Origin: Candidatus Helarchaeota archaeon
GTDB lineage: Archaea; Asgardarchaeota; Lokiarchaeia; Helarchaeales; RDOG01
Length of the DNA: 64,000 nucleotides
Direction of reading: 5' to 3'
NCBI GenBank assembly: GCA_019058315.1
Contig: JAHPZH010000005.1
Coordinates: forward strand, 96,001 to 160,000
A model generated the notes under the pieces. The model did not search any database, was not told where the DNA came from, and was given only the letters and a program-made list of their open reading frames with translations. Numbering within the stretch: the stretch's first letter is position 1; the number at the start of each line of letters is the position of its first letter. The position numbers and the translations under genes are program-made. This document shows, in pieces, positions 1 through 64,000 of this stretch.

Positions 1-2934
1 AAGAGATGTTTCTGGGAAATTGAATCGAACACTGACCATAGATATTGGGTTTACTGAATCAGTTAAAATTAAACCTAATTTTGCACCCGGCGTACTAGAA
101 CCCCCAAAGCATCTATGAACAACACTTGGACCGCTTGATTTGCCAGCGACTGAATAAAAACCATAACCTGAACCTGAACTTGTGGTAATACCAATTGTTC
201 GTTTATAATCCTTAGTGAAAGATCCTCCCCTTAACATCAGCGCTTCTTCTCCAATATAATATTCACGTGAATAATGTTCGACATCGGTCATAATTGACAT
301 ATATTTTGGATACCCTACTATAGTGGGAAGCACAGAACGAGGACCATCTTCTCCTGCAAAACCCGCATAACTAAAATTCGATCCTAATTCCAAACAGATG
401 GGGTTTCCTTTTGGATCTTTGTATACTTTCGGTTTTACCTTTTTGAGAGATTTGAATTTTATATCAATTTTTTGAATAAATTTTTGTATTTGCCTTTTAG
501 AATCACTCTTTATCAACATTTCATTAAGAACTGCTTTTATTTCGTTTGTAAGGGGAGAATCTTTTGTACAAATTGTATTAAAAATCCTTTCGCTAATATT
601 AATTAAACATTCATCTTCTTGTTCCTTTGTAATATGACCCTCTTTTGATAACTGATGAATATCTGTAACTATTTCTTGATACAAATCAATATTATTATCA
701 TCGATTTGGCTTATCTCATCTTCTGCAGCTATCATTAAGATGTTATTATCATTTACTAGAATCAAACTTTCAGAAATAATTTTTAAAATATTATAAATGA
801 GAGTTTTACTGTTTTTTTCTTTATTTTTTTCTGCAATTTCTTGAATAAGTTCAATTATTTTCCTCTTTACAAGCCTATGATTAACATCTTGTATCATCCC
901 AGCTTTCTTTGTAATTCTTAGAAATTCAAGCCCTGTACCAACTAACTTAGGATTGAGATAAATATAGTGAATTAGTGCATCTAATAGTGCATTAAAATAT
1001 GGTCCATATTCTTTTGTATCCCAACTCAATATTTCTGAATTATTTTTCTTGATAAATTCCTTTTTAAAAAATATTTCTAATGGAGTTTCAATTTTTCGTC
1101 CTAATTGGAGAACAGATGCATCAACTAACATAGCACCTAAGCAGCATGCTATAGCTTTATCATCTTGTAATATTTTAACTTGAAAATTAGCCTTATTACC
1201 GGGTTGATAAGTGCTTTTATCACTTTCAATATCAATTTTTAGCTCTTTTCTCTCAGGATTTACGTAAATCTTTCTTTCATTTTTTTCTAGGATACCATTT
1301 GATCTAAAAGCATATGTTATAACTTTTAAATTACCCCACATCTTTCTAGTGATTGGAATTTTAAAATCCGCCGTTCCCTCAGTTGCAAGCTTCACTGTTC
1401 TATAAATTATATTCTCCTTCTCGATATCGACATAGATAGGAATATTCTCCCTATCAACAACTGCATTTAAATGTAAAAAATCGTTAATATTTAAGCTAGG
1501 GGATTCTATGTTTGTATTAAGCCATATTTTTGGGTTTTCTTTTTCTCCTTCTTTCTGCTCTTTTTCTTCTTTTATTACTGCTTTTTCAACAGTCAGTCCT
1601 TTGCGGACTGTTTTGGATTCATCTAATAATTCCGATTCAATCATGATATTAATATCAAAATTCTTCTTTTTCTCTGTAGGATAATCAATTTCAAAAGTTA
1701 AGGGACATCTTCCTTCATTATCTGTTTTTGCTACTTTGAATTTTGCATGGTGTTTCAGCTCAGTATCATTTATCGAAGCTAAAACAAAACACTCGTTTAA
1801 TGGGACTTTTTTATTTTCTAGGGTTGGAACTTCTGTTTTAATTATTACTTCTGCTTGTTGACCTGGTTCAATACTTCTCGCCATATCTGTTGTTACGATC
1901 AAAGCTTGCTTTACTGTGCTAATTTTTATTTCCTTATTAGCTTTGCGTTTTAAACTGTCAGTAAGTTCAAATATAATTTTAGATTCTCCCTCTTTCATTT
2001 CAGGAACTTGGAACCTATAAATATATTCTCCTTTTTCATCTGTTTCCCCATAAGTTTGGAGAATTTGTTTATTTTCTGGTGATATAATTTCAATTTTAGC
2101 ATTGGCTTTTTTCACGGGTGCTCCGTAAAAATATTCGGACTTTAATTCGAGTCTAAATTCGTCCCCTATTTTTAGATATTCTGGTTCACATTTTACTTTC
2201 AATTCTATGTCTGGTGGTTGATAATTCTCGATTTTAATTGATTTTTCAGATTTAAAACCTTTAACCGAAACTTTAACTTTATAAACTCCTTCTATTGCCT
2301 CTTCAGCTATTGGAATTTGAAGTTCTCCTATCCCAAATTTAGAATCACATGAAATTTTTCTAATAAGTATCCTATTATTTTGTGGATCAGTTAATGTTAC
2401 TTTAATAGGCTCTTGACTTGGTTGATAAGTACTTCCTAACAGTTTCCAAAGGATAAAACGAATAAGTATCCTCTGTCCTGGCATGTAATAATCACGATCT
2501 GTAATCATATAGCATATATATTCTTCCTCTTTTCTGGTAAGATCCAACCTCAAAGTTTTTTCTTTTCCATCAATTTTAACCTTAATTTCATAAAATTTAT
2601 ATTCAGCATCAAATTCAAATTCCAATGAACCTAAATTATCTGTTAATCCCTTAAAAACAGTTTTATTGCCGTTGATCAACTTTACTTTACAATTAATGGG
2701 AAAAAAGTTCTGATCCATACAAATAATACGGCCAGAAATTTTCTCACCTTCTTCGAACTCCGAATTCATTTTAACAAAAATAAGTGGGGGTTCCCTTAAA
2801 TTCGAAATTTGACTGATCAGACTTTGAACTTTCTCAACATCTATTGAAGTTATTTGATTAAGAATATCCACATCAAGTTTATCTTTTTCTTTAATATTGA
2901 GGAGCCTTTTTAGTTTTTTACATGTTGTATCCAA
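1..2934 (-). CDS. Alpha-2-macroglobulin-family (MG-domain) protein, 3'-truncated by the window edge, with actin- and GTPase-derived peptides in the bait-region position
   Basis: Hand translation gives 978 stop-free codons from TTG at 2934 (SD-like AGGTGGT at 2947-2941) to base 1. A2M motifs occur in the expected order: MG2 ITDRDYYMPGQRILIR, ENYQPPDIEL, EYFYGAPV, SDKSTYQPG...LVDASVLQL and post-bait VRFNFPETSL. No N-terminal hydrophobic segment. Not in the supplied ORF track. Confidence 0.88.
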   Translation of the reverse strand, partial: MDTTCKKLKRLLNIKEKDKLDVDILNQITSIDVEKVQSLISQISNLREPPLIFVKMNSEFEEGEKISGRIICMDQNFFPINCKVKLINGNKTVFKGLTDNLGSLEFEFDAEYKFYEIKVKIDGKEKTLRLDLTRKEEEYICYMITDRDYYMPGQRILIRFILWKLLGSTYQPSQEPIKVTLTDPQNNRILIRKISCDSKFGIGELQIPIAEEAIEGVYKVKVSVKGFKSEKSIKIENYQPPDIELKVKCEPEYLKIGDEFRLELKSEYFYGAPVKKANAKIEIISPENKQILQTYGETDEKGEYIYRFQVPEMKEGESKIIFELTDSLKRKANKEIKISTVKQALIVTTDMARSIEPGQQAEVIIKTEVPTLENKKVPLNECFVLASINDTELKHHAKFKVAKTDNEGRCPLTFEIDYPTEKKKNFDINIMIESELLDESKTVRKGLTVEKAVIKEEKEQKEGEKENPKIWLNTNIESPSLNINDFLHLNAVVDRENIPIYVDIEKENIIYRTVKLATEGTADFKIPITRKMWGNLKVITYAFRSNGILEKNERKIYVNPERKELKIDIESDKSTYQPGNKANFQVKILQDDKAIACCLGAMLVDASVLQLGRKIETPLEIFFKKEFIKKNNSEILSWDTKEYGPYFNALLDALIHYIYLNPKLVGTGLEFLRITKKAGMIQDVNHRLVKRKIIELIQEIAEKNKEKNSKTLIYNILKIISESLILVNDNNILMIAAEDEISQIDDNNIDLYQEIVTDIHQLSKEGHITKEQEDECLINISERIFNTICTKDSPLTNEIKAVLNEMLIKSDSKRQIQKFIQKIDIKFKSLKKVKPKVYKDPKGNPICLELGSNFSYAGFAGEDGPRSVLPTIVGYPKYMSIMTDVEHYSREYYIGEEALMLRGGSFTKDYKRTIGITTSSGSGYGFYSVAGKSSGPSVVHRCFGGSSTPGAKLGLILTDSVNPISMVSVRFNFPETSL

Positions 2935-3166
2935 AAATAGACCACCTAAAATTATAATTCGATGTCTATAACGTAAAATATATTTTTAATTTTTCTAGCT
3001 AAAGCCCTTCTTTTATAGTTTTATTTGTAAGACCTTTATCATCGACAAAGTTCATAGTGTTGAAAAAAATTCATTCAGTTGATAATTTCCTAATTTGATT
3101 CAAATTAGAAAAAAAGAGCAAAAATATTTCAAATGAAATAAAAAATTAGAATACTAGAAGAAATAT

Positions 3167-4333
3167 TTAGATTACACCATCTTTTTGTAGCTTAGAAATT
3201 TTTTCTGATGTATATCCCAATAATTCCGATAAAACTTCTATGTTATGCTGTCCTAATTCTGGTGCTTTAGTTTTAAAAGACCCAGGACTTTCGGATAATC
3301 TTATAAAAATATTTGGAAACCATGGTTTTTTTTCTGCTTTTGGAAAATCGAATTTATCAACTACCATTTGCCTTGCTATAATCTGAGGGTGTTTGTGTGC
3401 TTCCTCATATGGAACAATTCTTCCCGCCGGAATATGAGCTTTTTCAAGAATTTCCAATAGTTCTTTGACGTTTTTTGATTTAATCCATTCACGAAATATT
3501 GGAAATAATAAATCAGAATTTTCTCTTCGTAGTTTTGTATTTTTGAAGCGTCTATCTTTGAGCAAATCTGGTCTTTCTATTGCTTTACAAAAATTTCTAA
3601 ATTGTCGTTCTGTTGCAACCACAAGAGCAATTGATCCATCTTTTGCCTGATAACAATTATAAGTTGGACGGTCTTTTTCAAGTGTTTCTTTATCAATATA
3701 ACTTAGAATATGTGCCCGAAGATTGTAAGCAAACATCATATCTTGCATTGAAATATCAACGAATTGACCTTTTCCAGTTTTATCTCTAAAGCGTAGTGCC
3801 TCTAAAATCCCTAATGCAACATATGCACCTGCATTTAAATCAGAAAAAGGTATTCTTGGGGGATATGTATAAATTTCATATACATCTAAAATACCGCTTG
3901 TCGCTTGTGCTATTATATCAAATGCTGGTTTTCCCTTGTAAGGACCCGTTTGCCCAAATCCCGTAATTGCTGCATATATTAATTTAGGATTAATTTTTTT
4001 TAATTCTTCATAACCAAGACCTAATCGTGGCATAACATCAGGAGTAAAATTCTCTAATACCACATCAGTTTTTTTTACTAATTCTTTAAAAATTTCACGG
4101 GCTCTAGGTTTTTTAAAATCTAGAGTTATGGATTTTTTATTCCTATTTAAATATGTCAAAAGCGGGTCTATTTCTGGTCGGATCAAACAAGCTAACCTGA
4201 GTGTTTCGCCAAATCCTGGCATTTCAACCTTGATTACCTCCGCTCCCATATCTGCGAGAAGCTGAGATCCCCAAGGACCTGAAAAATATTGAGATAGATC
4301 CAGTACACGAATTCCCTCTAAAGCATCTTTCAT
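3167..4333 (-). CDS. CoA-transferase family III (CaiB/BaiF)
   Basis: LEGIRVLDLS, LADMGAEVIKVE, NRNKKSITLD, ENFTP, GFGQTGPY, APELGQHN motifs. Confidence 0.95.
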   Translation of the reverse strand: MKDALEGIRVLDLSQYFSGPWGSQLLADMGAEVIKVEMPGFGETLRLACLIRPEIDPLLTYLNRNKKSITLDFKKPRAREIFKELVKKTDVVLENFTPDVMPRLGLGYEELKKINPKLIYAAITGFGQTGPYKGKPAFDIIAQATSGILDVYEIYTYPPRIPFSDLNAGAYVALGILEALRFRDKTGKGQFVDISMQDMMFAYNLRAHILSYIDKETLEKDRPTYNCYQAKDGSIALVVATERQFRNFCKAIERPDLLKDRRFKNTKLRRENSDLLFPIFREWIKSKNVKELLEILEKAHIPAGRIVPYEEAHKHPQIIARQMVVDKFDFPKAEKKPWFPNIFIRLSESPGSFKTKAPELGQHNIEVLSELLGYTSEKISKLQKDGVI

Positions 4334-4446
4334 CTAATACCCTCTTTTCTAAAAAATTTATAAAATTTCGGTTGTAATAAAATATGATTTAATTAAAATG
4401 TAAATACTAAATTTAAAAAAATAAAAAAATTTGGGAAAGAAAAAAT

Positions 4447-4551
4447 CTAACGATCAATTTCTGATAAATCAAACCATTTTTCTAATTCTTCGATGTCTTC
4501 TGGGTCTAATTCTCCCCAATCGGGCCATTTTTCTTCTTTTTCTTCTTCCAT
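4447..4551 (-). CDS. 34-aa acidic, Trp-containing small protein (MEEEKEEKWPDWGELDPEDIEELEKWFDLSEIDR)
   Basis: ATG at 4551 preceded by SD-like AAGGTG, 11 nt after the stop of the upstream co-oriented gene; TAG at 4449-4447; below the ORF-track size cutoff. Confidence 0.6.
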   Translation of the reverse strand: MEEEKEEKWPDWGELDPEDIEELEKWFDLSEIDR

Positions 4552-4562
4552 CGGAACACCTT

Positions 4563-4808
4563 TTATAGATTTTTTTCAATCCATTCCTTTAAAGCTTCTT
4601 TTCCGGCTTTTTTTACGTTTTCCGCACTAAAGGAGCCATATTTTTTTACAATTGCTTTTTCTAATTTTGCAAAAGTATCATGTTCCATTACAAAATGCAT
4701 TCTAGGTTTCATTTCATTAAGAAAATATTCAACTATAGTGTCTTGCTCGCGCATATATTCAGAAATATCCTCTTTTTTTATTCCAGGCTTACCTAAAAAT
4801 TCTGCCAT
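4563..4808 (-). CDS. Small hypothetical protein, possible ribbon-helix-helix-like C-terminus
   Basis: ORF with SD-like GTGGTGA; beta-alpha-alpha pattern RMHFVM...EALKEWIEK. Confidence 0.6.
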   Translation of the reverse strand: MAEFLGKPGIKKEDISEYMREQDTIVEYFLNEMKPRMHFVMEHDTFAKLEKAIVKKYGSFSAENVKKAGKEALKEWIEKNL

Positions 4809-4829
4809 AATTAATCACCACTTTTTTGC

Positions 4830-5099
4830 TTATTTTACTCCCTTAGGTACTTTTAAAATCAAAAAATGGCCATCTAAAGGCCAATCGAGAACAACCCTCT
4901 TTCCTTGACTCCATGTACCCTGATAAACACCACCAGTACCGTCTGCCCAATTCGAAATTAGAGCACTGCAAAGTGTTTCAATTTTTAATCCAGCCTTTCT
5001 AGACCATTTTTTTAGTTTTTTCATGGTTTCCTCAGAAATTGAAACTTCTATCTTTTCATTTCTTTCTTCAGTAAAAAATTTTGATGGTTCTTTTGACAT
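4830..5099 (-). CDS. Small protein with CopG/ribbon-helix-helix-like N-terminal half
   Basis: KIEVSISEETMKKLKKWSRKAGLKIETLCSALISNW fits an RHH pattern; SD-like GTGGT upstream. Confidence 0.6.
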   Translation of the reverse strand: MSKEPSKFFTEERNEKIEVSISEETMKKLKKWSRKAGLKIETLCSALISNWADGTGGVYQGTWSQGKRVVLDWPLDGHFLILKVPKGVK

Positions 5100-5158
5100 T
5101 TTTTACCACTTCTTTTTAAAATTAATTTAATTTAAATATTTTACAAATCACCTTAAAC

Positions 5159-6628
5159 TCATTCTTTAAATGCCATTCTTTTATATGTTTTCGCCCAATA
5201 ACCGTCATAAAACAAAGAACTGACTGGAAATCTGGGAGGTGAAGCCATCCTAGGTGTTGCTGGAATTCCTATACTCAATGTTGTAGGAACTATCCAGCTC
5301 CCAGGAATTCCAAGTTTATCCATCCATACTTGTTTACGCCTAGTATCAGCCGCAGTAAGGGCATTAAAACCCATTCCAAGCCCAAGCACCGGACATAAAT
5401 TCCACATATTTTGAATTAACATCGATAAAACCATTGTTGCTGTACTTGTGCCTCCCATTCCACCCCTTGGTTCAAAGTTATATGATGTTTGTATACAAGG
5501 TATTATAGTTGCATAGCTACGTGCTGGATAATACATAAGACTGCCGTCAGCCATATATTCATTAATTTTGGGATATATTGCCTCAGGTAAATACCATAAT
5601 CTATCTGCAACCATCTTCCAAGGAACCATTCCGAAGACAAACTTTGACATTTCCATTCCGCATTTTCCTAGAAATAATTTAGCATCATGATCTCTTGGTT
5701 CCCGTAAGAGAACTAAACGAAAATTTTGCATATTAACCATAGAAGCGGTGTTTCTGGCAGCTTCTAATATTGCTTCAATTTTCCACTCGGGCACCTTACC
5801 GCCTCCATCCTGCTCGTAAACATCATGATTTTCTTTAAATATTCTAATTGATCGTCTTAGATAAATAGAATCAAATACATCCATGTTAAATTCGAAGTCT
5901 TCTGGCATTTGATCCTTTTCATTCACATTTTCTCTAAAAGCAATTCGTCGATAGGGTCTTCCCCAATATCCATCAAATACAAGGCGTTCTAACGGTAATT
6001 TTGGTGCACGTGCAGTTGGATATAGTCGATTACCTTGCTCAGGCATACCAAAACATAGCCCAGCGAAGAGTTCCCAATCATGAGGAACACCCAATTTATC
6101 CTTTATCATCATTGCAGTGCGTTCTGAAGCAAAGGGTGCTGTTACAATAGACATTCCTACATTTTTACCAACTGAAGCGGTCCACATATTTTGAATTCCG
6201 GTTGCACAGACTACTGCACCGAATTCTGGTGGAGCTACCATATAGGGAGTGTCATACCAATTGCCATTTCCTATAGCCAAAACGAAAGTATCACACTTTT
6301 CAATAATATCCCCAGCAGTCTCATTTTTTGTCCATTTTTCGATATATAGGGGGCGGACCTCTGGGGGTATATTTTTTAGTCGTTCATTTAAAAGTGGTGC
6401 AGGAAGCATAGTTTTTCCGTGAATGTGGATTTCTCTACACATTTTAGCAACCCAATTTTTTATATCCTCATCCTTAACAATTATAAACCGTAAATGCTGA
6501 ACATTCTCCGGCGAGGGGGCCCACCGAGCCGCGTCATAAATGCCTTCCATTACTTCAGGTTCTATTTCACGCTCTGGTTTAAAGGTTTTAACCGAGGACC
6601 TTAACATTAATGCATCATAAATATTCAT
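5159..6628 (-). CDS. Tandem two-domain nitroreductase-family flavoprotein
   Basis: Two copies of R(R/S)S(V/I)(K/R)xF ... WAPSPENVQ / NTASMVNMQ ... QNMW, each ending in PxLP/RFP...F(Y)DGYW. Confidence 0.9.
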   Translation of the reverse strand: MNIYDALMLRSSVKTFKPEREIEPEVMEGIYDAARWAPSPENVQHLRFIIVKDEDIKNWVAKMCREIHIHGKTMLPAPLLNERLKNIPPEVRPLYIEKWTKNETAGDIIEKCDTFVLAIGNGNWYDTPYMVAPPEFGAVVCATGIQNMWTASVGKNVGMSIVTAPFASERTAMMIKDKLGVPHDWELFAGLCFGMPEQGNRLYPTARAPKLPLERLVFDGYWGRPYRRIAFRENVNEKDQMPEDFEFNMDVFDSIYLRRSIRIFKENHDVYEQDGGGKVPEWKIEAILEAARNTASMVNMQNFRLVLLREPRDHDAKLFLGKCGMEMSKFVFGMVPWKMVADRLWYLPEAIYPKINEYMADGSLMYYPARSYATIIPCIQTSYNFEPRGGMGGTSTATMVLSMLIQNMWNLCPVLGLGMGFNALTAADTRRKQVWMDKLGIPGSWIVPTTLSIGIPATPRMASPPRFPVSSLFYDGYWAKTYKRMAFKE

Positions 6629-6646
6629 TTTTCACACCCTGCATCA

Positions 6647-7069
6647 TTAGCCTGCCATATCAGCCAATTTTTTTGAAAAATCAGGGTCTCTTGAAATTAT
6701 ACTGGAAGAAAATTGAAGACCTTCATTTAAATTAGCCATTATCCAACCTTTTCCTGCTCTTATTACCTTCATCAACATTCCTGGATTTTTGAATATCTCA
6801 ACACCATCTGCATCATTTATAAAACAAAAAATTACTTCTGGGGAAGGATACTCACCTGAACGAACTTTCATGATCAAGTTTTCATTTTTAAAATAAATTA
6901 TGAGATGAAACCGTTCTTCCCATTTCGAAGATTCTATACTACCATTGATTCTAAAGCCGATGACCTTTCCATCGTATGTAGAAATCCATTTTTTAACTGA
7001 TTCTTTGATTTTGTCAGATTTTGGAGCTTCTTTAGCTATAAATTCGACTAATTCGCGTATTTTTCCCAT
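6647..7069 (-). CDS. Hypothetical protein, SCP2 lipid-binding-like
   Basis: GEYPSPEVIF...MKVIRAGKGWI resembles SCP2-fold archaeal proteins; neighbours are acyl-CoA enzymes. Confidence 0.5.
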   Translation of the reverse strand: MGKIRELVEFIAKEAPKSDKIKESVKKWISTYDGKVIGFRINGSIESSKWEERFHLIIYFKNENLIMKVRSGEYPSPEVIFCFINDADGVEIFKNPGMLMKVIRAGKGWIMANLNEGLQFSSSIISRDPDFSKKLADMAG

Positions 7070-7295
7070 TTTTATCCCTTGTTTAAGTTTTTTTATTCTT
7101 AAAAAATATAAATTTTGTAAACAAAATAAAGTAGTAAGTAAATTTTAAGATATTTGTTTTCGATTTGTTTTGTTAGAGACTATGAATCCCTCCCTTTAGG
7201 AAAGAGTATCACAAACGTCTATTACTAATAAAATTAAAAAATAAAAGATAAAATTATTCAATAATACGTTAATCATTAATTGAGATGTTGATTGC

Positions 7296-8714
7296 TTGGA
7301 AATAGATTTTAACCCACTTTTTTATCCAAAATCTGTGGCAGTTTATGGAGCCAAAGAAAATAGGGCGGGATATATCACGCCTTTTCAAGAATTCAATTAT
7401 CAAGGTAAATTATTTCTCATCTCTGATAAAGAAGATGAAGTCTTTGGGATTAAATGTTATAGATCCATTTTTGATTTTCCTGATCCAGTCGATTTCGTGA
7501 TAATTGCAATTCGACGCGAATATGTATTACAGGCTATTAAAGATTGTAAAAAAAAGGGAGTAAAATTTGTCCATATCTTTACTGCAGGTTTCAGCGAAAA
7601 AGATAGTGAAGGAAAGGAAATTGAAGATAAAATATTAGAAGTTATTAATAAGGAGCCTAGAGGACCTCGAATAGTTGGACCTAACTGTATGGGATTATAT
7701 TCTCCGGAGGGAAGGTTGTCATTCGGTCCGAGCTTTTCGAGAGAAAGTGGTCCTGTAGGTGTTATAAGCCAGTCAGGAGCATTAGCATATAGATTTGTGT
7801 TTGATGGAATGTATCGAGGATTTAGATTCTCAAAATTAATCTCGTTAGGTAATAGTATTGATTTAACGATGTTAGATTTTCTAAAATATTTGAATCAAGA
7901 TCCAAAGACAAAAGTTATTTGTATTTATTCAGAGGGACTCTCTTCAAATCAAGGAAAGGATTTATTGAAAATTTTAAGGGAAGTTAAAAAACCAGTCGTT
8001 ATACTAAAAGGAGGTTTGTCAGAAGTCGGTAAAAGAGCTGCGATGTCCCATACAGGTTCTATAGCTTCGGATCAAAATGTTTGGAATTCAATTTTCAAAC
8101 AAACATCTGCAATTTCCGTCGAAAGTCTGACTGAACTTGCAGATCTTGCTCTTGCATTTTCTTATACAGATTTTCTTCCAAAAACTAAAAGAACTGCGAT
8201 CATGTCTTTTTCTGGTGGAATTTCAGTTGTCGGAGGAGATTTATGTACTAAAATTGGATTAGAAATTCCTCAATTCACAAGTCAAATTCGAGAAGAAATG
8301 AGAAAATATTTTCCTCCATGGGTTGAACCCCAGAATCCTTTAGATCTTCCTTCTATTTTTCGAAAACCACGAATGTTAGATATATATAGAAGTTTAGCAG
8401 AATCGGATTTTATAGATTCTGTCATCATTCAAGCACCTGGAAGGCTTGCGGACCCTTATTGGGATAAATTGAGACAGAGAAATCCAATTACTGTTCTAAA
8501 ATACTTAACAGAAGGTGGTGAAATTCTAAGAGAGCATAAAAAATTATATTTTATCTCATGTCCACCTTCTTATTTTTATCAAAAAAGAGAAATGATAAAA
8601 GAGAATTTCCTATCCCGTCGTTTTCCAGTATTTTTTTCGGTCCTTGACGCCGGTAGAGCGATATTAAAAATGAATGAATATTATTTAAAACAAGAAAAAT
8701 TAAGTCAATTATAA
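7296..8714 (+). CDS. ADP-forming acyl-CoA synthetase alpha subunit (CoA-binding, AcdA-like)
   Basis: LFYPKSVAVYGA, TAGFSE, GPNCMG, SQSG, SLGN, catalytic SHTGS, NPLDL. Confidence 0.9.
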   Translation: MEIDFNPLFYPKSVAVYGAKENRAGYITPFQEFNYQGKLFLISDKEDEVFGIKCYRSIFDFPDPVDFVIIAIRREYVLQAIKDCKKKGVKFVHIFTAGFSEKDSEGKEIEDKILEVINKEPRGPRIVGPNCMGLYSPEGRLSFGPSFSRESGPVGVISQSGALAYRFVFDGMYRGFRFSKLISLGNSIDLTMLDFLKYLNQDPKTKVICIYSEGLSSNQGKDLLKILREVKKPVVILKGGLSEVGKRAAMSHTGSIASDQNVWNSIFKQTSAISVESLTELADLALAFSYTDFLPKTKRTAIMSFSGGISVVGGDLCTKIGLEIPQFTSQIREEMRKYFPPWVEPQNPLDLPSIFRKPRMLDIYRSLAESDFIDSVIIQAPGRLADPYWDKLRQRNPITVLKYLTEGGEILREHKKLYFISCPPSYFYQKREMIKENFLSRRFPVFFSVLDAGRAILKMNEYYLKQEKLSQL

Positions 8715-8716
8715 AA

Positions 8717-9304
8717 TTAAGAGATTAATAATAATCCAAAGTATTTCAGTTCGTCTAGATTTTTTTCAGTTATAGTTTCAAGATTAAGACCAACTTTTTT
8801 CACTGTCGAAAATACATCAATCCCAACTGCTTCCATAGAGGGTCTAGCTTTATTTCTATGTCTACAAAATGTCCGTGCGACTAAAGGATCGATATCATCA
8901 TCCAATTCTTGCTTAATACATTTTTTACACAACAAACAACTTCCTGTAGAAAAAGCAAAAGCTTTAGGATAATTTAATTGAAATGCTTTCTTTTCTAATT
9001 TAACCATGGTTTTTTGCATTTTTTTATGATTTTGCATTAAAGGACCTGAAACTTCGCCTTTAAAGCCGATAAGAAGTGCGTGTGTATAATCTTTGATAAA
9101 TTTTTTTGTTTCCTCTATACTTGGGACAAAGGGAGGACAACATAAGGTATTTCCATAGACTTCGCACCCAAACATACATTTCCAACGTGGCCATCCATCA
9201 ACTACTACTTTTTCAGCCGGAATATATTTGGTGAATTCTCGAGATGCTCCCCACTTAACAGCAGAATCAGTTAGAATTTGAATAAGTTCATTAATTTCAT
9301 CCAT
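8717..9304 (-). CDS. DUF2284-type predicted metal-binding protein
   Basis: RWKCMFGCEVYGNTLCCPP, GSCLLCKKC, CRH...ARPSMEAVGIDV. Confidence 0.85.
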   Translation of the reverse strand: MDEINELIQILTDSAVKWGASREFTKYIPAEKVVVDGWPRWKCMFGCEVYGNTLCCPPFVPSIEETKKFIKDYTHALLIGFKGEVSGPLMQNHKKMQKTMVKLEKKAFQLNYPKAFAFSTGSCLLCKKCIKQELDDDIDPLVARTFCRHRNKARPSMEAVGIDVFSTVKKVGLNLETITEKNLDELKYFGLLLIS

Positions 9305-9408
9305 TTTAATTACCAGAAAATTGAATTCTTTGAAACTATTAGATGAATCTATTTTAGAGATATAAGTTTGATTAAAAAGTAAAGACTATTTTTCTTATTT
9401 GATTTTTA

Positions 9409-10209
9409 TTATTTCTTTTTACTATTTACATGGTTTAGGAATGCTTTAACAACCATATGGAACTTGGGATCAGGCACAACGGAGAGATGGTCTCTGCCTT
9501 GTATCTGAAAATGACAGGCACCTGGAATTAGATTTGATATCAATGTTTTATTTTGAATTAAGATATCATTAGAACCCACTACGGTCATTACAGGTACTTT
9601 AATTTTTTTGAGAGCTTTTTTCATTTTTGAACGAGTCGTAAACTCTTCTTCTGCTTCTTGAAAATTACCCTCCATTACCGCGGCCAAAGCCTTTAGATCG
9701 CTACCTGTAGACTCCGCAAATGTTCGAAATTGACGAGCTACTGCATCATTTATTTCGTCTAGACTTTCTGCCCTTAATGCATCTACCATAACCCTAAACA
9801 TTGAATTAATTTGTTTTGTAGTTTTAGAGGGTAATGTTAGTCCATATCCGCCTAAAATAGCACAATTAAAACGTTGTAGCTCTCGGACTAATAAACCTAA
9901 AGTGATTCGAGCACCCATAGAATAACCAAAGAAGTTTGCTTTTTTAATAGATAAATGATCCATAAGTTTGGTGACATCTTCCAACATTTTTATACCATAT
10001 TGAGCTGGGTCTGTTGGTTTATCGCTTTTTCCATGACCTCGACAATCAATTAAAATTAGTCTATTCTCATTCTTTAGAACCTTTATCCAATTTGTTGCTC
10101 TCCAATTAAAGTCGATATTAGCTGCAAATCCATGAATCATAATTAGATCTGGACCTGATCCTTCAATTTCATAGTAAATCTTAACTCCCTCATTATCAAA
10201 AAATGGCAT
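9409..10209 (-). CDS. Alpha/beta hydrolase
   Basis: HGF oxyanion motif, DCRGHGKS, nucleophile GYSMG, GSND, GRDH. Confidence 0.92.
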   Translation of the reverse strand: MPFFDNEGVKIYYEIEGSGPDLIMIHGFAANIDFNWRATNWIKVLKNENRLILIDCRGHGKSDKPTDPAQYGIKMLEDVTKLMDHLSIKKANFFGYSMGARITLGLLVRELQRFNCAILGGYGLTLPSKTTKQINSMFRVMVDALRAESLDEINDAVARQFRTFAESTGSDLKALAAVMEGNFQEAEEEFTTRSKMKKALKKIKVPVMTVVGSNDILIQNKTLISNLIPGACHFQIQGRDHLSVVPDPKFHMVVKAFLNHVNSKKK

Positions 10210-10260
10210 TATTATCCTTCTCCAATTTTTTTATGACTAAATAATTAAAGTATTATTAAT

Positions 10261-11508
10261 TTATTCAAAGAACTTTTCTTCGGTATATTCTGCTCCAACT
10301 GCATCTTTTTCTACATCTCGAGCTTCGATTTCAGGTATTTGTTGAAGTTCTTTATAATATTCATGTTGAATTAATAGATTCATTATTTCATTAGTCCCAG
10401 TCCATATTGTTGTAAGTCTAGCATCTCTCAAAAGTCTTTCTATTGGATAAACGTTCGTATAACCAATTCCTCCTAATATTTGCATAGCATGATTTATTAT
10501 TTGCCAATTCGCATCAGTGGAAAACTTTTTTGATTGACTTACCATTCGACGAATAACACCAGAATTCATCCCATCATTAGCATCGATATGCCTAGCAGTT
10601 GAGTAAACTAAACATCTTGCAGCATCAAGTAAGGTTATACAGTCGGCTATTTTAAATGAAACTCCTTGATACTTCATGATTGGGCTTCCAAATGCTTTTC
10701 GACGGGTGCTATATCTCGCAGCAATCTCTAATGCAGCTCTTCCAGAACCAATAGCACCACCTGCGCTGGTCATTCTTTCTGGGATCATCATTTGATTAAA
10801 AATTAATCCACCCATATTTAATTTACCTATTAGATTTTCTTCTGGAACTTCAACATCTTTGAAAAATAGTCTACCAGTTCCACCACCACGAGACCCCATG
10901 AGCCCATAGACATGTTTTACTTCAACTCCAAAATCTCTTTCAATAAGGAGCACACTTATTGATTGGTGTGGATCAGAAGTTTTTGGGGCCGTTTTAACAT
11001 AAACTAGAAAAACATCGGCACCTTCTGAACCAACCACGAATCTTTTCTGTCCATTTACAATAAAATATCCATTCTTTTTTTCTGCTAAACAGGTAGCACC
11101 AAAAAAATCTGAGCCGCCCCTAGGTTCAGTTAGAGCTTCAGCACAAAACATTTTTCCCTTTAGAATAGGCTCGAGATATTTCGTTTTTTGTTCCTCATTG
11201 CCAAATCTATTAATTGCCTCCCCGATTATACTGACAAGTGAATATAAACATGCTAATGAGCAACCTAAAACTCCTATTTCCTCTAAAGCTGCGATCTCTG
11301 CGACCCAGTTGAGCCCTTGCCCTCCATACTTTTTCGGAAATCTAACGCCTAATAATCCTTCTTTGGCAAGTCCCTGCACATATTCCTTTGGATATTGAAT
11401 TTCTTCTTTATCCATTTTTCGTAATAAATCATGAGGTACATTTCTTACATATTCTCTCGTTCTATATTTTATATTTTTTTGTTCCTTGTCTAAAAAAATG
11501 TCATACAT
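10261..11508 (-). CDS. Acyl-CoA dehydrogenase
   Basis: ALTEPRGGSD, NGQKRF, RKAFG, QILGGIGY, RDAR...GTNEI. Confidence 0.95.
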   Translation of the reverse strand: MYDIFLDKEQKNIKYRTREYVRNVPHDLLRKMDKEEIQYPKEYVQGLAKEGLLGVRFPKKYGGQGLNWVAEIAALEEIGVLGCSLACLYSLVSIIGEAINRFGNEEQKTKYLEPILKGKMFCAEALTEPRGGSDFFGATCLAEKKNGYFIVNGQKRFVVGSEGADVFLVYVKTAPKTSDPHQSISVLLIERDFGVEVKHVYGLMGSRGGGTGRLFFKDVEVPEENLIGKLNMGGLIFNQMMIPERMTSAGGAIGSGRAALEIAARYSTRRKAFGSPIMKYQGVSFKIADCITLLDAARCLVYSTARHIDANDGMNSGVIRRMVSQSKKFSTDANWQIINHAMQILGGIGYTNVYPIERLLRDARLTTIWTGTNEIMNLLIQHEYYKELQQIPEIEARDVEKDAVGAEYTEEKFFE

Positions 11509-11690
11509 GATTATTTAGCTCCATCTATTCTTTTTAAGATTTTTTTTCTATTTGGTTTTTTCATAGATACTTTAGACTTTTATCTTTAAATATTGGTAGT
11601 TTCTATTGTCTTTTATTATTTTAAATATAAGGTTTAGAGATTTTTTAATATTTGATGAACATAACTTAGTTTTCATAAATCTATGGTTGA

Positions 11691-13109
11691 ATGCTTATGG
11701 ACTCAAAACATTCTGAAAAAGTACCACTTAAACAAAAGTTAGGTTATTCATTTGGTGCAATCCCTGGCGGATTACTCGCGTTTGTGTTTACTATATATTA
11801 TGTTGAATTTTTTTACAATGATTTAAAACTATTACCTATTTATTTTATCGTAGGACAGATTATATATGCAATTGTTAATGCATTTAATGATCCTCTCCTT
11901 GGTCAACTCTCAGATCGTACAGATCGCAAGAAATGGGGAGGAAGAAGAATTCCTTATATAAAATATGGAGCACCTATCTGGGTACTAACATATATTATGA
12001 CTTGGTTCCCCTGGAGCTTTGATAATCAAATCATAATTTTTCTTCATTTTGTTGTGAGTATTTGTGCATACGATACTATGCTAACCCTAGTAATTTTATG
12101 CTGGATGGCGTTAGTTCCGGAAATGACATCAGATATAGACGAACGTAATAAAATTAATTTTCTAACCTTATTAGTCGGTTTTTTTGGTATACTACCATTC
12201 TTTATTATCATGCCTGGTGCAAAAGCAGCGGGTTTGGGACCTTTTCAATTTGTAAATATCATAATTGGAATAATTTCTTTGATATGTTATTTTATTGTCG
12301 CAGCAACTAACAAAGAGAAACCTGAATTTCAGAAAGATGAAGTTTTTCCTCTTATAAAATCAGCAAAAGAAACTGTTAAATTAAAATCATTTTTACTATT
12401 TATTGGTTATAATTTTTGTGGAGTTTTAAAAGGATCTATTAGTTTAAGTTATATTTTCGTTTTTGCTTATATTCTAGGTGGGGAACCATCTGATGCTATA
12501 ATTTTGTTTTTACTAGTCTATTTACCTGTTTCTTATGTTTCATATATATTTTGTATGAGTTTAAATTCAAGATCAAATTGGAGTATGCGGAAAATTATCT
12601 TAATTTTTGGGTCATTACAAGTTATAGGAAATATTGTTATATTTCTGCTTATAATTAATCCACAAACCGAATCATTAGTCTGGTTTGGGCTTGTTTGGAC
12701 GACTTTCTTTGGGGGTTATGGTATATTTACAACATCTATAATGAGTCTCTCAATGGATGAGGATGAAGTCAATCAAGGAACTCGTAGAGAAGGTATGTTC
12801 TTAGGAATGAATGCTTTATTTACAAAACCCGCAAATAGTATAGGGCCTATATTTGCCACATTTATTCTTGAAGCATCTGGGTATTTAAAAGGTTTGTTAT
12901 TGATGAGTCGTTCTCTTTTTCAGTTACCAGAAGCATTGTTTGGAATAAAAATACTATTTTTAATAATTCCTGCAATTTTTTCACTAATTAGTTTTATTTT
13001 TATGTATTTTTACCCACTGCATGGTGAGACATTAAAAGAACTACAGTCAAAATTAGAAGAACTTCATAAGAAAAAAAGAGAAAAATTAGTATCGAATTCA
13101 GAAAAATAA
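11691..13109 (+). CDS. MFS transporter, GPH/MelB-like glycoside symporter
   Basis: NAFNDPLLGQLSDRT...GRRIPY, D(EDE)...RREG; about 12 hydrophobic segments. Confidence 0.9.
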   Translation: MLMDSKHSEKVPLKQKLGYSFGAIPGGLLAFVFTIYYVEFFYNDLKLLPIYFIVGQIIYAIVNAFNDPLLGQLSDRTDRKKWGGRRIPYIKYGAPIWVLTYIMTWFPWSFDNQIIIFLHFVVSICAYDTMLTLVILCWMALVPEMTSDIDERNKINFLTLLVGFFGILPFFIIMPGAKAAGLGPFQFVNIIIGIISLICYFIVAATNKEKPEFQKDEVFPLIKSAKETVKLKSFLLFIGYNFCGVLKGSISLSYIFVFAYILGGEPSDAIILFLLVYLPVSYVSYIFCMSLNSRSNWSMRKIILIFGSLQVIGNIVIFLLIINPQTESLVWFGLVWTTFFGGYGIFTTSIMSLSMDEDEVNQGTRREGMFLGMNALFTKPANSIGPIFATFILEASGYLKGLLLMSRSLFQLPEALFGIKILFLIIPAIFSLISFIFMYFYPLHGETLKELQSKLEELHKKKREKLVSNSEK

Positions 13110-13139
13110 AAAATTCTTGTTAAGAAGTTAAACAATAAA

Positions 13140-13781
13140 ATGAATCTAATTACAGAAAATTATTTGGAACAAATTAAGCGTTGGCCTAAAACTGGGCATC
13201 ATATATTGGCGCAATATAATGATAAATCTGTTGTTGTATACCAAGCTTATAGCACTTCTATAGGTCATTTTGCTGCAACTCATGGATATTTCGGTGGAGA
13301 ATTCAAATTAAATCGGATGTCTTGGATTAAAACAAATTTCCTTTGGATGATGTATCGCAGTGGGTGGGCCACGAAAATTGGGCAAGAGGTCATTCTAGCA
13401 ATTAAAATTAAACGTAATGCATTTGATTCCATACTATCACAAGCCATCCATTCAACTTTTATCCCAGAAATTTATGAAAGTAGAGAGAAATGGAAGGAAT
13501 TAGTTAAAAATTCAAATGTAAGACTACAATGGGATCCTGATCATGACCCTTCAGGTAAAAAATGTGAAAGACGAGCAATTCAACTAGGTCTTCGTCGAGA
13601 TGTATTAAAGAAATACGCAAAAGAATGGATTATTGAAATCGAAGATATAACTGGTTTTGTAACTGAACAGAAACAAAGTATTCAAAACGATAATTTTTCC
13701 AAATTAATAACGCCACAAGAAAAAGTATATCCAATTACTAATCTAAAAATTATTAAAAAGTTTGGATTATCTAAAATCTAA
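13140..13781 (+). CDS. DUF4291 family protein
   Basis: VYQAY, RMSWIKTNFLWMMYRSGWATK, VRLQWDPDHDP, RRAIQLGL. Confidence 0.88.
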   Translation: MNLITENYLEQIKRWPKTGHHILAQYNDKSVVVYQAYSTSIGHFAATHGYFGGEFKLNRMSWIKTNFLWMMYRSGWATKIGQEVILAIKIKRNAFDSILSQAIHSTFIPEIYESREKWKELVKNSNVRLQWDPDHDPSGKKCERRAIQLGLRRDVLKKYAKEWIIEIEDITGFVTEQKQSIQNDNFSKLITPQEKVYPITNLKIIKKFGLSKI

Positions 13782-14916
13782 TCATTTTTATTTTTAATCC
13801 ACAAAAAATACAAAAAGAAGAATCACTAGGTATTGATTTCTTACATTTAGGACATTCTATTGATGAACTTTCTTTAATATATTCATCTTTTTCTAAATAT
13901 TTTTGATATTCCCAGAGGTCTAATTCTTTATTACAATTCTTACAAATTGCTTTTACTTTCAACCATTCAAAAAATTCAGCCTTATGATAATTTGCATTAC
14001 AAAAGGGACAATAAACGATTTGTTCTGCACTTATGGTTCTATTGCAAATTAAACATTTTGGAATGTTATTTAAACAAGATTTACATATTTTAGCACTTCT
14101 TGGATTTGCATTTCCGCAAGATGAACATATCAGGGGCTTGGATGGAATTTCAAACTCTTCGCTTAGATGAACTTTTTCATGTATTTTTTCATTGGATAAA
14201 TTAAATTCATTGGTTGGCGGTTTAGGGGTATTAGGGGCGTGGGTATGGTGAGAGAGTCTCTCTATAGAAATACTTGGAGGTTTAGGAATAGGTGACCTCC
14301 AATCTCTATAACTTGTATCTATCCCGCTATCAATTCTATAATTTCTTAACCTTCTAGCTGGAGGGTTTCTTTCTATGATGTATTGTATATGTTTCATCAT
14401 TTTTGGTTTGTAATATCCAATTATATTTATAATCATCCCTATTATTGCTACTACGATATTAGTTCCTATACCACCTACTCGATTGGCAGTCATTCTTTGA
14501 AATTCTTCAATAAAAATAATTAATGCTCCTAGGAATGGAGGTAAACCCATTTCAAAATTTAATTCTATATCTAATGAAAGAATTATGTATGCAACCGTAA
14601 AAATAGTCAGTCTTATTTGTGAAATAATATAGTCTAATTTAATAAACAAACTAGGGATTATAATAATTTGTGCAATTATTCCTATAATTATTCCAGTATA
14701 TATCAATTTATTATTATCTAATTTACTCCCAAAATATACTAAAGCAAATTCAATAAGAAGACCACTAATATTAAATATGCCTACATATCTATATTCAGGA
14801 GTTTTTCCCACAACTGTGATGAACACAGTTATTGCTGCGTTTATTATTGTAGTAATGATGAAAATAATCCCAATAAAATATCCAATTCCAGAACCTTCTT
14901 CATTATTTAATGTCAA
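13771..14916 (-). CDS. Multi-TM protein with zinc ribbon + RING-like finger + zinc ribbon (putative membrane E3 ligase)
   Basis: About 6 N-terminal TM helices, Pro-rich linker, CSSC..CKSC, CLIC-x9-CPFC-x4-H..EWLK..CKNC, CPKC..CIFC. Confidence 0.8.
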   Translation of the reverse strand: MTLNNEEGSGIGYFIGIIFIITTIINAAITVFITVVGKTPEYRYVGIFNISGLLIEFALVYFGSKLDNNKLIYTGIIIGIIAQIIIIPSLFIKLDYIISQIRLTIFTVAYIILSLDIELNFEMGLPPFLGALIIFIEEFQRMTANRVGGIGTNIVVAIIGMIINIIGYYKPKMMKHIQYIIERNPPARRLRNYRIDSGIDTSYRDWRSPIPKPPSISIERLSHHTHAPNTPKPPTNEFNLSNEKIHEKVHLSEEFEIPSKPLICSSCGNANPRSAKICKSCLNNIPKCLICNRTISAEQIVYCPFCNANYHKAEFFEWLKVKAICKNCNKELDLWEYQKYLEKDEYIKESSSIECPKCKKSIPSDSSFCIFCGLKIKMIRF

Positions 14917-15800
14917 GACATTTTAACCCCACAAAAAATACAATAAACTGAATCCCTAGGAATGTGTTTTTTGCAGTTTAAGCACATTTTTGGTGATAAT
15001 TTTTCAATTTTACGATCAATTTTATCGGTAATTTCTTCTAACTTCTCTTGAAGATCTAAATATTTTTGAAATTCCCACATATCAATTTCTTTCTTACAAA
15101 TTGGACAGCTTGCATTTACCTTTAACCATTCCAATATCTCAATTTTATGAAATGGAACACTACAATAAGGACAAAAAACCGATTCAATCAATGGAATAAG
15201 TTTTTTACAAATAACACACTCACCAAATTCAGTTGAACAATATCCACACTGCTTTGAATTTAATGGAATTGTATGGTGACAGATAGGACAGATATTGGCT
15301 TCATAGAGGGCTGATCTTTTTTCATATATTTCAGATATATTATTTAATAAATTGAATATATCATTTGCAAGATCTTCTAAATCTTTTTTTAATTCAGATC
15401 TATAAATTAATGGAATTAATAAAAGAATACATATAAAAGGTATAAGGATAATAAAAAATACAATTTGAGAATGTAATGAAGTATAAATTGATAATGTAGC
15501 TAAAAAAGCTATAGATATAGAAATTAAAATATACAACATTACTAGTACTGTTCTCTTATATCTAATTGTAATATTGGTCCCTATATTCTCTGCAAATGTT
15601 ACTATACCTTTATAAGGAATAGTTTTATCTGGACTATTAAAAAATTTCTTTTTAAATTCAATAGAAGATTCAGTTATTTTAGTTATTGATGCAGAATTGT
15701 CTTTTAAAAAAGCGATAATTTCTTTTTTACATTTATCTTTAGATAATTTTATTGTTGCAGAATGCAAAATGATACCATCTGATGATAATTCCAATAACAT
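14913..15800 (-). CDS. Two-TM protein with zinc ribbon + RING-like finger + zinc ribbon
   Basis: CVIC..CPYC..HKIEILEWLK..CPIC; paralogous C-terminus to both neighbours; 4-nt overlap with the downstream gene. Confidence 0.8.
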   Translation of the reverse strand: MLLELSSDGIILHSATIKLSKDKCKKEIIAFLKDNSASITKITESSIEFKKKFFNSPDKTIPYKGIVTFAENIGTNITIRYKRTVLVMLYILISISIAFLATLSIYTSLHSQIVFFIILIPFICILLLIPLIYRSELKKDLEDLANDIFNLLNNISEIYEKRSALYEANICPICHHTIPLNSKQCGYCSTEFGECVICKKLIPLIESVFCPYCSVPFHKIEILEWLKVNASCPICKKEIDMWEFQKYLDLQEKLEEITDKIDRKIEKLSPKMCLNCKKHIPRDSVYCIFCGVKMS

Positions 15801-16006
15801 ATAAATAAAACTGACATTTCCCTACAAATTATCTTTTAATTCATAGTTTATAAAAATTAATTTTATTGCAAAGAAAATAAAAATATTATTTTTTTATCTC
15901 AATACAATTCTTTTTAACAAAAAAATTTGAGTATATCAGTTGTTTCTGCCGATTTTTAAACTTTTTTGAATTAATATTAAAATATCAAATTACATTGCCT
16001 TTTTTA

Positions 16007-16861
16007 TTATTTGTCGTAAATTATTCTAATCCCACAAAATATACAATAAATTGAATCCTTAGGAATCTGTTTATTACAGCTCGTACATATTTTAAAAGAT
16101 AATTTCTCGATTTTATGATCACTTTTATTGGTAACCTGTTCTAACATCTCTTGTTGTTCTAAATATTTTTGAAATTCCCACATATCTATTTCTTTCTTAC
16201 AATTGGGACATTGAGCCTTAGTTTTTAACCACTCAAGAAACTCGATTTTATGAAAACAAGCATTACAAAAGGGACAAAATACTGCCTCAACCAAAGCCAT
16301 TTTTTTCTTACATATTATGCATTTTTGAAATTCAGTAGAGCAATTTTTGCATTTTTTTGCAATTAATGAATTTTCAATACCACAGATGGGACATTGAATT
16401 GTTTGAGGACCTTTTAAATAGTTTTCATCAAAAAGTCTAAATTGTAATAAATGATTAATAATAACATCTGCAATTTTTGATTCTATATTCATATATGCTA
16501 CGATTACAATAATTGGAATTACAATTCCAAAAAAAATCGGAACTAACCCTAATAGTATATTCGAAATTATAAGAAATATCCCAAGACCTAATAAAAATAT
16601 TGAAAAAAGAGATGAAAGTAAAAGGAGGACGAAGTTGTCAATTTTAATATATATTTTTGTTTGAACATCTCCTTCAAAGGTTACTTTTCCTTTATATACA
16701 ACCTGATCTTGTGTTGTTACTGAATCAATTAGTCCAATTTTTTCAAATTCTATTTCAGTTTCAGTTAAATTATGTATTGAAAAATCAGCAGAATTTTTGA
16801 AAAATTGGATGATTTCATTTCTGGATATATTCATAGGTAAATCGATTAATTCAGATTTCAA
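16007..16861 (-). CDS. Two-TM protein with zinc ribbon + RING-like finger + zinc ribbon
   Basis: CIIC..CPFC..HKIEFLEWLK..CPNC, DMWEFQKYL shared with 14913-15800. Confidence 0.8.
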   Translation of the reverse strand: MKSELIDLPMNISRNEIIQFFKNSADFSIHNLTETEIEFEKIGLIDSVTTQDQVVYKGKVTFEGDVQTKIYIKIDNFVLLLLSSLFSIFLLGLGIFLIISNILLGLVPIFFGIVIPIIVIVAYMNIESKIADVIINHLLQFRLFDENYLKGPQTIQCPICGIENSLIAKKCKNCSTEFQKCIICKKKMALVEAVFCPFCNACFHKIEFLEWLKTKAQCPNCKKEIDMWEFQKYLEQQEMLEQVTNKSDHKIEKLSFKICTSCNKQIPKDSIYCIFCGIRIIYDK

Positions 16862-16981
16862 ATTAAATTTCCAGCGGATTAAATTTTAAATAATGAAACA
16901 ATTTGATTTTCCCTATTCAAACAACAATAATTATTAATTTAAATAGATTTGTATTAATGCATTTAAAAAATAAAAAGAAAT

Positions 16982-18244
16982 TTATTCTTTAAGTTCTCTG
17001 TATAACTCTCTTTGGCATAAAAATCTTAAAATATCTGTTGTTCCTGCTGATATTTGACCAATTTTTGCATCTCTAAAAAAACGTTCTACTGGAAAATCTT
17101 TAGTGTATCCAACTCCACCACAGATTTGAACTGCATCCAGACAAATCTCCATCTGATAATCCGCACACATAAACTTTGCAGCAGCAACTTCTTTAGTCGC
17201 CTTTAATCCAGCATCTAGCATTCTTGCAGCTCTTAACATCATCAATCGTCCAGCTTCTAGTTTTGCGTACATATTAGAGATTCTAAAACTTATCCCCTCA
17301 AATTCCCGTAAAAATTGACCGAATTGTCTCCGTTTATTTGCATATTTAAACGCAACTTCAAATGCAGACCTTGCAATGCCAAGATATTGTGAGCATGTAA
17401 AGCATCGTTCACCATCCAGCCCCGACATCATAATACTAATCCCTTTATTCTCCATATCAGGTCCACCAACGAGGTTCTCCTCCGAGACTTCACAATTATT
17501 AAATTTTAAATGTGAGTTGATAGAACCTTTTCGTCCACATAGTTCATAATCTCTTACTCTTTTAAAACCTGGAGTATCGGTAGGAAAGATAAATGCACTA
17601 ATTCCTTGATGTTTTCTTGGCGCATCGGGATTTGTTAATGCGTATAATAATAAATAATCGGCTTTGCTACCATTTGTAATGTATCTTTTTTCTCCATTTA
17701 TAATATATTTATCTCCTTTTTTAATGGCTGTAGTCCTCATACCACCAACTGCGTCTGACCCAGCAGTAGGCTCTGTTATAGCAATTGCTCCTAATTTCTC
17801 ACCTTTTATACCAACGGGAATTAAATATTTCTTTTTCTGCTCTTCAGTTCCAAAATGGATGATAGGTGCACAAAACAAATTAGCACTTGCACCATACGTC
17901 ACGACAACTGCAGAATTTATAGCAGCTAATTCTTCTCCAGATATTACTCTGTATACAAATCCCTTACCACCCCCCCCAATAGAAGTGGGAAATGCGAGAG
18001 ATAATAACCCGTCTTTAGCCATTTTTTTATAGATATCAACACAGATATCAAATGCTTTATCAAGATCTACATTACCTATCCTTTCTATTTCAGCATCGAC
18101 TGGAAGAATGTTTTTTTTTGCCCATTGTCTCATTTTGAGTCTAAATTCGTTTTCCTCATCACTATATAAGAATAAGCTTCCAGGATTATTAATGGATTCA
18201 CCATATTCTACATTAAGATCTTCAAAATTGACTTTTCCTTCCAA
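16982..18244 (-). CDS. Acyl-CoA dehydrogenase
   Basis: AITEPTAGSD, NGEKRYITNG, RRQFG, QICGGVGY, RDAKI. Confidence 0.95.
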   Translation of the reverse strand: MEGKVNFEDLNVEYGESINNPGSLFLYSDEENEFRLKMRQWAKKNILPVDAEIERIGNVDLDKAFDICVDIYKKMAKDGLLSLAFPTSIGGGGKGFVYRVISGEELAAINSAVVVTYGASANLFCAPIIHFGTEEQKKKYLIPVGIKGEKLGAIAITEPTAGSDAVGGMRTTAIKKGDKYIINGEKRYITNGSKADYLLLYALTNPDAPRKHQGISAFIFPTDTPGFKRVRDYELCGRKGSINSHLKFNNCEVSEENLVGGPDMENKGISIMMSGLDGERCFTCSQYLGIARSAFEVAFKYANKRRQFGQFLREFEGISFRISNMYAKLEAGRLMMLRAARMLDAGLKATKEVAAAKFMCADYQMEICLDAVQICGGVGYTKDFPVERFFRDAKIGQISAGTTDILRFLCQRELYRELKE

Positions 18245-18316
18245 ATTAACTCACCATTAGTTATAATTACAATCTATTTGTGATTCAATTTTCTTTTTTT
18301 TAAGGTTTGGGTTTTC

Positions 18317-19687
18317 TTATTGTTCTTCAAGTTTAGTGGTAATCAAACCAGATATAAACAATAAAACACCGAGTATAGGTCCTAAAAAGTAAAATGCGCC
18401 TTTAGCCCCTAAAGAGTAAGTAAATACTGCCATAAACATGTTTCCCGTTGCTCCTGATATACTAATAAATGTGGCATTGAATCCCATACAAGTTGCTTCT
18501 TGATCTTTTTTCACAATCCCCATTAATATACTAAAAGGTAAAATTAGAATTCCTGATAATCCCACAGCCAAAAACAAAAACCAAATAACACCTTGAATTT
18601 GGATAGAAATGATGGCAGAAGATGGTAATTCAATAACGAATTTAAAAAGACCAGGAAATTCTACAAAAATGATTGAACTTGGAGTTAGGGTAAAAATTAG
18701 TGTGAATGGAAAAACTGCGGCTAAGAAGAACAAACAAAAGAGAATACTTCTTTTTTTTCCCCAAACATCACCTTTTACGTTCCAAATATAAATAAATCCA
18801 CCTAAAATTAATAAGAGCAAAATTCCCATAAGTCCAAATTCTAATTCATTTTTTATTTCAAATACACTAACCGCAAATGCTGTTAGGGAAGATAACATAA
18901 TGAGAAAGCCGAAATTCCATACGAATTGGGCAATTTGAAAGAGTAAAAATTGTCTATCTTTTAAAATTTCGGTATAAGATCCTTTTTTGGGGTTCTCATT
19001 TACTTTTAGAAAAGGTCTTTCTGGTTCTTTAATTTTTAAAAAAGTTATAATAGAACTACAAAGGAGAATAAGTGAGAGTACTCCGCATACAAAAATATAT
19101 GAATCTATAATAACTAATAGAAATGCGGGTAGAATGATCATAATTCCTGTTCCTATACCACCGATTATATTCCAAAAACTTGACATCTCTATTCTTTGGT
19201 CTTCAGGGGTTATTTCCGGCATCAGAGCGACGTATGGGATGTTCATGCCATTAAATATAATGGAATAGACTATATAAATGGCAATTATATAAATAAAGAT
19301 TGCCCCAGGTTGTGTCTGGAGATCTTGACGAAAAAATGGAACAGAAATCAACCAAAATAGAAATGCCGAAATTGGTGAAAATATGATTATCCAAGGTCTC
19401 CTTCTCCCATATTTTGATTTAGTTTTATCTGATAAATGACCAAAGATAGGAGCAAAGATTATTCCGATTATACTCCCCATACTTAGTAAGAAATATCTAA
19501 AAAAATCTTGATTTAAAGTAAAATGCAATTCATCTTGAAGGAAGAAATATAAATAACTCGTGGGAAAACTTGTTATCAGGAAAATTCCTAAGTTCATAAT
19601 CGAATAATATATCATTTCTTTCGTTTCCATTCTTGCACCACGAAAATTTATATTACTAAAGAATAGACTTTTTGACAATTTTTTCAT
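18317..19687 (-). CDS. MFS transporter (GPH/MFS_2-like)
   Basis: GHLSDKTKSKYGRRRPW, PYVALMPEI; about 12 TM; real start may be METKEM. Confidence 0.9.
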   Translation of the reverse strand: MKKLSKSLFFSNINFRGARMETKEMIYYSIMNLGIFLITSFPTSYLYFFLQDELHFTLNQDFFRYFLLSMGSIIGIIFAPIFGHLSDKTKSKYGRRRPWIIIFSPISAFLFWLISVPFFRQDLQTQPGAIFIYIIAIYIVYSIIFNGMNIPYVALMPEITPEDQRIEMSSFWNIIGGIGTGIMIILPAFLLVIIDSYIFVCGVLSLILLCSSIITFLKIKEPERPFLKVNENPKKGSYTEILKDRQFLLFQIAQFVWNFGFLIMLSSLTAFAVSVFEIKNELEFGLMGILLLLILGGFIYIWNVKGDVWGKKRSILFCLFFLAAVFPFTLIFTLTPSSIIFVEFPGLFKFVIELPSSAIISIQIQGVIWFLFLAVGLSGILILPFSILMGIVKKDQEATCMGFNATFISISGATGNMFMAVFTYSLGAKGAFYFLGPILGVLLFISGLITTKLEEQ

Positions 19688-19758
19688 TGTCTAATAAAAT
19701 TTGTTCTATTTAAACAATCAAAAAACCTTTAAGTTAGTTTAAAGAGAATAAATTAAAA

Positions 19759-21087
19759 TTGAAATTGGTGAAGATTATGGGATTAGATTATAAAAAAACA
19801 TTCTATATAGGACTTGGATTCTTCACAACAGGAATTACATGGAGTTTATTTAATGCATATGTTCCAATTTTTCTCTCATATTTTGGGATTCCCTTTACAC
19901 TGATTGGTTTTATTATGACACTTGATAATATTAGTGCAATAACCCTCCAACCAGTTATCGGGGCTCAAAGTGATAAAACTTGGTCAGATAGATTTGGAAG
20001 GAGGATACCTTATATTCTTATTGGTATACCATTAGCGGCTTTCTTTTTTACATTAATTCCAATATTTACGCCCTCAAATATAATCAGTTTCGAAAATTTG
20101 AGGAAAATATTCGGTTTTGGACCTGAAGATATTATTTTAGACAGAACTCTCATCGGTTTTGCATTTTTCACAACTTGGGTTATCTGTTTCAATATAGCAA
20201 TGTCATTATATCGAGCCCCTACAGTTGCTCTTATGCCAGACCTTGTTGAAAATGAATATAGAAGTCGAGCTAATGGAATTATTAATCTTATGGGCGGAAT
20301 CGGATCGGTATTTGCATTTGCTGTAGGTTCAATCCTCTATGATATGAATTGGATACTTCCATTTTTAGTTACATCTGGTTTGATGATTGTAGCTTTGATT
20401 ATTTTAGTCTTAAAAATAAAAGAACCGAAAGTTCCTATGGGTACTGTGAATGAAGAGGAAAAAGTTAATATTATAGAAGGTTTTAGGGAAGTCTTTAGTA
20501 GTCGAGATGATAAGAGTATTCTTTTTATATTATTAGCAATCTTTTTCTGGTTTTTCGGATATAATGCAGTTGAAACATGGTTCACGACTTATGGAAAACA
20601 AGTTTTAGACATCTCAGAATCCAGTGCGGCATTTTCATTGAATCTAATTGCCATACCATTTATATTAATGGCAATACCTGCTGGAATTGTGGCAGAACGA
20701 ATCTCAAGGAAGAAAACAATAATGATCGGTTTAGTGATGATTATTGCTTGTATAAGTCTGGTATCATTATTAAGCCTGATAATGAATCCTCAAAATATAT
20801 TATTAATAATTTTGATAAGTTTTCCTATAGTTGGGGTTGGTTGGTCACTTGTAAATATAAATTCTATTACTATGATCTGGGAAATTGGAAAAGGTGAGAA
20901 ACAGGGAGCTTATACTGGTATTTATTATTTCTTTAGTCAAGCAGCAGCAATATTAGGCCCTCCATCAATAGGACTATTTTTTGATATTTTTGGTACACCT
21001 CTGCCATTATTTCCACTTTCAACAATATTCTTTGTATTAGCGTTTATATCAATGATTTTTGTAAAGAGTGGAGAATATCAGAAATAA
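19759..21087 (+). CDS. MFS transporter (SLC45/maltose-permease-like)
   Basis: SDKTWSDRFGRRIPY, ALMPDL, RSRANG, GAYTGIYY. Confidence 0.9.
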   Translation: MKLVKIMGLDYKKTFYIGLGFFTTGITWSLFNAYVPIFLSYFGIPFTLIGFIMTLDNISAITLQPVIGAQSDKTWSDRFGRRIPYILIGIPLAAFFFTLIPIFTPSNIISFENLRKIFGFGPEDIILDRTLIGFAFFTTWVICFNIAMSLYRAPTVALMPDLVENEYRSRANGIINLMGGIGSVFAFAVGSILYDMNWILPFLVTSGLMIVALIILVLKIKEPKVPMGTVNEEEKVNIIEGFREVFSSRDDKSILFILLAIFFWFFGYNAVETWFTTYGKQVLDISESSAAFSLNLIAIPFILMAIPAGIVAERISRKKTIMIGLVMIIACISLVSLLSLIMNPQNILLIILISFPIVGVGWSLVNINSITMIWEIGKGEKQGAYTGIYYFFSQAAAILGPPSIGLFFDIFGTPLPLFPLSTIFFVLAFISMIFVKSGEYQK

Positions 21088-21205
21088 TAATTTTTTTTTC
21101 TCTTTTTTATTTAAAACTTATTTATTAACTCTTTTTCATATGGAAAAAATTTTATAATCAATCATTTAATTAAGAATCTATAATTTACTAAAATGGAGTT
21201 ATCAA

Positions 21206-22534
21206 TTGGAATTTAGTTATAAAAAAGCCATAATATTAGGATTAGGGCTTTTTACTACCGGAATAACTTGGAATTTATTTGTTTCATACGTACCTATTTT
21301 CCTAAGTTATTATGGTATTGCTTTTTCAATTATAGGTTTGATAATGACATTTGATAATTTCACCGCAATATCAATCCAACCGTATATTGGCACAAGATCT
21401 GATAAAACTTGGTCTCATAGATTTGGAAGAAGAATGCCTTATATTCTTATAGGAATTCCGATTGCTGCATTTTTCTTTGCTTTAATCCCCCTATTCATAC
21501 CTAAAGATTTGATTAATTTTGGAAATTATTCTATTTCACTTAATCCAGATATAGTTAGCTTTGGATTTTTAATTACTTGGATAATTTGTTTTGATATCGC
21601 TATGGCAATTTATCGCTCACCTGTGACAGCTCTAATACCAGATCTAATTGATAACGAACATCGAAGTAAAGCAAATGGAGTTGTGCAGCTGATGGGAGGG
21701 ATCGGGGCTATCTTTGCCTATACAATTGGGGCAATATTATATAGTATTCACTCTGAAATTCCCTTTTTAGTGACCTCTATCGTAATGATTATAGCATTAT
21801 GTGTTTTGGTAATAAAAATTAAAGAACCTGAAGTTTCAATAGTTAAAAGTGACAACAAGTCTGAAATTAACTTAATTAATGGATTTAAAGAAGTATTTAG
21901 TAAAGAAAATCGGAGTTTATTATATATTCTCTTAGCAACTTTTTGTTGGTATTTTGGTTATCAGGCTATAGCAACTTGGTTCACGACTTATGGAGTAAGA
22001 GTCCTCTTAATTGGTGAAGCAGTGGCTTCTAGTTATTTAACTTTAATAGTCTTTCCATTTATACTCTCCACACTACCAAGTGGAATTCTAGGTGAGAAAA
22101 TTTCCAGAAGGAAAACGATATTTATTGGATTATTATTGATAATATCTTGTTTTTTGATTATTTCCATTTATAGTATAATCTTTATTATTCCTATTGACCC
22201 AATTTTGATACCTTTATTTAGATTTAACCCACCAAATACTCTAATTTTACTGATTCTTATTTCTTTTCCCATTATAGGAGTTGGATGGGGTTTTATAGAA
22301 ATAAATGCTATTACTATTGTTTGGAACATGGCAGGAAAGGAAAAACAAGGTACATATACCGGAATATATTATTTTTTTAGTCAGGCCGCAGCAATAGTAG
22401 GACCCCCACTTATTGGATTAACATTCGATTTAACGAAAACTCAACTTCCTTTATTTCCAATTTCCTTGATATTTTTTATATTAGCCTTGATGTCAATGTT
22501 TTTCGTAAAAAATGACGAATACACACAAAAATAG
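21206..22534 (+). CDS. MFS transporter, tandem paralog of 19759-21087
   Basis: SDKTWSHRFGRRMPY, ALIPDL, GTYTGIYYFFSQAAAI; same length (442 aa) as neighbour. Confidence 0.9.
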   Translation: MEFSYKKAIILGLGLFTTGITWNLFVSYVPIFLSYYGIAFSIIGLIMTFDNFTAISIQPYIGTRSDKTWSHRFGRRMPYILIGIPIAAFFFALIPLFIPKDLINFGNYSISLNPDIVSFGFLITWIICFDIAMAIYRSPVTALIPDLIDNEHRSKANGVVQLMGGIGAIFAYTIGAILYSIHSEIPFLVTSIVMIIALCVLVIKIKEPEVSIVKSDNKSEINLINGFKEVFSKENRSLLYILLATFCWYFGYQAIATWFTTYGVRVLLIGEAVASSYLTLIVFPFILSTLPSGILGEKISRRKTIFIGLLLIISCFLIISIYSIIFIIPIDPILIPLFRFNPPNTLILLILISFPIIGVGWGFIEINAITIVWNMAGKEKQGTYTGIYYFFSQAAAIVGPPLIGLTFDLTKTQLPLFPISLIFFILALMSMFFVKNDEYTQK

Positions 22535-23036
22535 ACTTTTAATCTGACTTATTATCCATTTCTTTTTTTAAAAAATACAAAATAAAAAATTTAAAGCATA
22601 ATATTTACTTTTTATACAATTGTAATAAAATGGACATAATTATACAAAAAGGTACTAAATATACCAATAATACATAAATTTGTAACAAGATATACTAACT
22701 ACAACTAAATAGTAATATGTTTGATTAATTAGATTTAAAAATTATCCCTCTTTTTTTTATGTAGAGATTGATTATTGCTTAAAAAATTTACCAAATCATA
22801 TTTGGAAAATAAAAAAATAATTAATTAAAGGTGTGAAGTTATGATTTCAATCGAAAATCTATCATATTCAATTAGTTTAGTCCCATCAGAAGATAAAGCA
22901 GAAAGTATCATTTTAGCATTTATTCAATTAGTTTTTAGGCAAAATTTAAAACGCTAAAGAACTATTTCAGCAAATAAATAGTTCTTCTTATGAGAGAGAG
23001 GATCATAAATAAAAGATTTTATAAAAAATATTATAA

Positions 23037-24419
23037 TTATGGTTCCATTTTGTACCATTCTTCTATTTTTTTCATTAGGGAGGTAGAATGATCGATTAAT
23101 TCCCCATCGGCATCCTTAAGTATCATATTAAACATTTTTTGATTTAATTCAGAATTTTCTTTGGCAATATTCGTGTTTTGTTCTGGATCCTTTTTTAAAT
23201 CGAATAAATATTCATTCTTTCGTTTATAATCTGTAATATATGCATAATTCTCATCACGAACCCAAACATAGCTATTAAAACCACATGTTACAAATTTTCG
23301 ATCTTCAATATAGTCATTGTCAAGTAATTTCCAGAGATTTATTCCATCAATAGGATTTGGAGGAGTGGCATCTAACACATCTAATATTGTTGGAAAAACA
23401 TCAAAATTGTAAACAAAGCTTTTAATATGCTTTCCCTTTCCTAATCCTTTCGGATGTCGTATAAAGAAGGGTATGTCAATTAATTCTGGATATAGACCCC
23501 ATGGAATTTTTCCTGTCATATTATGTTCACCAAGTTGATGACCATGATCGGATATACAAAAGATAAATGTATCATCTAATAGTCCTAAATCAATAACTTT
23601 ATCCATTAATTTTCCTATCCAAGTATCCACCATTGTAACTTCACCAGCATAACACGCTCTCATATATTTAAGTTCGTCGGGAGTAAGATAATCTATATTA
23701 GTGAGATAGTTTGGAGTAATAATTTCTTGACCATCATAATTGGGAAAATACATGTCTCGATAGTGCTGAGGTGGATCCCAAGGTTCATGTGGATCAAAAG
23801 AGTCAATACATAGGAAAAATTTCTTTGATCCCTTAGTTTCTTCTAACCAATTTATTGCTTTAGAAAATACTTGAGGAGCAAAATAATCCTCTTCTTTATT
23901 ACGATTTGCAACGTTTTTTAAATATTGATCTAGAACTAAAGCCATATGGGCGGAAATACCACTTTTAGGAAAATATTTTTTCATATCTTTCCCACGAATT
24001 TTTGGAGTAGATTTATACAGGTCTCCTTCTTGTCCTCTAATCCAATAAAATTTAAATCCGCGATGAAAATTCATTGATGGTTTGAACTGATGATAAGTAT
24101 CTGTAATGAAGACATTCCTATATCTACGTTTGAGAAGTATTTCAGCAAGAGTAACTTGCTTTTCAGGGATAGGTTCCCAACCCATTGCGCGTACCATATC
24201 GCCTTTGCGAGGATTATATGTTTTAAAAGGAAAACAGCGAATTCCTGTATGTATAGCTCGTCTAACCGGAATAGTAGGCAAGGATTCTGGGTACGCATTA
24301 TCGAAAATTATACTATCCTTTGCGAGACGATCCATATTTGGAGTTTTAATCCATTTATTGCCATAAATCCCGACATGATCTTTTCGCAAAGTATCTAAAA
24401 TAATAAGAATTACATTCAA
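23037..24419 (-). CDS. Sulfatase / alkaline-phosphatase-superfamily hydrolase
   Basis: NVILIILDTLRKD, PTIPVRRAIHTG, FDPHEPWDPP, SDHG, LFDLKKDP.Q. Confidence 0.9.
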   Translation of the reverse strand: MNVILIILDTLRKDHVGIYGNKWIKTPNMDRLAKDSIIFDNAYPESLPTIPVRRAIHTGIRCFPFKTYNPRKGDMVRAMGWEPIPEKQVTLAEILLKRRYRNVFITDTYHQFKPSMNFHRGFKFYWIRGQEGDLYKSTPKIRGKDMKKYFPKSGISAHMALVLDQYLKNVANRNKEEDYFAPQVFSKAINWLEETKGSKKFFLCIDSFDPHEPWDPPQHYRDMYFPNYDGQEIITPNYLTNIDYLTPDELKYMRACYAGEVTMVDTWIGKLMDKVIDLGLLDDTFIFCISDHGHQLGEHNMTGKIPWGLYPELIDIPFFIRHPKGLGKGKHIKSFVYNFDVFPTILDVLDATPPNPIDGINLWKLLDNDYIEDRKFVTCGFNSYVWVRDENYAYITDYKRKNEYLFDLKKDPEQNTNIAKENSELNQKMFNMILKDADGELIDHSTSLMKKIEEWYKMEP

Positions 24420-24539
24420 TTGATAACTTCCGTATAAATTTTTTCAATACTAAATCATTTTATATGATGAATAAATAAATTATTTATTGGAATTATATAA
24501 TTTAAAGCTCTAATTCAAAAATGTAAGGAAAAAATTGGG

Positions 24540-24923
24540 ATGAATCTAAAAGAATCGTCATTTCTTATTTATGGCATAATATTATGTGTATTTGGAATAT
24601 CACTCTTAATATACGGATATGGAATTTACAAAAAAGAAGCATTAAGATTTAATATTTTAACTTTTTTAATATTTATGGAAATCGCTCCCGAATTTAAATT
24701 AGACTTTTCTTTACTTCCATATTATTTCGCATTTTCTTATTATCCCATAGAAATATTTTTTAATATTTACATATTATTACTGGAGTTTATTCAAAATACT
24801 TTACAGCCTTACATAATATCTGTATTTTATCCAATTGTAGGTGTAGTTTTCATAACTATTGGATCGATATTCATAACTCTAGGAATTATATATTTTCGAC
24901 AACAATATTCCAATATTCAATAG
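24540..24923 (+). CDS. Small hypothetical membrane protein
   Basis: 127-aa ORF with several hydrophobic segments filling an intergenic gap. Confidence 0.6.
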   Translation: MNLKESSFLIYGIILCVFGISLLIYGYGIYKKEALRFNILTFLIFMEIAPEFKLDFSLLPYYFAFSYYPIEIFFNIYILLLEFIQNTLQPYIISVFYPIVGVVFITIGSIFITLGIIYFRQQYSNIQ

Positions 24924-24954
24924 CTTGGGAAGAAGAATTAGAATTTAGATTTAA

Positions 24955-25398
24955 TTAATTGAGATTTTCTAAAAAATCTTTAATTTTTTTTACCATAACT
25001 TTGGCATCATCTTCATTTTTCGGATACTTTATCCTAATTATTGGGATATCTTTTATAGAAACTAAATATTTTATTAAATTAGCGGCACGTGTACAGCCTA
25101 AACAACCAATACTCCAGTCATCGTCGGTTTCCTCAATAATAATCGCAGCTTCAGCTTCTTTAACTAGAGGACCGATAAGCCCCATTCTTCCCCTTATACC
25201 GCTGGGCGCTTCTACTGGGACGAAGTCAAGTCCTTTTTTTAAATCATCTTCTGTTATATTAAAAGGAGGACTATCTATATCAGGACTTAATATTCGTTGA
25301 CGAATTTGTGTTTGAAGCATTAATGGTTGATGCCCAAAACGTTCAACTAGGTCACCTAGAATAAGACTATTTGGGGGATAAATGAATATTTTTTTCAA
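24955..25398 (-). CDS. mmp5: Methanogenesis marker protein 5
   Basis: KIFIYPPNSLILGDLVERFGH, DSPPFNIT.DD.KKGL, EAPSGIRGRM, GCLGCTR are the recognisable family signature; synteny with mmp3/mmp6. Confidence 0.9.
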   Translation of the reverse strand: MKKIFIYPPNSLILGDLVERFGHQPLMLQTQIRQRILSPDIDSPPFNITEDDLKKGLDFVPVEAPSGIRGRMGLIGPLVKEAEAAIIIEETDDDWSIGCLGCTRAANLIKYLVSIKDIPIIRIKYPKNEDDAKVMVKKIKDFLENLN

Positions 25399-25413
25399 TT
25401 TTTATTCTCTTAT

Positions 25414-25884
25414 CTATTTTTTTGGGATAATTTCCTCAATTATGTTCTTAATTTTTTCTGAATTAAGAGGAATTTCTTTTTTAGGCTCTTCAATTTCAAT
25501 TTTTTCCTTATTATCGATCGAATTTAGAGCTTCGCTTATATATGGAAGAAGTGAATGCTCAAATTCTAAAAAATGAAATCCGTATCTTGGTCCTCCACCC
25601 GATGTAGCTCTACAAATTCGGGGATCACCTGGTGGAAAGCCTCTCATTCTGGTAAATATATTATTTTTATCTAAAGAGCGAATTTGATTTGTGATTTTTG
25701 AAATAATAGTTTTTTTTCCTTCAACTATAATACCAAAGCAGGTTTCTTTGATTTTTATTGGTAATCTTAAGTTTATAACGAAGCTTAACAGTTCAGCAGG
25801 AGTTAAGCGGGAATAAGGACTTAATATATAGATCCTAGCTTCGAAATCTTCGTTATCTTGACCCATTTTCAAATTATCCTTCAT
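25414..25884 (-). CDS. mmp6: Methanogenesis marker protein 6
   Basis: IKETCFG, IFTRMRGFPPGDPRICRATSGGGPRYGFHFLEFE. Confidence 0.9.
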   Translation of the reverse strand: MKDNLKMGQDNEDFEARIYILSPYSRLTPAELLSFVINLRLPIKIKETCFGIIVEGKKTIISKITNQIRSLDKNNIFTRMRGFPPGDPRICRATSGGGPRYGFHFLEFEHSLLPYISEALNSIDNKEKIEIEEPKKEIPLNSEKIKNIIEEIIPKK

Positions 25885-25982
25885 TTTTCTATATCATTTC
25901 AAACAAAATTTGTATATTTCAAAATTTTTTCTAATAAACAAATATTAAATTTCATTATAAATTTCATCAATATTCGAATTAT

Positions 25983-27539
25983 TTACTTAAGTTCCATAAT
26001 CCAGATAATATCTCCAATATCAAGTTTTTTCAAAAAATCTAATCCTTCTTCAACATTTCCAATATAATTTGTTGCCTCTAAAACTTCTCCAGTAGCACCA
26101 TACTGAGTGCTTTCATCTAATCGAATACCTATTAACCCAGTTAATCGCCTCATTGCGTTAGTTAAACCTATATCACCCGGTCTATAAATTTCTGGTGAAT
26201 ATTCTCGTGGAACAGTTCGAATAGTTCTCTTTCGACTAAGTGGTGCTAATAAAACCATATTTTCGGTTACTTCCATTATTTGGAGTCGTCCAATTGGTGT
26301 GTGAATCATGTCTGCCGCTGTTCGAAAGTGCATGGTGCTTCTAGGAGAACTTTCATCATCAAGTTTAACTTTGATTAGTAAATCAGGATCGAGTCCTAAT
26401 GATTCTACGGATTTTTTTGTCCAGACGTCCATGGTATATTGAGGATTTTGTTCAATTATTATTGCATCATCCCCTTTGTATCCATTTCTTATTAATATAA
26501 TATTTCTTCGAGCAAGGTATTCTTCTGCTTCTCTATTTGTCATTTGAATAATCCGTAAATTATCCGGAATCGTTTTAATCAAAATTTTATCCTCTAATCC
26601 TGCATGTGTAATAATATCGATGCCCTTAGTGACCCTACCTATAACATTATGAGACGCTGTAAAGGATGTATCTTGTTTATAAAAGTATAATGCACCGACT
26701 TCATGACCGGAATTTCTAACCGTTATTGCTCCTTTCACTCTAAAAACAGTATGTTCTTTCTCAACTTTTATTCCAACAAGATCATTATTTTGCAAATACA
26801 TTGAGGTTGAGAAATCTACAGATAAAATATTGTTGCTATTTTTAATTATACTTAAAAAATGATCTGCGGATTGAGGTGCATTCTCAGATAGTACTACTTC
26901 AATATAAGAATTAATTTTCATATTCTTAGTTACTTTTTTTTCTATAATGTCTTCATAATATAAAATTGCAGAAAATTCTCTGCTTAATTTAGTTGGTCGA
27001 ATATCAATTATAGAATCTGTTCTTCCAAAGCTCGGAAGTAAGTATTCTCCTCGAATTACTGTTCCAAATATACCATTGCTTTTTGTCTCTGGAGCTCCAT
27101 ATGTTCCTTCATGGTTTAATTTACAAAAACATAAATGGGCATTTTCAGAATCAAAACCGCCAAAACTAAAAAATATGTCTCTTTTTTTATATTTAACTGG
27201 TGTTTTTAAAGCATTTAAATTGAATTCTCTTAAATCTATAGGTCCGAAGGTTAGAATTGGTCGGGCTAACCAGCCAACGCTTTGGTTTTTCAAATTTTTA
27301 TAAATTTTCATCCAAATTTGTTGAAATTCAATATCTGTTAAACGAATTTCTATTAGACCTTTGGTAGTTTCGATCTCGAATTCTTGAATTTCCTCCCTTT
27401 CTTCAATTTGTTCTTCTTCCCATGTAATCACAATAACACAACGTTTATCAAAGGGCATATTTGCTTCTTTTAATGCCTCAAATACCGTACTTCCCTCTTT
27501 TACTTGGAATTCAACTCCATTAATTTCTATAGGAATCAT
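25983..27539 (-). CDS. mmp3: Methanogenesis marker protein 3 (cyclophilin-like, UPF0288)
   Basis: IEINGV N-terminal beta-grasp-like segment, ETTKG, SFGGFD, APQSADHF, TVRNSG...YFYK, GLTNAMRRLTGLIGIRL...YGATGE..EATN; ATG at 27539 preferred over the ORF-track start at 27587. Confidence 0.88.
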   Translation of the reverse strand: MIPIEINGVEFQVKEGSTVFEALKEANMPFDKRCVIVITWEEEQIEEREEIQEFEIETTKGLIEIRLTDIEFQQIWMKIYKNLKNQSVGWLARPILTFGPIDLREFNLNALKTPVKYKKRDIFFSFGGFDSENAHLCFCKLNHEGTYGAPETKSNGIFGTVIRGEYLLPSFGRTDSIIDIRPTKLSREFSAILYYEDIIEKKVTKNMKINSYIEVVLSENAPQSADHFLSIIKNSNNILSVDFSTSMYLQNNDLVGIKVEKEHTVFRVKGAITVRNSGHEVGALYFYKQDTSFTASHNVIGRVTKGIDIITHAGLEDKILIKTIPDNLRIIQMTNREAEEYLARRNIILIRNGYKGDDAIIIEQNPQYTMDVWTKKSVESLGLDPDLLIKVKLDDESSPRSTMHFRTAADMIHTPIGRLQIMEVTENMVLLAPLSRKRTIRTVPREYSPEIYRPGDIGLTNAMRRLTGLIGIRLDESTQYGATGEVLEATNYIGNVEEGLDFLKKLDIGDIIWIMELK

Positions 27540-27691
27540 AAAACATTGCCAAAAAAAATTATATGGAATATATAAAAGCAAACACAAAACAATTTTTATA
27601 TTCTTCCAGCAATCGATGAAAAGTTAATATATAATTAATATTAAATTTATCTCAATATGTTTTATATAATATAATTCCAAAGGTTTTTATC

Positions 27692-28537
27692 TTGTTGCGT
27701 GAGCTTACAATTTTCCGTGGGCATGATAAAATTTTCCAACAAATATATGGTCATTCCTTAGATCTTTCATCATTAGTAGATTTCCTAAGGCAGATCAAGA
27801 AAGATTTTATTCAAATTATAAAGATTGTAGAGTTTAAAATCGCTTATGCAGTTAATAGAGAAAGAGATTTACTCTTCTTATTCATTACCGATTTTACAGA
27901 TGATGATCTAACAATTTATAATACTCTTGAACCTATGATTGAAGAATTCATTGAAAAATATGGAGAAAGTATAAAAACCGCTCCATCAGAAACATTTAAT
28001 TCATTCCTGGATATAGCGGATAGGGTTTTTGAAGAAGTTAGAAATAAAGTCACATTAATCGGATTTTCAGGGACTGGTAAAACCACAATCGCAAGGTTAT
28101 TGGAAAAAAAGGAATTACCGAAACGTCACATTGCCACAATTGTTGGAAATGAAGTTAAGATTCCATTAACTGATGGGACTAAACTTTATTTTTGGGATAG
28201 TGCAGGGCAAGAGAGATATTCAAAAATGTGGCCGAAATTTATTGAGGGAGCGGATCTCGTCATGCTTATTGTCGATTCTACAGAAGAAAACGTTCATGAA
28301 TCTCGTTTATTCTTAAAATTAATTGAAGATAATGAACCAGCAGCAAAAGTTGTAATAATAGCCAATAAACAAGACTTACCAGACAAATTGTATCCTCAAG
28401 AAATTCAAAAACGATTAGTAGATAAAAGATTAGGGGAAATTCCCACATATGGTTTTGTAGCTCTCGATCCTGAAAATCGTACAAAAATGTTGGAGATTAT
28501 TAAAGATAACTTACGACTATATTCGATTAAATTTTGA
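27692..28537 (+). CDS. Longin-like domain fused to Arf/Rag-like small GTPase
   Basis: About 115-aa N-terminal longin-like region (MLRELTIF...LLFLFITDFTDD) then GFSGTGKTT, DSAGQE, NKQD; typical Asgard architecture. Confidence 0.85.
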   Translation: MLRELTIFRGHDKIFQQIYGHSLDLSSLVDFLRQIKKDFIQIIKIVEFKIAYAVNRERDLLFLFITDFTDDDLTIYNTLEPMIEEFIEKYGESIKTAPSETFNSFLDIADRVFEEVRNKVTLIGFSGTGKTTIARLLEKKELPKRHIATIVGNEVKIPLTDGTKLYFWDSAGQERYSKMWPKFIEGADLVMLIVDSTEENVHESRLFLKLIEDNEPAAKVVIIANKQDLPDKLYPQEIQKRLVDKRLGEIPTYGFVALDPENRTKMLEIIKDNLRLYSIKF

Positions 28538-28644
28538 GTTTTTTTAATTTCAAACTGTTGAATTTTTTAATATAAGCTCAAGTCTAATTTATATTCATTA
28601 GAAGAAAAATAAATTAAAAATAATAACGACTTTTATTGAAAAAA

Positions 28645-28875
28645 TTAACCAATTTTCTTTAGATATTGGTCTCTACACTTTGGACATTCTGGTTCATGTA
28701 GAGGATCACTGAATGTGGAGTCCCAAGCGCAGTTGGGGCACTTTAAGAGATCTCCCGAGTGCATAATCCTGTAAAGCTTATTATGTCCTGTGGTACAATC
28801 GGGACAAACAGGAACCATTATAGCTTCTTCTTCTGAGAATTCATATTCGCATCTAGTGCATTTATATTTTACCAT
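28645..28875 (-). CDS. Small multi-zinc-ribbon protein
   Basis: Four CxxC pairs: CTRC, CPDC, CPNC, CPKC; SD GGAG upstream. Confidence 0.75.
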   Translation of the reverse strand: MVKYKCTRCEYEFSEEEAIMVPVCPDCTTGHNKLYRIMHSGDLLKCPNCAWDSTFSDPLHEPECPKCRDQYLKKIG

Positions 28876-28921
28876 ATTAAACTCTCCATTTTCTAAGAAA
28901 AAAAATTATAGAATGATTATT

Positions 28922-30121
28922 TTAAGATATCGATATTGGAAAGTTTTCGGGTTCTTCACCTTCGTCAACACGTTCTATGTGAGCTTGGAATAACTTTTCT
29001 TTTTTAATTTTTGCTGCCTGATTTGTAGCATCCGCATATTCAAATCTACTTGAATCCTTTCCTTTCCAAATCCAAATTATATTCTGACCAGGGTCCGATA
29101 TAATTGCAACCATTTTACTATTGATGGCATCTGTCTCTTCTAAGCCTTCCCTCTTTACTTGGTATATCTTTAGTTCCATTGCTTCTTCTTCAGGCATTTC
29201 ACTTGTCAGCATAATTTTAATCTTAGGTCTATCTGCACTACGCCAACCACAGCTCGTGTTCGGGCAGTATTTCCGTATTAGCTGCTTTTCACCTTCTACA
29301 AATTTATATTCTTCATAAGTTGGGAAGCCACATTTGGGACATGGACCGCCTTTTACCGTTTCTTCAGCTTTTTCATAAACAGGTTTCTTAGGAATTTGCT
29401 CTTTTAATTCTTCTATTTTATTATTAAGTTCTGTGATTTTTTTATTTAATTCATCCGTTTCAGTATTAGCTGCATCAATTTTACTATTTAATTCATTAAT
29501 TTTTTCGTCTTTTACTGAAACTTCTTTTTTTAGTGAATCGAACTGAGCTAATTGATCCTCAAGATCCTTTATTTTTGATTCATTCTCAGATTTAAGGTTT
29601 TCTAGCTCGGAAACGTTGCCCTCCAATTCTGAAGCTTTACTCTTCAGATCAGAAACTTCGCCCTCCGATCCCGCACTTTTGTCTTTTAATGTAGAAATTT
29701 CATTTTTTTGTTCGTTAATTTGATTCTCCAGTTCGGAAATTTTACTATTTTTATTAGAAACCTCCTTGTCCAACTCTTCAAGTTCATTCGTTTTATCTGA
29801 GATCGCTTTTTCCAATTCGGATATTTTTTCTTTTTTTTCGTTTAAAGAATTTTCAGCATCTTTTTTAGTTGTAGAAAGTGAATTATTCAAATCATTAATT
29901 TTATTTTCTAATGAAGTAATGGTTTCTTTTTTTTCTTTAAGCTCGGTTTCTAAATTTTCTAGAATAGTTTTTAATTCATCATGATTCTTAGTTAATTCTG
30001 CAACGATTTTTTCTTGTGATTCTATTTTTAAATTTAGATCTAGAATATCAGTACCCAGAATTTTATGACTTTTACTTGGATTGCTTCTAATTTTATTAAG
30101 AAGATCTTTATCAATCGGCAT
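28922..30121 (-). CDS. Coiled-coil + zinc ribbon + C-terminal gelsolin-like domain protein
   Basis: About 230-aa heptad coiled coil, CPKC...CPNTSC, then IWIWKGKDSS..E...A..A...RVDEGEEP.NF gelsolin consensus; ATG at 30121 preferred over the ORF-track start at 30157. Confidence 0.8.
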   Translation of the reverse strand: MPIDKDLLNKIRSNPSKSHKILGTDILDLNLKIESQEKIVAELTKNHDELKTILENLETELKEKKETITSLENKINDLNNSLSTTKKDAENSLNEKKEKISELEKAISDKTNELEELDKEVSNKNSKISELENQINEQKNEISTLKDKSAGSEGEVSDLKSKASELEGNVSELENLKSENESKIKDLEDQLAQFDSLKKEVSVKDEKINELNSKIDAANTETDELNKKITELNNKIEELKEQIPKKPVYEKAEETVKGGPCPKCGFPTYEEYKFVEGEKQLIRKYCPNTSCGWRSADRPKIKIMLTSEMPEEEAMELKIYQVKREGLEETDAINSKMVAIISDPGQNIIWIWKGKDSSRFEYADATNQAAKIKKEKLFQAHIERVDEGEEPENFPISIS

Positions 30122-30260
30122 AATAATCCCATGAAAATGTAATTTTATTTTTATCAATTAACATATAATCAATTAACATATATTTTTAGGAATCTTAGCT
30201 TATTTAATTTTTCAAATTCAGTTTATTCAGTTTTTCATTGTTTCTTTAAAATAATAATTT

Positions 30261-30761
30261 TTATTCTTCAATTTCAAGCATTGTTACAGAATCACCTGTA
30301 ATCTCAACAAAACCTTTCTCAACTAAAAGGGGAACTACTCTATTTTTTATAACAACTGCTGGAATTTTAGTTCCTTTATGTAACTCATCAAATGTAGCTG
30401 TATGTTCAGTACTTTCAGACAAGGTAATCAAAATATCTATAGATTCTTTCTGTGAAGGTAACCAGCTTGAAATTATCTTAGTAGAATATCTATATCCTTC
30501 CAATTTTTTATTCAAAGAGCTGTTCTCATTTTTTAATGGTTCAATTTCATCCTTCAACTTCATAAGTTCATTTTTTTCTTGTTCCAATTCTTGAATTTTT
30601 TCCTTAGTTCTTTGTAATTCGGCCTCCAATTCATCAATTTTATTGATTTTGTCTTTAGTTGTTTCTACTTCTTCTTTTAATTGCTCAATTTCTTTATTCT
30701 TTTCATCTAATTCGTTTTTAACAAGTGCCTTCAATTTTTCTAAATTTTCTAATATTGACAA
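30261..30761 (-). CDS. Coiled-coil protein with C-terminal winged helix
   Basis: Heptads for about 90 aa, then TFDELHKGTKIP...LVEKGFVEI; SD GGAGG upstream. Confidence 0.7.
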   Translation of the reverse strand: MSILENLEKLKALVKNELDEKNKEIEQLKEEVETTKDKINKIDELEAELQRTKEKIQELEQEKNELMKLKDEIEPLKNENSSLNKKLEGYRYSTKIISSWLPSQKESIDILITLSESTEHTATFDELHKGTKIPAVVIKNRVVPLLVEKGFVEITGDSVTMLEIEE

Positions 30762-30868
30762 ACTTGAACCTCCATTGATTCATCCTCTTTTTTCTCAATG
30801 AGAAAATTAATTTTGGTTGACTAGTGTTATTATTCATTTTACTATAAGTATCTAAGTGGTAATAAAAA

Positions 30869-31714
30869 TTGATAGATTATCATATTCACTCAAAATTATG
30901 TCGTCATGGAGAAGGAGATTTAGAAGAATATGTTAAGTCAGCAATTAAAAAAGGTCTTATTGAAATTGGATTCTGTGAGCACTTCCCACAAGAATTTTTA
31001 ATTGAGGATTTACCTAAAAAATACCATAATTTAATTCCAATTGAAGATTATGCAATGCCATTTGATGAATTTCCTAATTATGTTGAGGAAGTATTGAGAC
31101 TACAAGCAGATTATAAAGATAAGATGATAATTAAATTAGGAACAGAATTTGATTTCTTAAAAAATAAAATTGACTTCATTTCTAAAGAAATAAGAAAATA
31201 TCCATTTGATTATGTTTACGGTTCTATCCATCAAATATATTTTAATGGAAAACCATTTGCATTTGATGATAGTCGATTCTTAAATTTTTATGATGAATAT
31301 GATATAGACCTTCTTTATGAAATTTATATTAAAGCCTTAGAACAATTAATTAGTTCAAAATTATTTGATGTTGTTTCACACTTAGATTTAATGAAGAAAT
31401 ATGGGTTTAGACCTAAAGATACAAGCAAATATAAATCATTAATAAACCAAATTTTAACTTTAATTCAAAAAAATGATTTAATTATCGAATTGAATACCGC
31501 AGGATCACGAAAGAAAGTAGGCGAATTTTATCCTGAAGATTTTATTTTACTCGGAGCATATGAAAAAGGAATCGATATCACTTTAGGCTCAGATGCACAT
31601 AAACCCAATGAAGTTGGTTATAAATTCGATGAAGCCATAAATAAATTAAAAAATATTGGTTTTGAATATATAATAAAATTTACAAGGAGAAAAAAGCAGG
31701 AATATTATATTTAA
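30869..31714 (+). CDS. hisK: PHP-family histidinol-phosphatase
   Basis: DYHIHS..CRH, FCEH, GTEFD, DYVYGSIH, SHLD, ELNTAG, GSDAH. Confidence 0.85.
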   Translation: MIDYHIHSKLCRHGEGDLEEYVKSAIKKGLIEIGFCEHFPQEFLIEDLPKKYHNLIPIEDYAMPFDEFPNYVEEVLRLQADYKDKMIIKLGTEFDFLKNKIDFISKEIRKYPFDYVYGSIHQIYFNGKPFAFDDSRFLNFYDEYDIDLLYEIYIKALEQLISSKLFDVVSHLDLMKKYGFRPKDTSKYKSLINQILTLIQKNDLIIELNTAGSRKKVGEFYPEDFILLGAYEKGIDITLGSDAHKPNEVGYKFDEAINKLKNIGFEYIIKFTRRKKQEYYI

Positions 31715-31931
31715 TTTGAAAAACTTTTTTAAAAAAACTAATTTTTCCTAAATTCATAATCTTGAATAAATTAATTTGTTGATATTTAGACTAATTTGAA
31801 AAAAGTAATATAGAATTTTATTTGAAATAAAATTAATTATTTAAAGCAATTACTTAATTACTAACAAAATAATTCTAACAAAATAATTAAAAAGAAAGAA
31901 TATCTAGAATGAATAAATTTGATTAATTTTC

Positions 31932-32435
31932 GTGTTGATAATAATGGCTGTAAAAAACGACGTTTTAAAAGAGACTTTTGAAAAAGTTAAAGAATTTTTA
32001 ATTAAGATAGGAATTAATGAAAAAAATATTATTGAAAATGAGGAAGAAAATTCCTTTGAAATTCCTCTTACGATAGAGTTTGAAAATTCTGATCCTATTA
32101 TTTTAAAAACTAAAATGTTAATTACTGAAAAATGGATTTTTTCAAAATGTCTAATCATATATGATAATAAACTTCCTTCTGGAAATATTAAAAATTTACT
32201 TTATCAAGAGTTGCTAAAAGCAAATTTTGACTTAGCAGAAGTTACTTTTAGCTTAGATCAAGTGAATAATATTTATATTGAGACAGATATGCCAACAACC
32301 ACACATTATGAGAATTTTCAATCCGAATTTCAGAGTATACCATTCGGAGTCCTCCACTTCTTTAATGATATTGTTCCAAAAATTAGTAGCGAAATAAAAC
32401 GTCAGAATACCTTTGATCGATCAATGTATGTTTAA
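31932..32435 (+). CDS. Hypothetical protein, YbjN/type III chaperone-like fold
   Basis: LYQELLKANFDL.EVTFSLD..NNIY pattern. Confidence 0.55.
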   Translation: MLIIMAVKNDVLKETFEKVKEFLIKIGINEKNIIENEEENSFEIPLTIEFENSDPIILKTKMLITEKWIFSKCLIIYDNKLPSGNIKNLLYQELLKANFDLAEVTFSLDQVNNIYIETDMPTTTHYENFQSEFQSIPFGVLHFFNDIVPKISSEIKRQNTFDRSMYV

Positions 32436-32465
32436 TTATTAATCAAAATTCTTATGCAGTTGCCC

Positions 32466-33569
32466 TTATTCTTTCCTTATTTTTAATTTGATATCCTTTT
32501 TTTCTTCCATTTCCCTGAGCATTTTAATAAGTTCATTATATTCAATATCAAGCGACTTAGCTATTGAACGTGCTGATACATCACCTGTACATAATTCTCG
32601 AATTTTATATTCCTTCGGGCTCATTAATCCGAGTTGTACTCCCATGGGGCTTAATTTTTTAATATTTTTAGGTAGATAATCAGGTGTGCCCTCAGATGAG
32701 AAATCAATCCAATCTTTATCTTCATATTTATCTAGAATATCGATAACCTCGGATTTCTTAATAGAAGTAATCTCAGCAATATCATCAATAGACTTTTCTC
32801 CAGAACAATTTTCTAATACGAGACGTTCATCATCCTTGAAACCAATTGTCAATGATACAGGTTCAATCAATTTTGGATACAGCATTACAGGTTTTCTTGT
32901 TCTAGATATTGGTTCAATTATTCTAATCCGAAGCCAACCTTTATCTCTAAATTTTTTAATTACCTCATCAACTTCTTCACTTAATAAATTTGATTTTTTA
33001 CAGATATCTTCTACACAAGTATCTCCATCAATTAAATTTAATACAACTGATTCTGTAAGTTCGAATTTATCTTTCATTTTCAATTTTCGTAATAAATAAG
33101 GAACTCTTCGGATTTTAGCTTCAGTTTGATCCTGTTTTTTTGATATTAATGGTTCAATTACAGGACTTGAATTGAATGTAATTTCGGGAGCTTCAATTAT
33201 AGGAGGAAAATTTCCTTGTAATAGATCTTCTAACGGCGAACCATATTCATTGATTTTACTTTTAAAACCTAGAAGTTGACCATGTTTAATTGATTTAGCT
33301 TTGGCATAGAGAATTATTGCGATATTTTCACTAACTTTAAAGAATACTAAATTTAATGACGATAAAGGCATTGCATAATCATTAACTTTTAAAAGCGAGA
33401 AACTCGATCTCATAAAATTTTGTAAAAAATCAATATGTTCATTATATGCTTCATCTAAGTGATATAACTCACCATTCCTCCCTGCAATTGCAATATAGGC
33501 CCTTTTTGTTAACATACTGCCCATATAATCCGAAATTTCTTTAGCAATATTAGAAATTTGATTTTCCAT
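32466..33569 (-). CDS. Roadblock/longin-like N-terminal domain plus three winged-helix repeats
   Basis: Three repeats such as VLNLIDGDTCVEDI...KGWL, LENCSGEKSIDDIA...KDWI, ELCTGDVSARSIA...KKDI. Confidence 0.65.
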   Translation of the reverse strand: MENQISNIAKEISDYMGSMLTKRAYIAIAGRNGELYHLDEAYNEHIDFLQNFMRSSFSLLKVNDYAMPLSSLNLVFFKVSENIAIILYAKAKSIKHGQLLGFKSKINEYGSPLEDLLQGNFPPIIEAPEITFNSSPVIEPLISKKQDQTEAKIRRVPYLLRKLKMKDKFELTESVVLNLIDGDTCVEDICKKSNLLSEEVDEVIKKFRDKGWLRIRIIEPISRTRKPVMLYPKLIEPVSLTIGFKDDERLVLENCSGEKSIDDIAEITSIKKSEVIDILDKYEDKDWIDFSSEGTPDYLPKNIKKLSPMGVQLGLMSPKEYKIRELCTGDVSARSIAKSLDIEYNELIKMLREMEEKKDIKLKIRKE

Positions 33570-33977
33570 ATAAAAAAATGAAAGGTTTTGATAATATATA
33601 ATTATTGTATTTTTATTATATTAGATCTATTCACTAAGATAAAAATATTATGGAATTAACTCCCATTACATCTTATCTTTTGGATTACCGGATAATTGGT
33701 ATAAGAAATCTGGAATTTCATTAAAATGGTTTGATTTAATTGTTAAATTATCAAATTTTTTTAGGATAAATGAACTCAAAACCATTATAAATTCAATAAT
33801 AAATGATTTAAAAAATATAGAATTTCCTCTAGATGTTAAAAATGTTAGAGAAAAAGTTAGGTTATGGGTTTATTCTAATAAAATTTAGATGTTTTAATCG
33901 CTTTACTTGGACTTTGGAAATGGCAATGTTCGAAAAAGTAAAATACTTAACTAAGTCTGAATTAAGTAGGGAAAGTT

Positions 33978-36245
33978 ATGCAAAGTGATGAGGAAATAAA
34001 ACTTAGATCAGAAATTTCAGAATATGAGAAATTTCTTGATAAACATTCAATGAGGCAAAATCAATATATGGAAACATTAGTCAAGTACTTAAACGCAAGT
34101 TATGTCCTATCTAAAATTCGGGATAAGGCAGATATTCTTTTTAAAGTTTTTAAAAGATTGGAGAATTTTTCTAAACTTACTTCTGGAAAATTAATTTTTG
34201 ATAAACGTATTAATACACAAGTAATTATCGCTGGACTTTATTTAGAACTTGCGCAGATTCGGGATAAGGAAGCTAATGTAGTCAAAGCACATAAAGCCAT
34301 TGATCTCGCAGAAACACTTTTAATAAGTATAATTTCACCGATACCAAATCGTGATGAATTTAATTTAAAATTCGATTTATTACGCAGCTCTGGATTTATG
34401 ACACTTTCTGACGTTCGAGAGACTAAACAAAACTTGATAGAGGCAATAGAAATCATAGAACGTGCATATAAATTATATAGATCCAGAAAAAACCGAAATG
34501 ATTATTTTATAATGATGACTAACTTGGCAAATTCTTATTATTCATTAGCTGGATTTCAAGAAAAAGAAGATAATCTTTTAAGAGGTCTAAAGGTATATAA
34601 AAAGTCCCTTAAATTCCGTTCGAAATCTAATCGGATTATTTATGTGAAAAACCTTATTTTTATTAGTGCAATTTATTGCCAACTTGCTTCAATTAGAAAT
34701 GAAAAGAAACTAATTAAAAACTCGGATTCCACACTTAGTAAAGCTTTAAGAATCTATAATGTTAACAAAAATCCACTCGAATATGCAAGGATTTGTAATA
34801 CGATTGGGCTTGTTTATAATCATTTGACAAAACATCAAAATAAAGAAGAGATACTCACACAAGCAATTCAAGAGCTTAAAAACGCATTAAGAATCCTCTC
34901 TATTGAAAAATATCCAATGGATTATGCAATAAATCAATATAATCTTTGTCTATCCTATTTCTATCTATCCAAAGTTCGGGATAGATACAATAATCTATCA
35001 AAGGCAATTCAGTTTGCTCACGAATCCCTAAATATTTACAAATTTAATAAATTTCCTCTAGATCACATGAATACCCAAATTCTTCTTGGGATTGCGTATC
35101 TAGAATTAGCTTATTTTAGAGAAAGAAATGATAATTTAAATAAAGGTTTAAAATCCTTGGAATTAGCCGTAACGATTTTTTCCAAAAGGAAATATCCAAT
35201 AAAATATGCTATAATTAAAATTAATATGGGGGTTTACTATGTTTATTTTGGAACTATACGTGGCAAAGAAACAAATCTAAAGAATGCTATTGCATCATAT
35301 AACGAAGCACTAGGCATTTTAACAATCGAAAAAAATCCAACTTCTTATGCATTAATTCAACATAACCTAGGAGCAGCTTTTTTCCATCTCGCTGAAGTTC
35401 GAAATACAAGGAGTAACCTAGCAAATGCATTATCAGCTTACAAAGAAGCTCTTAAGATTAGAAATATTGACGAATATCCTCGAGATTATTTTATAACACA
35501 AATAAACCTCAGTACAACATATTCATATTTATCATTATTTCAAGACGAAGATGAGAATATAAGTAAAGCATTTGCAGCTTATAAAGAGTCATTGAAAATA
35601 ACAACCATTGAAAAATTTCCATTAGATTACGCATTAATTCAAGAAAATCTTGGATATATATATGGCAATCTTGCTATAATTCGGGATAAAAAAGAAAATC
35701 TTAATAAATCAATAAAAGCGTATTATGAAGCTTTAAATATCATAACCTTAGAGGAATTTCCTCTTATTTATGCTAGAATTCAAATTGCCCTCGGAGCTGT
35801 TTATAATAATCTTTCAGAGGTTTCTGGAGACGAAAATTTTCTTTCTAAAGCTATGGATGCTCTTGAAGCATCAGCAAAAGTTTTTTCATTTAGAAATTAC
35901 CCTCTTTTCTATGCTCAGATCCAACATTATCTTGGAAATGTTTATAAGGTCATGGCGAAGTTCCGAGAAAAAGAAAAGAATATCGCTTTTGCAATCCAAG
36001 CTTATAAAGAAGCTCTAAGAATTAGAATCCACGAAAAGTACCCAATTGATCATGCCGAAACGCAGTTTAATCTAGCTAGGGCATATAATACCCTAGCTGA
36101 AATCGGAAACAAAAAAATAAATTTGGAAAAAGCAATTCGGGCTTATGGAATCGCCTTGAATACATTTACTGAAGAAAAATATCATATAAAAACTGAAATG
36201 ATTAAAAATGAATTGGAAATCGCTATAAATAATTATTCGGGATGA
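33978..36245 (+). CDS. Tetratricopeptide-like repeat protein
   Basis: More than 10 repeats of YP.DYA..Q.NLG.AY..LA..R....NL.KAI.AY.EAL.I. Confidence 0.9.
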   Translation: MQSDEEIKLRSEISEYEKFLDKHSMRQNQYMETLVKYLNASYVLSKIRDKADILFKVFKRLENFSKLTSGKLIFDKRINTQVIIAGLYLELAQIRDKEANVVKAHKAIDLAETLLISIISPIPNRDEFNLKFDLLRSSGFMTLSDVRETKQNLIEAIEIIERAYKLYRSRKNRNDYFIMMTNLANSYYSLAGFQEKEDNLLRGLKVYKKSLKFRSKSNRIIYVKNLIFISAIYCQLASIRNEKKLIKNSDSTLSKALRIYNVNKNPLEYARICNTIGLVYNHLTKHQNKEEILTQAIQELKNALRILSIEKYPMDYAINQYNLCLSYFYLSKVRDRYNNLSKAIQFAHESLNIYKFNKFPLDHMNTQILLGIAYLELAYFRERNDNLNKGLKSLELAVTIFSKRKYPIKYAIIKINMGVYYVYFGTIRGKETNLKNAIASYNEALGILTIEKNPTSYALIQHNLGAAFFHLAEVRNTRSNLANALSAYKEALKIRNIDEYPRDYFITQINLSTTYSYLSLFQDEDENISKAFAAYKESLKITTIEKFPLDYALIQENLGYIYGNLAIIRDKKENLNKSIKAYYEALNIITLEEFPLIYARIQIALGAVYNNLSEVSGDENFLSKAMDALEASAKVFSFRNYPLFYAQIQHYLGNVYKVMAKFREKEKNIAFAIQAYKEALRIRIHEKYPIDHAETQFNLARAYNTLAEIGNKKINLEKAIRAYGIALNTFTEEKYHIKTEMIKNELEIAINNYSG

Positions 36246-36342
36246 TCATATACCTGAAGTAGGTTTTTATAAAAACATGATTTTAACAAGTTAAAGAAAA
36301 CATATAAAAAAATGATATCTATAGAATTTTTTGCATTTTTCT

Positions 36343-36825
36343 TTATTTTTGTGCGTCTTCAAGAGATTTAAAAAAAGCTACGTTAATTTTTGCATTTAAG
36401 GGGAATAATTTAACATTATCAGAAATATTTTTGAGTTTAATTGTTAATCCCCCTATTGATCCAAGAAAATGTTTCTGACCTACATCATATATAATACATT
36501 TCCCTAAAAACATAGCAAAATCTTCTTTAATCTCATCTTTACTCATTTTTATAGAAAGCTCATTTTTTTCTCGAAGAAAATAATTAAAATTATCTTCAAT
36601 TGATTCTATCAAACTTATTGGAAGTTCTAAATCCACCTCGAAATCTTGCGAACTTATTTTAATATGTTGAATATTTGGTATATCGGTTTTAAAGTTTTCA
36701 AAAATTTCACCTGAAAACATTATTTCATCAACAAATCGACTTTTTTTTCCCTTTGTAACTTGTTTTGTTTTTATTTTTTTATCTGTAGGTTTTGGCTTCT
36801 TTGCTTTTGGCATTACATAGACCAC
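36343..36825 (-). CDS. Probable RNA polymerase subunit Rpo8/RPB8-like OB-fold protein
   Basis: FLGKCIIYDV...LGSIGGLTIKL resembles the RPB8/RpoG Y.M.G..Y....S.GGLL..L signature; basic N-terminal tail. Confidence 0.5.
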   Translation of the reverse strand: MVYVMPKAKKPKPTDKKIKTKQVTKGKKSRFVDEIMFSGEIFENFKTDIPNIQHIKISSQDFEVDLELPISLIESIEDNFNYFLREKNELSIKMSKDEIKEDFAMFLGKCIIYDVGQKHFLGSIGGLTIKLKNISDNVKLFPLNAKINVAFFKSLEDAQK

Positions 36826-36953
36826 TCATATATTTTTTAATAAATAGTATCTCCAAAATAAAAATCAATTTCTCAACTTTATTTTGATATTTAAAATAAT
36901 CTTAAACTATTTTTAAAATGAATTATTTTTTAATTAATTTTAGCATTTTTACC

Positions 36954-38264
36954 CTAACTAGTATCTTTAGGTAATTTGGGAGCATATATACTGAATAAAA
37001 TGATAGAAACGAGTAAAATACTTGAAGCATATATAAATGCAGAGGATGCTGAAAAAGTTTCATAGATATACCCAAATAAGAGTGTTTCAGGTATGCACAT
37101 CAATCCAATTAGTAAATAATATAACCCATATGCGCTACCTCGTTTTTCCTTTCCTGCAAAATCCCCGACAAATGCCCTAGAGACTGGATCAACTAATCCT
37201 TTATATAGACCATAGAGACCAAAGAATGAAGTAATTAATACTATAGATATTTCACTCGCTTTAATGGGAACACTTAAACCAATACATACAGTTAAAAGAA
37301 TTATTAATCCAAGGATAATTACTTTTTTACGACCAACTTTATCGGATAATCTTCCAGCATAGATAGCACTAATTGCATATGTTATATTTAATAGTCCATA
37401 AATTAGGGGTATTAATGTGAATGATGGTATAAAGGTTCCTAAACCAATTTTTGTAGCAAAATCTTGATAGAATTGAATTATAGGATTAACGGGAAAAAAA
37501 TCCCCCGCTCTAATAATTAAAAATGCAATATTTACCGCAGAAAACTCCATAATGCTTAGAATTAAAATTAATTTTATAAAATCTTTTGTTATTTTTTTTG
37601 TTTTAATAGTTGTTTTAGGAATTTTTACATCTTTTACAAATAATAACACAATTATTGCAATAATTCCTGGAAATATTGAACAAATAATGATATTTGAATA
37701 TGTTATTGATAGAAATAAAAGTAAAAAAACTATGAATGGAGCCAAAATTGCCCCTGTTGTGTCCATAGCACGATGGACACCAAAGTACTTTCCTGTTTTT
37801 TCAGGACGCCAATAACTAATAAGAGCATCCCTTGGAGACGTTCTTATACCTTTACCGAAACGATCTGAAAATTTTAAAAGAAGAATTGGCTCCCAAGTTC
37901 TTGCTAATCCAATTAAAGGTTTTGTTACATTTGATAATATATATCCAGACAATATTATTGGTTTTCTTTTTCCAATTTTATCAGAAAACCATCCCGAAAA
38001 GCCTTTAACTATATTTGCTGTCGCTTCAGCAATACCTTCAATTAAACCTAATATTGTTATACTAATTCCCAATGATAATAAATATAATGGAAAAACGATA
38101 ATTAGCATCTCTGAACTTAAATCTGTAAATAAACTAGTGAAGCCTAATATTAAGATATTAACGGAAACACCGATTACTGTCTTATCAACAGGTTTATCTT
38201 CAGATATATTTTCAAATTTATCTTGTGTTTTATCTTTCTCCAAATTCATCACAATTACAATCAT
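36954..38264 (-). CDS. MFS transporter
   Basis: SLFTDLSSEM, GWFSDKIGKRKP, DRFGKGIRTSPRDALI, FGVHRAMDTTGA. Confidence 0.92.
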   Translation of the reverse strand: MIVIVMNLEKDKTQDKFENISEDKPVDKTVIGVSVNILILGFTSLFTDLSSEMLIIVFPLYLLSLGISITILGLIEGIAEATANIVKGFSGWFSDKIGKRKPIILSGYILSNVTKPLIGLARTWEPILLLKFSDRFGKGIRTSPRDALISYWRPEKTGKYFGVHRAMDTTGAILAPFIVFLLLFLSITYSNIIICSIFPGIIAIIVLLFVKDVKIPKTTIKTKKITKDFIKLILILSIMEFSAVNIAFLIIRAGDFFPVNPIIQFYQDFATKIGLGTFIPSFTLIPLIYGLLNITYAISAIYAGRLSDKVGRKKVIILGLIILLTVCIGLSVPIKASEISIVLITSFFGLYGLYKGLVDPVSRAFVGDFAGKEKRGSAYGLYYLLIGLMCIPETLLFGYIYETFSASSAFIYASSILLVSIILFSIYAPKLPKDTS

Positions 38265-38330
38265 TTAAAAAATTTATAAGTTTTATTTAATCATTAGTGA
38301 ATTGTATAATAAAAAAAAAGGAAATACCCC

Positions 38331-38621
38331 ATGTATCAGAGTTTTATTACTAAATCTGATTTGATTGAACGTATTCATAAATCTGTAAAACTATTTTTTT
38401 TCAGAAAGAACATTAAAGGTAGTAAGTCAGAGCAGATTGAGAGTGTTGAAAAATTTGTTGAAAATTATTTAACACTTTATGATTTTAAATCCGATTTAAT
38501 TGCTATAGATTTCCGAAAAAAGGGTATAAGAATTAAACTTAAGAATCTTAGACGTTATAAAAGTGGTGACAGGCAAAAATTACTTTCAAAACTTGATTTT
38601 TTACTAAAGGGAGGTAAATAA
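38331..38621 (+). CDS. Small basic hypothetical protein, first gene of a three-gene operon
   Basis: 96-aa ORF whose 3' end carries the GGAGGT SD of the next gene. Confidence 0.6.
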   Translation: MYQSFITKSDLIERIHKSVKLFFFRKNIKGSKSEQIESVEKFVENYLTLYDFKSDLIAIDFRKKGIRIKLKNLRRYKSGDRQKLLSKLDFLLKGGK

Positions 38622-41600
38622 TAATATTAAGAACACTTCCATTTTGGGATTTAACAAAAAATGATCTATCGATTAATGAAATATTACTAAAAAAGGATTA
38701 TACCAGAGTTATCCCTTTTATTTTTAATAGGAAAGGAGATATTGGAAGTTTTGGAAGTGTCGAAGATACGTTTTGGGCTCTTTTGGCTCTCCATTTAATG
38801 CAAAAGCTAGATTCAATAAATAGAGATAAAATAAACAAGTTTATTTTTAGTTTTAGGTCTCCTATCGGGGGATTTTTTTCAAATAATGAAGATTATCCTG
38901 ATGTTAGAACTACATTTTATGCCATTTCTTGTTTACATCTCCTTGGTTTGGATTTAAATGAGGATGAGAAGCGAATAACATTTAATTATATAATGGAAAG
39001 CAGAACTAAAGAAGGTTTATTTCTTCATTGTAAGGATCCAAATTGTGATTGTCATCAAAAAGTTGCATTTCTCTATGCGTTTTTTGCAATTGGTAGCATA
39101 ATTTTATTAGATTTTCAAGAAAAATTAGAATCTGAATTCTTTGAAAAAATTACATCATTAGATTTTAATATTCATAATTTTGACACTTTCTTTTTCTTTT
39201 TAGCCATAAATCTGTTACAAATTGATATAAGAATGGAAAATAAAGACTTATTAAAAATTATTCACTTTTTTCAAAGAAAATCAGGTGGTTTTGGACGTAT
39301 TCAAGATACTTTTTGGATAATAACTTGGTTAAATTCTCAAAAGTTTTTACATCGAATTAATAAAGGAGTAGTAATAGAAAAATTTCTCGAAAATCGAAAA
39401 AATTTAGATGGAGGATATAATGAAAAAGGGGAATCAAACTCAACTTTAAAAGTTACAGCTCAAGCGATTATAATTCTTTCCATTCTTAATCCACTTGTTG
39501 TAAAGGAATTAGAAAATGAAATATTTAATCGATTAAGCGAGAACACTCATAATTTATTAAAACGTTTTTCTGATCAATTTTCTATAGAAGAGGAGCGAAT
39601 AGCCGAAATTATAGTTATGCTTAATTCAAAATATAAATGGTTGAATGTTAAATTATTAAAATTCGAATCTGTTTTCAATAAATATATTCAAAACTTAAAA
39701 TCTTCAGAACAAAAAATTGGCCAAAATATTTTAAAATCAGTTTATGATGCAAACCAGAAAAAAATTGACTTATTAGAGTTAGCTAATTCTCTTAATGTTA
39801 ATGAAGAAGAATTAATTCGAGTATTATATGATTTAATAGATGCCAAATTAATTTATGGTAATATTGAACCATCTCAACTCATAAAAGACTCTCATATGCT
39901 TGAAATAAGTTATCTACCTCAATATATTTTAGTAAGAAAAGATCTTCTTCCCTCTGACGAAGTTTCAGTTGAATTGGAAAATTTAAACTTACTTCAAGAA
40001 CAAATTATTGAAGGTATAAATAATCTCCAGAAATATCCAATAGATTTCAAAGAAAGTATAGAATATTTATTGGATATCGATGAAGTTGAAATCGCCAATT
40101 TTAAAATTACTAGACTTTTTAATGATTATTTAATCATTATTCAATCTAACGATGAGGATATTACTGATAAAATTTCAAATATGAAATATTTTAAATCGGA
40201 TATCACAAATCTTTACCAAAAATGGAAAAATGTCTCATCATCCACACTTAAGGCTCTACAAGATATAAATAATGACTTATCAGTAAAAATTTCTTCCAGA
40301 ATGAAAATTGTTACGGCATACAATGATTTAGAGCAATTTGTTAATTTTGTAAATGAAAATATTAACAAATTTAGAAAAAAAATTGAAGTATTTACAGCGA
40401 TTTTTTACAAAACATCCAGCAGAAATGAATTATCTCTTAAATCTCAAGAGTTTATAGAGTTTCTTGATGATATGGATGAAGAATTTAAAGAAATTGCCCA
40501 ATATATCCAAAAAAAGAGCAAGGAATTAGCTAGCATTACTAAGAAAACAAAATTATTTAAAAATGTCATTATTTCAGAAGATCCAATATTTCGTAAGAGA
40601 ATTATTAGCACTGATTTAAAGAAAAAACTACAACCTTTTGGAAATTGGTTAGAAAGCCAGTGGAGCCAAAAGAGAAATGATTCTTTCAAAAAAATTACAG
40701 AATTCAGATCCAAAATACATAAACATGAAGAATTGATTAAATATATTAACGAAATGGAAATTTCAATCATTGCACAATTAAAAAATATCAATAATTTGGA
40801 AAATCATGGAAAAATTTATTCAGGAACTGTAAAAATTATTAATTCCATAAACAAATCAGACAAATATATTTCTAATTTTATTAGAGATACAGGTAAAATC
40901 CTTGAGGATTTTGATTTAGTAGTTCAGGACATCCCAATTATTTGGTCAGATAAAATTAAACAATTTGGGAAGAAGATTCAATCTATAAGAGAAAAAATTG
41001 GAAAGAAAATAATTGATAAACTCGAAATTCAAAAAAAGAATGAATTTGAAGAAAAAATTGAAAATCAAATACAAAATTTTATAATGAAATTAAATGAACT
41101 TGATGAAATACAAAATTTTCATTGGAAGAAAATAAATATTAGTTATAATGAGCTTTTAAATAATCAACTTTCTCTTATAAAACAATCTATTTTTCAAAAA
41201 AATGAAGATTTAATTAGAATCTATAGGGAAAATTCGGAAAAATTTTCTGGATTTGGAGAGTTAAGTCTAATTCCATTAAGAAAATGGGAAAATTTTTACG
41301 AATCCTTCGATGATGGTTTACGAAAGAAAGAAAACGATATTTTAGATATTATATTAGTTCGAATTTTGTTTCAATTATCAACACCGAGGACTGGCGGGCG
41401 TGTAAATCTATCAAAACTCTCTGAGATTATTGGTCTAGATCAAAAAATTATCAATAAAAGGTTAAAGAAATTAGAAGAAAATTTTAAAATTGAAGTGAAT
41501 TTTATTGATAAAGAAAAAGTAATCCCGCTAACTGAAGAAAATCAGACACAACTTAGATTTGAGGATTTTGTTTTACAGTTTTCTCAAGAATTTAAAGAAT

Positions 41601-42493
41601 CTAATGAACAATTAAATCGCTTTTTTAATTATATCTGTGATCGAAAGAAAATTTCAGAAAATGAAGAAGAGATTAAAAGTAAATTAAACCAACTTTCCGA
41701 AAAAATACTAGATTGTGAGATGGAATTAAAGAAGAGTTATTCTATTCAAATGAAAAATGAATATAATAAAAATATTTTAAAGAATTTAGAAGATATAATA
41801 CAAAAATCAAAAGAGAATTTGAATAATATTCAATATATCTTAAATATTAGAGCGGAATATGACGATACTATCAAAATAGAATTTTTTAAAATACATAAGA
41901 AATTTGAAGAGATTTCTGATTTTAGTGCATTTGATGAATTAAAGACGTTTGAAGTATATAATGCTGAGATTGATGAATTTAATCAGTTGATTAACAATTT
42001 CAACATAAAATCTGATGAATATATAAAAAATCAATCTAAAAATATTGAAAATTTTAGTAATTATATTATTGATTTAAGAACTAAATATAACAATTCCCTT
42101 AAGAAATTAAAATCAGATTTAAGAATTCTCAACTCGCAGAAAATTCAGAAAATTAAAAGTAAAATAATTGTAAATTTGAAGGTGATTTTAAAAACAAAAA
42201 TCGAAGAGTACCAATTAAAATTTCAAGAAAATTTATACAAATTCGAAAATGAAGCGTATAAATTAAAGAAAAGGGAGGATATTGAATCCTTAAATGAAAT
42301 AATCAAAGACTTTTATGTAGAATTAAATCAACACCTAAAAAATACCCAACTAGAAATTGAGGACTTTTTAAAGAGTAATGAGACCAACTATAAATTGACC
42401 CGTCTTAAATACAAATTTGAAGATATTTTAAAATCTTGGAATCCAGAAGAAATTAAAGAGGGTTTACTTATATATCTAGGCTCATTTTTATAA
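38621..42493 (+). CDS. Large protein: prenyltransferase/squalene-cyclase-type alpha-alpha toroid repeats + winged-helix (PCI-like) domains + long helical coiled coils
   Basis: Repeats GSFGSVEDTFWAL, GGFF...DVRTTFYA, QRKSGGFG..QDTFW, RKNLDGGY; wH segments KIDLLELANSLNV...LIYGNI and GRVNLSKLSEIIGL. The frame is open 54 codons upstream of the ORF-track start (38783) back to ATA codons after a GGAGGT SD. Confidence 0.75.
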   Translation: MILRTLPFWDLTKNDLSINEILLKKDYTRVIPFIFNRKGDIGSFGSVEDTFWALLALHLMQKLDSINRDKINKFIFSFRSPIGGFFSNNEDYPDVRTTFYAISCLHLLGLDLNEDEKRITFNYIMESRTKEGLFLHCKDPNCDCHQKVAFLYAFFAIGSIILLDFQEKLESEFFEKITSLDFNIHNFDTFFFFLAINLLQIDIRMENKDLLKIIHFFQRKSGGFGRIQDTFWIITWLNSQKFLHRINKGVVIEKFLENRKNLDGGYNEKGESNSTLKVTAQAIIILSILNPLVVKELENEIFNRLSENTHNLLKRFSDQFSIEEERIAEIIVMLNSKYKWLNVKLLKFESVFNKYIQNLKSSEQKIGQNILKSVYDANQKKIDLLELANSLNVNEEELIRVLYDLIDAKLIYGNIEPSQLIKDSHMLEISYLPQYILVRKDLLPSDEVSVELENLNLLQEQIIEGINNLQKYPIDFKESIEYLLDIDEVEIANFKITRLFNDYLIIIQSNDEDITDKISNMKYFKSDITNLYQKWKNVSSSTLKALQDINNDLSVKISSRMKIVTAYNDLEQFVNFVNENINKFRKKIEVFTAIFYKTSSRNELSLKSQEFIEFLDDMDEEFKEIAQYIQKKSKELASITKKTKLFKNVIISEDPIFRKRIISTDLKKKLQPFGNWLESQWSQKRNDSFKKITEFRSKIHKHEELIKYINEMEISIIAQLKNINNLENHGKIYSGTVKIINSINKSDKYISNFIRDTGKILEDFDLVVQDIPIIWSDKIKQFGKKIQSIREKIGKKIIDKLEIQKKNEFEEKIENQIQNFIMKLNELDEIQNFHWKKINISYNELLNNQLSLIKQSIFQKNEDLIRIYRENSEKFSGFGELSLIPLRKWENFYESFDDGLRKKENDILDIILVRILFQLSTPRTGGRVNLSKLSEIIGLDQKIINKRLKKLEENFKIEVNFIDKEKVIPLTEENQTQLRFEDFVLQFSQEFKESNEQLNRFFNYICDRKKISENEEEIKSKLNQLSEKILDCEMELKKSYSIQMKNEYNKNILKNLEDIIQKSKENLNNIQYILNIRAEYDDTIKIEFFKIHKKFEEISDFSAFDELKTFEVYNAEIDEFNQLINNFNIKSDEYIKNQSKNIENFSNYIIDLRTKYNNSLKKLKSDLRILNSQKIQKIKSKIIVNLKVILKTKIEEYQLKFQENLYKFENEAYKLKKREDIESLNEIIKDFYVELNQHLKNTQLEIEDFLKSNETNYKLTRLKYKFEDILKSWNPEEIKEGLLIYLGSFL

Positions 42494-42526
42494 TTTCAAA
42501 AAATTGAATTAAAAAGGGTAACAAAG

Positions 42527-43657
42527 ATGGAAAAATATTTAGAATTATTATCTGAAAAAACACCTTTTGATTCCTTCGTTTCCAAGAGGTATAAGCGAGA
42601 ACAATTTGATATTCCAGATATAAGAAATTCTATAGATAAAGAAATTATGAACATAATCAAAAATCTGAAAAATCAACAGGAAAATCATATATTTGCAATA
42701 ATAGGTGATGTGGGATCAGGAAAAACTCATTTTTTTTGGGTTCTAAATAATTTGTTTAATATTAAATCACCAGATTTTTTTATTACATACATTTCACCTC
42801 AAGATACTAAGATTGATGACGTTTATTTTAATCTATGTTCAAATATTTTAGCAGATCTGGGAGAAAAATCTCTCAAATTGATTGCATCAAATATAATTAA
42901 TATCGGTGGTGGAAAGACTATAAATTTAGATTTACTTGGGCTCATTAAAATTAAAAAATCACCAAGAATTATAATAAAACAAATTTTTCAAAAACTAGAT
43001 CCCGAAATTTCAGAGTTTGAAAGAAGTTTAATCAAAGTTTTCATCTATTTAGGGGCAGGAACTACATTCGAGCGAGAAATAGCATTAAAATGGTTAAAAA
43101 AAGAATCACTAACCGCAAAAGAACTTAAAAAATTAGACATTAAATCAAATGATTTTACAGAAAAGGAATACCAGGAAATTTTCAAATTTATCTCAACTTA
43201 TATTGGAAAACCTTTAGTAATTTTTTTTGATGATATTGAATATTTTCAATTGTTAGATAAAGAGAGAGAATTCGCAGAATTAATTAATACTATATACATG
43301 TATCTAAATTCAGTTTTAATAATTTTAACATCTTTATCAAGTAGTTGGAGTTATTTTAAAAATTTAATTGAGACCGTATTGAAGAAAGAATTTAAAAATA
43401 CTAAGAGTTTGAACAATTTTACAGAAAATAATGTCCTAAATTTTTATAAGAAATCAATGGAGGAATTCTGGAAAAAAAATAAACTCAAACCACCACAAGA
43501 TCCTTTATTTCCCTTAAATAATAAAATTTTAAAAATAATCCATCTTAAATCCAACGGTAATCCACGTTTAGTAAAAAAAATGCTAAAAGAATCCATTGAA
43601 CAGGAATTATTTGAAATTCAAGTGGAAAATTTATGGGAATTAAAGGAAATGATTTAG
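42527..43657 (+). CDS. P-loop AAA+-like ATPase (BrxD/DUF2791-like)
   Basis: Walker A GDVGSGKT, Walker B VIFFDDIE, ALKWLK, PLFPL, SNGNPR. Confidence 0.8.
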   Translation: MEKYLELLSEKTPFDSFVSKRYKREQFDIPDIRNSIDKEIMNIIKNLKNQQENHIFAIIGDVGSGKTHFFWVLNNLFNIKSPDFFITYISPQDTKIDDVYFNLCSNILADLGEKSLKLIASNIINIGGGKTINLDLLGLIKIKKSPRIIIKQIFQKLDPEISEFERSLIKVFIYLGAGTTFEREIALKWLKKESLTAKELKKLDIKSNDFTEKEYQEIFKFISTYIGKPLVIFFDDIEYFQLLDKEREFAELINTIYMYLNSVLIILTSLSSSWSYFKNLIETVLKKEFKNTKSLNNFTENNVLNFYKKSMEEFWKKNKLKPPQDPLFPLNNKILKIIHLKSNGNPRLVKKMLKESIEQELFEIQVENLWELKEMI

Positions 43658-43802
43658 AAATATCTTTTTTTTTTAATTCAAAGTAATCTTTTCTTTATTA
43701 AAGCATTAATTATGGTCTAATTTTTATCATATTTTTTTAAATATTCAAAATAATCAATAAATTATATGGATTCAAGATAGATAAAGAAAAGAGTGGGGCA
43801 TT

Positions 43803-45002
43803 TTGCTTCAAAAAAAATGTTTAGAAGATGTTATAGTATTAGACACATCACAATTTCTTTCTGGTCCTTACGCATCAAGTTTACTAGCGGATTTAGGGGC
43901 GGAAATCTGGAAAATTGAACCTCCAATTGGGGAAATAATGCGGCTTTATACATTATTCAAACCCTCAATTGCACCAATGATGAATTTACTCAATAGAAAT
44001 AAAAAATCTATTACACTAAATATGAGAAGTAAAGAAGGTAAAGAAATTTTTAAAGAATTAATAAAAAAAGTGGATATTCTTTTAGAAAACAATGTTCCAG
44101 GTTATATGGATAAATTAGGTCTAGGTTACGAAGTGTTAAGAGATGTAAATCCTGGTCTGGTTTATTGTGCAATTAGTGGATTTGGTCAAACTGGTCCATT
44201 AAGAGAACGCCATGCATTTGATATGATAGCCCAAGCTACTGGTGGTATCATGAGTGTATTGGAAAGAGAAGATCGAGCACCTTCAGTATTTATTGCAGAT
44301 CTTGGTGCAGGTGTACATGCCGCATATGGCATACTTGCTGCATTACATTATCGAGATAAAACGGGGATAGGACAATTCGTAGATATTTCAATGCAGGATA
44401 TCATGTACGCATTTAACTTTAGAGCTGTAATACGTGGTGCATTACCAGAAGATTCTTTGCAAAGAGAAGACCAAGAACGTATAACGGTCCCAATATATCA
44501 GAGTTTTAAATGTAAGGATGGATATGTGGCAATCGTGGCTATTACGGATCGGCAGTGGAAGCGTGTAGTTCTCGCAATGGATAGAAAAGAATTACTCCGA
44601 GTCCGTAAATATAGAAATGTAATAAAAAGAATAGAATTTGTCGATGAAATTTATGAAATTGTAGAGTCTTGGACAAAAGATAAAACAGTTGTTGAAGTAA
44701 TCGAAATAATGGAAAATGCAAAAATTCCATGTGGACCCATAGTTCCTTATAAGGAAGTCTCAAATCATCCACAGATACTTGCCAGAGAAATGGTTAGAGA
44801 ATATATTGTGGATGATCCAGAAAAGAAAGGCGAGAAACGAAAGATTACAATACCAGGAATTCTCATAAAATTGTCTGAAACTCCAGGCGATATCTGGACA
44901 CTAGCACCAGGCCTTGGTGAACATAATAAAGAAATTTATGAAGGTATTATGGGATATAATAAAGAAAAACTTATCCATTTTAAGAAAAAGGGTATAATTT
45001 AA
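43803..45002 (+). CDS. CoA-transferase family III (CaiB/BaiF), paralog of 3167-4333
   Basis: LADLGAEIWKIEPP, NRNKKSITL, GFGQTGP, DISMQD, APGLGEHN. Confidence 0.95.
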   Translation: MLQKKCLEDVIVLDTSQFLSGPYASSLLADLGAEIWKIEPPIGEIMRLYTLFKPSIAPMMNLLNRNKKSITLNMRSKEGKEIFKELIKKVDILLENNVPGYMDKLGLGYEVLRDVNPGLVYCAISGFGQTGPLRERHAFDMIAQATGGIMSVLEREDRAPSVFIADLGAGVHAAYGILAALHYRDKTGIGQFVDISMQDIMYAFNFRAVIRGALPEDSLQREDQERITVPIYQSFKCKDGYVAIVAITDRQWKRVVLAMDRKELLRVRKYRNVIKRIEFVDEIYEIVESWTKDKTVVEVIEIMENAKIPCGPIVPYKEVSNHPQILAREMVREYIVDDPEKKGEKRKITIPGILIKLSETPGDIWTLAPGLGEHNKEIYEGIMGYNKEKLIHFKKKGII

Positions 45003-45011
45003 TTTAAAATC

Positions 45012-45371
45012 TTATTCCTTCAAATTTTCTTCTTTAAATTTATCTGGTTGAGGTTTAGGATTCATAAAAAAATAAGCGAGATCATCTTGAGAATAACATT
45101 CATCCCCTTCTTTATATAACCATAACTTTTTCTTTTGTTCATCTGACAGTGTAATTTGTTGGCAACTTCCACCCCCTATCAAAATGCCTCGAAAAACATC
45201 TAATGCTTCTTGCGATTCACCTTCTATTCTCATCTCCAAATAAATTCCATCAGCTATTGATTTATACAATGCCAATAACCATTCTCTATCCTCTAAATCC
45301 CAAAGAGCTGGCTTTGGTATATATTTTTCTTTAGGATACTCCCAATCAATCGAGCTAAGAAGTACTTTCAA
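45012..45371 (-). CDS. Hypothetical protein (intact copy; decayed paralog at 48938-49219)
   Basis: TTG start with SD GGAGTG; in-frame homology to the pseudogene copy supports coding status. Confidence 0.75.
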   Translation of the reverse strand: MKVLLSSIDWEYPKEKYIPKPALWDLEDREWLLALYKSIADGIYLEMRIEGESQEALDVFRGILIGGGSCQQITLSDEQKKKLWLYKEGDECYSQDDLAYFFMNPKPQPDKFKEENLKE

Positions 45372-45500
45372 TATTTCAACACTCCGAATTATCTATCTCT
45401 TGGGAATTGAACGAAATATATAAATGATATGATTAATAAAATTTTTAAGTTAGGAAATTAAATAGATTAAAAAAATGAGATTTTTTTAGAAGAAATATTT

Positions 45501-48500
45501 TTATAATATTTCTTTTTTAGTATTTTCTTTAAAATTTGTTTTAGAAACCGATTTATTTCCGAATTTTTGATTTAATTCTTTAATTATTTTATTAATTTTC
45601 TCAATAGTTCTATTATTTTTAATCAGAATTGTAGCAATTATAGAAAATGCTGATATAATGCCAATGATGATTCCTAAACCAGGTAATGACAAAAATAAAT
45701 TTAAAATATCACCGTCTCCTGATGTTAAAATTAAATTAGGAAAACTAGGCTCATCAGGTGTTGGCTGAGTTGTTGTTATAGTTACAATAACTGTATCCGA
45801 ACAAAATTGATTAATGCTATCATTATATTCAATAGTATAATTGAATATCCCAGTTACACTTCGATAAATAGGAACATTTATGTAAGTATTATTATACCAA
45901 TTAGTCCAATCTATCCATACTACACCATTTAACCAAACTCGGTATTGTGGCAGACCAAATCCTAAACCCCAATCATCATATAGTATCCAACCAATTGTTT
46001 CTGAACCATCTAGAGAAGTTATAATATCATTAGGTTGATTTGAAGTAGGTTGATAATCTACTATAGTAATTATTACTGTATTTGATAATCCAAATATATT
46101 GAACATATCATTATATTCTATAGTATAATTGTAAACTCCTAGAGCAGTGCGGTTAATAGCTATATTGAGAGGAGTATTGTTGTCCCATGAGGTCCAGTTT
46201 ATTAAGATATAATATTGATCATTTGTATCATTTACCCATACACGATATTGACCCGGACCAGAATCATCATATAGTATCCAATTAATGGTCTCTAATCCAG
46301 TTATAGAAGTTGTAATTGGTATTGGATTGTTAGAAGTAGGTGGATTATCTGTAATTGTAACTATTACTGTATCTGGTATGCCAAATATATCGAATATATC
46401 ATTATATTCTATAGTATAGTTGTAAACTCCTAAAGCAGTGCGGTTAATAGCTATATTAAGCGGAGTATTATTGTTCCATGATGTCCAGTTTATTAAAATA
46501 TAATAATTGTCATTTGTATCATTTACCCATACACGATATTGCCCTGGACCACAATCGTCGTATAGTGTCCAATTAATGGTCTCTAATCCGGTTACAGAAG
46601 TTATAATTGGTGCTGGATTGTTAGAGGTAGGTGGATTATCTATAATTGTAACTATTACAGTATCTGGTATGCCAGAAATACTGAATGTATTATTAAATTC
46701 AATAGTATAGTTGTAAACCCCGGGAACAGTGCGGTTAATAGCTATATTAAGCGGAGTATTATTGTCCCATGATGTCCAGTTTACTGAAATATAATAATTG
46801 TCATTTGTATCATTTACCCATACACGATATTGCCCTGGACCACAATCGTCGTATAGTGTCCAATTAATGGTCTCTAATCCGGTTACAGAAGTTATAATTG
46901 GTGCTGGATTGTTAGAGGTAGGTGGATTATCTATAATTGTAACTATTACAGTATCTGGTATGCCAGAAATACTGAATGTATTATTAAATTCAATAGTATA
47001 GTTGTAAACCCCGGGAACAGTGCGGTTAATAGCTATATTAAGCGGAGTATTATTGTCCCATGATGTCCAGTTTACTGAAATATAATAATTGTCATTTGTA
47101 TCATTTGCCCATACACGATATTGTCCTGGACCAGAATCATCATATAATATCCAATTAATTACTTCTGAACCTATACTTGTTGTGTTAATAATCCCAGGAT
47201 GGTTTGAATGAGGTCGTTTAGCAAGTATTACCCTTTGGGCATAAATATCATCACTGGTTCCGCTTCTAGAATCTCGCCATGAAACGATTGCACCATTTAA
47301 ACCATCGAAACAAATTTCTGGACTATCTTGATTATCGATTGCCGTGCAGATAATAGTTTCACTACCTAACCATTCCAAATCTCCGCTGGAATTTACTTTC
47401 TGAACATAAATATCAGTTTCAAGAAATCCTTTTCTATCATCAGACCATGTAATTATTGCGCTACCCGTTCCATCGCTGCAAATTTGAGGTTCCAATTGAT
47501 CATCACTTACCGTACAGATGGCAGTTCCATTATTTACCCATTCCAAACCTCCACTAGAATTTACTTTCTGTGCATATATATCCCAATCGCTACCTCTTTC
47601 ATCTTGCCATACGATAATTGCACCACTATTATTATCACTACAAATTTGAGGGGTAATTTGATTATTGACCTCCGTACAAATGTCAGTTCCATTAGCTACC
47701 CATTCAATACCTCCACTGGAATTAATTTTTTGTGCATATATATCATCATTACCATCTCTTCCATCTCGCCATGTGATAATGGCACCTCCAGAATCATCAC
47801 TACAAATTTGAAAATACCATTGGTCATTGATTTCCGTGCAGATGGCAACTCCGTTGTCTGCCCATTCCCTTTCTCCACTAGAATTAACTTTTTGTACATA
47901 GATATCAAGATCACTACCTCTATCATCTTCCCACACAATGATTGCACCTCCAGCACCATCACTGCAAATTCGATTATTCGACTCGGATCCACTTGCTAAA
48001 CAGATATTAATTCCATTATTTACCCACTCTATACCTCCAGTGGAGTTTATCTTCTGCGCATAAGTTTCGTAATCGCTCCTATAATCGTCCCACGTCACAA
48101 TTGCTCCCCCAGCGCCGTCGCTGCAAATTTGAGGATCCCATTGATTATTACTAGCTGTGCAAATGGCAGTTCCATTATCTGACCACTCCAAACCTCCGCT
48201 GGAATTTACTTTCTGTATATATATATCCCGATCAGTACCTCTTTGATCTTCCCATACTATAATTACACCGCCCACACCGTCACTGCAAATTCTAGGTCTA
48301 CGTTGTTCACCAGTTGCCGTGCAGATGAGAGTTCCATTATCTATCCATTCCGTATCTCCACTGGAATTTACTTTCTGAGCATAAATTTTCCTATCGCTAC
48401 CTCTTTCATCTACCCACACAATGATTGCACCGCCCGCACCGTCATTACAAATTTGAATATTATATTGATTCCAGATAGCAGTGCATACAGCAGTACCATT

Positions 48501-48674
48501 ATTATCTTTATTCCATATTAAAATAGGTGCGGCTTTAGTAGAAATCATTGTATTTCGGTATGAGTTATTCCAAAAAGGTAAAAAATTTATTGTGGACGAA
48601 ATATTAGTAAATAAGATAGTTGAAATTATAAAAACCAATCCAAATAATAAATTTAAACATTTATATTTTTTCAT
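45501..48674 (-). CDS. Cell-surface glycoprotein: signal peptide, 8-repeat beta-propeller-like region, five Ig-like repeats, C-terminal TM anchor
   Basis: Eight ~54-aa repeats IC..DG.GGAI.W.D.R....IY.QK.NS.G..EW; five ~97-aa repeats P.SN.P...I.W.LYDD.G.GQYRVW...YNYTIE...DTVIVTI; many NxS/T sequons; hydrophobic N- and C-termini. Confidence 0.88.
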   Translation of the reverse strand: MKKYKCLNLLFGLVFIISTILFTNISSTINFLPFWNNSYRNTMISTKAAPILIWNKDNNGTAVCTAIWNQYNIQICNDGAGGAIIVWVDERGSDRKIYAQKVNSSGDTEWIDNGTLICTATGEQRRPRICSDGVGGVIIVWEDQRGTDRDIYIQKVNSSGGLEWSDNGTAICTASNNQWDPQICSDGAGGAIVTWDDYRSDYETYAQKINSTGGIEWVNNGINICLASGSESNNRICSDGAGGAIIVWEDDRGSDLDIYVQKVNSSGEREWADNGVAICTEINDQWYFQICSDDSGGAIITWRDGRDGNDDIYAQKINSSGGIEWVANGTDICTEVNNQITPQICSDNNSGAIIVWQDERGSDWDIYAQKVNSSGGLEWVNNGTAICTVSDDQLEPQICSDGTGSAIITWSDDRKGFLETDIYVQKVNSSGDLEWLGSETIICTAIDNQDSPEICFDGLNGAIVSWRDSRSGTSDDIYAQRVILAKRPHSNHPGIINTTSIGSEVINWILYDDSGPGQYRVWANDTNDNYYISVNWTSWDNNTPLNIAINRTVPGVYNYTIEFNNTFSISGIPDTVIVTIIDNPPTSNNPAPIITSVTGLETINWTLYDDCGPGQYRVWVNDTNDNYYISVNWTSWDNNTPLNIAINRTVPGVYNYTIEFNNTFSISGIPDTVIVTIIDNPPTSNNPAPIITSVTGLETINWTLYDDCGPGQYRVWVNDTNDNYYILINWTSWNNNTPLNIAINRTALGVYNYTIEYNDIFDIFGIPDTVIVTITDNPPTSNNPIPITTSITGLETINWILYDDSGPGQYRVWVNDTNDQYYILINWTSWDNNTPLNIAINRTALGVYNYTIEYNDMFNIFGLSNTVIITIVDYQPTSNQPNDIITSLDGSETIGWILYDDWGLGFGLPQYRVWLNGVVWIDWTNWYNNTYINVPIYRSVTGIFNYTIEYNDSINQFCSDTVIVTITTTQPTPDEPSFPNLILTSGDGDILNLFLSLPGLGIIIGIISAFSIIATILIKNNRTIEKINKIIKELNQKFGNKSVSKTNFKENTKKEIL
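46496..47106. repeat. Perfect intragenic tandem duplication, 291-nt period
   Basis: 46496-46815 reads identical to 46787-47106 by eye; the flanking repeat copies are diverged. Confidence 0.9.
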
Positions 48675-48937
48675 TATTAATGCATTCCTTAAAAACTGAA
48701 ATTATCCCTTTAAATCAGGTAAATTCTATTATAAAGTAATTATAAATGGTTTCTATTGATTATTTGTTAAATTTACTTCAAATTTAAATAATTCCTTCTT
48801 TATTTTTAATGAAATAATTAAGTCAGAAAAACAATAATATAAATCAAATTAACGATCTTAAGTAAGTTGTATTTATTTATGTGGAAAAAGTGGAATTTAT
48901 TATCCTAAATCTAATAAATTTTTAATTAAAATATAGT

Positions 48938-49219
48938 CTAATAGCAATTTTATCCTTCTTTATATAACTATGACTTGTAATTATGCTCATCAGACAATGA
49001 GAGTTAGCGACAACTTCCAACACCCATTAATATTCCTCGAAAAACATCTAAGGCTTTTTACAATTATCCTTCTATCCTCATTTCCAAGACAATTCTATCA
49101 GTGATCGCTTTATACAGTGCAAATACCAAATCTCTATTTTCTAAATCCCACATACTCAGCTTTGGTTCATATTTTTTAGCGGGCTACTTCCAATAAATCA
49201 TAATAATTAGCACTTTCAT
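48938..49219 (-). pseudogene. Decayed paralog of 45012-45371
   Basis: MKVLIIMIYWK*PAKKYEPKLSMWDLENRDLVFALYKAITDRIVLEMRIEG*L*KALDVFRGILMGVGSCR*LSLSDEHNYKS*LYKEG*NCY* aligns without gaps to MKVLLSSIDWEYPKEKYIPKPALWDLEDREWLLALYKSIADGIYLEMRIEGESQEALDVFRGILIGGGSCQQITLSDEQKKKLWLYKEGDECY. Confidence 0.9.
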
Positions 49220-49268
49220 TATTTTAACACATAAAATTATCAATTTCTCAATAAATTCCCTGATAAAA

Positions 49269-50477
49269 TTAATTAGGACCAAAATGTTTTAAAATGACTA
49301 AATTTTCAGTCTTACTTAGATTTGTAAAATTCACACCAGCTTTAGCTTTTTCATGTGAAATGAAATATTCATCATTTGTAATTTCCCCATACCTTATTTG
49401 TGTTGGAGTCTCTAATGGCAATTTATCAATTGTGCCATATCCTTGAATTGCAATTAGTCCATAAGCTGCATTTTCTTTATTTACAATGCTTTGACCTGGA
49501 AATACTGTAAGTCTTTTACCAGAAAACTCCTCCATTCCATAAATTATATTATGTTCTTCATAACCAATAGCATGCATTTCCTCAATTTTTTTCACAGGTT
49601 TTGGAGCACAGAAATGGTGCTCTTTAAAATTTGGATCTAGATTTGCTTCCCAATCGATTAAATCAACAATATAATCTAAATTTTCTTGTTTATCTTGTGG
49701 AACATCTTTTATTACAAGATTCCACTCAATTGAATTACCTGTAACGAGGGATTGAAACATTGCAAAGACATCACTAGCTTTCTGTATTTCATAAGTCACT
49801 AATGTTCCGGGTGCATGTAGAATTCCTGGGGGGATTGACCATCCTGTCCCCGGCTGTAATGCATATGCTTTTGAAAAATTTAAAATGCCGTTGTCTCCCT
49901 GATTCCAATTCGCTAAACACTTTTTAATATCTTCCCGGGTCGTTCCAGGCACAAATCCAAAAAATGTATATGGGAAGTTATTATAAGTAAAATTCAATTG
50001 TTCAGGAAAATAATACGCCTCAGGCTTTCCAAGTCTCCCAACATCTTTAGCTTTAATATCATCTTGATGAAGATGGAATGGTATTGGATTCATATTATCA
50101 AAAAATTTAGTTAAAACCATCCATCCCTTGTGTTTTTCTATAATATGTTTTCCAAGAATTTGATCACCTATAAGATCAATTGCTTCTTTTAGAAGAATTC
50201 TATTTTTTGGGGATTTAGGATCAATAATTATGTAACTTAATCCCTCATCTTCTGGTGTCCCCGGTCCATTATCAGCAATTGTAGTTGATGCAAGCCACCT
50301 TTCGTCGATTCCTCCTCGGTTTTTTCCAAGAGCATAGATATCCGAATTTACCAATTTTAATCTTCTTCCTGGGTTAAGAAATGCTCGTGGAACCCAAGTT
50401 GGACTTAAATGTAGAATTCCATCATTAGCCTTGAGATATTCCTTAAGTATTTTTTGTTTCCGGTTCATTTTATTCAC
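49269..50477 (-). CDS. Cupin-fold mannose-6-phosphate-isomerase (class I)-like protein
   Basis: ERWLAS, KFFD...PFHLHQ, GKPEAYYF, GILHAPG, YEIQKASD metal-binding pattern. Confidence 0.75.
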   Translation of the reverse strand: MNKMNRKQKILKEYLKANDGILHLSPTWVPRAFLNPGRRLKLVNSDIYALGKNRGGIDERWLASTTIADNGPGTPEDEGLSYIIIDPKSPKNRILLKEAIDLIGDQILGKHIIEKHKGWMVLTKFFDNMNPIPFHLHQDDIKAKDVGRLGKPEAYYFPEQLNFTYNNFPYTFFGFVPGTTREDIKKCLANWNQGDNGILNFSKAYALQPGTGWSIPPGILHAPGTLVTYEIQKASDVFAMFQSLVTGNSIEWNLVIKDVPQDKQENLDYIVDLIDWEANLDPNFKEHHFCAPKPVKKIEEMHAIGYEEHNIIYGMEEFSGKRLTVFPGQSIVNKENAAYGLIAIQGYGTIDKLPLETPTQIRYGEITNDEYFISHEKAKAGVNFTNLSKTENLVILKHFGPN

Positions 50478-50591
50478 AATAACACGTTAAAATACTAATT
50501 ATTAAATTACTTAAGAAAAATTTTCTAAATAAAATTATCAAATTTTTTTAATATTTTACTCGACGATAATAAAGAATTATCCTTTAAATGT

Positions 50592-50876
50592 ATGGCGACA
50601 AACATAACATATAACTTTGGCCGAGATGAAAAATTGGAAACCGATGAAAAAAAATTTGGAACTTTTGAGTTATATGAGGAAAATATTGAATCAATTAAAG
50701 AAAACTGGACCATAAATGATAAATATTTTTCTCCCGAAGTTGGTATTTTAAGTATGTTAATGTTATTAAATGATATCTTTTTGCAGCCACATATTCAATC
50801 CCTCGTAAATCAATTTTTAACAAAAAAATATAAAGAAATAATTTTGCTTTGCTATATTTTTAAACCTCAAATATAA
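50592..50876 (+). CDS. Hypothetical protein or gene fragment
   Basis: 94-aa ORF in an intergenic gap; no recognisable motif. Confidence 0.3.
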   Translation: MATNITYNFGRDEKLETDEKKFGTFELYEENIESIKENWTINDKYFSPEVGILSMLMLLNDIFLQPHIQSLVNQFLTKKYKEIILLCYIFKPQI

Positions 50877-50923
50877 TCGATTTTTTAAACTCCAGCGTCG
50901 GTTTCCAATTTTTCATCCAATTT

Positions 50924-53900
50924 TTAACTATTTTTATTATTTTCGAATCCGAATTTCCAATCTAATCGTTCCAAATATTCATTTAATGAGCTCACTGTAT
51001 ATCCTTTTCTTCTAATACTTTCTATTGCATCAACTAGAGCTATTGCTAATTGTAAATTCGTCAAAACAGGAATATTAAATTCTACAGCCATTCTTCTAAT
51101 ATCATATTCGTCGTTTATTACTTTAAGGTATTTTTCAACATTTTTAGTTGTAGGAATATTAATAATCATATCTAATTTGTTATTAGTAATATAATCCCTG
51201 ATATTTGGCTTTACTTCAGATTCTGAAAGTTTATGAAGGATTGTTACATCAATTTTATTCTTTTCAAGTACTTCAGCTGTATGATCAGTTGCAAAAATAT
51301 TGAAATTCAGTTTATGTAATTTTTGAACTAAGGGTAGGATTTGACGTTTTAATAATTCTCCTCCAACGGTAACTAATACGTTTCCTTTCTCTATTGGGAC
51401 TTCTAAATCGGTAGCAATCAGTCCTTTTAATAAAGCTTCATGAAATGTTTCACCATAACAAGCTGCCTCTCCAGTAGAAGCCATTTCAACTCCAAGAACT
51501 GGATCAGCACCACTTAGCCTCATGAAGGAAAACATGGGAACTTTTATTCCATAAAAATCTATTCCAGATGAAGGTTTATTATGGAAACCGGTTACCTCAT
51601 ATAATTTTTGTCCCAGCATTACTGTGGCTGCAAGTGTCATTAAATTAACACCCTTCGATTTAGAAACAAATGGCATTGAGCGAGATGAGCGAAGATTACA
51701 CTCAATGACATATACTTCATCATCCTTAACGAGGTATTGAATGTTAAATGGTCCCTTTATTTTTAGAGCTTTTGCGATTTGTCCAGTTTTTTTCCTAATT
51801 CTATTGTTTATCGCTATCGGAATAGTATAAGGAGGTATGGACATAGTGGCATCTCCTGAATGGACACCGGCATTTTCTATATGTTCTATCACAGCCCCAA
51901 TAAACACATCTTCGCCATCACATACTCCATCTACGTCAACCTCCCGTGCATCTTCCATATACTTACTAATTACTACTGGAAATTCTTTAGAAATCATTGC
52001 TGCTAAATCCAAATATTCTTTAAGTTGACTCTTAGAATAAGCAACTCGCATTGCAGCACCAGATAGTACATAAGATGGACGAACTAAAATAGGATATCCA
52101 ACTTCATTGGCAAACTTAAAAGCATCATCTTTAGTTGTAAGCTGGCTCCATTTTGGTTGTTTAATGCCTAACTCATCTAATAATTTACTAAATTTAGAAC
52201 GGTCCTCTGCTCTGTCGATATCCCTTCCTTCAGTCCCAATAACTTCTACCCTTCCAGTTCTATAAATTTGTTGAGTTGAAGCTAACTTTGGTGCCAAATT
52301 ATTCGAAACTTGACCTCCAACAGAAACCACAACACCCCTAGGATATTCTTTTTCATAAATATCTAAAACTCTTTCAAAATTAATTTCCTCAAAATATAAT
52401 TTGTCACTCATATCATAATCAGTTGACACGGTTTCAGGATTATAATTTATTATAATAACTTCTTTCATTCCTAAATCCCTAAAAGCCCAAGCAATATTTA
52501 CTGTTCCCCAATCGAATTCAACTGAGCTACCAATTCGGTAAGTACCACTTCCAAGTACTATAATCTTACTAAAATCTTGTTTATTAGTAAAAACTAAATC
52601 ATCTTCTTTGCCTCCATAAGTAGCATAAAGATAATTTGTTTGGGCAGGCCACTCGGCAGCTAAAGTATCTATTTGTTTTATAACGGGAGAACAATCTATT
52701 TTATTTCTTATCCTTCTAATAGTTATTTCATCAGTATTAAGACATATAGCAATTTGAACATCAGAAAAACCATATTTCTTTGCTTTCTGAATAGCCTTAT
52801 GTAATTCTTTAGGGGCTGAATGCAGACTAAGACTTTTCAACCATGCTTCAATATCAACAATATTTTTTATTTTGTAAAGGAACCATTTATCTATGCCAGT
52901 TAACTGAAAAATTTCATCAATACTCATTCCTGCTTTCATTGCATCTGGAATAATTAGAAATCTCTGGTCTGTCGGATTTATCAATATATCCTTTAATTCT
53001 TCTAATGAATAATCATAACCATCATTACATACCAGACCAATTTTACCAATTTCTAACATTCGGATTGCCTTTTGAAATGCCTCTTCGAAATTTCTACCAA
53101 TTGCCATAACTTCTCCGACACTCTTCATTTGCGTCCCTATCCGTCGACTGACTTTTCCAGTGAATTTCTGTAAATCCCACCGAGGTATTTTTACAACAAG
53201 ATAGTCCAATGCTGGCTCAAAACATGCTGTTGTAACATTTGTCACTCTGTTAATTAACTCTGGCAATGTATATCCTAAAGCTAATTTTGCAGCAATATAA
53301 GCTAGTGGATAACCTGTTGCTTTCGAAGCCAGAGCTGATGACCTTGATAATCTTGCATTAACTTCAATAGCTCGAAATTCAAATTCATCAGAAGGACCTG
53401 AATACATGCCATACTGAATATTGCATTCACCAACAATACCCAGTTCTCGTATAACCCTTATCGAGGCAGCCCGTAATTCGTGGTATTCTTTATTAGTAAG
53501 AGTTTGAGAAGGTGCAATAACAACACTTTCACCTGTATGAATCCCCATAGGGTCGAAATTTTCCATATTACATACCGTTATACAATTGTCTGCATAATCT
53601 CGGACTACTTCATACTCTATTTCTTGCCAGTACGGTCTTTCTAAATATTCTTCAATTAATACTTGATGAATCATGCTTTGAGCAAGACCCGTTCCTACAA
53701 TTTGTCTTAATTCATCCTCATCATGAGCAACTCCAGATCCTTTTCCTCCTAAAGTATACGCAACCCGTACCATAATTGGATATCCTATTTCGTCAGCAAT
53801 TTTTAAAGCTTCTTCCATGGAAGTAGCACTGCCACTCTTTGCTACTTCTACATTTGACTTTAACATGGCTTGTCTAAATAATTCCCTGTCTTCTGTTGCC

Positions 53901-54271
53901 TCAATTGCAGAAATAGGCGTACCAAGAACTTTAACACCATATTTTTTAAAGATTCCTTTTTGCTTTAGCTCTACACCTACATTTAAGGCAGTTTGACCAC
54001 CAAATGCTAACATTATAGAATCAGGTTTTTCCTTTTTAATTACTTCTTCAACAAATTCAACTGTAATTGGTAATAAATATACAGTACCAGCCAGTCGGGG
54101 ATCGGTCTGAATAGTTGCAATATTTGGATTAATTAGAATGCATTCAATGCCCTCTTCACGAACAGCCTTTACAGCTTGACTTCCACTATAATCAAATTCT
54201 CCAGCTTGACCGATTTTGATGGCTCCTGAACCCACGACCAGAACTTTCTTTACCCAATCAAATTTAGGCAT
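50924..54271 (-). CDS. carB: Carbamoyl-phosphate synthase large subunit
   Basis: GSGAIKIGQAGEFDYSGSQA, NPNIATIQTD, duplicated ATP-grasp domains, C-terminal MGS domain. Confidence 0.98.
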   Translation of the reverse strand: MPKFDWVKKVLVVGSGAIKIGQAGEFDYSGSQAVKAVREEGIECILINPNIATIQTDPRLAGTVYLLPITVEFVEEVIKKEKPDSIMLAFGGQTALNVGVELKQKGIFKKYGVKVLGTPISAIEATEDRELFRQAMLKSNVEVAKSGSATSMEEALKIADEIGYPIMVRVAYTLGGKGSGVAHDEDELRQIVGTGLAQSMIHQVLIEEYLERPYWQEIEYEVVRDYADNCITVCNMENFDPMGIHTGESVVIAPSQTLTNKEYHELRAASIRVIRELGIVGECNIQYGMYSGPSDEFEFRAIEVNARLSRSSALASKATGYPLAYIAAKLALGYTLPELINRVTNVTTACFEPALDYLVVKIPRWDLQKFTGKVSRRIGTQMKSVGEVMAIGRNFEEAFQKAIRMLEIGKIGLVCNDGYDYSLEELKDILINPTDQRFLIIPDAMKAGMSIDEIFQLTGIDKWFLYKIKNIVDIEAWLKSLSLHSAPKELHKAIQKAKKYGFSDVQIAICLNTDEITIRRIRNKIDCSPVIKQIDTLAAEWPAQTNYLYATYGGKEDDLVFTNKQDFSKIIVLGSGTYRIGSSVEFDWGTVNIAWAFRDLGMKEVIIINYNPETVSTDYDMSDKLYFEEINFERVLDIYEKEYPRGVVVSVGGQVSNNLAPKLASTQQIYRTGRVEVIGTEGRDIDRAEDRSKFSKLLDELGIKQPKWSQLTTKDDAFKFANEVGYPILVRPSYVLSGAAMRVAYSKSQLKEYLDLAAMISKEFPVVISKYMEDAREVDVDGVCDGEDVFIGAVIEHIENAGVHSGDATMSIPPYTIPIAINNRIRKKTGQIAKALKIKGPFNIQYLVKDDEVYVIECNLRSSRSMPFVSKSKGVNLMTLAATVMLGQKLYEVTGFHNKPSSGIDFYGIKVPMFSFMRLSGADPVLGVEMASTGEAACYGETFHEALLKGLIATDLEVPIEKGNVLVTVGGELLKRQILPLVQKLHKLNFNIFATDHTAEVLEKNKIDVTILHKLSESEVKPNIRDYITNNKLDMIINIPTTKNVEKYLKVINDEYDIRRMAVEFNIPVLTNLQLAIALVDAIESIRRKGYTVSSLNEYLERLDWKFGFENNKNS

Positions 54272-55490
54272 TTAGACTCCTCCGTAATTCTTTAATATAA
54301 TTATCAATTAGATATTCTGCGTCCACAGGTCCAGGAGTGTGTTCAGGATGAAATTGAACAGAATAAGCAAACTGCTTTTCATGTTTTATCCCTTCATTTG
54401 TTTTATCATTGGCATTCATAAACCAAAGTTTAAGACCTGTTCCTTTCATTGACTCATTATCTACAGAAAAACCATGATTTTGAGTGGTGATATAACATCT
54501 ATCAGTCTCCAAATCTATTGCTGGTTGATTTTGAGAACGATGACCATATTTTAATTTGAAAGTCTTAGCCCCCATAGATAGCGCAAAAAGTTGATTACCT
54601 AAACAAATTCCCATAAAGGGTAATTTTTCTTCTAATATTAGAGTTCTTAATGTTTCAATCGTTTTTACACATTTAGCAGGATCTCCTGGTCCATTTGTAC
54701 AAAAAAGACCATTAGGCTCATATTTTAAAATTTCATCAGCTGAAGCATCATATGGAAATCTGATTATATCTGCTCCATTTTTTAACAAGACTTTTAAAAT
54801 ATTAAATTTCATTCCAGTATCAATCAAAGCAACTTTAATCTTGGAATCATTTTCATAAATAATCGGTTCCTGAATTGATACTTCCTTAACTAAATCTCGA
54901 TCATTGGGATCTTCAACATGTTTTACTTCTTTTTTTAACGCTTCGATATCTGGTTCTTCTCCCTTCTCACAAACCTGAACAATTCCTAACATAACTCCAT
55001 GAACTCTTAATTTCTTTGTCAATGCTCTTGTATCAATTTCTTCAATACCTGGAATGTTTTCTTTTTTTAACCATTCATCTAAACTCATTTTACTTTCCCA
55101 ATGGTTAGGTCTCTTACAAAGTTCGTGGATTATTAGAGCTGTTGGTTTGATTCCGTTTTTTATTTTTATATCCTCGTATTTTGGGGCATCATCACCTGGT
55201 TTTATTATCGAAAAATCACTCTCAAAAAAATCAGGGATATTCCATTTATCTCTCTTATTAGGATCGGGTACACCATAATTACCAATTAAGGGATATGTTA
55301 AAGTTAAAATTTGACCTTGATATGATGGATCAGTTAAACTTTCTGGATATCCTACCATTCCAGTATTAAAAACAACCTCACCAGATATTTTTTTAGAAGC
55401 TCCGAAACCAATACCTTCGAAAACCGTACCATCGCTTAGAATTAATACGGCTTGCCTACTATTTGCATCTTCATCTAGCATACAAATCAT
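54264..55490 (-). CDS. carA: Carbamoyl-phosphate synthase small subunit
   Basis: GEVVFNTGMVGY.E.LTDPSY, NGPGDP, GICLGNQ, QNHGF, QFHPE. Confidence 0.98.
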   Translation of the reverse strand: MICMLDEDANSRQAVLILSDGTVFEGIGFGASKKISGEVVFNTGMVGYPESLTDPSYQGQILTLTYPLIGNYGVPDPNKRDKWNIPDFFESDFSIIKPGDDAPKYEDIKIKNGIKPTALIIHELCKRPNHWESKMSLDEWLKKENIPGIEEIDTRALTKKLRVHGVMLGIVQVCEKGEEPDIEALKKEVKHVEDPNDRDLVKEVSIQEPIIYENDSKIKVALIDTGMKFNILKVLLKNGADIIRFPYDASADEILKYEPNGLFCTNGPGDPAKCVKTIETLRTLILEEKLPFMGICLGNQLFALSMGAKTFKLKYGHRSQNQPAIDLETDRCYITTQNHGFSVDNESMKGTGLKLWFMNANDKTNEGIKHEKQFAYSVQFHPEHTPGPVDAEYLIDNYIKELRRSLNA

Positions 55491-55566
55491 TTTTAAAATG
55501 ATAATTTTTTAAAAAAAAGAATTCGTTATAGATAGAACTAATTTTATAATATAACGAATGATACTT

Positions 55567-56295
55567 CTATTCTAATTCTTCAGGAATAATAAAGCATTGG
55601 ACTGTTAATAGGCAAAATATTGTCATAAATGCTTGCCATTCATAAAATGGGGACGATAAATAAAATGGTGTAATTGGATTAGGGATAAAGCGACCAGTTC
55701 TATTAGTCGGAGCGAGAATTACCCATAATAATCCACAAATTAGGCAATATATTAAAAATGAAAGGTAAATAACTAATAAAATCTTAGAAAACGTAATGGT
55801 TTTGCCCTCTGATAGATTATTTTTTAACATTAGAATTGCAGAAAAAAATGACATAAGAAAAAACCCTAAAAAAATAAATCCTGCATTTATAAGATGGATA
55901 AGCTTAAATATACTCGGTTCATAAAAGTTTGGGATTAATCCAATGAGTATTGAGCCAATTGAATATGTAAAGAAAAGAAATGCTATTAACTTTGCGTCAA
56001 ACTTGTTTATTTTAGAATATTTTTTATATATATATTGGATGATAGGTAATGTTAAAATTCCCAATGAAATAAAACCTAAACTAAAAAAAATAAATCCAAT
56101 TGGGTTTTCTTCAGGCCACCCCAATCGGCTTATCATAGAAGTCGTCCAGTTATACGGATAAATCGGAATATAAGGGTATAATAATCTCGCCATAAATAAA
56201 AAAAATAGAAATGTTCCAATTATGAAGGGTACATAATAATACGTAAGACTTTTTTTTGAAATCATCCCTTGAAAAATTTCTTTTAATTTCGGCAT
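55567..56295 (-). CDS. Multi-pass membrane protein (DUF998/Frag1-like)
   Basis: YNWTTSMISRLG...NP, H..AG motifs; about 6 TM; ATG at 56295 sits 1 nt after the Rab stop, whereas the ORF-track start at 56448 overlaps the GTPase gene. Confidence 0.7.
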   Translation of the reverse strand: MPKLKEIFQGMISKKSLTYYYVPFIIGTFLFFLFMARLLYPYIPIYPYNWTTSMISRLGWPEENPIGFIFFSLGFISLGILTLPIIQYIYKKYSKINKFDAKLIAFLFFTYSIGSILIGLIPNFYEPSIFKLIHLINAGFIFLGFFLMSFFSAILMLKNNLSEGKTITFSKILLVIYLSFLIYCLICGLLWVILAPTNRTGRFIPNPITPFYLSSPFYEWQAFMTIFCLLTVQCFIIPEELE

Positions 56296-56296
56296 A

Positions 56297-56839
56297 TCAA
56301 ATTCCTTTATGTATTGATTTTTGCCAATATTCAAATGCAAGTTTAGCCAATTCATTAAAAGCCTCCTCCACACCTTGACCTTCTTTGGCTGATGTTTCAA
56401 TATAGGGACAAGGAACTTGGTCTGCAAAAGATTTTGCATCTTTTTCACGTATAGTCCTCATAATCTCCAGATCCACTTTATTTCCAATGAGAACTATGGG
56501 AATCCTCCCTGTAAAGCTCCAAAGATCCTTTATCCATTTAAGAATATTAGGACTGAATGTTGTATAACGAGTTAAATCAAAGACAACTAAAGCTCCTGAA
56601 GCTTCTTTATAAAATGCTTGGCGTATAAATTTAAATCTTTCTTGTCCTGCAATATCCCAAATGGAGAGAGTTATTTGATTCTCGCCATTATTGAGGGATA
56701 CATCCTTCACAAAGAGGTCACAACCTACAGTCATCTTATATTCCTTTTGAAAGACATCATTGACGAATCTTTTAATCATAGTGGTTTTTCCAACAGCTGC
56801 ATCCCCTATCAATAAAATTTTAAATTTATATCTTACCAT
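56297..56839 (-). CDS. Rab-like small GTPase
   Basis: FKILLIGDAAVGKTT, YKMTVGCD, IWDIAGQERF, GNKVDL, ETSAK; ATG at 56839; no C-terminal Cys. Confidence 0.93.
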   Translation of the reverse strand: MVRYKFKILLIGDAAVGKTTMIKRFVNDVFQKEYKMTVGCDLFVKDVSLNNGENQITLSIWDIAGQERFKFIRQAFYKEASGALVVFDLTRYTTFSPNILKWIKDLWSFTGRIPIVLIGNKVDLEIMRTIREKDAKSFADQVPCPYIETSAKEGQGVEEAFNELAKLAFEYWQKSIHKGI

Positions 56840-56855
56840 TTTAAATACTCGATTT

Positions 56856-58127
56856 TTATTTTTTCTTCGTTGAAAATGCAGCATAAGCTTTTAAATATAC
56901 TTTAACCGGGATTATTTTTGGATTACGTCTAAAACTAGCCGGAATTTGAGCACCACAGCGAGAACATAAATCAGAACTTCTAAGCCAATCTTTAAATGCG
57001 TCTGCATGGGCAGGATGTTTACAATTAGGGCATAAGATTATACCCCTTCCTTTATCTGAAGGTTTAGGTAATTGAAAACAGAATATGCATTTAAAATCCT
57101 CAACGGTTATTACTCCTGCTACTGGCAATAATTCTTTTAATTTTCGACTAATTTGAGGCTTTTTTTTCTGATCAGGCACTTGAACACGGGATTGCCTTTG
57201 AACTCTTGTAATTCGAACTGTGGGTTTTTGGCGACGAGGTCTTGATACAGTAACAGTGGGCTTTTGACTAGGGCGACGATTTGTTGGAATATTTGATCTT
57301 GGTCTAATAGGGGTTCTCCTTCGTGTAGTTGGGATATTAAAATCCCTTAATTGTGGAGGAGGTCTCATTTCTGTAGTTATCTCTGGCATAGTATAGGGTG
57401 CAGTTGATTTCCCATACCTAATTGATAAAATTAATGAATAAATACATAAGAAAATTACAATTAAACTAGGATTTTGGTGAGTAGGTTTCAATGGAAAATA
57501 AAAAAAGTCAATATAATAATAAAAAAGGATAAGATAGACAAATTCAACCATAAATATATAAAAAGTACATAGATTTCCAAACTTTCTACCAGTTGTCGAT
57601 TTTTGGCCTATATGGACTACGTGATATTTTTTAAAACATGAATATAGTGAATATAAAGAATAAAGAAAGTAGGGAGCGGCAAATATAATATTCCATGTAC
57701 TCAAATATAATTCGCTCCCAGTCAAGATATTCCATTCCAGAATATTAGTAAAATTACCCCACAAGCTAAATAACATTCCCATAGATAGCGTGCCGGAAAT
57801 GAAAAAAGAAGTATTATGTGGTGAATTGAATTCACGGTGGTATTTTATTAATGAGAAAAATTTGATAGTAAAACAAAACCAAAATCCTATCAATAACCAA
57901 GAAATAAACAGAGCGGAAACATTTCCGATAGCTCTATTAAATTCTAAAGAAAAATAAAGAATATATACAAACACATTTATTGTATTTAAATTGAAATAAT
58001 CATAAATTATCATAAAAGCTAGAAATGTGAGATAATCGTTCTTCGATACAATTAAAGAAGTGGTATTTATTACCGCAATTATTAAAAAAAGCAAAAATAT
58101 GATAAAATACCATCGTTTTTTAACCAA
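56856..58127 (-). CDS. Polytopic membrane protein with C-terminal RING-like finger (putative E3 ligase)
   Basis: About 7 TM helices, Arg/Pro-rich linker, CIFC...CPNCKHPAH...DWL...CSRC; inside the ubiquitin-like operon. Confidence 0.8.
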   Translation of the reverse strand: MVKKRWYFIIFLLFLIIAVINTTSLIVSKNDYLTFLAFMIIYDYFNLNTINVFVYILYFSLEFNRAIGNVSALFISWLLIGFWFCFTIKFFSLIKYHREFNSPHNTSFFISGTLSMGMLFSLWGNFTNILEWNILTGSELYLSTWNIIFAAPYFLYSLYSLYSCFKKYHVVHIGQKSTTGRKFGNLCTFYIFMVEFVYLILFYYYIDFFYFPLKPTHQNPSLIVIFLCIYSLILSIRYGKSTAPYTMPEITTEMRPPPQLRDFNIPTTRRRTPIRPRSNIPTNRRPSQKPTVTVSRPRRQKPTVRITRVQRQSRVQVPDQKKKPQISRKLKELLPVAGVITVEDFKCIFCFQLPKPSDKGRGIILCPNCKHPAHADAFKDWLRSSDLCSRCGAQIPASFRRNPKIIPVKVYLKAYAAFSTKKK

Positions 58128-58164
58128 GAAATAAATACCACCAGGGATTTATTAGCATTATCAT

Positions 58165-58968
58165 TTACTCTTCATCATATTCAAGATATATCGCTTTTCC
58201 CTCGATAATCGGGTCTATAAACTTCAGTAGATCGGGTAATATTTTAGCACTTAATGCACCTTTTACTTCGAAAGGAACAGCAAACCATTTTCTAGTTTTC
58301 AAGTTTGCCTTAAAAATATTAAATCCAAATGAAGTTCCATCAATCATGTATGGGTCAATTACAAGAGCAATAGATTTTTTCCATAGTCTTTGATATCTAC
58401 TTTGAGTACCAAAATCTTCTGTGCTCATAAAAAGACCGTAGGATGGGTGTGAATGATACCACCCACATATAAATAAATTTCTGTTTCTTATATCATTAAA
58501 TGCCCTTACGTAATTTTTATAGTCCTTAATTTCAGCATATATGGCCGAACCGTGCCCCATTGGATAGGCATCTTCTATATGGAGCGCTTTACCGTTTTCT
58601 AATTTTCCAGCTAAAAGCCCTATTACTTCAACCCATTCATCCCTAGGAATGTTAGAATTAGCATATTTAAGTGCATGACTAGCAATTTTTAGAACTGATC
58701 CGACTGAAATTTGGATAATATCTGCACTTTTTGAAACTTCGATAGGGAGCGGTTTTTCAACTGATTTTTCAATAATAACAGTCTTTTTCTTTGTAGGTTT
58801 AGAAATATCTATAGTAGGTTCCTTTTCCTCAGATTTTAATTCGGTATATATTTCCTCAAGTAACTCTTTTTTTAACTCTTCTTTAATTTTCTTTTTAAAT
58901 GCTCTTACATCAATATGCTTGCTATTAGCATCATTATTATTATCCATTAAAAATCCTCTTTTTACCAT
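58165..58968 (-). CDS. JAMM/MPN+ metalloisopeptidase (Rpn11/CSN5-like)
   Basis: VEVIGLLAG, GWYHSHPSYGLFMSTED..TQ, ALVIDP. Confidence 0.93.
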   Translation of the reverse strand: MVKRGFLMDNNNDANSKHIDVRAFKKKIKEELKKELLEEIYTELKSEEKEPTIDISKPTKKKTVIIEKSVEKPLPIEVSKSADIIQISVGSVLKIASHALKYANSNIPRDEWVEVIGLLAGKLENGKALHIEDAYPMGHGSAIYAEIKDYKNYVRAFNDIRNRNLFICGWYHSHPSYGLFMSTEDFGTQSRYQRLWKKSIALVIDPYMIDGTSFGFNIFKANLKTRKWFAVPFEVKGALSAKILPDLLKFIDPIIEGKAIYLEYDEE

Positions 58969-59489
58969 TTTTTATTAGCATACTTTTTAACTAAATGTTT
59001 TACTTTCTTATCGAACTCTTTAGGATCCTTCATCATTTCAACTGCTGCTTTTTTATTGAACACATCAGTTGGATTAATGAATTTTCCTCTCGTATTCAAC
59101 ATAGCTATAATTGCCTCTACAACAGTAACTGCAGTCTTTGAAGGACTCCAACCACCTTTTTTACCTATATAATTTGGATCAATAAGCGCAAGGCAAATAT
59201 TTCTTTGTCCTGGATATTCATGAGGTTTTGGCCAAAAATTGGGGTGCCATAAACCTGTATGCATACGTACAAATGGAGGATGTCGTGGATATTCAGCGGG
59301 AAATCTCAATTCAAGTCTAAAAAGACCTCCTTGATAGGGAGTTTTCTTAGGTCCTTTTATAGTTATGGCAAGATGATCAAGACTTTTTCTTTTAGGGTTG
59401 AATGGTTTTAACTGAACGATACTTCCAGTTTTTAATAATTTTTTTAGTTGTGCAACATCTTGAGAGATTCGACTGCTTCTTAAACTCAT
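58962..59489 (-). CDS. Ubiquitin-conjugating enzyme E2 (UBC)
   Basis: GPKKTPYQGGLF, FPAEYP..PP, WHPN...ICL catalytic Cys, WSPS. Confidence 0.93.
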   Translation of the reverse strand: MSLRSSRISQDVAQLKKLLKTGSIVQLKPFNPKRKSLDHLAITIKGPKKTPYQGGLFRLELRFPAEYPRHPPFVRMHTGLWHPNFWPKPHEYPGQRNICLALIDPNYIGKKGGWSPSKTAVTVVEAIIAMLNTRGKFINPTDVFNKKAAVEMMKDPKEFDKKVKHLVKKYANKKW

Positions 59490-59622
59490 TTTATCACCTT
59501 ATTTTTCTATTAAGATTTTCTAAATTATTTAAATTATTAAAAATTTTCATTAAATTTATAATTTGTTTTATATTTTCACCTAAATAATTCAAATAAAAAT
59601 TAAAATTATACATTTTTTCTCA

Positions 59623-60843
59623 TCATGTGATAACTAAAGTTATAAAAATTTCTCCACCCTTAAATCCGACAGCAGTAATAAGTTCTAGTTGTCTTAAGTC
59701 ATTTTTTTTCGGTGTTAGGTCTAAATCAATTTCTTTTACCATATCGAAATCCATTATTGTTAACATCGGTTCCATTTCTGGGTCGGGTTTAAAGCCTTTA
59801 TTTATTAGCAAATTAATAATATCATGCATTGGAGCTTTATGGTGGATATTAAGTTTCACACGCCTAACATCATTACTACATTGAATACAATTTGGATTTC
59901 TCTTTTTTTCAATGGAATAAAATTTCATTGTCATACCATTATAAATAACATAAGATTTAATTGGTTCTCCTAATTTCTTATTTCCTGCAATCCAATTTAA
60001 AATTTTAATTGTTTCATGTGACTGGAGAGATGCAATCACTGCATTAATGGTTATTATCCCCGGATCATGCCTATCCAAAAGTTTAACTACTTCGGATTGA
60101 GTAAATAGGGGTAAAAAATTAAATTTTTTTACAAGTTCATTTGCTTCCTTTCGAATGAAGTTAATCTCCTTACTTTTTTTTGGGTCAGGATCTCGATTAT
60201 ATTTTTCATTAAAAAACATAGTGGATTTAATCACACAATGAACTCTTTTTCTAGGTATTCCTACAACAGTACAAGCTGCCATTTCATCCATTTCTGAAGG
60301 AGGGGGTGGATAACATTCGAAACAAGCATTTTCATATGGAAATATTGTATATACATGACCATTATATCCAGAGACACCGCCATCAAGAAGTGGCTTATTA
60401 AAACGTACACATTGTGCATTTAAATTGAGTCTAGCATTTATTGAGTCCAATCCACCAACAACAACATCAGCTGCTGCGTAAACTTCCGGTTCAAGTCTTT
60501 CGAGTGAAGTATGATAACTTTTAATTGTAATATTGGGATTAATTTTTTTCAATTTCTTCATAGCGGCTGTTGCTTTGGGCTCACCCATTTTAGCATCAGA
60601 AAATAAAATTTGTCTATTTAGATTAGAGTATTCTATTATATCCAAATCCACAAGATCGAGATGACCAACTCCCAACATTGCCAGATTTTTAGCAACTTCG
60701 CACCCAAGACCTCCTACACCCGCAATTAACACTCTTGAATCTTTAATTATTTTTTGTCTCCAGCCAGCAAGCCTAAATTGACGGTTATATAATTCTCTTT
60801 CTTGTGAATTTAATTCTTTGTTAAAAAAATCAGATTCATCCAT
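59623..60843 (-). CDS. Ubiquitin-like activating enzyme E1 (UBA2/UBA3-like)
   Basis: YNRQ, GVGGLGCE, DLDIIEYSNLNRQ, CFEC, catalytic ACTVVGIPR...HC, CIQC, C-terminal extra domain. Confidence 0.93.
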   Translation of the reverse strand: MDESDFFNKELNSQERELYNRQFRLAGWRQKIIKDSRVLIAGVGGLGCEVAKNLAMLGVGHLDLVDLDIIEYSNLNRQILFSDAKMGEPKATAAMKKLKKINPNITIKSYHTSLERLEPEVYAAADVVVGGLDSINARLNLNAQCVRFNKPLLDGGVSGYNGHVYTIFPYENACFECYPPPPSEMDEMAACTVVGIPRKRVHCVIKSTMFFNEKYNRDPDPKKSKEINFIRKEANELVKKFNFLPLFTQSEVVKLLDRHDPGIITINAVIASLQSHETIKILNWIAGNKKLGEPIKSYVIYNGMTMKFYSIEKKRNPNCIQCSNDVRRVKLNIHHKAPMHDIINLLINKGFKPDPEMEPMLTIMDFDMVKEIDLDLTPKKNDLRQLELITAVGFKGGEIFITLVIT

Positions 60844-60976
60844 TTTTTACACCAATTTTTAGATAGATAACTCATCTCAATAATATCAATTTTATTAAAA
60901 AAAAAGGTTGAAAGAAAGTAATTTTAGATTTAAAAAGTAATAATTTTTTATATTTAAGTTACAATAGAATTTAGTT

Positions 60977-61330
60977 TTACCCTGCTGTGCTAGCGGGAAT
61001 AAGAAGTACAGTGTCTCCGTCTTTTACATTATAGTCCATTAAAGGACTTGCGTCATCCATTGTGACTCCACCAAATGATAAGTGAAAATCACCTGGATTT
61101 AACCCAAATAGATTTCCTACAGTTTGCTTAATGGCACTAATATTATTGCCAGTATCTACCATTAATTTTTGCTTTTTCTCGCCCGGTCCAATCGTACTCA
61201 TAAAGAAAAGATTAACTTGATCACCACTAACTCCCGCTTTTGGTGTTTTAGATGCTATACCAGGACTTTTAGATGATGGTTCTTCTAATTCTTCATCAAA
61301 ATCTTCTGATTCCTCTAACATATTTAACAT
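60977..61330 (-). CDS. Ubiquitin-like protein with acidic N-terminal extension, ending ...PASTAG
   Basis: Beta-grasp consensus ISAIKQ.V...GL....HLSFGG..MDD..PL.DYNVKDGDTVLL; first gene of the E1/E2/JAMM cluster. Confidence 0.88.
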   Translation of the reverse strand: MLNMLEESEDFDEELEEPSSKSPGIASKTPKAGVSGDQVNLFFMSTIGPGEKKQKLMVDTGNNISAIKQTVGNLFGLNPGDFHLSFGGVTMDDASPLMDYNVKDGDTVLLIPASTAG

Positions 61331-61460
61331 CTCATATTTTTTTAAAAAATTCTTTATAATAACCTTATGTGAAATGTTTATTTTTAACCTTTATCTTTGC
61401 GGTAATATCAAACATTTTATATGAATATTAGATTCTAAGGTTTAACTATCAATTCTTTCA

Positions 61461-62663
61461 ATGAATTATCATTTCGTGAATTATATGAAAGATAAACAAC
61501 CCCCAAAATATCAGATCGCCGATAAAACCCCAACTTCCGAAGAATACCCTCCTATAAGCGAGAAATTGCTTAAAAAATTACAAAAAGAACGATTAAATGT
61601 TGAAAAAGAGTGGAAAAAGCTAGAAGAAGAACGGAATAAATTGGAGAAAGTCATTAAAAAAATGGAAAGTTATGGAGCTACAATCGAAGATCTTGAAAAG
61701 AAGAGAAAAGAAAAAGAATATGAAGTAAAGGATCTTTTAAGGGAAAAAGATCAGTTAAATAATGAATTAGATAGAATAAAAAAAGAAATTGATAATGAAA
61801 AAAGTAGATTAGCTTCCCAAAAAGACAAGATGGATATTATGAAAGAAAAAGTCCGTTCAAAAGATAAAGAATTAGATAAAAAAATGAGTGAGATAAAAAG
61901 TAAAGAAATAGAATTAATTCGTTCAAAAGAACCTGTGGAGAAAGAAATTGCAAATTTAGAAAGACAGAAGGACAGAGAGAAATCACAATTAGAAGATCTT
62001 GGTAAAAAAATTGGGAAATATAAAAATGATGTTAAAGATCTCCAAGAAGATAGAGATCGTTTAAAAAATGAGCGGGATAAATTAGAAAAAGAGGTTGTAC
62101 GAGAGAAGCAATTACTTTCTGATGAGAGAAATAAAATTGAGAAAGAAAAAGATGACTTAAGCAGGAAAAAGAAAGACTTAGATAAAAGAATTAATGATTT
62201 AGAGGGGAAGAAAAAGGATTTAAGAAATATAAAAGATGAGCTTAGTAAAGAAAAAAATGACTTAATAAAAACTAGAGAGAAAGAACAAGCACGGGTGAGG
62301 GATTTAACCAATAAAATTCCAAAGTTGGAAAGCGAAATAAATTCATTAGAGAAAAAAATTCAAGATTTAAATGTTAAATTGAGCGATTTAAAGAACAATA
62401 AAAGATTATTAGAAAATGAAATTAATAGAATGTCAAAAGAGATAGAAAATAATAAGGCCAAAATGCAAAACGAAATGAAAAATATTGAAAATGAAAAAAC
62501 AAAGATAAATAGCGAAAAAGATAATATCAAACGTGAACGGGATAAATTAAAAGAAGAAAAAAGTAATTTAGAAAATGAACGTAAAAATTTAGAAGAACAA
62601 ATAAGAAAAATGAAAACTATTAAGAAAGAAAAAATAAGAACTAAAACCCCTTTAGGTTATTAG
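61461..62663 (+). CDS. Long, uninterrupted coiled-coil protein
   Basis: About 350 aa of K/E-rich heptads with an internal duplicated block (EKE.EVKDLLREKDQL.NE.D..KKEI / KNDVKDLQEDRDRLKNERDKLEKEV). Confidence 0.8.
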   Translation: MNYHFVNYMKDKQPPKYQIADKTPTSEEYPPISEKLLKKLQKERLNVEKEWKKLEEERNKLEKVIKKMESYGATIEDLEKKRKEKEYEVKDLLREKDQLNNELDRIKKEIDNEKSRLASQKDKMDIMKEKVRSKDKELDKKMSEIKSKEIELIRSKEPVEKEIANLERQKDREKSQLEDLGKKIGKYKNDVKDLQEDRDRLKNERDKLEKEVVREKQLLSDERNKIEKEKDDLSRKKKDLDKRINDLEGKKKDLRNIKDELSKEKNDLIKTREKEQARVRDLTNKIPKLESEINSLEKKIQDLNVKLSDLKNNKRLLENEINRMSKEIENNKAKMQNEMKNIENEKTKINSEKDNIKRERDKLKEEKSNLENERKNLEEQIRKMKTIKKEKIRTKTPLGY

Positions 62664-62668
62664 ATTTT

Positions 62669-64000
62669 TTATTCCCACTCAATAGTTGCTGGTGGTTTAT
62701 GAGTAATATCATAGACTACTCTTGATATTTGGGATATTTCATTTGTGATCCTTGTGGAAATTTTTTCGAGTATCTCAAATGGAATTTTAGCAAAATTAGC
62801 AGTCATGGCTTCTCTACTTTTGACTGCCCTTATTGCAAGTACATAATCATAAGCTCTTGCATCTCCCTTTACCCCAACGCTTTTAATATTTGTTAAAACG
62901 GCAAAATATTGCCATAAACCATCTTTTAAGGCTTTATTTTTTTCTATTTCATCTGTTACTATTTTATCAGCCTTTCTTAATAATGCAATCTTATCAGGTG
63001 TTATCTTGCCAATTAACCTTACAGCTAATCCAGGACCGGGAAAGGGTTGTCTATGAATAATTTCCTCTGGTAATCCCAATGATTTTGCAATTTCTCTGAC
63101 CTCATCTTTATATAAATCTTTTAAGGGTTCTACAATTCCCTTAAATTTTATCTTTGTAGGGATTCCAGCAACATTATGGTGACTTTTAATTTTATCAGAA
63201 TATTTACTTAATCCCGATTCAATTCTATCTGGATAAATTGTGCCTTGAATAAGATATTCTGCCCCAAATTCTTCAGCAACTTCTTCAAAGACTTTAATAA
63301 ACTCTTCTCCAATAATCTTTCTTTTCTGTTCTGGGTCTGAAATATTCCTTAATTTTTTGAAAAAACGATCCTGTGCATTAATTAATTTAAGGTTCACTCC
63401 AAGTTTTGTAAAGGTTTTTTCAACAAATTCAGGTTCTCCCTCTCTCATAAGACCTTGATCCACAAAAACAGCCATTAGATTTTCCCCAATAGCTTTAGAA
63501 GCAAGCACTGTGGAAGTGCTCGAATCTATACCACCACTTAGTGCAATTATTGCTTTTTTATTCCCAATTGTTGAAACAATCTCCTCAATAGCATCATTTA
63601 TTATAGATGTAGGTTCCCAATTAGCCTCACATTTACATATATTAAAGATAAAATTTCTTAACATTTTTATTCCATTTTCAGTATGAACCACCTCGGGATG
63701 AAACTGTAGTCCATAAATATCTTGCTTTTTATTTTGAAATGCAGCAATTGGACAATTACTGGTATGAGCTAATATTTCAAATTCTTCAGGAAGGCTAAAA
63801 ACAGTGTCACCATGGCTCATCCAAACTTTCTCCTCTTGTTTTAAACCTTCTAAGATCCCTATCGGTTTATCTACAATTATTTTAATAGAACCATATTCTT
63901 TCTTAGCTCCACTTTCTACTTTTCCATTAAAAGTTTGAGCAAGTAAATGATGACCATAACAAAGACCAAGGATTGGAATATTTAGACTTAAGATCCTCTT
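62669..64000 (-). CDS. guaA: GMP synthase (fused GATase + ATPPase), 5'-truncated by the window edge
   Basis: In-frame upstream ILGLCYGHH...WMSHGD, QFHPEV, ALSGGIDS, QGTIYPD, IKSHHNV, HRQPFPGPGL, KPPATIEWE. Confidence 0.97.
   Translation of the reverse strand, partial: KRILSLNIPILGLCYGHHLLAQTFNGKVESGAKKEYGSIKIIVDKPIGILEGLKQEEKVWMSHGDTVFSLPEEFEILAHTSNCPIAAFQNKKQDIYGLQFHPEVVHTENGIKMLRNFIFNICKCEANWEPTSIINDAIEEIVSTIGNKKAIIALSGGIDSSTSTVLASKAIGENLMAVFVDQGLMREGEPEFVEKTFTKLGVNLKLINAQDRFFKKLRNISDPEQKRKIIGEEFIKVFEEVAEEFGAEYLIQGTIYPDRIESGLSKYSDKIKSHHNVAGIPTKIKFKGIVEPLKDLYKDEVREIAKSLGLPEEIIHRQPFPGPGLAVRLIGKITPDKIALLRKADKIVTDEIEKNKALKDGLWQYFAVLTNIKSVGVKGDARAYDYVLAIRAVKSREAMTANFAKIPFEILEKISTRITNEISQISRVVYDITHKPPATIEWE

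Follow-up and report, generated by a model that had tools for sequence, protein, structure and literature searches.

A candidate cytoplasmic trap in an Asgard archaeon: an alpha-2-macroglobulin carrying part of a split actin in its bait

Alpha-2-macroglobulins (A2Ms) and their thioester-containing relatives have been described from bacteria and eukaryotes. In bacteria, type I A2Ms are usually paired with PBP1c. In the thioester proteins of eukaryotes, activation by cleavage at the bait position and the thioester chemistry that follows are established, and in complement, C3 fragments are bound by VWA domains, namely that of factor B and the I-domain of CR3. Plant PBS1/RPS5, NLR integrated decoys, and mammalian NLRP1/CARD8 serve as decoy or tripwire sensors of pathogen proteases. 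To our knowledge, all characterized A2Ms are exported, which is a habit of the known members rather than a structural criterion, and none acts in the cytoplasm. We also know of no eukaryotic thioester protein with a cytoskeletal protein as bait or with a partner that completes its fold in trans, and of no natural split actin. None of the last kind turned up in the literature searched, and searches on Asgard or archaeal macroglobulins, thioester proteins, Lokiactin, and cytoplasmic A2M returned no paper on the architecture described below.

Here, we analyzed 64,000 nucleotides of an Asgard archaeal contig (G000, C2:96001-160000; "the window"), at the start of which lies an A2M gene with an actin segment in its bait. 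We favor, with a probability of about 0.45, the reading that this gene encodes a cytoplasmic thioester trap whose bait is the N-terminal part of a split, dead actin and which fires when the D-loop region is cut. The reading starts from the architecture of the locus, its conservation, the complementary break points of the two actin pieces, and their predicted assembly.

The A2M gene and the predicted location of its product

The minus-strand frame at window positions 1 to 2934 is open and encodes the N-terminal 978 aa of a 1650-aa A2M. Retranslation bore out both the stop-free frame and the translation quoted in the preliminary description of this DNA, in which the actin, LRGG, switch I-like, and actin C-terminal peptides were all present. 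The whole reading frame occupies C2:93982-98934 on the minus strand, opening with a TTG start (2932-2934, minus strand) that has a ribosome-binding-like AGGTGG (2942..2947, minus strand) 8 to 13 nt upstream. The remainder of the protein (aa 979-1650; C2:93982-96000, that is L003:9982-12000, minus strand) lies before window base 1, where the earlier description ended, and it supplied the C-terminal A2M domains, namely MG7, CUB, a TED with GCVEQ, and MG10.

Pfam profiles matched MG2 (1.3e-14; aa 142-224; 2263..2511, minus strand), the A2M bait-region domain A2M_BRD (3.3e-11), A2M/MG7 (1.2e-14; aa 976-1064), TED_complement (5.4e-28; aa 1172-1447), and bMG10 (3.1e-9). A2M_BRD makes up the first half of MG6 (aa 494-611; 1102..1455, minus strand) and ends at the LVDASVLQL strand. 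The post-bait motif MVSVRFNFPETSL(W) lies at 1..39 (minus strand), where the second half of MG6 runs into MG7, and the sequence is canonical for A2M from there; in phmmer, the match to human A2M begins at aa 968, aligned with chain residue 730. A predicted thioester motif, GCVEQ, occurs at aa 1184. Each of the six close homologs (6/6) retains C[VT]EQ, while one family member labeled Heimdallarchaeota (P0121) is without a CxEQ motif. These matches support a complete A2M-family protein with a predicted thioester trap. Between the end of A2M_BRD (aa 611) and the start of A2M/MG7 (aa 976) lies a 364-aa insert (aa 612-975), which by alignment appears to occupy exactly the canonical bait position.

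No export signal or transmembrane segment was found in the A2M, the two VWA proteins, or the truncated actin encoded with it. Hydrophobicity peaks at 0.55 within the first 70 aa of the A2M, compared with 1.8 to 3.0 in bacterial A2M relatives. The nearest bacterial A2Ms, about 24 to 27% identical in the C-terminal half, carry signal peptides, and an export signal is missing from all close and distant relatives in the clade of this A2M. A signal peptide from an earlier start is impossible, given the in-frame stop 17 codons before the TTG start, and the absence of a signal peptide noted previously therefore extends to upstream starts.

The bait insert and the split actin

The insert contains an all-alpha domain of about 190 aa (aa ~640-830; 445..1017, minus strand) that is confidently predicted, sits at the bait position, and is conserved in the family. 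A structure search with this domain found no specific relative; all its matches were to generic helical repeats (Z ≤ 8.9), for the most part designed proteins. It is followed by actin residues 7-67 (aa 843-903; 226..408, minus strand), which comprise the three N-terminal strands of subdomain 1 and subdomain 2 with its D-loop; the Pfam Actin profile matched aa 844-901 at positions 5-55 of 410. The D-loop core GYPKYMSIMTDV (aa 874-885; 280..315, minus strand) fits GYPKY.SIMTDV, the only bait element common to all examined family members that bear a D-loop, and it persists even where the C-terminal half of a clade member has only about 30% identity with that of this A2M. Identity to real actin is highest in the D-loop region (15-17 of 18 positions, 83-94%); the strands match at 11-15 of 27 positions, and the body of the partner actin described below is 39-48% identical. 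The proposal that the bait is derived from the cell's own proteins was thus upheld for actin, with an N-terminal/D-loop piece and, in this subclade, a C-terminus at the canonical bait position, and the actin piece is retained in the homologs that were checked.

We considered whether the actin-bearing bait could be an artifact of chimeric assembly, a pseudogene, or a chance likeness. The GC content is 0.39 in window positions 1-400 and about 0.30 over the next kilobases of the gene, as a chimera might produce. However, the bait actin piece shares only 76% DNA identity over 122 nt with the genome's own actin gene (C5:296550-297689), and thus did not arise as a copy during assembly. Three other studies yielded contigs that cover bait sequence in part, one of them bridging the junction between the helical domain and the actin piece, which excludes the chimera foreseen in the preliminary description. 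Furthermore, the frame of 1650 codons is uninterrupted, and the combination of A2M and actin bait recurs in independent assemblies from NCBI, JGI, ENA, and Logan. We regard this explanation as effectively refuted.

The rest of the actin is encoded in the same operon. Four genes (A2M, two VWA genes, and a truncated actin) are separated by gaps of 16, 4, and 6 nt, and the truncated actin (L003:6962-7888, minus strand), three genes downstream of the A2M, covers Pfam Actin profile positions 65-408. The split is exact: the bait piece stops at actin residue 67 and the partner begins at residue 68, where all five close partner actins (5/5) start with M-V-L-(K/R). Across lineages, the two break points co-vary, with bait ends at 49-53 accompanied by partners whose actin-like part starts from 41-54, and bait ends at 60-67 accompanied by partner starts at 63-68. 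The ATP-binding motifs have been lost across both halves. In this genome, ELGSN (in the bait, where the cell's own actin has DNGTG), RLK-N, and SG-LKI stand in place of phosphate-1 DNGSG, phosphate-2 DSGDG, and adenosine SGG[ST]T, and the motifs are degenerate in other lineages as well. Judged by these motifs, the split actin is ATPase-dead and catalytically inactive.

Modeled alone, the bait actin piece had a pLDDT of about 25, and the last ~130 aa of the insert were likewise of low confidence. When bait and partner were predicted together, the ipSAE was 0.89, compared with 0.00 for the best of three controls; of 80 solved complexes, 58 attained this mark, and of 110 mismatched pairs, 2 did. 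Contacts agreed between runs by at least 75%, and the partner had a pLDDT of 51 to 56. Bait residues 1-65 fell into actin-like strand pairings; the confident interface left out the tail and the greater part of the D-loop (bait residues 42-54). The score may stem in part or whole from the model's memory of solved actin structures. With this qualification, the bait piece and its partner are predicted to build one actin fold on the A2M. The dead, N-truncated actin in the same operon also changes how the bait is to be read: in place of the "peptide patchwork" of the preliminary description, it would carry an entire, assembled pseudo-actin. The actin pieces that it listed are present, but the N-terminal one is half of a split actin rather than an isolated peptide.

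Downstream of the actin piece, the bait ends in a Gly/Ser-rich, variable tail (aa 904-965; 40..225, minus strand) that is of low confidence when modeled alone and lies outside the predicted actin interface. It contains a Rab/Ras switch I-like peptide (aa 905-916; 187..222, minus strand; core FTKDYKRTIG) and a copy of the actin C-terminus, GPSVVHRCF (aa 935-943; 106..132, minus strand). Both peptides had been reported before, and both are there, but they are confined to this subclade and vary among its members. One reading is that the tail is a subclade addition of further decoys that widens the range of effectors sensed, which we consider possible but doubtful. The C-terminal copy is identical to the cell's own actin C-terminus (GPSVIHRCF) at 8 of 9 positions, and a search of 15,091 ORFs with up to two mismatches matched only the A2M bait and that actin; degenerate copies occur in homologs P0004 and P0006. 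A switch I matrix built from 64 Ras-family proteins of the same genome scored the peptide at 10.7 bits (tail-corrected p ~4.5e-4, in a test chosen after the motif was noticed) and the tails of P0005 and P0008 at p values of 0.004 and 0.002. With at least 96 Ras-family matches in the genome, targets of the switch I type would be plentiful. Against these points, real GTPases score a median of 22 bits, and the match is not significant in three of six close homologs. Divergent clades carry just a short Gly/Pro linker at the tail position. Moreover, by hand count, about 8 of 13 positions agree between KRTIGITTSSGSG and the actin phosphate-2 segment, which makes KRTIGITTSSGSG a possible actin relic. 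The tail as a whole may be a deleted-down actin; a gapped alignment of it to the remaining actin scored 82, compared with 52 ± 7 for shuffles, mostly through the C-terminal peptide.

Two other peptides were rejected as mimics. The LRGG that had been listed as an independent, ubiquitin-like element is explained by actin itself, as residues 64-67 (LRG) plus the first Gly of the linker, and four of six homologs have LG(A/G)G instead. A GTPase switch II/YYRG matrix (n = 12 sequences) scored KRYYRGG in P0005 and P0008 at p ~0.01, which is too weak.

Distribution and possible functions

The pairing of an A2M with an N-truncated actin was found at no fewer than 11 further loci labeled as coming from several Asgard lineages. 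Their flanking genes are unrelated, their gene order varies, and most include VWA genes. The system is rare, occurring in about 7 of 400 Asgard species genomes. A profile of the whole bait matched at full length in just 2 of the 400; it undercounts since divergent members match in the actin columns only, and a profile of the C-terminal half counts better. Two A2Ms depart from the pattern: a high-scoring one in G010 (C155) has neither the D-loop nor the CxEQ motif, and one in G047 has an actin-like stretch with no partner actin detected within 16 kb. For the A2M, the two VWA proteins, and the truncated actin, PADLOC returned no defense-protein match and NCBIfam no informative family.

In the trap that we favor, the bait would provide actin strands 1-3 and the D-loop, and the co-transcribed truncated actin would provide residue 68 onward. 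The assembled pseudo-actin would sit on the A2M and display a D-loop that hardly differs from the one in the real actin of the cell. A protease or other chain-severing agent that attacked the D-loop or the adjacent flexible tail would cut the A2M chain at its bait, and the cut would cause a conformational change that exposes the thioester and captures the attacker covalently, as in characterized A2Ms. The system would thereby use a decoy to guard the actin cytoskeleton. Within this subclade, short copies of further cytosolic targets (a Rab-like switch I and the actin C-terminus) may be supplied by the tail, and TPR-VWA proteins, one or two in number, may have joined as probable adaptors. The trapping triggered by cleavage, the kind of attacker that sets it off, and what the VWA proteins do are inferred. 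The actin D-loop is specifically cleaved by pathogen proteases, with grimelysin cutting only at Gly42-Val43 (PMC7311988), and engineered A2M can capture protease catalysts covalently (PMC9918453). On the other side, no attacker or protease is encoded near the locus. Cleavage may also fail to release the A2M, as the actin fold might hold both halves of the bait together after a cut in the D-loop. The rarity of the system, the family member without CxEQ, and the fact that no characterized A2M is known to us to work in the cytoplasm likewise speak against the trap.

Conservation of the D-loop and of the subdomain 4 YxLPDG loop would be equally expected if the pseudo-actin binds real actin. On this reading, the pseudo-actin has kept its pointed-end face (D-loop plus subdomain 4 loop) native-like while its barbed-end face diverged, and it would attach to real actin, as filaments or monomers, at the barbed end, tethering or capping them and placing the A2M and its VWA partners on the cytoskeleton in a structural, cross-linking, or regulatory role. 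Conservation among the partner actins does peak at the subdomain 4 segments IVRDIKEKLCYVALD and SY.LPDG (0.72-0.85 identity, compared with 0.12-0.35 in barbed-face segments), the Y..P.G loop is invariant even in partners that are 31-37% identical to real actin, and a real longitudinal actin contact would demand an invariant D-loop. Yet subdomain 4 conservation may instead serve folding. Docking also fails to account for the constant placement of the D-loop strand in a thioester-trap bait instead of the actin gene, for the retention of the thioester together with the complete A2M machinery, and for the additional target-like peptides in the tail. We judge a docking function unlikely.

The VWA neighbors raise another alternative. 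Both match the Pfam VWA profile (8e-11 and 9e-12) and have DSTGS (MIDAS-like), GGGD, and a conserved D..PPH. A model (mean pLDDT, 78) places six TPR-like helices at the N-terminus, followed by a VWA fold. These proteins combine a VWA fold with a MIDAS-type motif, and the metal site is putative. If the A2M worked in the manner of complement C3, the actin-like bait would be the site of a dedicated cellular protease, the armed thioester would tag some other target, and the TPR-VWA proteins would bind the activated A2M. In keeping with this, VWA genes with the MIDAS-like DSTGS are conserved beside the A2M in this subclade, the solved structures matched best by sequence are eukaryotic (A2M, CD109, and TEP1; E = 4e-34 to 4e-27, compared with 1e-16 for bacterial A2Ms), and the helical insert sits at the bait position, which we take to correspond to the site of the anaphylatoxin domain in C3. 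However, the VWA proteins are missing from several divergent members, their Foldseek matches are generic (integrin I-domains, vWF A domains, and TFIIH p44, with nothing specific), and the cassette has no protease domain. A C3-like function seems improbable to us.

More broadly, we tentatively suggest that the cleavage-triggered trap belongs to an innate immune system of the Asgard cytoplasm, a thioester device that would guard actin by means of a split pseudo-actin decoy, joined in some lineages by GTPase switch mimics and VWA adaptors. It might be related to the origin of the eukaryotic thioester proteins. If the decoy reading is true, this would be the first intracellular A2M-type trap and the first natural actin divided between two proteins known to us. 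It would also be the first sign of an attack on the Asgard actin cytoskeleton strong enough to select for a dedicated guard, which would bear on the ecology of the lineage that gave rise to eukaryotes. Thioester immunity, VWA adaptors, and target mimicry, which are eukaryote-style themes, would be linked in one prokaryote, and the nearest relatives of eukaryotes among prokaryotes would have assembled effector-triggered, decoy-type immunity out of actin, VWA, and thioester components. It would also become testable which protease, whether viral, bacterial, or cellular, cleaves the D-loop of Lokiactin. If docking were true instead, an A2M tethered by a pseudo-actin completed in trans would be a new kind of cytoskeletal accessory. 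The natural variation in break point (residue ~49 or ~67) also offers a ready guide to the engineering of split actins.

Comparison with known systems

With the type I bacterial A2Ms (E. coli ECAM/YfhM and Salmonella SaA2M; PDB 5a42 and 4u48), the Asgard A2M shares a monomer-sized, multi-MG architecture, a bait inside MG6, a TED with a CxEQ thioester, and an MG10 of the bacterial type. The bacterial proteins are lipoproteins that are exported and whose bait is short and unstructured, whereas the Asgard A2M has no signal peptide and a 364-aa insert and is paired with a truncated actin and VWA proteins. Human A2M (6tav), CD109, A2ML1, insect TEP1, and complement C3/C4/C5 are the best-scoring solved relatives of its C-terminal half, a ranking by score that carries no claim of ancestry. 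All of them are secreted or on the cell surface, unlike an A2M that lacks an export signal.

By sequence, the bait piece and its partner jointly span the fold of Asgard actin (Lokiactin) and actin-related proteins, with a nearly identical D-loop. Unlike in Lokiactin, the fold is divided between two polypeptides, no intact nucleotide-binding motif remains, and one of the halves sits within the bait of an A2M. With PBS1/RPS5, NLRs, and NLRP1/CARD8, the favored trap would share a logic in which an immune protein carries a copy of a host target and the activity of an attacker triggers the response. The protein families and outputs are unrelated: signaling by NLRs in those systems and, in the Asgard protein, what would be capture by a thioester.

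A signal-less A2M and its bait insert

The minus-strand frame open at window positions 1-2934 extends beyond the first base of the window, and the full open reading frame (C2:93982-98934, minus strand, on contig C2 of a 5.8-Mb source genome in 12 contigs) encodes 1,650 aa. By its sequence, the protein is a member of the alpha-2-macroglobulin (A2M)/TEP family. Pfam identified MG2 and bMG10 domains, A2M_BRD (aa 494-611), Actin (aa 844-901), A2M/MG7 (aa 976-1064), and TED_complement (aa 1172-1447), with the thioester motif GCVEQ at aa 1184. The A2M recognized in the preliminary description thus has its C-terminal domains (MG7, TED_complement, and bMG10) and its thioester motif in frame, and it is the only TED-domain protein in the source genome (n = 1). 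The claim that it lacks a signal peptide was borne out as well. A stop codon in the same frame precedes the TTG start by 17 codons, and AGGTGG lies 8 to 13 nt ahead of that start. Maximal hydrophobicity in the N-terminal 70 aa is 0.55, compared with 1.8 to 3.0 in bacterial A2M relatives from the same search, which have obvious signal peptides. A scan of the whole protein found no transmembrane segment. Separately, many A2M representatives (P0135, P0165, P0192, P0195, P0205, and others) have a Cys-x-x-Cys, anti-sigma-factor-like N terminus instead of a signal peptide.

Because A2M_BRD ends at aa 611, MG7 begins at aa 976, and the phmmer match to human A2M begins at aa 968 (chain residue 730), we place a 364-aa insert at the bait position. 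Its first part is a predicted all-alpha domain (aa ~640-830, pLDDT 80 to 95) whose structural neighbors are generic helical repeats only. The second (aa 843-903) aligns with residues 7-67 of the genome's own actin, encoded on a second contig (C5:296550-297689), and the third is a Gly/Ser-rich tail (aa 904-965). DNA identity between the actin piece and the actin gene is only 76%, which excludes a copy created by misassembly. A 72-kb contig from the run that probably yielded this genome contains the whole stretch. Positions 1-203, 217-433, and 389-589 are also covered, with little divergence, by contigs from three other studies; the contig at 389-589 bridges the helical-domain/actin junction. 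With that identity and this coverage, the junction is not chimeric. The genome also has another, divergent actin-like gene (C5:149261-149443); over 62 aa its product is 32% identical to the bait's actin piece, and we regard it as a probable actin-related paralogue. In P0113, a related A2M fragment, two transmembrane-like, strongly hydrophobic bait segments (aa ~360-420, maximum KD 3.2) replace the actin piece.

The bait had been described as a patchwork of the cell's own actin and small-GTPase peptides. Both actin termini are there, since aa 843-903 match the genome's actin and GPSVVHRCF in the tail resembles the actin C terminus, GPSVIHRCF; no other open reading frame in the genome matched the tail peptide with two or fewer mismatches. 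The supposed LRGG element needs no separate source, being the point where the actin piece ends and the linker begins. For the proposed Rab-type switch I, there is moderate evidence that FTKDYKRTIG in the tail resembles the Ras-family motif. At least 96 Ras-family matches occur in the genome (switch-I consensus RFEEDYKPTIGVDF). Scored on a matrix derived from 64 of these, the bait peptide reaches 10.7 bits (per-window p, 9e-6; tail-corrected p, 4.5e-4), and the test is passed by two of the five close homologues as well. We hold this evidence to moderate because the test was picked post hoc and real GTPases score ~22 bits. Many of the Ras-family matches are fused to extra domains in open frames of 300 to 570 aa, and one lies in the window at 56339-56821 (minus strand; C2:152339-152821).

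A split actin with co-varying break points

What the patchwork description missed is a split. The A2M gene is followed by three same-strand genes, with gaps of 16, 4, and 6 nt, encoding two paralogous TPR-VWA proteins (342 and 345 aa) and a 308-aa actin homologue, the partner, that matches only positions 65-408 of the Pfam Actin profile. Aligned with the genome's actin, the partner and its four orthologues all start M-V-L-(K/R) at residue 68, and the bait piece stops one residue earlier, at 67. Both halves have lost nucleotide-binding motifs (phosphate-1 ELGSN, phosphate-2 RLK-N, and adenosine SG-LKI). Residues 33-67 match the genome's actin at 27 to 30 of 35 positions, and the D-loop region matches it at 15 to 17 of 18. 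The N-terminal strands share only 11 to 15 of 27 residues with it, and the partner body is 39 to 48% identical to it.

Break points in 12 systems fall into two designs. In this subclade and a Sigynarchaeota-labelled member, the bait runs to actin residue 60-67 and the partner begins at 63-68. The bait of six other lineages ends directly after SIMTDV(EHYT), at residue 49-53; the actin-like part of their partner begins at 41-54, where a short leader rich in Tyr precedes REYY(I/V)G(E/D)EA. At five such loci (L043, L044, L046, L047, and L050), this leader is 6 to 25 aa (FSYY, YYY, NYY) and has no counterpart in real actin. The break points co-vary across lineages, the partner supplying whatever the bait lacks. 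This comparison, which needs no structure predictor, is evidence that bait and partner form one fold.

A complex prediction with bait aa 838-965 (six-row alignment) and the partner (five-row alignment) gave an ipSAE of 0.89, against 0.00 for the best of three controls; 58 of 80 solved complexes attain the ipSAE mark, as do 2 of 110 mismatched pairs. Contact agreement among runs was at least 75%, with partner pLDDT of 51 to 56. The tightest predicted contacts join bait residues 8-12 to partner residues 39-44; we take this to be the subdomain 1 pairing of beta1 with beta(103-107) in actin. The confident interface includes neither the tail (66-128) nor bait residues 42-54, a stretch holding most of the D-loop. 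When two halves of one gene are tested, resemblance to solved actins can be enough for a pass, and the score therefore speaks for compatibility rather than binding.

Conservation and distribution

Five close homologues from NCBI, JGI, and Logan assemblies are 47 to 51% identical in the bait region and 59 to 65% in the C-terminal half. The A2M-VWA-truncated actin cassette was found in all four that could be placed on a contig, with flanks that are the same as in the source genome in some and unrelated in others. Here, opposite-strand genes flank the cassette (L003:2928-6956, or C2:86928-90956, L003 being the surrounding stretch of C2): a PAS-rich histidine kinase, a response regulator whose C-terminal domain has no assignment, and an acidic 95-aa protein. 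A similar set (response regulator, 96-aa protein, PAS kinase) adjoins the L037/L038 cassette.

Searching exhaustively with a profile of the C-terminal half brought in more distant members. Among the proteins listed, G(Y/F)P(K/R)Y.SIMTDV lies 23 to 97 residues ahead of the post-bait motif in at least nine distinct lineages, labelled Lokiarchaeota, Promethearchaeota, Heimdallarchaeota, Sigynarchaeota, Hodarchaeota, Freyarchaeota, and one "Bathyarchaeota" bin; homologues thus retain a self-derived peptide, the actin D-loop segment. P0121, labelled Heimdallarchaeota, keeps this segment (aa ~641-700) but lacks both the actin strands ahead of it and a CxEQ motif, and may represent a version of the system without a thioester. 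Some A2M occurs in 45 of 400 Asgard species genomes, and the clade with an actin-like bait piece occurs in about 7, from at least five GTDB families. The other matches are mostly a separate ~2,000-aa type. This commoner type (~37 of 400 genomes; open reading frames of ~1,950 to 2,080 aa; G057-G078, G130-G143, G179-G229, and others) matches only profile positions 4-547, at 200 to 260 bits.

Where distant members had neighbors to inspect, an actin-like gene adjoins the A2M, sometimes upstream, with or without VWA. A C3-like system, in which a dedicated protease activates the A2M and the VWA partners are used, would fit the cassette of the close homologues, and we consider it improbable.

A candidate decoy trap and known systems

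In actin, the D-loop is the classic site of protease sensitivity. Throughout this clade, it is invariably carried by the A2M, within the bait; its sequence stays nearly identical to that of real actin, and a flexible linker comes after it. The pseudo-actin has a degenerate enzymatic core. Grimelysin cleaves actin only at Gly42-Val43 (PMC7311988). Given the architecture, absent export signal, conserved thioester motif, complementary split, and conserved D-loop, the best-supported reading of the A2M and split actin is a cytoplasmic decoy trap (probability about 0.45). The halves would assemble in the cell, with the VWA proteins as probable adaptors, and a putative attacking protease that cut the D-loop would sever the bait, leading to thioester exposure and capture, as in characterized A2Ms. 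The same pseudo-actin might instead retain a native pointed-end face and dock the A2M onto real actin, which we regard as unlikely, though somewhat less so than the C3-like system.

Searches of catalogued defense proteins returned no match for the A2M, the two VWA proteins, or the truncated actin, and full-text literature searches found no paper on an A2M with split actin. Source annotations call these proteins only hypothetical, "MG2 domain-containing," or "alpha-2-macroglobulin family." In phmmer searches with aa 954-1640 (encoded in part ahead of the window's first base), eukaryotic A2M, CD109, A2ML1, and insect TEP1 (E, 4e-34 to 4e-27) ranked ahead of solved bacterial A2Ms (~1e-16), a lead on a relationship to eukaryotic thioester proteins. 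The protein's scores against solved structures thus favor eukaryotic A2M, CD109, and TEP1 over ECAM and SaA2M. No characterized A2M/TEP member is known to share its location, its structured bait of host-protein origin, or its partner predicted to complete a fold in trans.

Follow-up and report, generated by a model that had tools for sequence, protein, structure and literature searches.

The bait of an A2M-family thioester protein from a Candidatus Helarchaeota archaeon contains the N-terminal piece of an actin, and a gene of the same operon encodes an actin truncated at its N-terminus. The bait piece and this neighboring gene very probably represent one actin that has been split genetically. 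The A2M gene begins within the window, the 64,000-nucleotide stretch of contig JAHPZH010000005.1 analyzed here (Table 1). A first-pass annotation had recognized a 59-codon actin fragment on the minus strand (window 226-402), in frame in an A2M bait, and the ORF, Pfam and BLAST results all agree with that assignment.

The thioester protein and its actin piece

The A2M gene is a stop-free minus-strand ORF that starts at window position 2934 and leaves the window at its 5' end. The full ORF encodes 1650 aa (G000:C2:93982-98934), and the 3' part beyond the window, down to G000:C2:93982, carries the thioester motif CVEQ (aa 1185-1188). Pfam places MG2, A2M_BRD, A2M, TED and bMG10 domains on the protein, and Pfam, AF2 and Foldseek together yield the order seen in thioester-containing proteins, with MG domains followed by a CUB with an inserted TED and then MG8. 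Further support comes from an A2M-superfamily sequence match (E 6e-24) and from an AF2 model of aa 460-1650 (pLDDT 79.8), which matched CD109 by Foldseek at E 1e-41. This model resembles native-state CD109, A2ML1 and TEP1, lying closer to native-state structures (TM ~0.5) than to activated forms (~0.27).

Neither a signal peptide nor a lipobox was found by hydropathy at the N-terminus of the 1650-aa protein. Among 14 actin-bearing members, the maximum 17-aa hydropathy in the first 60 aa was at most 1.18, as compared to at least 2.07 in four of five comparison A2Ms. By every sequence feature tested, then, the protein is an A2M-family member, yet not one of the secreted type, and from hydropathy we infer that actin-bearing A2Ms are probably cytoplasmic.

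The bait insert (aa 607-967) sits inside MG6 and includes a disordered, hypervariable stretch. We assign the actin piece to this insert because it is bracketed by the MG6 motif LVDAS (aa 603) and a post-bait motif (aa 967). AlphaFold modeled the A2M domains and a helical insert confidently and left aa 829-962 unfolded. The helical insert is 50% identical among clade-1 orthologs, and a fold search with it retrieved helical structures of a generic kind (best Z 8-10, mixed rmsd) and no specific fold; identity in the linker that follows the actin piece is 21% among the same orthologs.

Table 1. Location of the A2M gene, the elements of its bait insert and the other genes of the operon.
Feature	Coordinates	Strand	Basis or position
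A2M 5' part, aa 1-978	window 1..2934	-	ORF; Pfam; hydropathy
Helical domain, ~190 aa (aa 640-830), in MG6 before the actin piece	window 445..1017	-	model
Actin N-terminal piece, aa 843-903 = Lokiactin 7-67	window 226..408	-	Pfam, BLAST
D-loop core, aa 874-887	window 274..315	-	alignment of actin-bearing A2Ms
Hypervariable linker, aa 904-966, classical bait-like stretch	window 37..225	-	ortholog alignment
Small-GTPase switch-I look-alike, aa 905-915	window 190..222	-	profile, p<0.001 vs 1000 shuffles
Host Lokiactin C-terminus copy, aa 932-943, 9/12 identical	window 106..141	-	12-mer search
vWA protein 1, 342 aa	L001:12937-13965	-	outside window
vWA protein 2, 345 aa, 57% identical to vWA protein 1	L001:11895-12932	-	outside window
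N-terminally truncated actin, 308 aa	L001:10962-11888 = G000:C2:90962-91888	-	outside window

Pfam Actin positions 7-53 matched the 59-mer at E 7e-8, above the curated cut-off, and positions 5-55 matched aa 844-901 of the full A2M. A single canonical Lokiactin is encoded by the host (C5:296556-297689), and BLAST aligned the piece to it with 41/61 identities (67%) over Lokiactin 7-67 (Met = 1) at E 1e-28. The homology thus reaches two codons beyond the 59-mer, to window 408. Alignment to solved actin equates the piece with approximately alpha-actin 5-63, and Lokiactin G67 with alpha-actin G63, so that it comprises subdomain 1 strands, a dead P1 loop and subdomain 2.

These parts have fared differently, much as the first-pass annotation had described. 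The P1 part retains 12 of 26 residues of host Lokiactin, with DNGTG decayed to ELGSN and K to Y, while the subdomain-2 part retains 29 of 35, and the D-loop is of Lokiactin type, matching the Lokiactin consensus at 13 of 14 positions. High amino-acid identity was accompanied by saturated synonymous sites (pN 0.12 and pS 0.83 in the subdomain-2 part); values of dN/dS were mostly undefined because dS was saturated. The contrast between pN and pS indicates purifying selection and rules out neutral decay of the piece. Misassembly or chance is likewise ruled out by a nucleotide identity to host Lokiactin of 64% overall, by one contig spanning the operon at flat read depth (the reads possibly being those of the source run) and by five orthologs from other samples (54-59% identity) that contain the same actin piece in the same architecture.

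A complementary gene and a moving boundary

The A2M gene heads a tightly packed run of four minus-strand genes, in the order A2M, vWA, vWA and truncated actin. The last of these, third downstream of the A2M gene and 4 kb outside the window, was the second Actin match in a profile search of the host's own genome (Pfam 64-408) and is preceded by an RBS-like GAGGTG. It starts at the equivalent of Lokiactin V68, one residue past the end of the piece at G67, and the two jointly span Lokiactin 7-375 with zero overlap. The partner is 43% identical to host Lokiactin, but its phosphate-2 and adenosine motifs are gone. In the reassembled actin of this genome, 5 of 25 nucleotide-site positions match and barbed-face contacts are 0.27 identical, no better than in control paralogs. 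Judged by its sequences, the pair is not a Lokiactin, as it consists of two chains and its nucleotide motifs are not intact.

Modeled as a complex, the truncated actin and A2M aa 630-950 scored 0.87, as compared to 0.05 for the best of three controls; 58 of the 80 solved pairs and 2 of the 110 mismatched ones attained this mark, with the qualification that the halves of a split gene can pass such a test through likeness to solved actin. At least 62% of contacts agreed between runs and partner pLDDT was at least 83; without the partner, the actin piece was modeled as unfolded (pLDDT <50). The model supports reassembly of the bait piece and its partner into one actin fold, in the sense of compatibility, not binding. 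Its predicted interface comprises aa 842-878 and 892-902 and the end of the helical insert, whose last helix contacts the partner. As one half of a split actin, the piece has probably kept its N-terminal strands partly for folding with the partner. The D-loop (aa 879-891) is not named in the interface, where unnamed residues are only uncertain, and packing is therefore an unlikely reason for its conservation. Accordingly, the earlier proposal that the fragment is kept as a substrate mimic and not as an ATPase stands in part: the non-ATPase character, the purifying selection and the D-loop as conserved core hold, while the idea of a free-standing peptide gives way to the N-terminal half of a split actin with its complement in the same operon.

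A2M genes occur in 45 of 400 Asgard genomes. Inspection covered 27 of these, leaving aside about 18 as well as the loci of P0134-P0136, P0139, P0146 and P0254, and 7 of the 27 have the actin piece. Bacterial A2Ms dominated the pattern scans of genome and metagenome contigs, from which no more than L028 and L108 could be gained, and the top matches listed from a D-loop peptide search of the phylum were canonical actins only. The comparison set comprised 23 A2Ms with an actin piece, from several Asgard classes. A further A2M type of ~2000 aa has an N-terminal hydrophobic segment, no actin piece and no adjacent actin. The actin-bearing A2Ms group together only weakly (SH-aLRT 61), and three proteins that lack a piece fall among them; descent from a single origin thus has no firm support. 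The base of the partner-actin tree is not resolved, and its shallow groupings agree with the A2M tree.

Clade 1, to which this locus belongs, consists of six loci labelled Lokiarchaeia, Freyarchaeota and Helarchaeota (the 54%-identical ortholog comes from a cluster labelled Helarchaeota). All of its members with flanking DNA show A2M, vWA and then a truncated actin from residue 68. More distant A2Ms carry shorter actin pieces. At seven loci, the piece ends at residue 49 and the adjacent actin runs from ~52-54, retaining the stretch that clade 1 has in the A2M; here the partner lies downstream in four cases and upstream in three, with no vWA between. Three further types are split after ~52, ~60 and ~62. 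The cut thus falls, by lineage, after ~49, 52, 60, 62 or 65-67, and the start of the partner shifts along with it. A complementary partner was present at 16 of 17 Asgard loci examined, and at 15 of these 16 the piece end and partner start differed by -2 to +4 residues. The two positions are correlated over loci (rho 0.93, the loci being kin and not independent) and over the five split types (rho 0.9, p 0.037). The exception, P0168 (Heimdallarchaeota), has only a 20-aa D-loop peptide and no actin partner in its locus. Upstream of P0168, a TPR-like gene has a short match to actin 61-71.

The clade-1 linkers also resemble other host proteins. For the linker of the present protein, the best 12-mer match in the host proteome was the Lokiactin C-terminus, above all 25 shuffles, and the next best were several small-GTPase switch-I loops. 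The actin C-terminal look-alike was detected in four of six clade-1 linkers at p<=0.003, and a profile of 35 host switch-I loops matched three of the six at p<=0.001; both look-alikes were absent from the linkers of other clades, and neither has an evident role in folding or capping. A GG follows the actin piece in most clades. With GG so common, we found no support for the idea that LRGG after the piece mimics ubiquitin; no LRGG-ending ubiquitin was evident in the host, and a match of YYRGG to host proteins was at chance level by a rough estimate.

The linker copy of the actin C-terminus hints that a full actin once lay in the bait and that reciprocal deletions led to the split. The same trace might be expected had a rearrangement or assembly error broken an actin paralog and left the pieces as neutral relics. 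Such an accident is nonetheless extremely improbable, given conservation in 23 proteins from several Asgard classes, intact ORFs and the continuous, evenly covered contig; it is refuted by purifying selection (synonymous saturation with low pN) and by the co-moving split points.

Surface conservation and candidate functions

We compared 15 reassembled pairs with 16 divergent Asgard actin paralogs as controls, scoring identity to the Lokiactin consensus over sets of positions that we take to form the pointed- and barbed-face contacts of F-actin. Overall identity was similar in pairs and controls (0.36 vs 0.33). Pairs exceeded controls in the D-loop (0.86 vs 0.32), the rest of subdomain 2 (0.66 vs 0.38) and the pointed face of subdomain 4 (0.59 vs 0.43, with 0.75 in clade 1), and fell below them at the barbed face (0.23 vs 0.28) and the nucleotide site (0.25 vs 0.45). 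The D-loop core is the most conserved part of the piece across all 23 actin-bearing A2Ms, and among clade-1 orthologs the subdomain-2 part is 78% identical, the TED 60% and the partner actin 59%. In three cases, pieces from Heimdall-type hosts have Heimdall-type D-loop variants, which suggests that the D-loop has co-evolved with, or been recaptured from, the host actin gene.

For the function of this arrangement, we lean towards a cytoplasmic bait-and-trap A2M whose decoy folds in trans. An attacker of Lokiactin, in the simplest case a delivered protease, would meet a native-looking subdomain 2 on a nucleotide-dead actin; proteases may thus be the intended target, as the first-pass annotation had supposed. 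Cleavage at or close to the D-loop, or within the neighboring look-alikes of switch I and the actin C-terminus, would break the bait chain, upon which the A2M would change conformation and its thioester would bond to the attacker, with the vWA protein as an optional reader or adaptor. The split itself would serve this design: a whole actin in the bait would remain folded after a D-loop nick, while with the gene cut just past the D-loop only 0-18 residues would stay clamped by the partner, so that such a nick would nearly sever the bait. We know of no attacker of Asgard actin. Several steps have precedents elsewhere, in that the actin D-loop is a site of proteolysis, at Gly42 and Met47 (PMC7956362), actin-cleaving proteases pass between cells by delivery (PMC9505478), and A2M-family proteins collapse and expose their thioester once the bait is cut, with monomeric members depending on covalent capture (PMC9156758).

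Several lines of sequence evidence argue for this trap: the exact complement at G67|V68 with co-moving partners elsewhere, a host-like D-loop in an actin whose nucleotide site and barbed face decay, pieces that match the D-loop variant of the host lineage, the clade-1 look-alikes and a CxEQ motif retained by 20 of 22 actin-bearing A2Ms checked for it. The complex model, in which a piece that is unfolded by itself finds a partner, points the same way. Against it, two members lack the canonical thioester motif (P0149 has YVEQ and P0168 CVDQ), and the extra look-alikes are confined to clade 1. In clade 1, which includes the locus studied here, a D-loop cut would moreover leave residues ~50-67 bound to the partner. 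Because the A2M trigger requires a true discontinuity of the bait, cuts within a disulfide-closed loop being ineffective (PMC9352918), triggering in this clade is possibly blunted.

The pointed face of subdomain 4, kept above controls, also speaks against the trap, being equally predicted by a role at filament ends. There, the pseudo-actin would join the barbed end of Lokiactin by its pointed face (D-loop and subdomain 4) and, without a barbed face of its own, would stop growth or tie the A2M to the cytoskeleton; such a cap could be freed or activated by a cut in the bait. The conservation pattern of the piece is equally compatible with filament binding, with the pointed face kept in all three of its parts and the barbed face lost. 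An actin D-loop fits between subdomains 1 and 3 of the protomer next to it (PMC7956362), and tracking of the host D-loop would suit docking as well as mimicry. We nevertheless consider a cap or tether, the main rival of the trap, unlikely. It leaves unexplained why a thioester protein has the piece in its bait, why the actin is split and not fused whole, and why switch-I look-alikes occur, and it sits poorly with P0168, which retains just the D-loop peptide. Patchy presence, in 7 of the 27 inspected A2M-bearing genomes among the 400 searched, would be expected of a conflict system more than of a core regulator of the cytoskeleton, and the contact sets behind the comparison are our own assignment for F-actin.

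Loss of the thioester motif in two members would suit a sensor or switch that works without proteolytic trapping. In complement, vWA domains read activated thioester proteins. The pseudo-actin might accordingly bind a factor that recognizes the D-loop (a modifying toxin, a DNase-I-like binder or a host actin regulator), or a host protease; binding or partner dissociation would free the bait, and the output would be vWA signaling. Clade 1 retains the vWA gene, and a degenerate form of it is kept in L249. However, vWA proteins are restricted to clades 1 and 4, with no vWA gene at the clade 2, 3 and 5 loci examined, and the location in the bait and the hypervariable linker are hallmarks of protease sensing. 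We therefore regard this explanation as improbable, still more so than the cap.

Whether Asgard archaea possess an intracellular innate immune trap of complement/A2M type, one that protects their eukaryote-like cytoskeleton (sometimes small GTPases as well) by means of a genetically split actin decoy refreshed to the D-loop of the host, seems to us evenly poised. If the decoy trap is real, it constitutes sequence evidence that antagonists attack Asgard actin, with the D-loop as the attacked surface. It would also offer a covalent tool for fishing out the attacker and would mean that the lineage closest to eukaryotes has both integrated-decoy immunity and a thioester protein working inside the cell. 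The immune-trap reading, if true, implies natural enemies of Lokiactin; a filament cap would instead represent a new class of actin regulator.

Comparison with known systems

PADLOC 2.0 (library from 2023) returned no matches for the four operon proteins. Searches for Asgard macroglobulin, thioester, D-loop or decoy found nothing relevant in the searchable literature, from which most subscription papers are absent, and macroglobulin is not mentioned in PMC11291487, PMC9834061 or bioRxiv 2024.07.03.601958. A naturally split actin with lineage-specific cuts and one half in a thioester protein had no match in that literature.

The protein shares its MG/CUB/TED/MG8 order, CxEQ and MG6 insert with human CD109 (8s3o), A2ML1 (7q1y) and A2M (6tav), and its domain order, CxEQ and MG6 insert with Anopheles TEP1 (2pn5), E. 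coli ECAM (5a42) and Salmonella A2M (4u48). To our knowledge, the A2M members described so far are secreted, periplasmic or located at the cell surface, and their baits are short and disordered. Unlike them, the Asgard protein lacks a signal peptide or lipobox, and its bait insert of ~350 aa holds a helical domain and a piece of a host protein that is completed by a second gene. Set beside Lokiactin and the actin-related proteins of Asgard archaea (PMC9834061; HC1 actin 9wc4), the split actin is related to host Lokiactin at the identities given above and differs from it in its two polypeptides, dead nucleotide site and degenerate barbed face. Its D-loop is far more Lokiactin-like than that of any control actin paralog.

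Actin is cut by subtilisin at Met47, by ECP32/protealysin at Gly42 and by trypsin at Arg62/Lys68, and the nicked fragments remain associated. The Asgard split is similar in that its split points (after ~actin 47 and 63) fall at exposed in vitro nick sites of actin, which include Gly42, Met47 and Leu67 (PMC7956362); unlike nicked actin, it is genetically encoded, with one half embedded in another protein. The arrangement also recalls integrated-decoy receptors, such as plant NLRs (doi 10.1101/2020.12.01.406389) and the protease-sensing NLRP1, in which a copy of a host target lies inside the sensor and conservation is limited to its exposed surface. In contrast to NLR decoys, the Asgard system combines a thioester trap with a split decoy that would fold in trans, and the likeness is one of analogy, not homology.

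Partner actins and a possible relic partner

Most partner actins in clades 2 and 3 of the actin-bearing A2Ms (Table) carry an N-terminal extension of 15-40 aa, within which a double-tyrosine motif recurs, before the actin-like part. Loci L028 and L189 are one and the same 5332-bp contig, which is titled Bathyarchaeota in its record, yet its genome is placed in the host's class; the bin is probably mislabelled.

At the locus of the A2M that keeps only the D-loop peptide (P0168), a TPR-like gene matches actin 61-71 almost exactly over a short stretch near its N-terminus (E 0.067). This gene may be a relic partner, rebuilding subdomain 2 only.

Other A2M architectures

In the two-ORF A2M of L252, the thioester motif reads YVEQ, its Cys replaced, and a truncated actin lies upstream. 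The L195 A2M lacks a signal segment, thioester motif and actin piece, and groups loosely with the actin-bearing A2Ms. We also observed a second Asgard A2M type of roughly 2000 aa, present in several families (L009-L013, L193-L194, L196-L207); its N-terminus is signal-like and its CxEQ motif is intact. We found no mention of this type in three Asgard papers (PMC11291487, PMC9834061, bioRxiv 2024.07.03.601958).

Operon surroundings and other actins

Judged by sequence, the upstream neighbours of the host operon appear to be ordinary metabolic genes; in L016 and L019, too, the operon is bordered by similar acyl-CoA genes. Small-GTPase ORFs carrying a switch-I motif number about 35 in the host. 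The Lokiactin of genome G178 (C352; L236/L245) changes frame near residue 345, probably through an assembly error. The host's third actin-like protein has a C-terminal extension and shares 27% identity with Lokiactin.

Table. Locations of the features discussed
Feature	Location	Strand	Remark
A2M in two ORFs	L252:1375-8324	+	807 + 1348 aa
A2M	L195:4235-9139	+	1635 aa
Clade-2/3 partner genes	L008:7270-8289; L027:9834-10922; L108; L189; L190; L191; L192		
TPR-like gene	L248:5139-6944	+	upstream of P0168
Membrane-anchored protein + Rab-like GTPase	L001:1208-6451	+	1570 aa (anchored protein); 4.5 kb beyond operon
Upstream neighbours (by sequence)	window 3167-13109		CoA-transferase, nitroreductase-like, acyl-CoA synthetase and dehydrogenase, MFS transporter
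Third actin-like protein of host	G000:C5:147758-149482 (L005)		about 570 aa

Follow-up and report, generated by a model that had tools for sequence, protein, structure and literature searches.

A small-GTPase switch-I look-alike in the mosaic-like bait region of an Asgard archaeal A2M-family thioester protein

We have analysed here an A2M-family thioester protein (P0002) that is encoded at the start of a 64,000-nucleotide stretch, the window, of a Candidatus Helarchaeota archaeon genome (assembly GCA_019058315.1, contig JAHPZH010000005.1, positions 96,001 to 160,000). The N-terminal 978 residues are encoded on the minus strand at positions 1–2934 of the window, and the gene extends past it to G000:C2:93982, to give a protein of 1650 residues in total. 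A macroglobulin domain array and a bait-region domain (Pfam MG2, 2.9e-15; A2M_BRD, 9.9e-12), together with precomputed domain matches to A2M, TED (TED_complement) and bMG10, place the protein in the A2M family; a Pfam Actin match is also present. The thioester motif is GCVEQ, and in the form GC[VT]EQ it is invariant across five aligned members. Neither a signal peptide nor a lipobox was found in P0002, and reading of the sequences shows every aligned member to have a hydrophilic N-terminus without a hydrophobic stretch, features from which the protein is apparently cytoplasmic.

The A2M family yielded 11052 matches in a search of representatives, and five relatives of P0002 were found, in Freyarchaeota, Lokiarchaeia and Jordarchaeum, to give six members in total. 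The host genome has no paralogue, and 40 relatives of the host genome have no orthologue, what they contain being limited to actins and a small number of distant A2Ms that are ~2000 residues long. No shorter fragments of the family (query residues 903–1200) were found at E<=1e-10, and scans of metagenomes and of genome collections returned one locus each, L027 (which is the P0004 gene) and L028. A further close relative, P0008, is a C-terminal fragment that is 90% identical, lies on a 1.7-kb contig and does not include the bait. Among the listed public runs that hold the locus there is no RNA run.

The bait of P0002 is unusually long, at ~350 residues, and consists of a helical bundle, then actin residues 6–67 with the D-loop, and then a series of short Gly/Ser-linked peptides that include the switch-I look-alike and a nonapeptide of the actin C-terminus. 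A fold search with the bait model gave generic helical-repeat matches alone (Z<=8.8). The actin fragment (Pfam Actin; residues 843–903, positions 226–408, minus strand) is 67% identical to the host actin encoded at L002:1438-2574, with 76% identity of the DNA over part of it, and has a mean identity of 71% without a single indel across the six members. The D-loop core, GYPKYTSIMTDVEHY.REYY, is a strongly conserved element of the bait and the sole piece that is kept in the distant A2Ms P0012 and P0013. Most of the other contigs from public runs match positions 242–312 alone, which is conserved actin D-loop DNA. The nonapeptide GPSVVHRCF (residues 935–943, positions 106–132, minus strand) is identical at eight of nine positions to the actin C-terminus GPSVIHRCF, with a score of 52 that none of 2000 shuffles equals and a proteome-wide E of 0.027. 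It is part of a hypervariable distal tail (residues 904–965, positions 40–225, minus strand) situated between the actin fragment and the motif MVSVRFxFPETSLW; in the six members this tail is 45–75 residues long with a mean pairwise identity of 15% and conserved flanks, and it is predicted to be unstructured (AF2 pLDDT 21–32, in a model from a 6-sequence alignment). The operon partners are VWA protein(s) and an actin that lacks residues 1–67, and in four of the four operons examined the downstream gene begins with MVL(R/K), which corresponds to actin residue 68.

Bait regions of A2M proteins are variable, generic protease-sensitive loops in which the bait acts as a cleavable sensor. P0002 is similar to human A2M, the bacterial ECAM-type A2Ms and insect TEPs in having an MG array, a bait-region domain and a CxEQ thioester in the TED, and in having a hypervariable and flexible bait between MG6 and MG7. 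It departs from characterised animal and bacterial A2Ms at its N-terminus, with neither signal peptide nor lipobox, and from A2Ms and TEPs in general in that their baits span a few tens of residues, whereas that of P0002 is roughly 350 residues long and holds a folded helical bundle with recognisable host actin and GTPase pieces; the P0002 gene also shares its operon with those of VWA protein(s) and of the truncated actin. A full-text search of a set of papers found no archaeal A2M with such a bait.

The switch-I look-alike is the decapeptide FTKDYKRTIG (residues 906–915, positions 190–219, minus strand). The preliminary description had aligned it with switch I (FQKEYKMTVG) of the Ras/Rab-like GTPase encoded in the same window (positions 56297–56884, minus strand; Pfam Ras, 1.5e-49), and translation confirms six identical positions of ten plus the D/E and I/V pairs. 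Closer sites are present among the 80 small GTPases of the host genome, with FTPDYKSTIG and FQKDYKMTIG each identical at eight of ten positions, and a longer match, GAFQKDYKMTIGC, identical at nine of 13. The decapeptide forms the core of a 14–16-residue peptide, GSFTKDYKRTIGIT, which follows the linear consensus F-x-x-[DE]-Y-K-x-T-[IL]-G of the host Ras/Rab-like GTPases, running from where helix alpha1 ends through the Thr-Gly of switch I, and it contains the G2/switch I linear motif with its invariant Thr (F-x3-Y-x2-T-[IL]-G). In its 16-residue form, GSFTKDYKRTIGITTS (residues 904–919, positions 178–225, minus strand), it matches positions 26–39 of the GTPase HMM, corresponding to the end of helix alpha1 and G2/switch I through TIG, at which point the likeness stops. 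The tail contains no P-loop or NKxD, Pfam reports no Ras domain in it, and there is otherwise only a possible AGK (for AGQ), with a YYRG element in relatives. As judged from these motifs, the resemblance is to one GTPase loop, and the peptide is not a GTPase. At the DNA level nothing points to recent copying out of a GTPase gene, with 27 of 42 nucleotides identical. Near-identical strains are represented by short contigs covering positions 93–203 (X3) and 200–440 (X7), and these are uninformative for the peptide, with no difference listed in 190–219.

The preliminary description had called for a comparison of the peptide with the host GTPases using shuffled controls, and the resemblance is far above shuffled expectation by several measures. 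With a 14-mer PSSM constructed from 59 host switch-I sites the bait scores 14.4 bits, and one other non-GTPase window in 1.655 million is as high; with a smoothed 16-mer PSSM it scores 17.0 bits, which none of 1.63 million non-GTPase windows of the proteome reaches. No shuffle of the 32-residue segment matches any GTPase equally well (0/300), and none equals the 6.0 bits obtained with the host GTPase-domain HMM (0/2000). Since the match halts directly after TIG, the bait site is outscored by 95% of the real GTPases, for which the median is 31.6 bits. In a family-blind test, 10–12 of the top 25 matches belong to one family, the GTPases, and 0.25–0.5% of 400 shuffles show equal coherence for any family (P about 0.0025–0.005); single linkage at E<1e-8 chained 679 ORFs into one family, and the clustering was repeated at stricter cut-offs. 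On the strength of these scores, the GTPase likeness goes well beyond chance with GTPases as the named target, and stays beyond it, at a P of about 0.003–0.005, with no family named. The switch-I observation is confirmed, and is stronger than first reported.

The presence of the motif in homologous baits is variable. It is found in P0006 (SDYKRSIGAD) and in Jordarchaeum (EFKSVVRHSIGVDL, with the pattern F-x6-SIGVDL), is degenerate in P0004 (KLYSIGIDS), and is not recognisable in two of the six members, P0005 and P0007. The best GTPase of Jordarchaeum itself has FKEDYKMTIGVDF, to be compared with FKSVVRHSIGVDL in its bait. The P0006 and Jordarchaeum tails match the GTPase HMM at positions 26–40, as P0002 does (P=0.005 and P=0.004 respectively), and the P0006 tail has a further colinear match, YYRG, at positions 66–74; plain local alignment of the Jordarchaeum tail with its own 17 GTPases is not significant (P=0.24), unlike the HMM test. 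The parts of the consensus that are kept differ, with F at -7 shared by P0002 and Jordarchaeum, DYK by P0002 and P0006, and G[AV]D by P0006 and Jordarchaeum, and such lineage-specific retention of subsets is what one would predict if the tails descended from a more complete GTPase-like peptide. P0002 and P0006 share a 25-residue module, DYKRTIG...SVAGKS in P0002 (residues 909–933, positions 136–210, minus strand) and DYKRSIG...SKAGKS in P0006, with a local alignment score of 45 (P=0.0012 against shuffles). The R of the common DYKR[TS]IG is found in no host GTPase, and its presence in both proteins therefore points to one ancestral bait module rather than separate captures. The earlier proposal of a second, independent decoy peptide consequently needs qualification: the mosaic character that it implied stands, but the P0002 and P0006 copies come from a single ancestral module. 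Alignment columns and pairwise alignments of the tails identify AKLGLILTDS in P0002 (residues 951–960, positions 55–84, minus strand) as a decayed positional counterpart of the P0004 and P0006 motif (KLYSIGIDS and DYKRSIGADS), and the side of the actin C-terminal peptide on which the motif lies varies from member to member. In our reading, the switch-I-like module is old in a small Asgard clade, has moved or been duplicated, and is decaying at lineage-specific rates.

We propose, tentatively and as something a little short of an even proposition, that the bait peptide is a switch-I pseudo-substrate for protease capture, derived from an old, decaying module in a mosaic bait. In this role it would stand in for switch I of the host small GTPases as the substrate of a protease that attacks this site and that might come from a virus, a symbiont or a competitor. 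Cleavage anywhere in the bait would set off the conformational change typical of A2M proteins, and the CVEQ thioester, exposed by it, would then capture the protease covalently; a cut would be expected in or directly after GSFTKDYKRTIG. We know of no archaeal or archaeal-virus protease that acts on switch I. Bacterial enzymes of this type were correctly cited in the preliminary description, in that Salmonella GtgE cuts Rab32 between G59 and V60, i.e. TIG-V (PMC5752668), and Vibrio RRSP cleaves Ras and Rap1 in switch I (PMC4468845). The bait shares with their substrates the linear Y-K-x-T-I-G, the stretch that those enzymes cut, but it does not have the GTPase fold (no P-loop, no DxxG), and following the scissile-equivalent glycine P0002 has ITT instead of the VDF of GTPases. 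GtgE requires folded GDP-bound Rab, which it recognises via a large interface (PMC5752668), and enzymes of this type may therefore act poorly on a linear 14-mer.

There are several other explanations to consider. It is conceivable, if unlikely, that the peptide is a true small-GTPase relic or mimic that is not a protease decoy, and is instead carried along neutrally in a linker that evolves fast, or is a pseudo-substrate or docking site for a partner such as a GEF, GAP, effector or modifying toxin, or a spacer from the actin fragment to MG7. The statistical support for GTPase likeness is in keeping with this, the decay or loss of the motif in P0004, P0005 and P0007 and the decayed state of AKLGLILTDS in P0002 fit weak or no selection, and strong conservation within the bait falls on the D-loop core. 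However, the preservation of DYKR[TS]IG between P0002 and P0006, amid tails that are indel-rich and ~15% identical, argues for some constraint, and any peptide within an A2M bait meets proteases, whatever other role it has.

Chance is decidedly improbable as an explanation, although the Gly/Ser/Thr-rich linker is hypervariable and a short stretch of it could come to resemble the GTPases, which with 80 members are the largest paralogous family in the genome. The match is short and the motif was picked out post hoc, the best pairwise match has a BLAST E of 0.17, and with no family named the best single match is not significant, as 6% of shuffles do equally well against the whole proteome (P=0.06). 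Absolute HMM scores are also low (<=6 bits), and Pfam named no family for any of the six tails even with E values as high as 10 allowed, a result that is little informative given that HMMER filters drop such weak matches. Set against these points are the empty non-GTPase background on the 16-mer switch-I profile, the family-blind coherence, and the placement of three diverged tails at the same HMM positions, each with a different subset of the consensus.

A decayed actin remnant, representing after internal deletions either the continuation of the fragment (LNYPIGHGIV) or the phosphate-2 loop (GRTTGLVCDSGTG vs KRTIGITTSSGSG), is very unlikely: the peptide does have an actin-derived piece on either side, the two being in colinear order, RTIGITTSSGSG aligns with actin RTTGLVCDSGTG with a score of 33 (P=0.036), a cheap-deletion colinear alignment has P=0.0375, and RTT-like triplets occur elsewhere (TRTTSSG in the P0004 tail, DRTT in P0013), but similarity to actin is lost abruptly at residue 67 in every member, the MVL(R/K) gene starts in all four operons examined imply that the bait either never contained the remainder of actin or lost it cleanly, the corresponding module of P0006, a homologue, has P=0.96 for actin and P=0.01 for GTPases, DYKRTIGI has a BLOSUM62 sum of ~35 with the GTPase consensus and ~9 with actin NYPIGHGIV, and only 19 of 36 nucleotides are identical to the phosphate-2 codons, with no sign of a recent DNA copy from an actin gene. 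Colinear similarity to actin residues 68–368 is marginal for P0002 (P=0.036–0.038) and nil for the P0006 module (P=0.96), and we rejected actin continuation or a phosphate-2 origin as the main explanation.

The view that the bait is a mosaic of host-protein pieces, put forward in the preliminary description in preference to a single decayed actin insertion, is supported by the switch-I match, by the shifts in motif position and by the clean end of actin at residue 67. The switch-I-like peptide is the evidence for reading the bait as a mosaic of host-target peptides rather than as an actin insertion. The broader interpretation given there is partly supported, the protease-decoy role being the part that we infer from sequence.

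In plant NLRs with integrated decoys, a copy of a host target is carried inside the sensor, and attack on the copy triggers defence. The same logic is proposed for the P0002 bait by analogy, although the families are unrelated, the decoy would be a short linear peptide and not a domain, and the proposed read-out is proteolysis-triggered covalent trapping rather than oligomerisation. Extended in this way, the pseudo-substrate reading would make P0002 the intracellular complement/A2M-type trap of a small Asgard clade, with a bait assembled from decoys of its own eukaryote-like machinery, a form of 'integrated decoy' immunity that we consider somewhat unlikely as a whole. Its decoys would copy the D-loop and C-terminus of actin together with switch I of the small GTPases. 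In cooperation with the VWA proteins and with an actin body (residue 68 to the end) that complements in trans, the trap would sense and capture proteases attacking the cytoskeleton and trafficking GTPases.

If true, a bait built of host actin and small-GTPase pieces in an apparently intracellular protein would be a new design principle for A2M proteins. It would also mean that the eukaryote-like cytoskeleton and GTPases of Asgard archaea come under proteolytic attack from enemies, a conflict known so far, to our knowledge, only between bacterial effectors and eukaryotic cells, and one that would thus have an earlier origin. An archaeal integrated decoy of this kind would be older than the TEP/complement defence of eukaryotes, and older too than the attack of effectors on switch I of Rab and Ras.

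The decapeptide FTKDYKRTIG occupies residues 906–915 of P0002, the window's own alpha-2-macroglobulin (A2M)-family protein, and is read in translation from the minus strand at window 190–219. The P0002 open reading frame (window 1–2934, minus strand) extends past the window edge and encodes 1650 aa in the genome (G000:C2:93982–98934). Judged by its domains (Pfam MG2 and A2M_BRD, with precomputed matches to A2M, TED and bMG10) and its intact GCVEQ thioester, it is an A2M-family thioester protein. It is like known A2Ms in these features, but differs in bait size, in carrying host-derived sequence there, and in the absence of an export signal, no signal peptide being seen on inspection of the hydrophilic N-termini of P0002 and all of its relatives. 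A literature search returned no account of such a bait in an archaeal A2M.

About 350 residues separate the end of the bait-region domain (near aa 611) from the MVSVRFxFPETSLW motif (aa 966). The insertion in the bait opens with 200 residues (aa ~640–828; window ~450–1015, minus strand) that are confidently predicted to form a helical bundle (AF2 pLDDT 80–94), have no paralogue in the genome and gave only generic helical-repeat matches in a fold search (Z<=8.8). An actin fragment including the D-loop follows (aa 843–903, actin residues 6–67), with 67% identity to the genome's own actin (L002:1438–2574), and then a 62-aa tail (aa 904–965), predicted to be unstructured (AF2 pLDDT 21–32, from a shallow alignment), which contains both the decapeptide and GPSVVHRCF, identical to the actin C-terminus at eight of nine positions. 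We note that window 242–312 has matches of 80–90% identity, confined to that stretch, in many unrelated metagenome contigs; it encodes the actin D-loop core, so at the DNA level it is conserved across actin genes from many Asgard-like organisms. At its end the actin fragment reads LRGG (P0002 aa 901–904; window 223–234, minus strand), where host actin has LRGV; the relative P0007 also has LRGG, and the remaining members have LGAGG or LGGAG. LRGG is the C-terminal motif of ubiquitin, and is cleaved by deubiquitinase-type proteases.

The decapeptide was initially described as matching switch I of the Ras-family GTPase in the window (56297–56884; FQKEYKMTVG), and the six identities in ten positions hold. 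Several of the 80 small GTPases encoded by the genome are closer to the bait than the window's own, with eight of ten positions identical over the decapeptide and a longer match of 9/13 (GSFTKDYKRTIGI in the bait, GAFQKDYKMTIGC in a host GTPase). On PSSMs built from 59 host switch-I sites the bait scores 14.4 bits as a 14-mer, matched or exceeded by one other non-GTPase window among 1.655 million, and 17.0 bits as a 16-mer, a score reached by no non-GTPase window among 1.63 million. The search against host GTPases with shuffled controls, proposed in the preliminary description, gave matches beyond those of the shuffles: none of 300 shuffles of the 32-aa segment equals its match to GTPases, and none of 2000 equals its 6.0 bits at positions 26–39 of a host GTPase-domain HMM. 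With no family named, the best single pairwise match is not significant (6% of shuffles equal it proteome-wide); 10–12 of the 25 top matches fall in one family, the GTPases, a coherence seen for any family in 0.25–0.5% of 400 shuffles. The bait site scores lower than 95% of genuine GTPases, whose median is 31.6 bits; it has an R at a position where host GTPases never do, and it loses its likeness directly after TIG (ITT in the bait versus VDF in GTPases). The bait peptide resembles a single GTPase loop and is not a GTPase; that its module is genuinely GTPase-like, whether through descent or mimicry, we consider probable. In the first switch-I PSSM a single non-listed ORF ranks above the bait with its 14-mer RKFEPEYVFHLGAQ (G000:C5:278074–279198, plus strand; residue 114); it may encode a divergent GTPase-like protein.

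No orthologue of P0002 was found in 40 related genomes and no paralogue in its own, and five full-length relatives, 56–61% identical, came from searches of large protein collections and scans of contigs: P0004 (labelled Freyarchaeota, gene at L027), P0005, P0006 (labelled Lokiarchaeia), P0007, and P0157 from Candidatus Jordarchaeum madagascariense (L028). The actin 6–67 fragment is present in all five. Mean pairwise identity is 83% at the MG7 start (45–46 aa), 71% in the actin fragment (no indels), 50% in the helical part (about 216–217 aa) and 15% in the tail (45–75 aa), and this sharp regional contrast is the hallmark of a true bait. As to whether homologous baits carry the switch-I peptide, P0006 (SDYKRSIGADS), Jordarchaeum (EFKSVVRHSIGVDL) and P0004 (KLYSIGIDS) have versions of it, and the tails of P0005 and P0007 have no recognisable motif. 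In HMM comparisons with shuffles, the switch-I positions of P0002 are matched by P0006 (P=0.005) and by Jordarchaeum (P=0.004); plain local alignment of the Jordarchaeum tail with its own GTPases lent no support. The top GTPase of Jordarchaeum itself reads FKEDYKMTIGVDF. The F at -7 is retained in P0002 and Jordarchaeum, DYK in P0002 and P0006, and G[AV]D in P0006 and Jordarchaeum, and such a different consensus subset in each lineage is as expected from descent from a fuller GTPase-like peptide. P0006 has an additional colinear YYRG match where the GTPase YYRGA element sits (HMM positions 66–74). The tails of P0006, P0004 and P0157 share K(R/I)YY(R/K)GG after the switch-I-like motif, colinear with the YYRGA element after switch II in Rab-like GTPases, a hint that the module in its ancestral form reached from switch I as far as beta4.

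Pfam scans of the tails found nothing, a search for shorter family fragments found none, and P0008, a close relative, has no bait; strain-level contigs are near-identical over the motif and thus uninformative. The baits of the distant A2Ms P0012 and P0013 (28% identical) contain the actin D-loop core GYPKYTSIMTDVEHY.REYY, almost identical to host actin, and neither the C-terminal peptide nor the switch-I-like motif; since the core is the sole bait piece left there, the D-loop mimic is the most ancient of the bait elements and the one under the tightest constraint. In the A2M representatives P0015, P0017 and P0018 (~30% identical) the baits contain long hydrophobic stretches resembling several transmembrane helices, a further kind of unusual content among the baits of related A2Ms.

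Because the peptide sits between two actin pieces, we also examined whether it is decayed actin. Both the resemblance of RTIGITTSSGSG to the actin phosphate-2 loop RTTGLVCDSGTG (P=0.036) and a colinear alignment to actin with cheap deletions (P=0.0375) are marginally in favor, but the homologous P0006 module has no actin likeness (P=0.96) and does have GTPase likeness (P=0.01), and in every member actin likeness breaks off suddenly at residue 67. DNA comparison gave no sign of a recent copy from either a GTPase or actin. The GTPase-like module also differs in position: P0002 DYKRTIG...SVAGKS aligns with P0006 DYKRSIG...SKAGKS (P=0.0012), yet the order relative to the actin C-terminal peptide differs, the module coming first in P0002 and second in P0006; the C-terminal peptide, flanked by SS.PGA, aligns on its own (P=0.002). 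Where P0006 has its module, P0002 carries AKLGLILTDS, a decayed counterpart, so duplication or shuffling of modules has taken place.

The A2M gene heads a minus-strand operon (L024:6963–9966, on G000:C2 just before the window start), in which it is followed by two VWA genes (342 and then 345 aa) and then by a 308-aa actin homologue. The homologue begins MVLRNTFPI, at actin residue 68, precisely the point where the fragment in the bait stops, and it no longer has the nucleotide-binding motifs DSGTG and SGGST; arrangement and start are identical in the three further operons examined (P0006, P0004 and Jordarchaeum). The actin in the bait is thus half of a split protein, and the shared split point suggests that both halves may together rebuild the actin fold there. 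The C-terminal nonapeptide is closer to housekeeping actin than to the 308-aa homologue. The split actin, this housekeeping-like nonapeptide and the GTPase-like module support the earlier proposal that the bait is an assembled mosaic over a single decayed actin insertion.

In A2Ms the bait, once cut, triggers trapping. As the preliminary description stated, bacterial effectors attack switch I: GtgE cleaves that of Rab32 between G59 and V60 (PMC5752668), and RRSP cleaves that of Ras and Rap1 (PMC4468845). Weighing against a decoy role are the missing motif in two family members, the standing of the actin D-loop core as the most conserved bait element, and the dependence of GtgE on folded, GDP-bound Rab (PMC5752668). 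We hold the full decoy reading tentatively, as falling a little short of an even prospect; under it, the peptide would be a pseudo-substrate that makes the trap responsive to proteases aimed at host GTPases.

Follow-up and report, generated by a model that had tools for sequence, protein, structure and literature searches.

The window analysed here is a stretch of 64,000 nucleotides from a MAG of a Candidatus Helarchaeota archaeon, and its first 2934 positions raise the question of why a peptide resembling the very end of actin should lie in the interior of an alpha-2-macroglobulin (A2M), a protease trap, and what it might do there. Judged from the sequence, the peptide SGPSVVHRCF has been copied from the C-terminus of the cell's own lokiactin and kept by selection, and it is placed in the flexible bait of a thioester A2M. 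It belongs to what appears to be a series of host-protein mimics in this bait, the others being actin residues 7-67 and a Ras-type switch-I-like motif, with the tail being found in one clade of the family only.

The actin tail peptide

The reverse complement of positions 106-135 of the window reads AGC GGT CCA AGT GTT GTT CAT AGA TGC TTT and is followed by GGG GGT, which confirms the preliminary description of SGPSVVHRCF followed by GG (P0002 S934-F943). The reading frame, on the minus strand, is free of stops over positions 1-2934 and extends past the window start into an ORF of 1650 aa. The lokiactin of the host (P0003, G000:C5) ends in EIGPSVIHRCF*, and GPSVVHRCF of the bait is identical to its last residues GPSVIHRCF at eight of nine positions. 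BLASTP of the bait against P0003 gave 9/12 identities at actin 367-378, with an E-value of 2e-4 for this single comparison. When the 67-aa linker was shuffled 200,000 times with its composition preserved, 8/9 against GPSVIHRCF was never reached, the best being 7, attained once. When the six-frame ORFs of the 5.8-Mb genome (50 aa or longer) were scanned with a loose regular expression for the motif, just two matches were found, namely the actin C-terminus and this bait. The actin end is also the top non-self match of the linker across the proteome (blastp-short, 30.8 bits), a score which 8 of 300 linker shuffles attain against any protein.

That the peptide is a copy of the actin C-terminus is borne out by other Asgard actins, as the lokiactin of each of the 24 related genomes checked ends, like that of the host, in GPxV[IV]HRCF, a pattern which the bait copy fits while being internal instead of a free end. 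At the DNA level the bait tail and the actin end have only 20 of 27 bases in common, with Ser encoded by AGT against TCT and several further synonymous differences, which indicates that the peptide is an old copy kept by selection and not a recent duplicate.

The A2M protein

The gene encoding the peptide (P0002) lies on the minus strand, with the first 978 of its 1650 codons at positions 1-2934 and the remainder continuing beyond the window start to G000:C2:93985. Its product has Pfam matches to MG2 (1e-14), A2M_BRD (3e-11), A2M (1e-14) and bMG10 (3e-9), all over the curated cut-offs, as well as to TED_complement (5e-28). The GCVEQ thioester is intact at residue 1184, with GC[VT]EQ being present in all six members of the family. 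As is characteristic of the A2M/TEP family, the protein possesses an MG chain with bait-region signatures, a CxEQ thioester domain and an insert directly before the VRxxFPET strand. The tail peptide is located 26-35 residues upstream of this strand (VRFNFPET), the canonical position of a bait. The strand itself, MVSVRFNFPETSL (positions 1-39, minus strand; P0002 966-978), is the conserved A2M motif which directly follows the bait; it is invariant in 6/6 and aligns to CD109 HVRKHFPETWIW and to human A2M at residue 730 (TVRKYFPETWIW, TVRKYFPET opposite VRFNFPET), so the earlier placement of the peptide in an A2M bait stands.

A2M/thioester proteins are ancient molecules of innate immunity, with baits that as a rule are short, evolve fast and are exported. 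The insert of P0002 covers residues 614-965 (~350 aa). In 6/6 the first 70 residues of the protein are hydrophilic, with 15-residue Kyte-Doolittle means peaking at 0.71-0.96, and the N-terminus is conserved and of a non-signal type in all six members, with no hydrophobic stretch and no lipobox. As this feature is shared across the family, and as the proteins copied in the bait are themselves cytoplasmic, P0002 is seemingly cytoplasmic. To our knowledge, there is no characterised precedent for a cytoplasmic thioester A2M.

Other segments of the bait

The bait insert begins with an all-helical region of ~227 aa (positions 415-1095, minus strand; P0002 614-840), which precedes the actin piece and lies where complement proteins have their anaphylatoxin domain. 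AlphaFold2 predicts it to consist of helices throughout (pLDDT 80-93), and a search of 1.84 billion representatives with its profile recovered members of its own family only. A search for a specific PDB relative gave generic alpha-solenoids only, the best Foldseek E-value of 0.011 and VIA Z-score of 9.4 (to a designed repeat) falling below the level that is meaningful for helical proteins.

There follows a piece corresponding to actin residues 7-67 (positions 226-408, minus strand; P0002 G843-G903), composed of a degenerate P1 hairpin and a near-native subdomain 2/D-loop. It is identical to host actin at 41 of 61 residues (67%, E-value 7e-28), covers only positions 5-56 of the 410 of the Pfam Actin profile (PF00022) and is near-invariant across 6/6 homologues. 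Its P1 hairpin has ELGSN where actin has DNGTG, and the D-loop half is ~82% identical to host actin against ~46% for the nucleotide-binding hairpin; the hydrophobic pattern of the N-terminal strands is retained. Only 23 of its 61 third codon positions are identical to the host actin gene, with synonymous sites being saturated, which indicates that this piece is also old and under selection. Both ends of actin occur in the bait in native order, residues 7-67 and then the tail, as had been described. A ubiquitin-like reading of LRGG was rejected, the small GG-ending proteins of the genome ending in IRGG or IKGG, and the same applied to YY[RK]GG, with YYRGG in G158 being no commoner than in a reversed control.

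The ~30 residues between the two actin pieces had been taken as unrelated, but not all of them are. Positions 187-219 (minus strand; P0002 F906-I916) encode FTKDYKRTIGI, resembling the switch I of the Ras family, and its best matches after actin are to GTPase switch I, for example GAFQKDYKMTIG (28.2 bits, a score attained by 77 of 300 shuffles). The expression [DE]Y[KR]x[ST][IVL]G occurs in 21 ORFs of the genome, 20 of which have a Walker A motif ~20 aa upstream, the other being this bait; elsewhere in the genome, the DYKRTIG-type motif is thus found only in the switch I of 20 Ras-like GTPases. Related motifs are present in homologues, these being DYKRSIG in P0010 and [ST]IG[VI]D in P0009 and P0011. 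An alternative origin for the motif would be a diverged form of actin 68-80.

Between this motif and the tail is a Ser/Gly-rich linker, TTSSGSGYGFYSVAGKS (positions 136-186, minus strand; P0002 917-933), of which the TTSSG part is common to P0008 and P0009 and which has no other significant match in the proteome. The linker around the tail is unalignable among the homologues, and searching their linkers against this proteome also gave nothing significant. The last bait segment, GGSSTPGAKLGLILTDSVNPIS (positions 40-105, minus strand; P0002 944-965), has no significant proteome match and leads into the MG6 strand. A Roadblock-like reading of the last linker was discarded, matches being found only at E-values of 11-24. 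In the A2M family, the bait is the flexible trigger that is cut by proteases, and in frog A2M its final ~10 residues pass through the 'latch hole' of MG2/MG3/MG6 (10.1101/2021.09.22.461418), an arrangement which may by analogy apply here.

AlphaFold2 predicts the stretch with the actin piece, linker and tail (the last 135 residues of the insert) to be unstructured, at a pLDDT of 21-38 with a shallow alignment, and this gives no support to the idea that the N- and C-terminal actin pieces pack into a mini subdomain 1.

The pseudo-actin and vWA genes

Downstream of P0002 lie, spaced by 16, 4 and 6 bp in turn, the vWA genes P0006 and P0005 and a truncated pseudo-actin (P0004). P0005 and P0006 consist only of a helical N-terminal part of ~120 aa and a VWA domain; sequence searches with the vWA protein gave nothing in the PDB, and in the atlas no more than generic VWA clusters. 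P0004 is a pseudo-actin of 308 aa, encoded in the same operon as the A2M, which starts exactly at V68 of host actin. The preliminary description had ~300 central actin residues replaced by the linker. These are indeed missing from the bait, but they exist as this separate and conserved pseudo-actin gene of the same operon in 6/6 cassettes. Neither of the two origins that had been offered, two separately captured peptides or an inserted actin gene reduced to its exposed segments, accounts for a conserved gene starting at V68.

The pseudo-actin spans positions 65-408 of the Pfam Actin profile with the DSGTG and GGST loops lost, and neither it nor the bait piece comprises an entire actin fold including the phosphate-1, phosphate-2, and adenosine loops. 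Its identity is 43-45% to lokiactins against 37-39% to eukaryotic actins. All the pseudo-actins have C-termini which have lost RCF and carry extensions, with their own GPxI[IV]H tail segment being kept. When modelled alone with AlphaFold2, the protein gave an uninformative mean pLDDT of 45 (six-sequence alignment).

Distribution of the cassette

The A2M-vWA-truncated-actin cassette is present in all six known family members, which come from MAGs of Lokiarchaeia and "Freyarchaeota", with one or two vWA genes separating the A2M from the pseudo-actin. Only 2 of 400 Asgard species genomes carry it, and a search of JGI metagenome contigs re-found P0011 only. P0002 shares ~25% identity or less with any A2M outside the six-member family, and no vWA or actin genes adjoin the distant A2Ms found at 25%. 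Conservation of the tail motif in A2M homologues, a point on which the copy reading had been made to depend, holds for one of the two clades, in which it is recognisable as GPSVVHRCF, GPEIVHRSC, and GSDVVHESF (3/6); the remaining three members have no such tail. In G158, one with a tail-less bait, the actin ends in GATAIHRCF. The tail is eroding in P0008 and P0012, and clade B lacks a bait tail though its pseudo-actin ends look alike.

Possible function of the bait

Our best reading, which we consider to have about an even chance of being right, is that of an intracellular decoy bait, in which proteases directed at actin or GTPases would cleave the mimic and become trapped. An endoprotease aimed at actin, and perhaps at small GTPases, coming from a virus, a mobile element, a competitor or the cell itself, would cut the decoy instead. 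Cleavage of the bait would release the A2M latch, upon which the protease would be cross-linked by the exposed thioester and caged by the protein body. The pseudo-actin (actin 68-end), with its dead nucleotide site, would probably dock on the actin strands of the bait, so that the D-loop would be displayed in a native-like actin context, while the vWA protein may serve as a downstream adaptor.

In support of the decoy bait, the copy of the actin end is near-exact, unique in the genome and in the canonical bait position, the mimic stretch is predicted to be unstructured next to a confidently predicted helical domain, the trap machinery of A2M is present with its thioester in 6/6, and the D-loop half is the part of the actin piece closer to host actin. 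The switch-I-like motif would provide a second mimic, and the seemingly cytoplasmic location agrees with this reading. The pseudo-actin encoded in all six cassettes would be the partner, with residues of bait and pseudo-actin covarying across the split. A precedent is given by bacterial actinases, for which the only actin bond cut is Gly42-Val43 of the D-loop (PMC7311988).

Other observations speak against it. As it is absent in three members and decaying in two of the remaining three, the tail is not essential to the system. It is also internal in the bait, while that of real actin ends in a free carboxylate. Actin cleaved at the D-loop stays folded, and if the pseudo-actin holds both halves together a cut there might not release the latch. 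The want of a characterised precedent for a cytoplasmic thioester A2M also counts against the decoy. No candidate protease gene was found near the cassettes, PADLOC gave no match, and the cassette is flanked by metabolic genes and not by defence islands, with CoA-transferase, nitroreductase and response regulator genes following the vWA and pseudo-actin genes. Among the datasets listed as carrying the sequence there was no RNA dataset, the only complete match being a sediment metagenome, its likely source; cleavage and trapping are predictions.

More tentatively, the cassette may represent an Asgard intracellular complement-like, 'effector-triggered' defence, in which the trigger loop of a cytoplasmic thioester protein would be a concatemer of decoys taken from eukaryote-type proteins of the cell itself (D-loop, tail, and Ras/Rab switch I), with the dead pseudo-actin completing the loop in trans and the vWA protein serving as readout adaptor.

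It is also conceivable, though unlikely, that the system is coupled to the cytoskeleton and is not a protease trap. The D-loop and C-tail, which meet at the longitudinal contact of F-actin, would, together with a docked pseudo-actin, allow the A2M to act on lokiactin filaments or actin-binding proteins by capping, joining or sensing them, and the thioester would be used for some other attachment. The conserved pieces are exactly subdomain 2/D-loop and the tail, the hydrophobic pattern kept by the N-terminal strands would not be needed in a linear decoy, the three-gene cassette is obligate, and the pseudo-actin is 45-55% identical to lokiactin in subdomains 1 and 4. However, conservation of the pseudo-actin is lowest (~30%) in subdomain 3, which forms the barbed-end groove, and the tail is dispensable in one clade. 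Such coupling also leaves unexplained the switch-I-like motif, the retention of the thioester in 6/6 and the placement of the pieces in the very loop whose cleavage triggers the A2M mechanism.

The split between bait and pseudo-actin is exact, with the bait piece ending at LRG67 and the six pseudo-actins (302-311 aa) all beginning MVL[RK] at V68, and residues covary across it; Glu in the bait (actin D13) occurs with Arg in the pseudo-actin (actin D156) in five pairs and Ala with His in the sixth. These features, along with the loss of RCF from every pseudo-actin C-terminus, would fit a purely structural complementation, where the bait supplies in trans the missing subdomain-1 elements (strands 7-32, subdomain 2, and the canonical HRCF end) and the tail is a folding piece instead of a cleavage decoy. 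This is rather improbable as the whole explanation, since the bait tail is made redundant by the GPxI[IV]H segment that the pseudo-actins keep, and clade B does without it despite its same-looking pseudo-actin ends; nor do the N and C pieces pack together in the AlphaFold2 model, although this is a weak test.

Little probability is given to the tail being a functionless, decaying remnant of a whole actin gene, inserted in frame in the bait and having since lost its middle. The tail of P0002 is still 8/9 identical to actin despite synonymous divergence, the linker around it is unalignable among homologues, and the A2Ms with longer actin inserts that had been proposed as intermediates were not found among long proteins, 1.84 billion representatives, 400 Asgard species genomes or the JGI metagenome contigs. 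Nevertheless, the native order of the two actin ends would agree with such a history, as would the loss of the tail in one clade and its erosion in P0008 and P0012, A2M baits being generally fast-evolving.

Finally, a chance resemblance or assembly chimera, which the shortness of the peptide (10 residues) and the 6.6% estimated contamination of the MAG might suggest, is effectively refuted by the shuffling result, by the 61-residue piece of the same protein only 30 residues away and by the recurrence of the architecture in six independent assemblies from different sources.

Comparison with known systems

Like P0002, human A2M, CD109 and insect TEP1 (PDB 6tav, 9fx2, 2pn5) have an MG body, a CxEQ TED, a receptor/MG10 domain and a bait before VRxxFPET, and the best PDB sequence matches of P0002 are CD109 (E-value 7e-18) and A2M (2e-13). 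However, P0002 lacks a signal peptide, its bait is ~350 aa in length compared with ~40 aa and contains a folded helical domain, copies of host actin and a GTPase-like motif, and its family is always co-encoded with vWA and pseudo-actin genes. The bacterial type I A2Ms (Escherichia coli ECAM/YfhM and Salmonella Sa-A2M; PDB 5a42, 4u48) are likewise prokaryotic, ~1650 aa in length, with bMG5/bMG10-type domains and a thioester, but they are periplasmic lipoproteins paired with PBP1c, while P0002 has neither a lipobox nor a pbpC neighbour.

There is also a likeness to complement C3/C4/C5 with factor B/C2, in that a helical domain sits in the anaphylatoxin slot of a thioester protein beside a MIDAS-vWA protein. 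Unlike factor B/C2, P0005 and P0006 have no serine-protease domain, the helical domain has no specific anaphylatoxin similarity and the system is seemingly cytoplasmic. The copied pieces have their source in lokiactin, the Asgard actin (PMC9834061; closest solved chain 9wc4_A, 'HC1 actin'), of which the bait holds fragments only, with the nucleotide-binding loops destroyed in bait piece and pseudo-actin alike.

In the integrated decoys of plant NLRs, such as RRS1-WRKY and RGA5-HMA, a host piece targeted by pathogens is built into the sensor, which fires when it is attacked. The analogy with P0002 is functional only, as the receptor class is unrelated and the decoy here is the proposed cleavable substrate of a covalent trap.

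Significance

The paper library searched gave no paper linking Asgard archaea, A2M/thioester proteins and actin, nor any description of a decoy-type trap with actin copies in its bait. Even should the decoy idea fail, the obligate A2M-vWA-truncated-actin cassette is an undescribed system, in which a seemingly intracellular bait copies proteins of the host's own cytoskeleton and signalling, and this in those archaea that are the nearest to eukaryotes. Three recombinant proteins would suffice to test the decoy idea directly. If true, it would be a first indication of hostile proteases acting on the actin and small GTPases of Asgard archaea, would be a prokaryotic case of integrated-decoy immunity and would provide a natural split (pseudo-)actin useful for studies of actin folding and D-loop recognition. 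Were the complement-like defence to prove correct, parasites of Asgard archaea would already have used proteases on actin and small GTPases, and decoy immunity based on thioester proteins would be older than eukaryotes.

Actin-like peptide in the bait of P0002

The peptide SGPSVVHRCF, followed by GG and reported in the preliminary description, is encoded on the minus strand at positions 106-135 of the window, as read from the reverse complement. The frame containing it fills window 1-2934 and continues beyond the window start (the window corresponds to G000:C2:96001-160000 of the source genome). Completion with upstream DNA (L003) gives a 1650-aa ORF, P0002, in which the peptide forms residues S934-F943. 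Pfam domains identified in P0002 are MG2 (142-224), A2M_BRD (494-611), Actin (844-901, profile positions 5-55 of 410 only), A2M (976-1064), TED_complement (1172-1447) and bMG10 (1539-1634), with a thioester motif GCVEQ at residue 1184. These domains and the thioester, both of which it has in common with the alpha-2-macroglobulin (A2M) family, make P0002 a member of that family.

The assignment of the peptide to the bait also holds. The P0002 strand VRFNFPET (969-976) aligns with TVRKYFPET at residue 730 of human A2M and also with CD109, and so corresponds to the segment that immediately follows the bait in these two proteins. SGPSVVHRCF, 26-35 residues upstream of V969, thus occupies the canonical position of a bait. 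The flexible bait of frog A2M comprises residues 694-717, with the nine residues after it passing through the latch hole into MG6 (10.1101/2021.09.22.461418).

The main actin of the same genome, the lokiactin P0003 (378 aa, G000:C5), ends in EIGPSVIHRCF, and lokiactins end in GPxV[IV]HRCF in all 24 related genomes checked (one lokiactin found per genome), in agreement with the proposed origin of the peptide from an actin C-terminus. BLASTP of the bait against P0003 gave two collinear matches, to actin 7-67 (41/61 identities, E = 7e-28) and to actin 367-378 (9/12 identities, E = 2e-4), and both ends of actin are thus present in their native order, as had been claimed. A chance match of the tail can be excluded, as its 8/9 identity to the actin end was reached by none of 200,000 shuffles of the 67-aa linker, the motif occurs at only two places in the genome (the actin end and the P0002 bait), and the best non-self match of the linker in a short-peptide BLAST of the whole proteome is the actin end. 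The tail DNA of the bait and that of the actin gene are identical at 20/27 bases, with Ser encoded by AGT versus TCT and three more synonymous differences, while third positions of the 61-codon actin piece agree at 23/61 despite 41 identical residues. Such DNA divergence with protein identity shows the tail to be an old copy kept by selection.

Composition of the bait insert

An insert of approximately 350 aa separates the A2M_BRD domain from the VRF strand. It begins with an all-helical domain of 227 aa (P0002 614-840; window 415-1095, minus strand), of which about 190 aa are confidently predicted by AlphaFold2 (pLDDT 80-93). This domain sits where complement proteins have their anaphylatoxin domain; no specific structural relative was found for it, nor any sequence relative beyond a six-member family among 1.84 billion representative proteins. 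It is followed by actin 7-67 (P0002 843-903), GG and then FTKDYKRTIGI (906-916; window 187-219, minus strand), a Ser/Gly linker, the actin tail (934-943) and a last linker of 22 residues. All of the bait downstream of the helical domain has a pLDDT of 21-38 in a model built on an alignment of only six sequences; it is predicted to be flexible, as expected of a bait, and the model lends no support to packing of the two actin pieces into a mini subdomain 1.

Within the actin piece, the subdomain-2/D-loop half has approximately 82% identity to host actin and the nucleotide-binding hairpin approximately 46%, with DNGTG changed to ELGSN. The piece ends (P0002 899-904; window 223-240, minus strand) in LRG with an extra G, giving LRGG, as in the homologue P0012; the other four family members have LG[AG][GA]G. 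A reading of LRGG as a ubiquitin-like mimic is unsupported, since the genome yielded no GG-terminal protein to match it.

The segment FTKDYKRTIG resembles switch I of Ras-like GTPases encoded in the genome, e.g., GAFQKDYKMTIG, with a score that is not significant alone (equalled by 77/300 shuffles). In the genome, 21 ORFs contain the pattern [DE]Y[KR]x[ST][IVL]G, and 20 of them have a Walker A motif about 20 residues upstream (one confirmed as Ras family by Pfam), the remaining one being the P0002 bait. A Ras-family small GTPase, one of about 20 such genes, is also encoded in the window (56300-56890, minus strand; Pfam Ras, 1.5e-49) with FQKEYKMTVG as its switch I. The bait of P0010 contains DYKRSIGAD, and [ST]IG[VI]D is found in P0009 and P0011. 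The segment could also have diverged from actin 68-80, given that phmmer matches it to yeast actin LTLRYPIEHGIVT; its identity to the GTPases (8/14) is much above that to host actin (3/13).

Pseudo-actin and vWA genes of the operon

A tblastn search of the genome with host actin gave a third match on the strand that carries the A2M gene, 2 kb downstream of that gene. This is P0004, a 308-aa pseudo-actin (L003:2962-3888 = G000:C2:90962-91888, minus strand, outside the window; Pfam Actin profile positions 65-408), which begins MVLR exactly at host actin V68, while the bait actin piece stops at LRG67. The central 300 or so residues of actin, described previously as replaced, are indeed absent from the bait but are encoded separately in the operon. 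The pseudo-actin has lost its nucleotide site: the phosphate-2 loop (DSGTG to RLK-N), the adenosine loop GGST and the catalytic Gln are gone, and an extension stands where the RCF end was.

Between the A2M gene and P0004 sit P0006 and P0005 (L003:3895-5965, minus strand, outside the window), with intergenic gaps of 16, 4, and 6 bp. These are tandem paralogues with 56% identity, each with a helical domain of about 120 aa and a vWA domain (MIDAS DSTGS), and neither has a sequence match in the PDB.

The first 55 or so residues of the P0002 family are hydrophilic, conserved in all six members and without a hydrophobic stretch, and the vWA proteins and pseudo-actin likewise start without one. The host proteins copied in the bait are cytoplasmic, and the system is predicted to be so too.

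Distribution and conservation

A search of 5.8 billion proteins identified five homologues of P0002 (P0008-P0012; 56-60% identity) from Lokiarchaeia and 'Freyarchaeota' MAGs and from sediment metagenomes, all with a Pfam Actin match. The next-nearest A2Ms have about 25% identity and lack such a match. The cassette of A2M, vWA and truncated actin (302-311 aa, starting MVL[RK]) is present with all six, the vWA gene being duplicated only in this genome and single in the other five. At the positions of actin D13 (bait) and D156 (pseudo-actin), formerly the pair that binds metal in the active site of actin, five of the six pairs have Glu/Arg and that of P0012 has Ala with His, covariation (n = 6) which is a suggestive hint that the two polypeptides touch.

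Among 400 Asgard species genomes the family is found in two, this genome and G158 (of a different class, host of P0009), and it occurs in none of the 40 nearest relatives of this genome; such patchiness suggests transfer or repeated loss. The lokiactin gene of G158 spans two frames near its 3′ end (matches 2-347 and 342-378); a frameshift in the assembly is the probable cause.

A maximum-likelihood tree divides the six into two clades. In all of them the piece copied from actin 7-67 is almost invariant, unlike the tail. Clade A (P0008,(P0002,P0012)) has GPEIVHRSC, GPSVVHRCF, and GSDVVHESF respectively, best preserved in P0002, while clade B (P0011,(P0009,P0010)) has [ST]IG[VAI]D and YY[RK]GG in place of the tail. 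Conservation of the motif among homologues is therefore limited to three of the six. The actin of G158 itself ends in GATAIHRCF, and the G158 bait is without a tail. Confinement to clade A indicates that the tail was gained or lost a single time and that the system does not depend on it. Clade-A cassettes (L035 and L038/L039 compared with window 3167-6628 and L003:1649-2536) have common neighbours, namely acyl-CoA/CoA-transferase-type metabolism genes, an MFS transporter and a response regulator, suggesting vertical inheritance within the clade rather than membership of a defence island.

Possible function

Selected host-derived peptides in a cleavage-trigger loop, an intact thioester, the lack of an export signal and an obligate pseudo-actin partner beginning at the point where the bait's actin piece ends are mostly covered by a decoy bait, a reading to which we give an even chance. 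A protease attacking the exposed D-loop or tail of actin, or GTPase switch I, would cleave the mimic and become trapped by the A2M, with the pseudo-actin supplying a folded context. Effector proteases that cut switch I are known, e.g., GtgE and RRSP. Bacterial actinases specific to the D-loop include grimelysin and protealysin, which cut Gly42-Val43 (PMC7311988).

That the bait instead couples the A2M to the actin cytoskeleton is unlikely. A purely structural role, with a split pseudo-actin for which the tail is a folding piece, is a doubtful proposition. That the tail specifically is a functionless remnant is improbable.

Where P0002 differs from the A2M family is in its predicted cytoplasmic location, bait composition and partner genes. 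The literature searched held no paper connecting Asgard archaea, A2M/thioester proteins and actin, and there is a fair chance that the A2M, vWA and truncated actin cassette is, as a system, something new.
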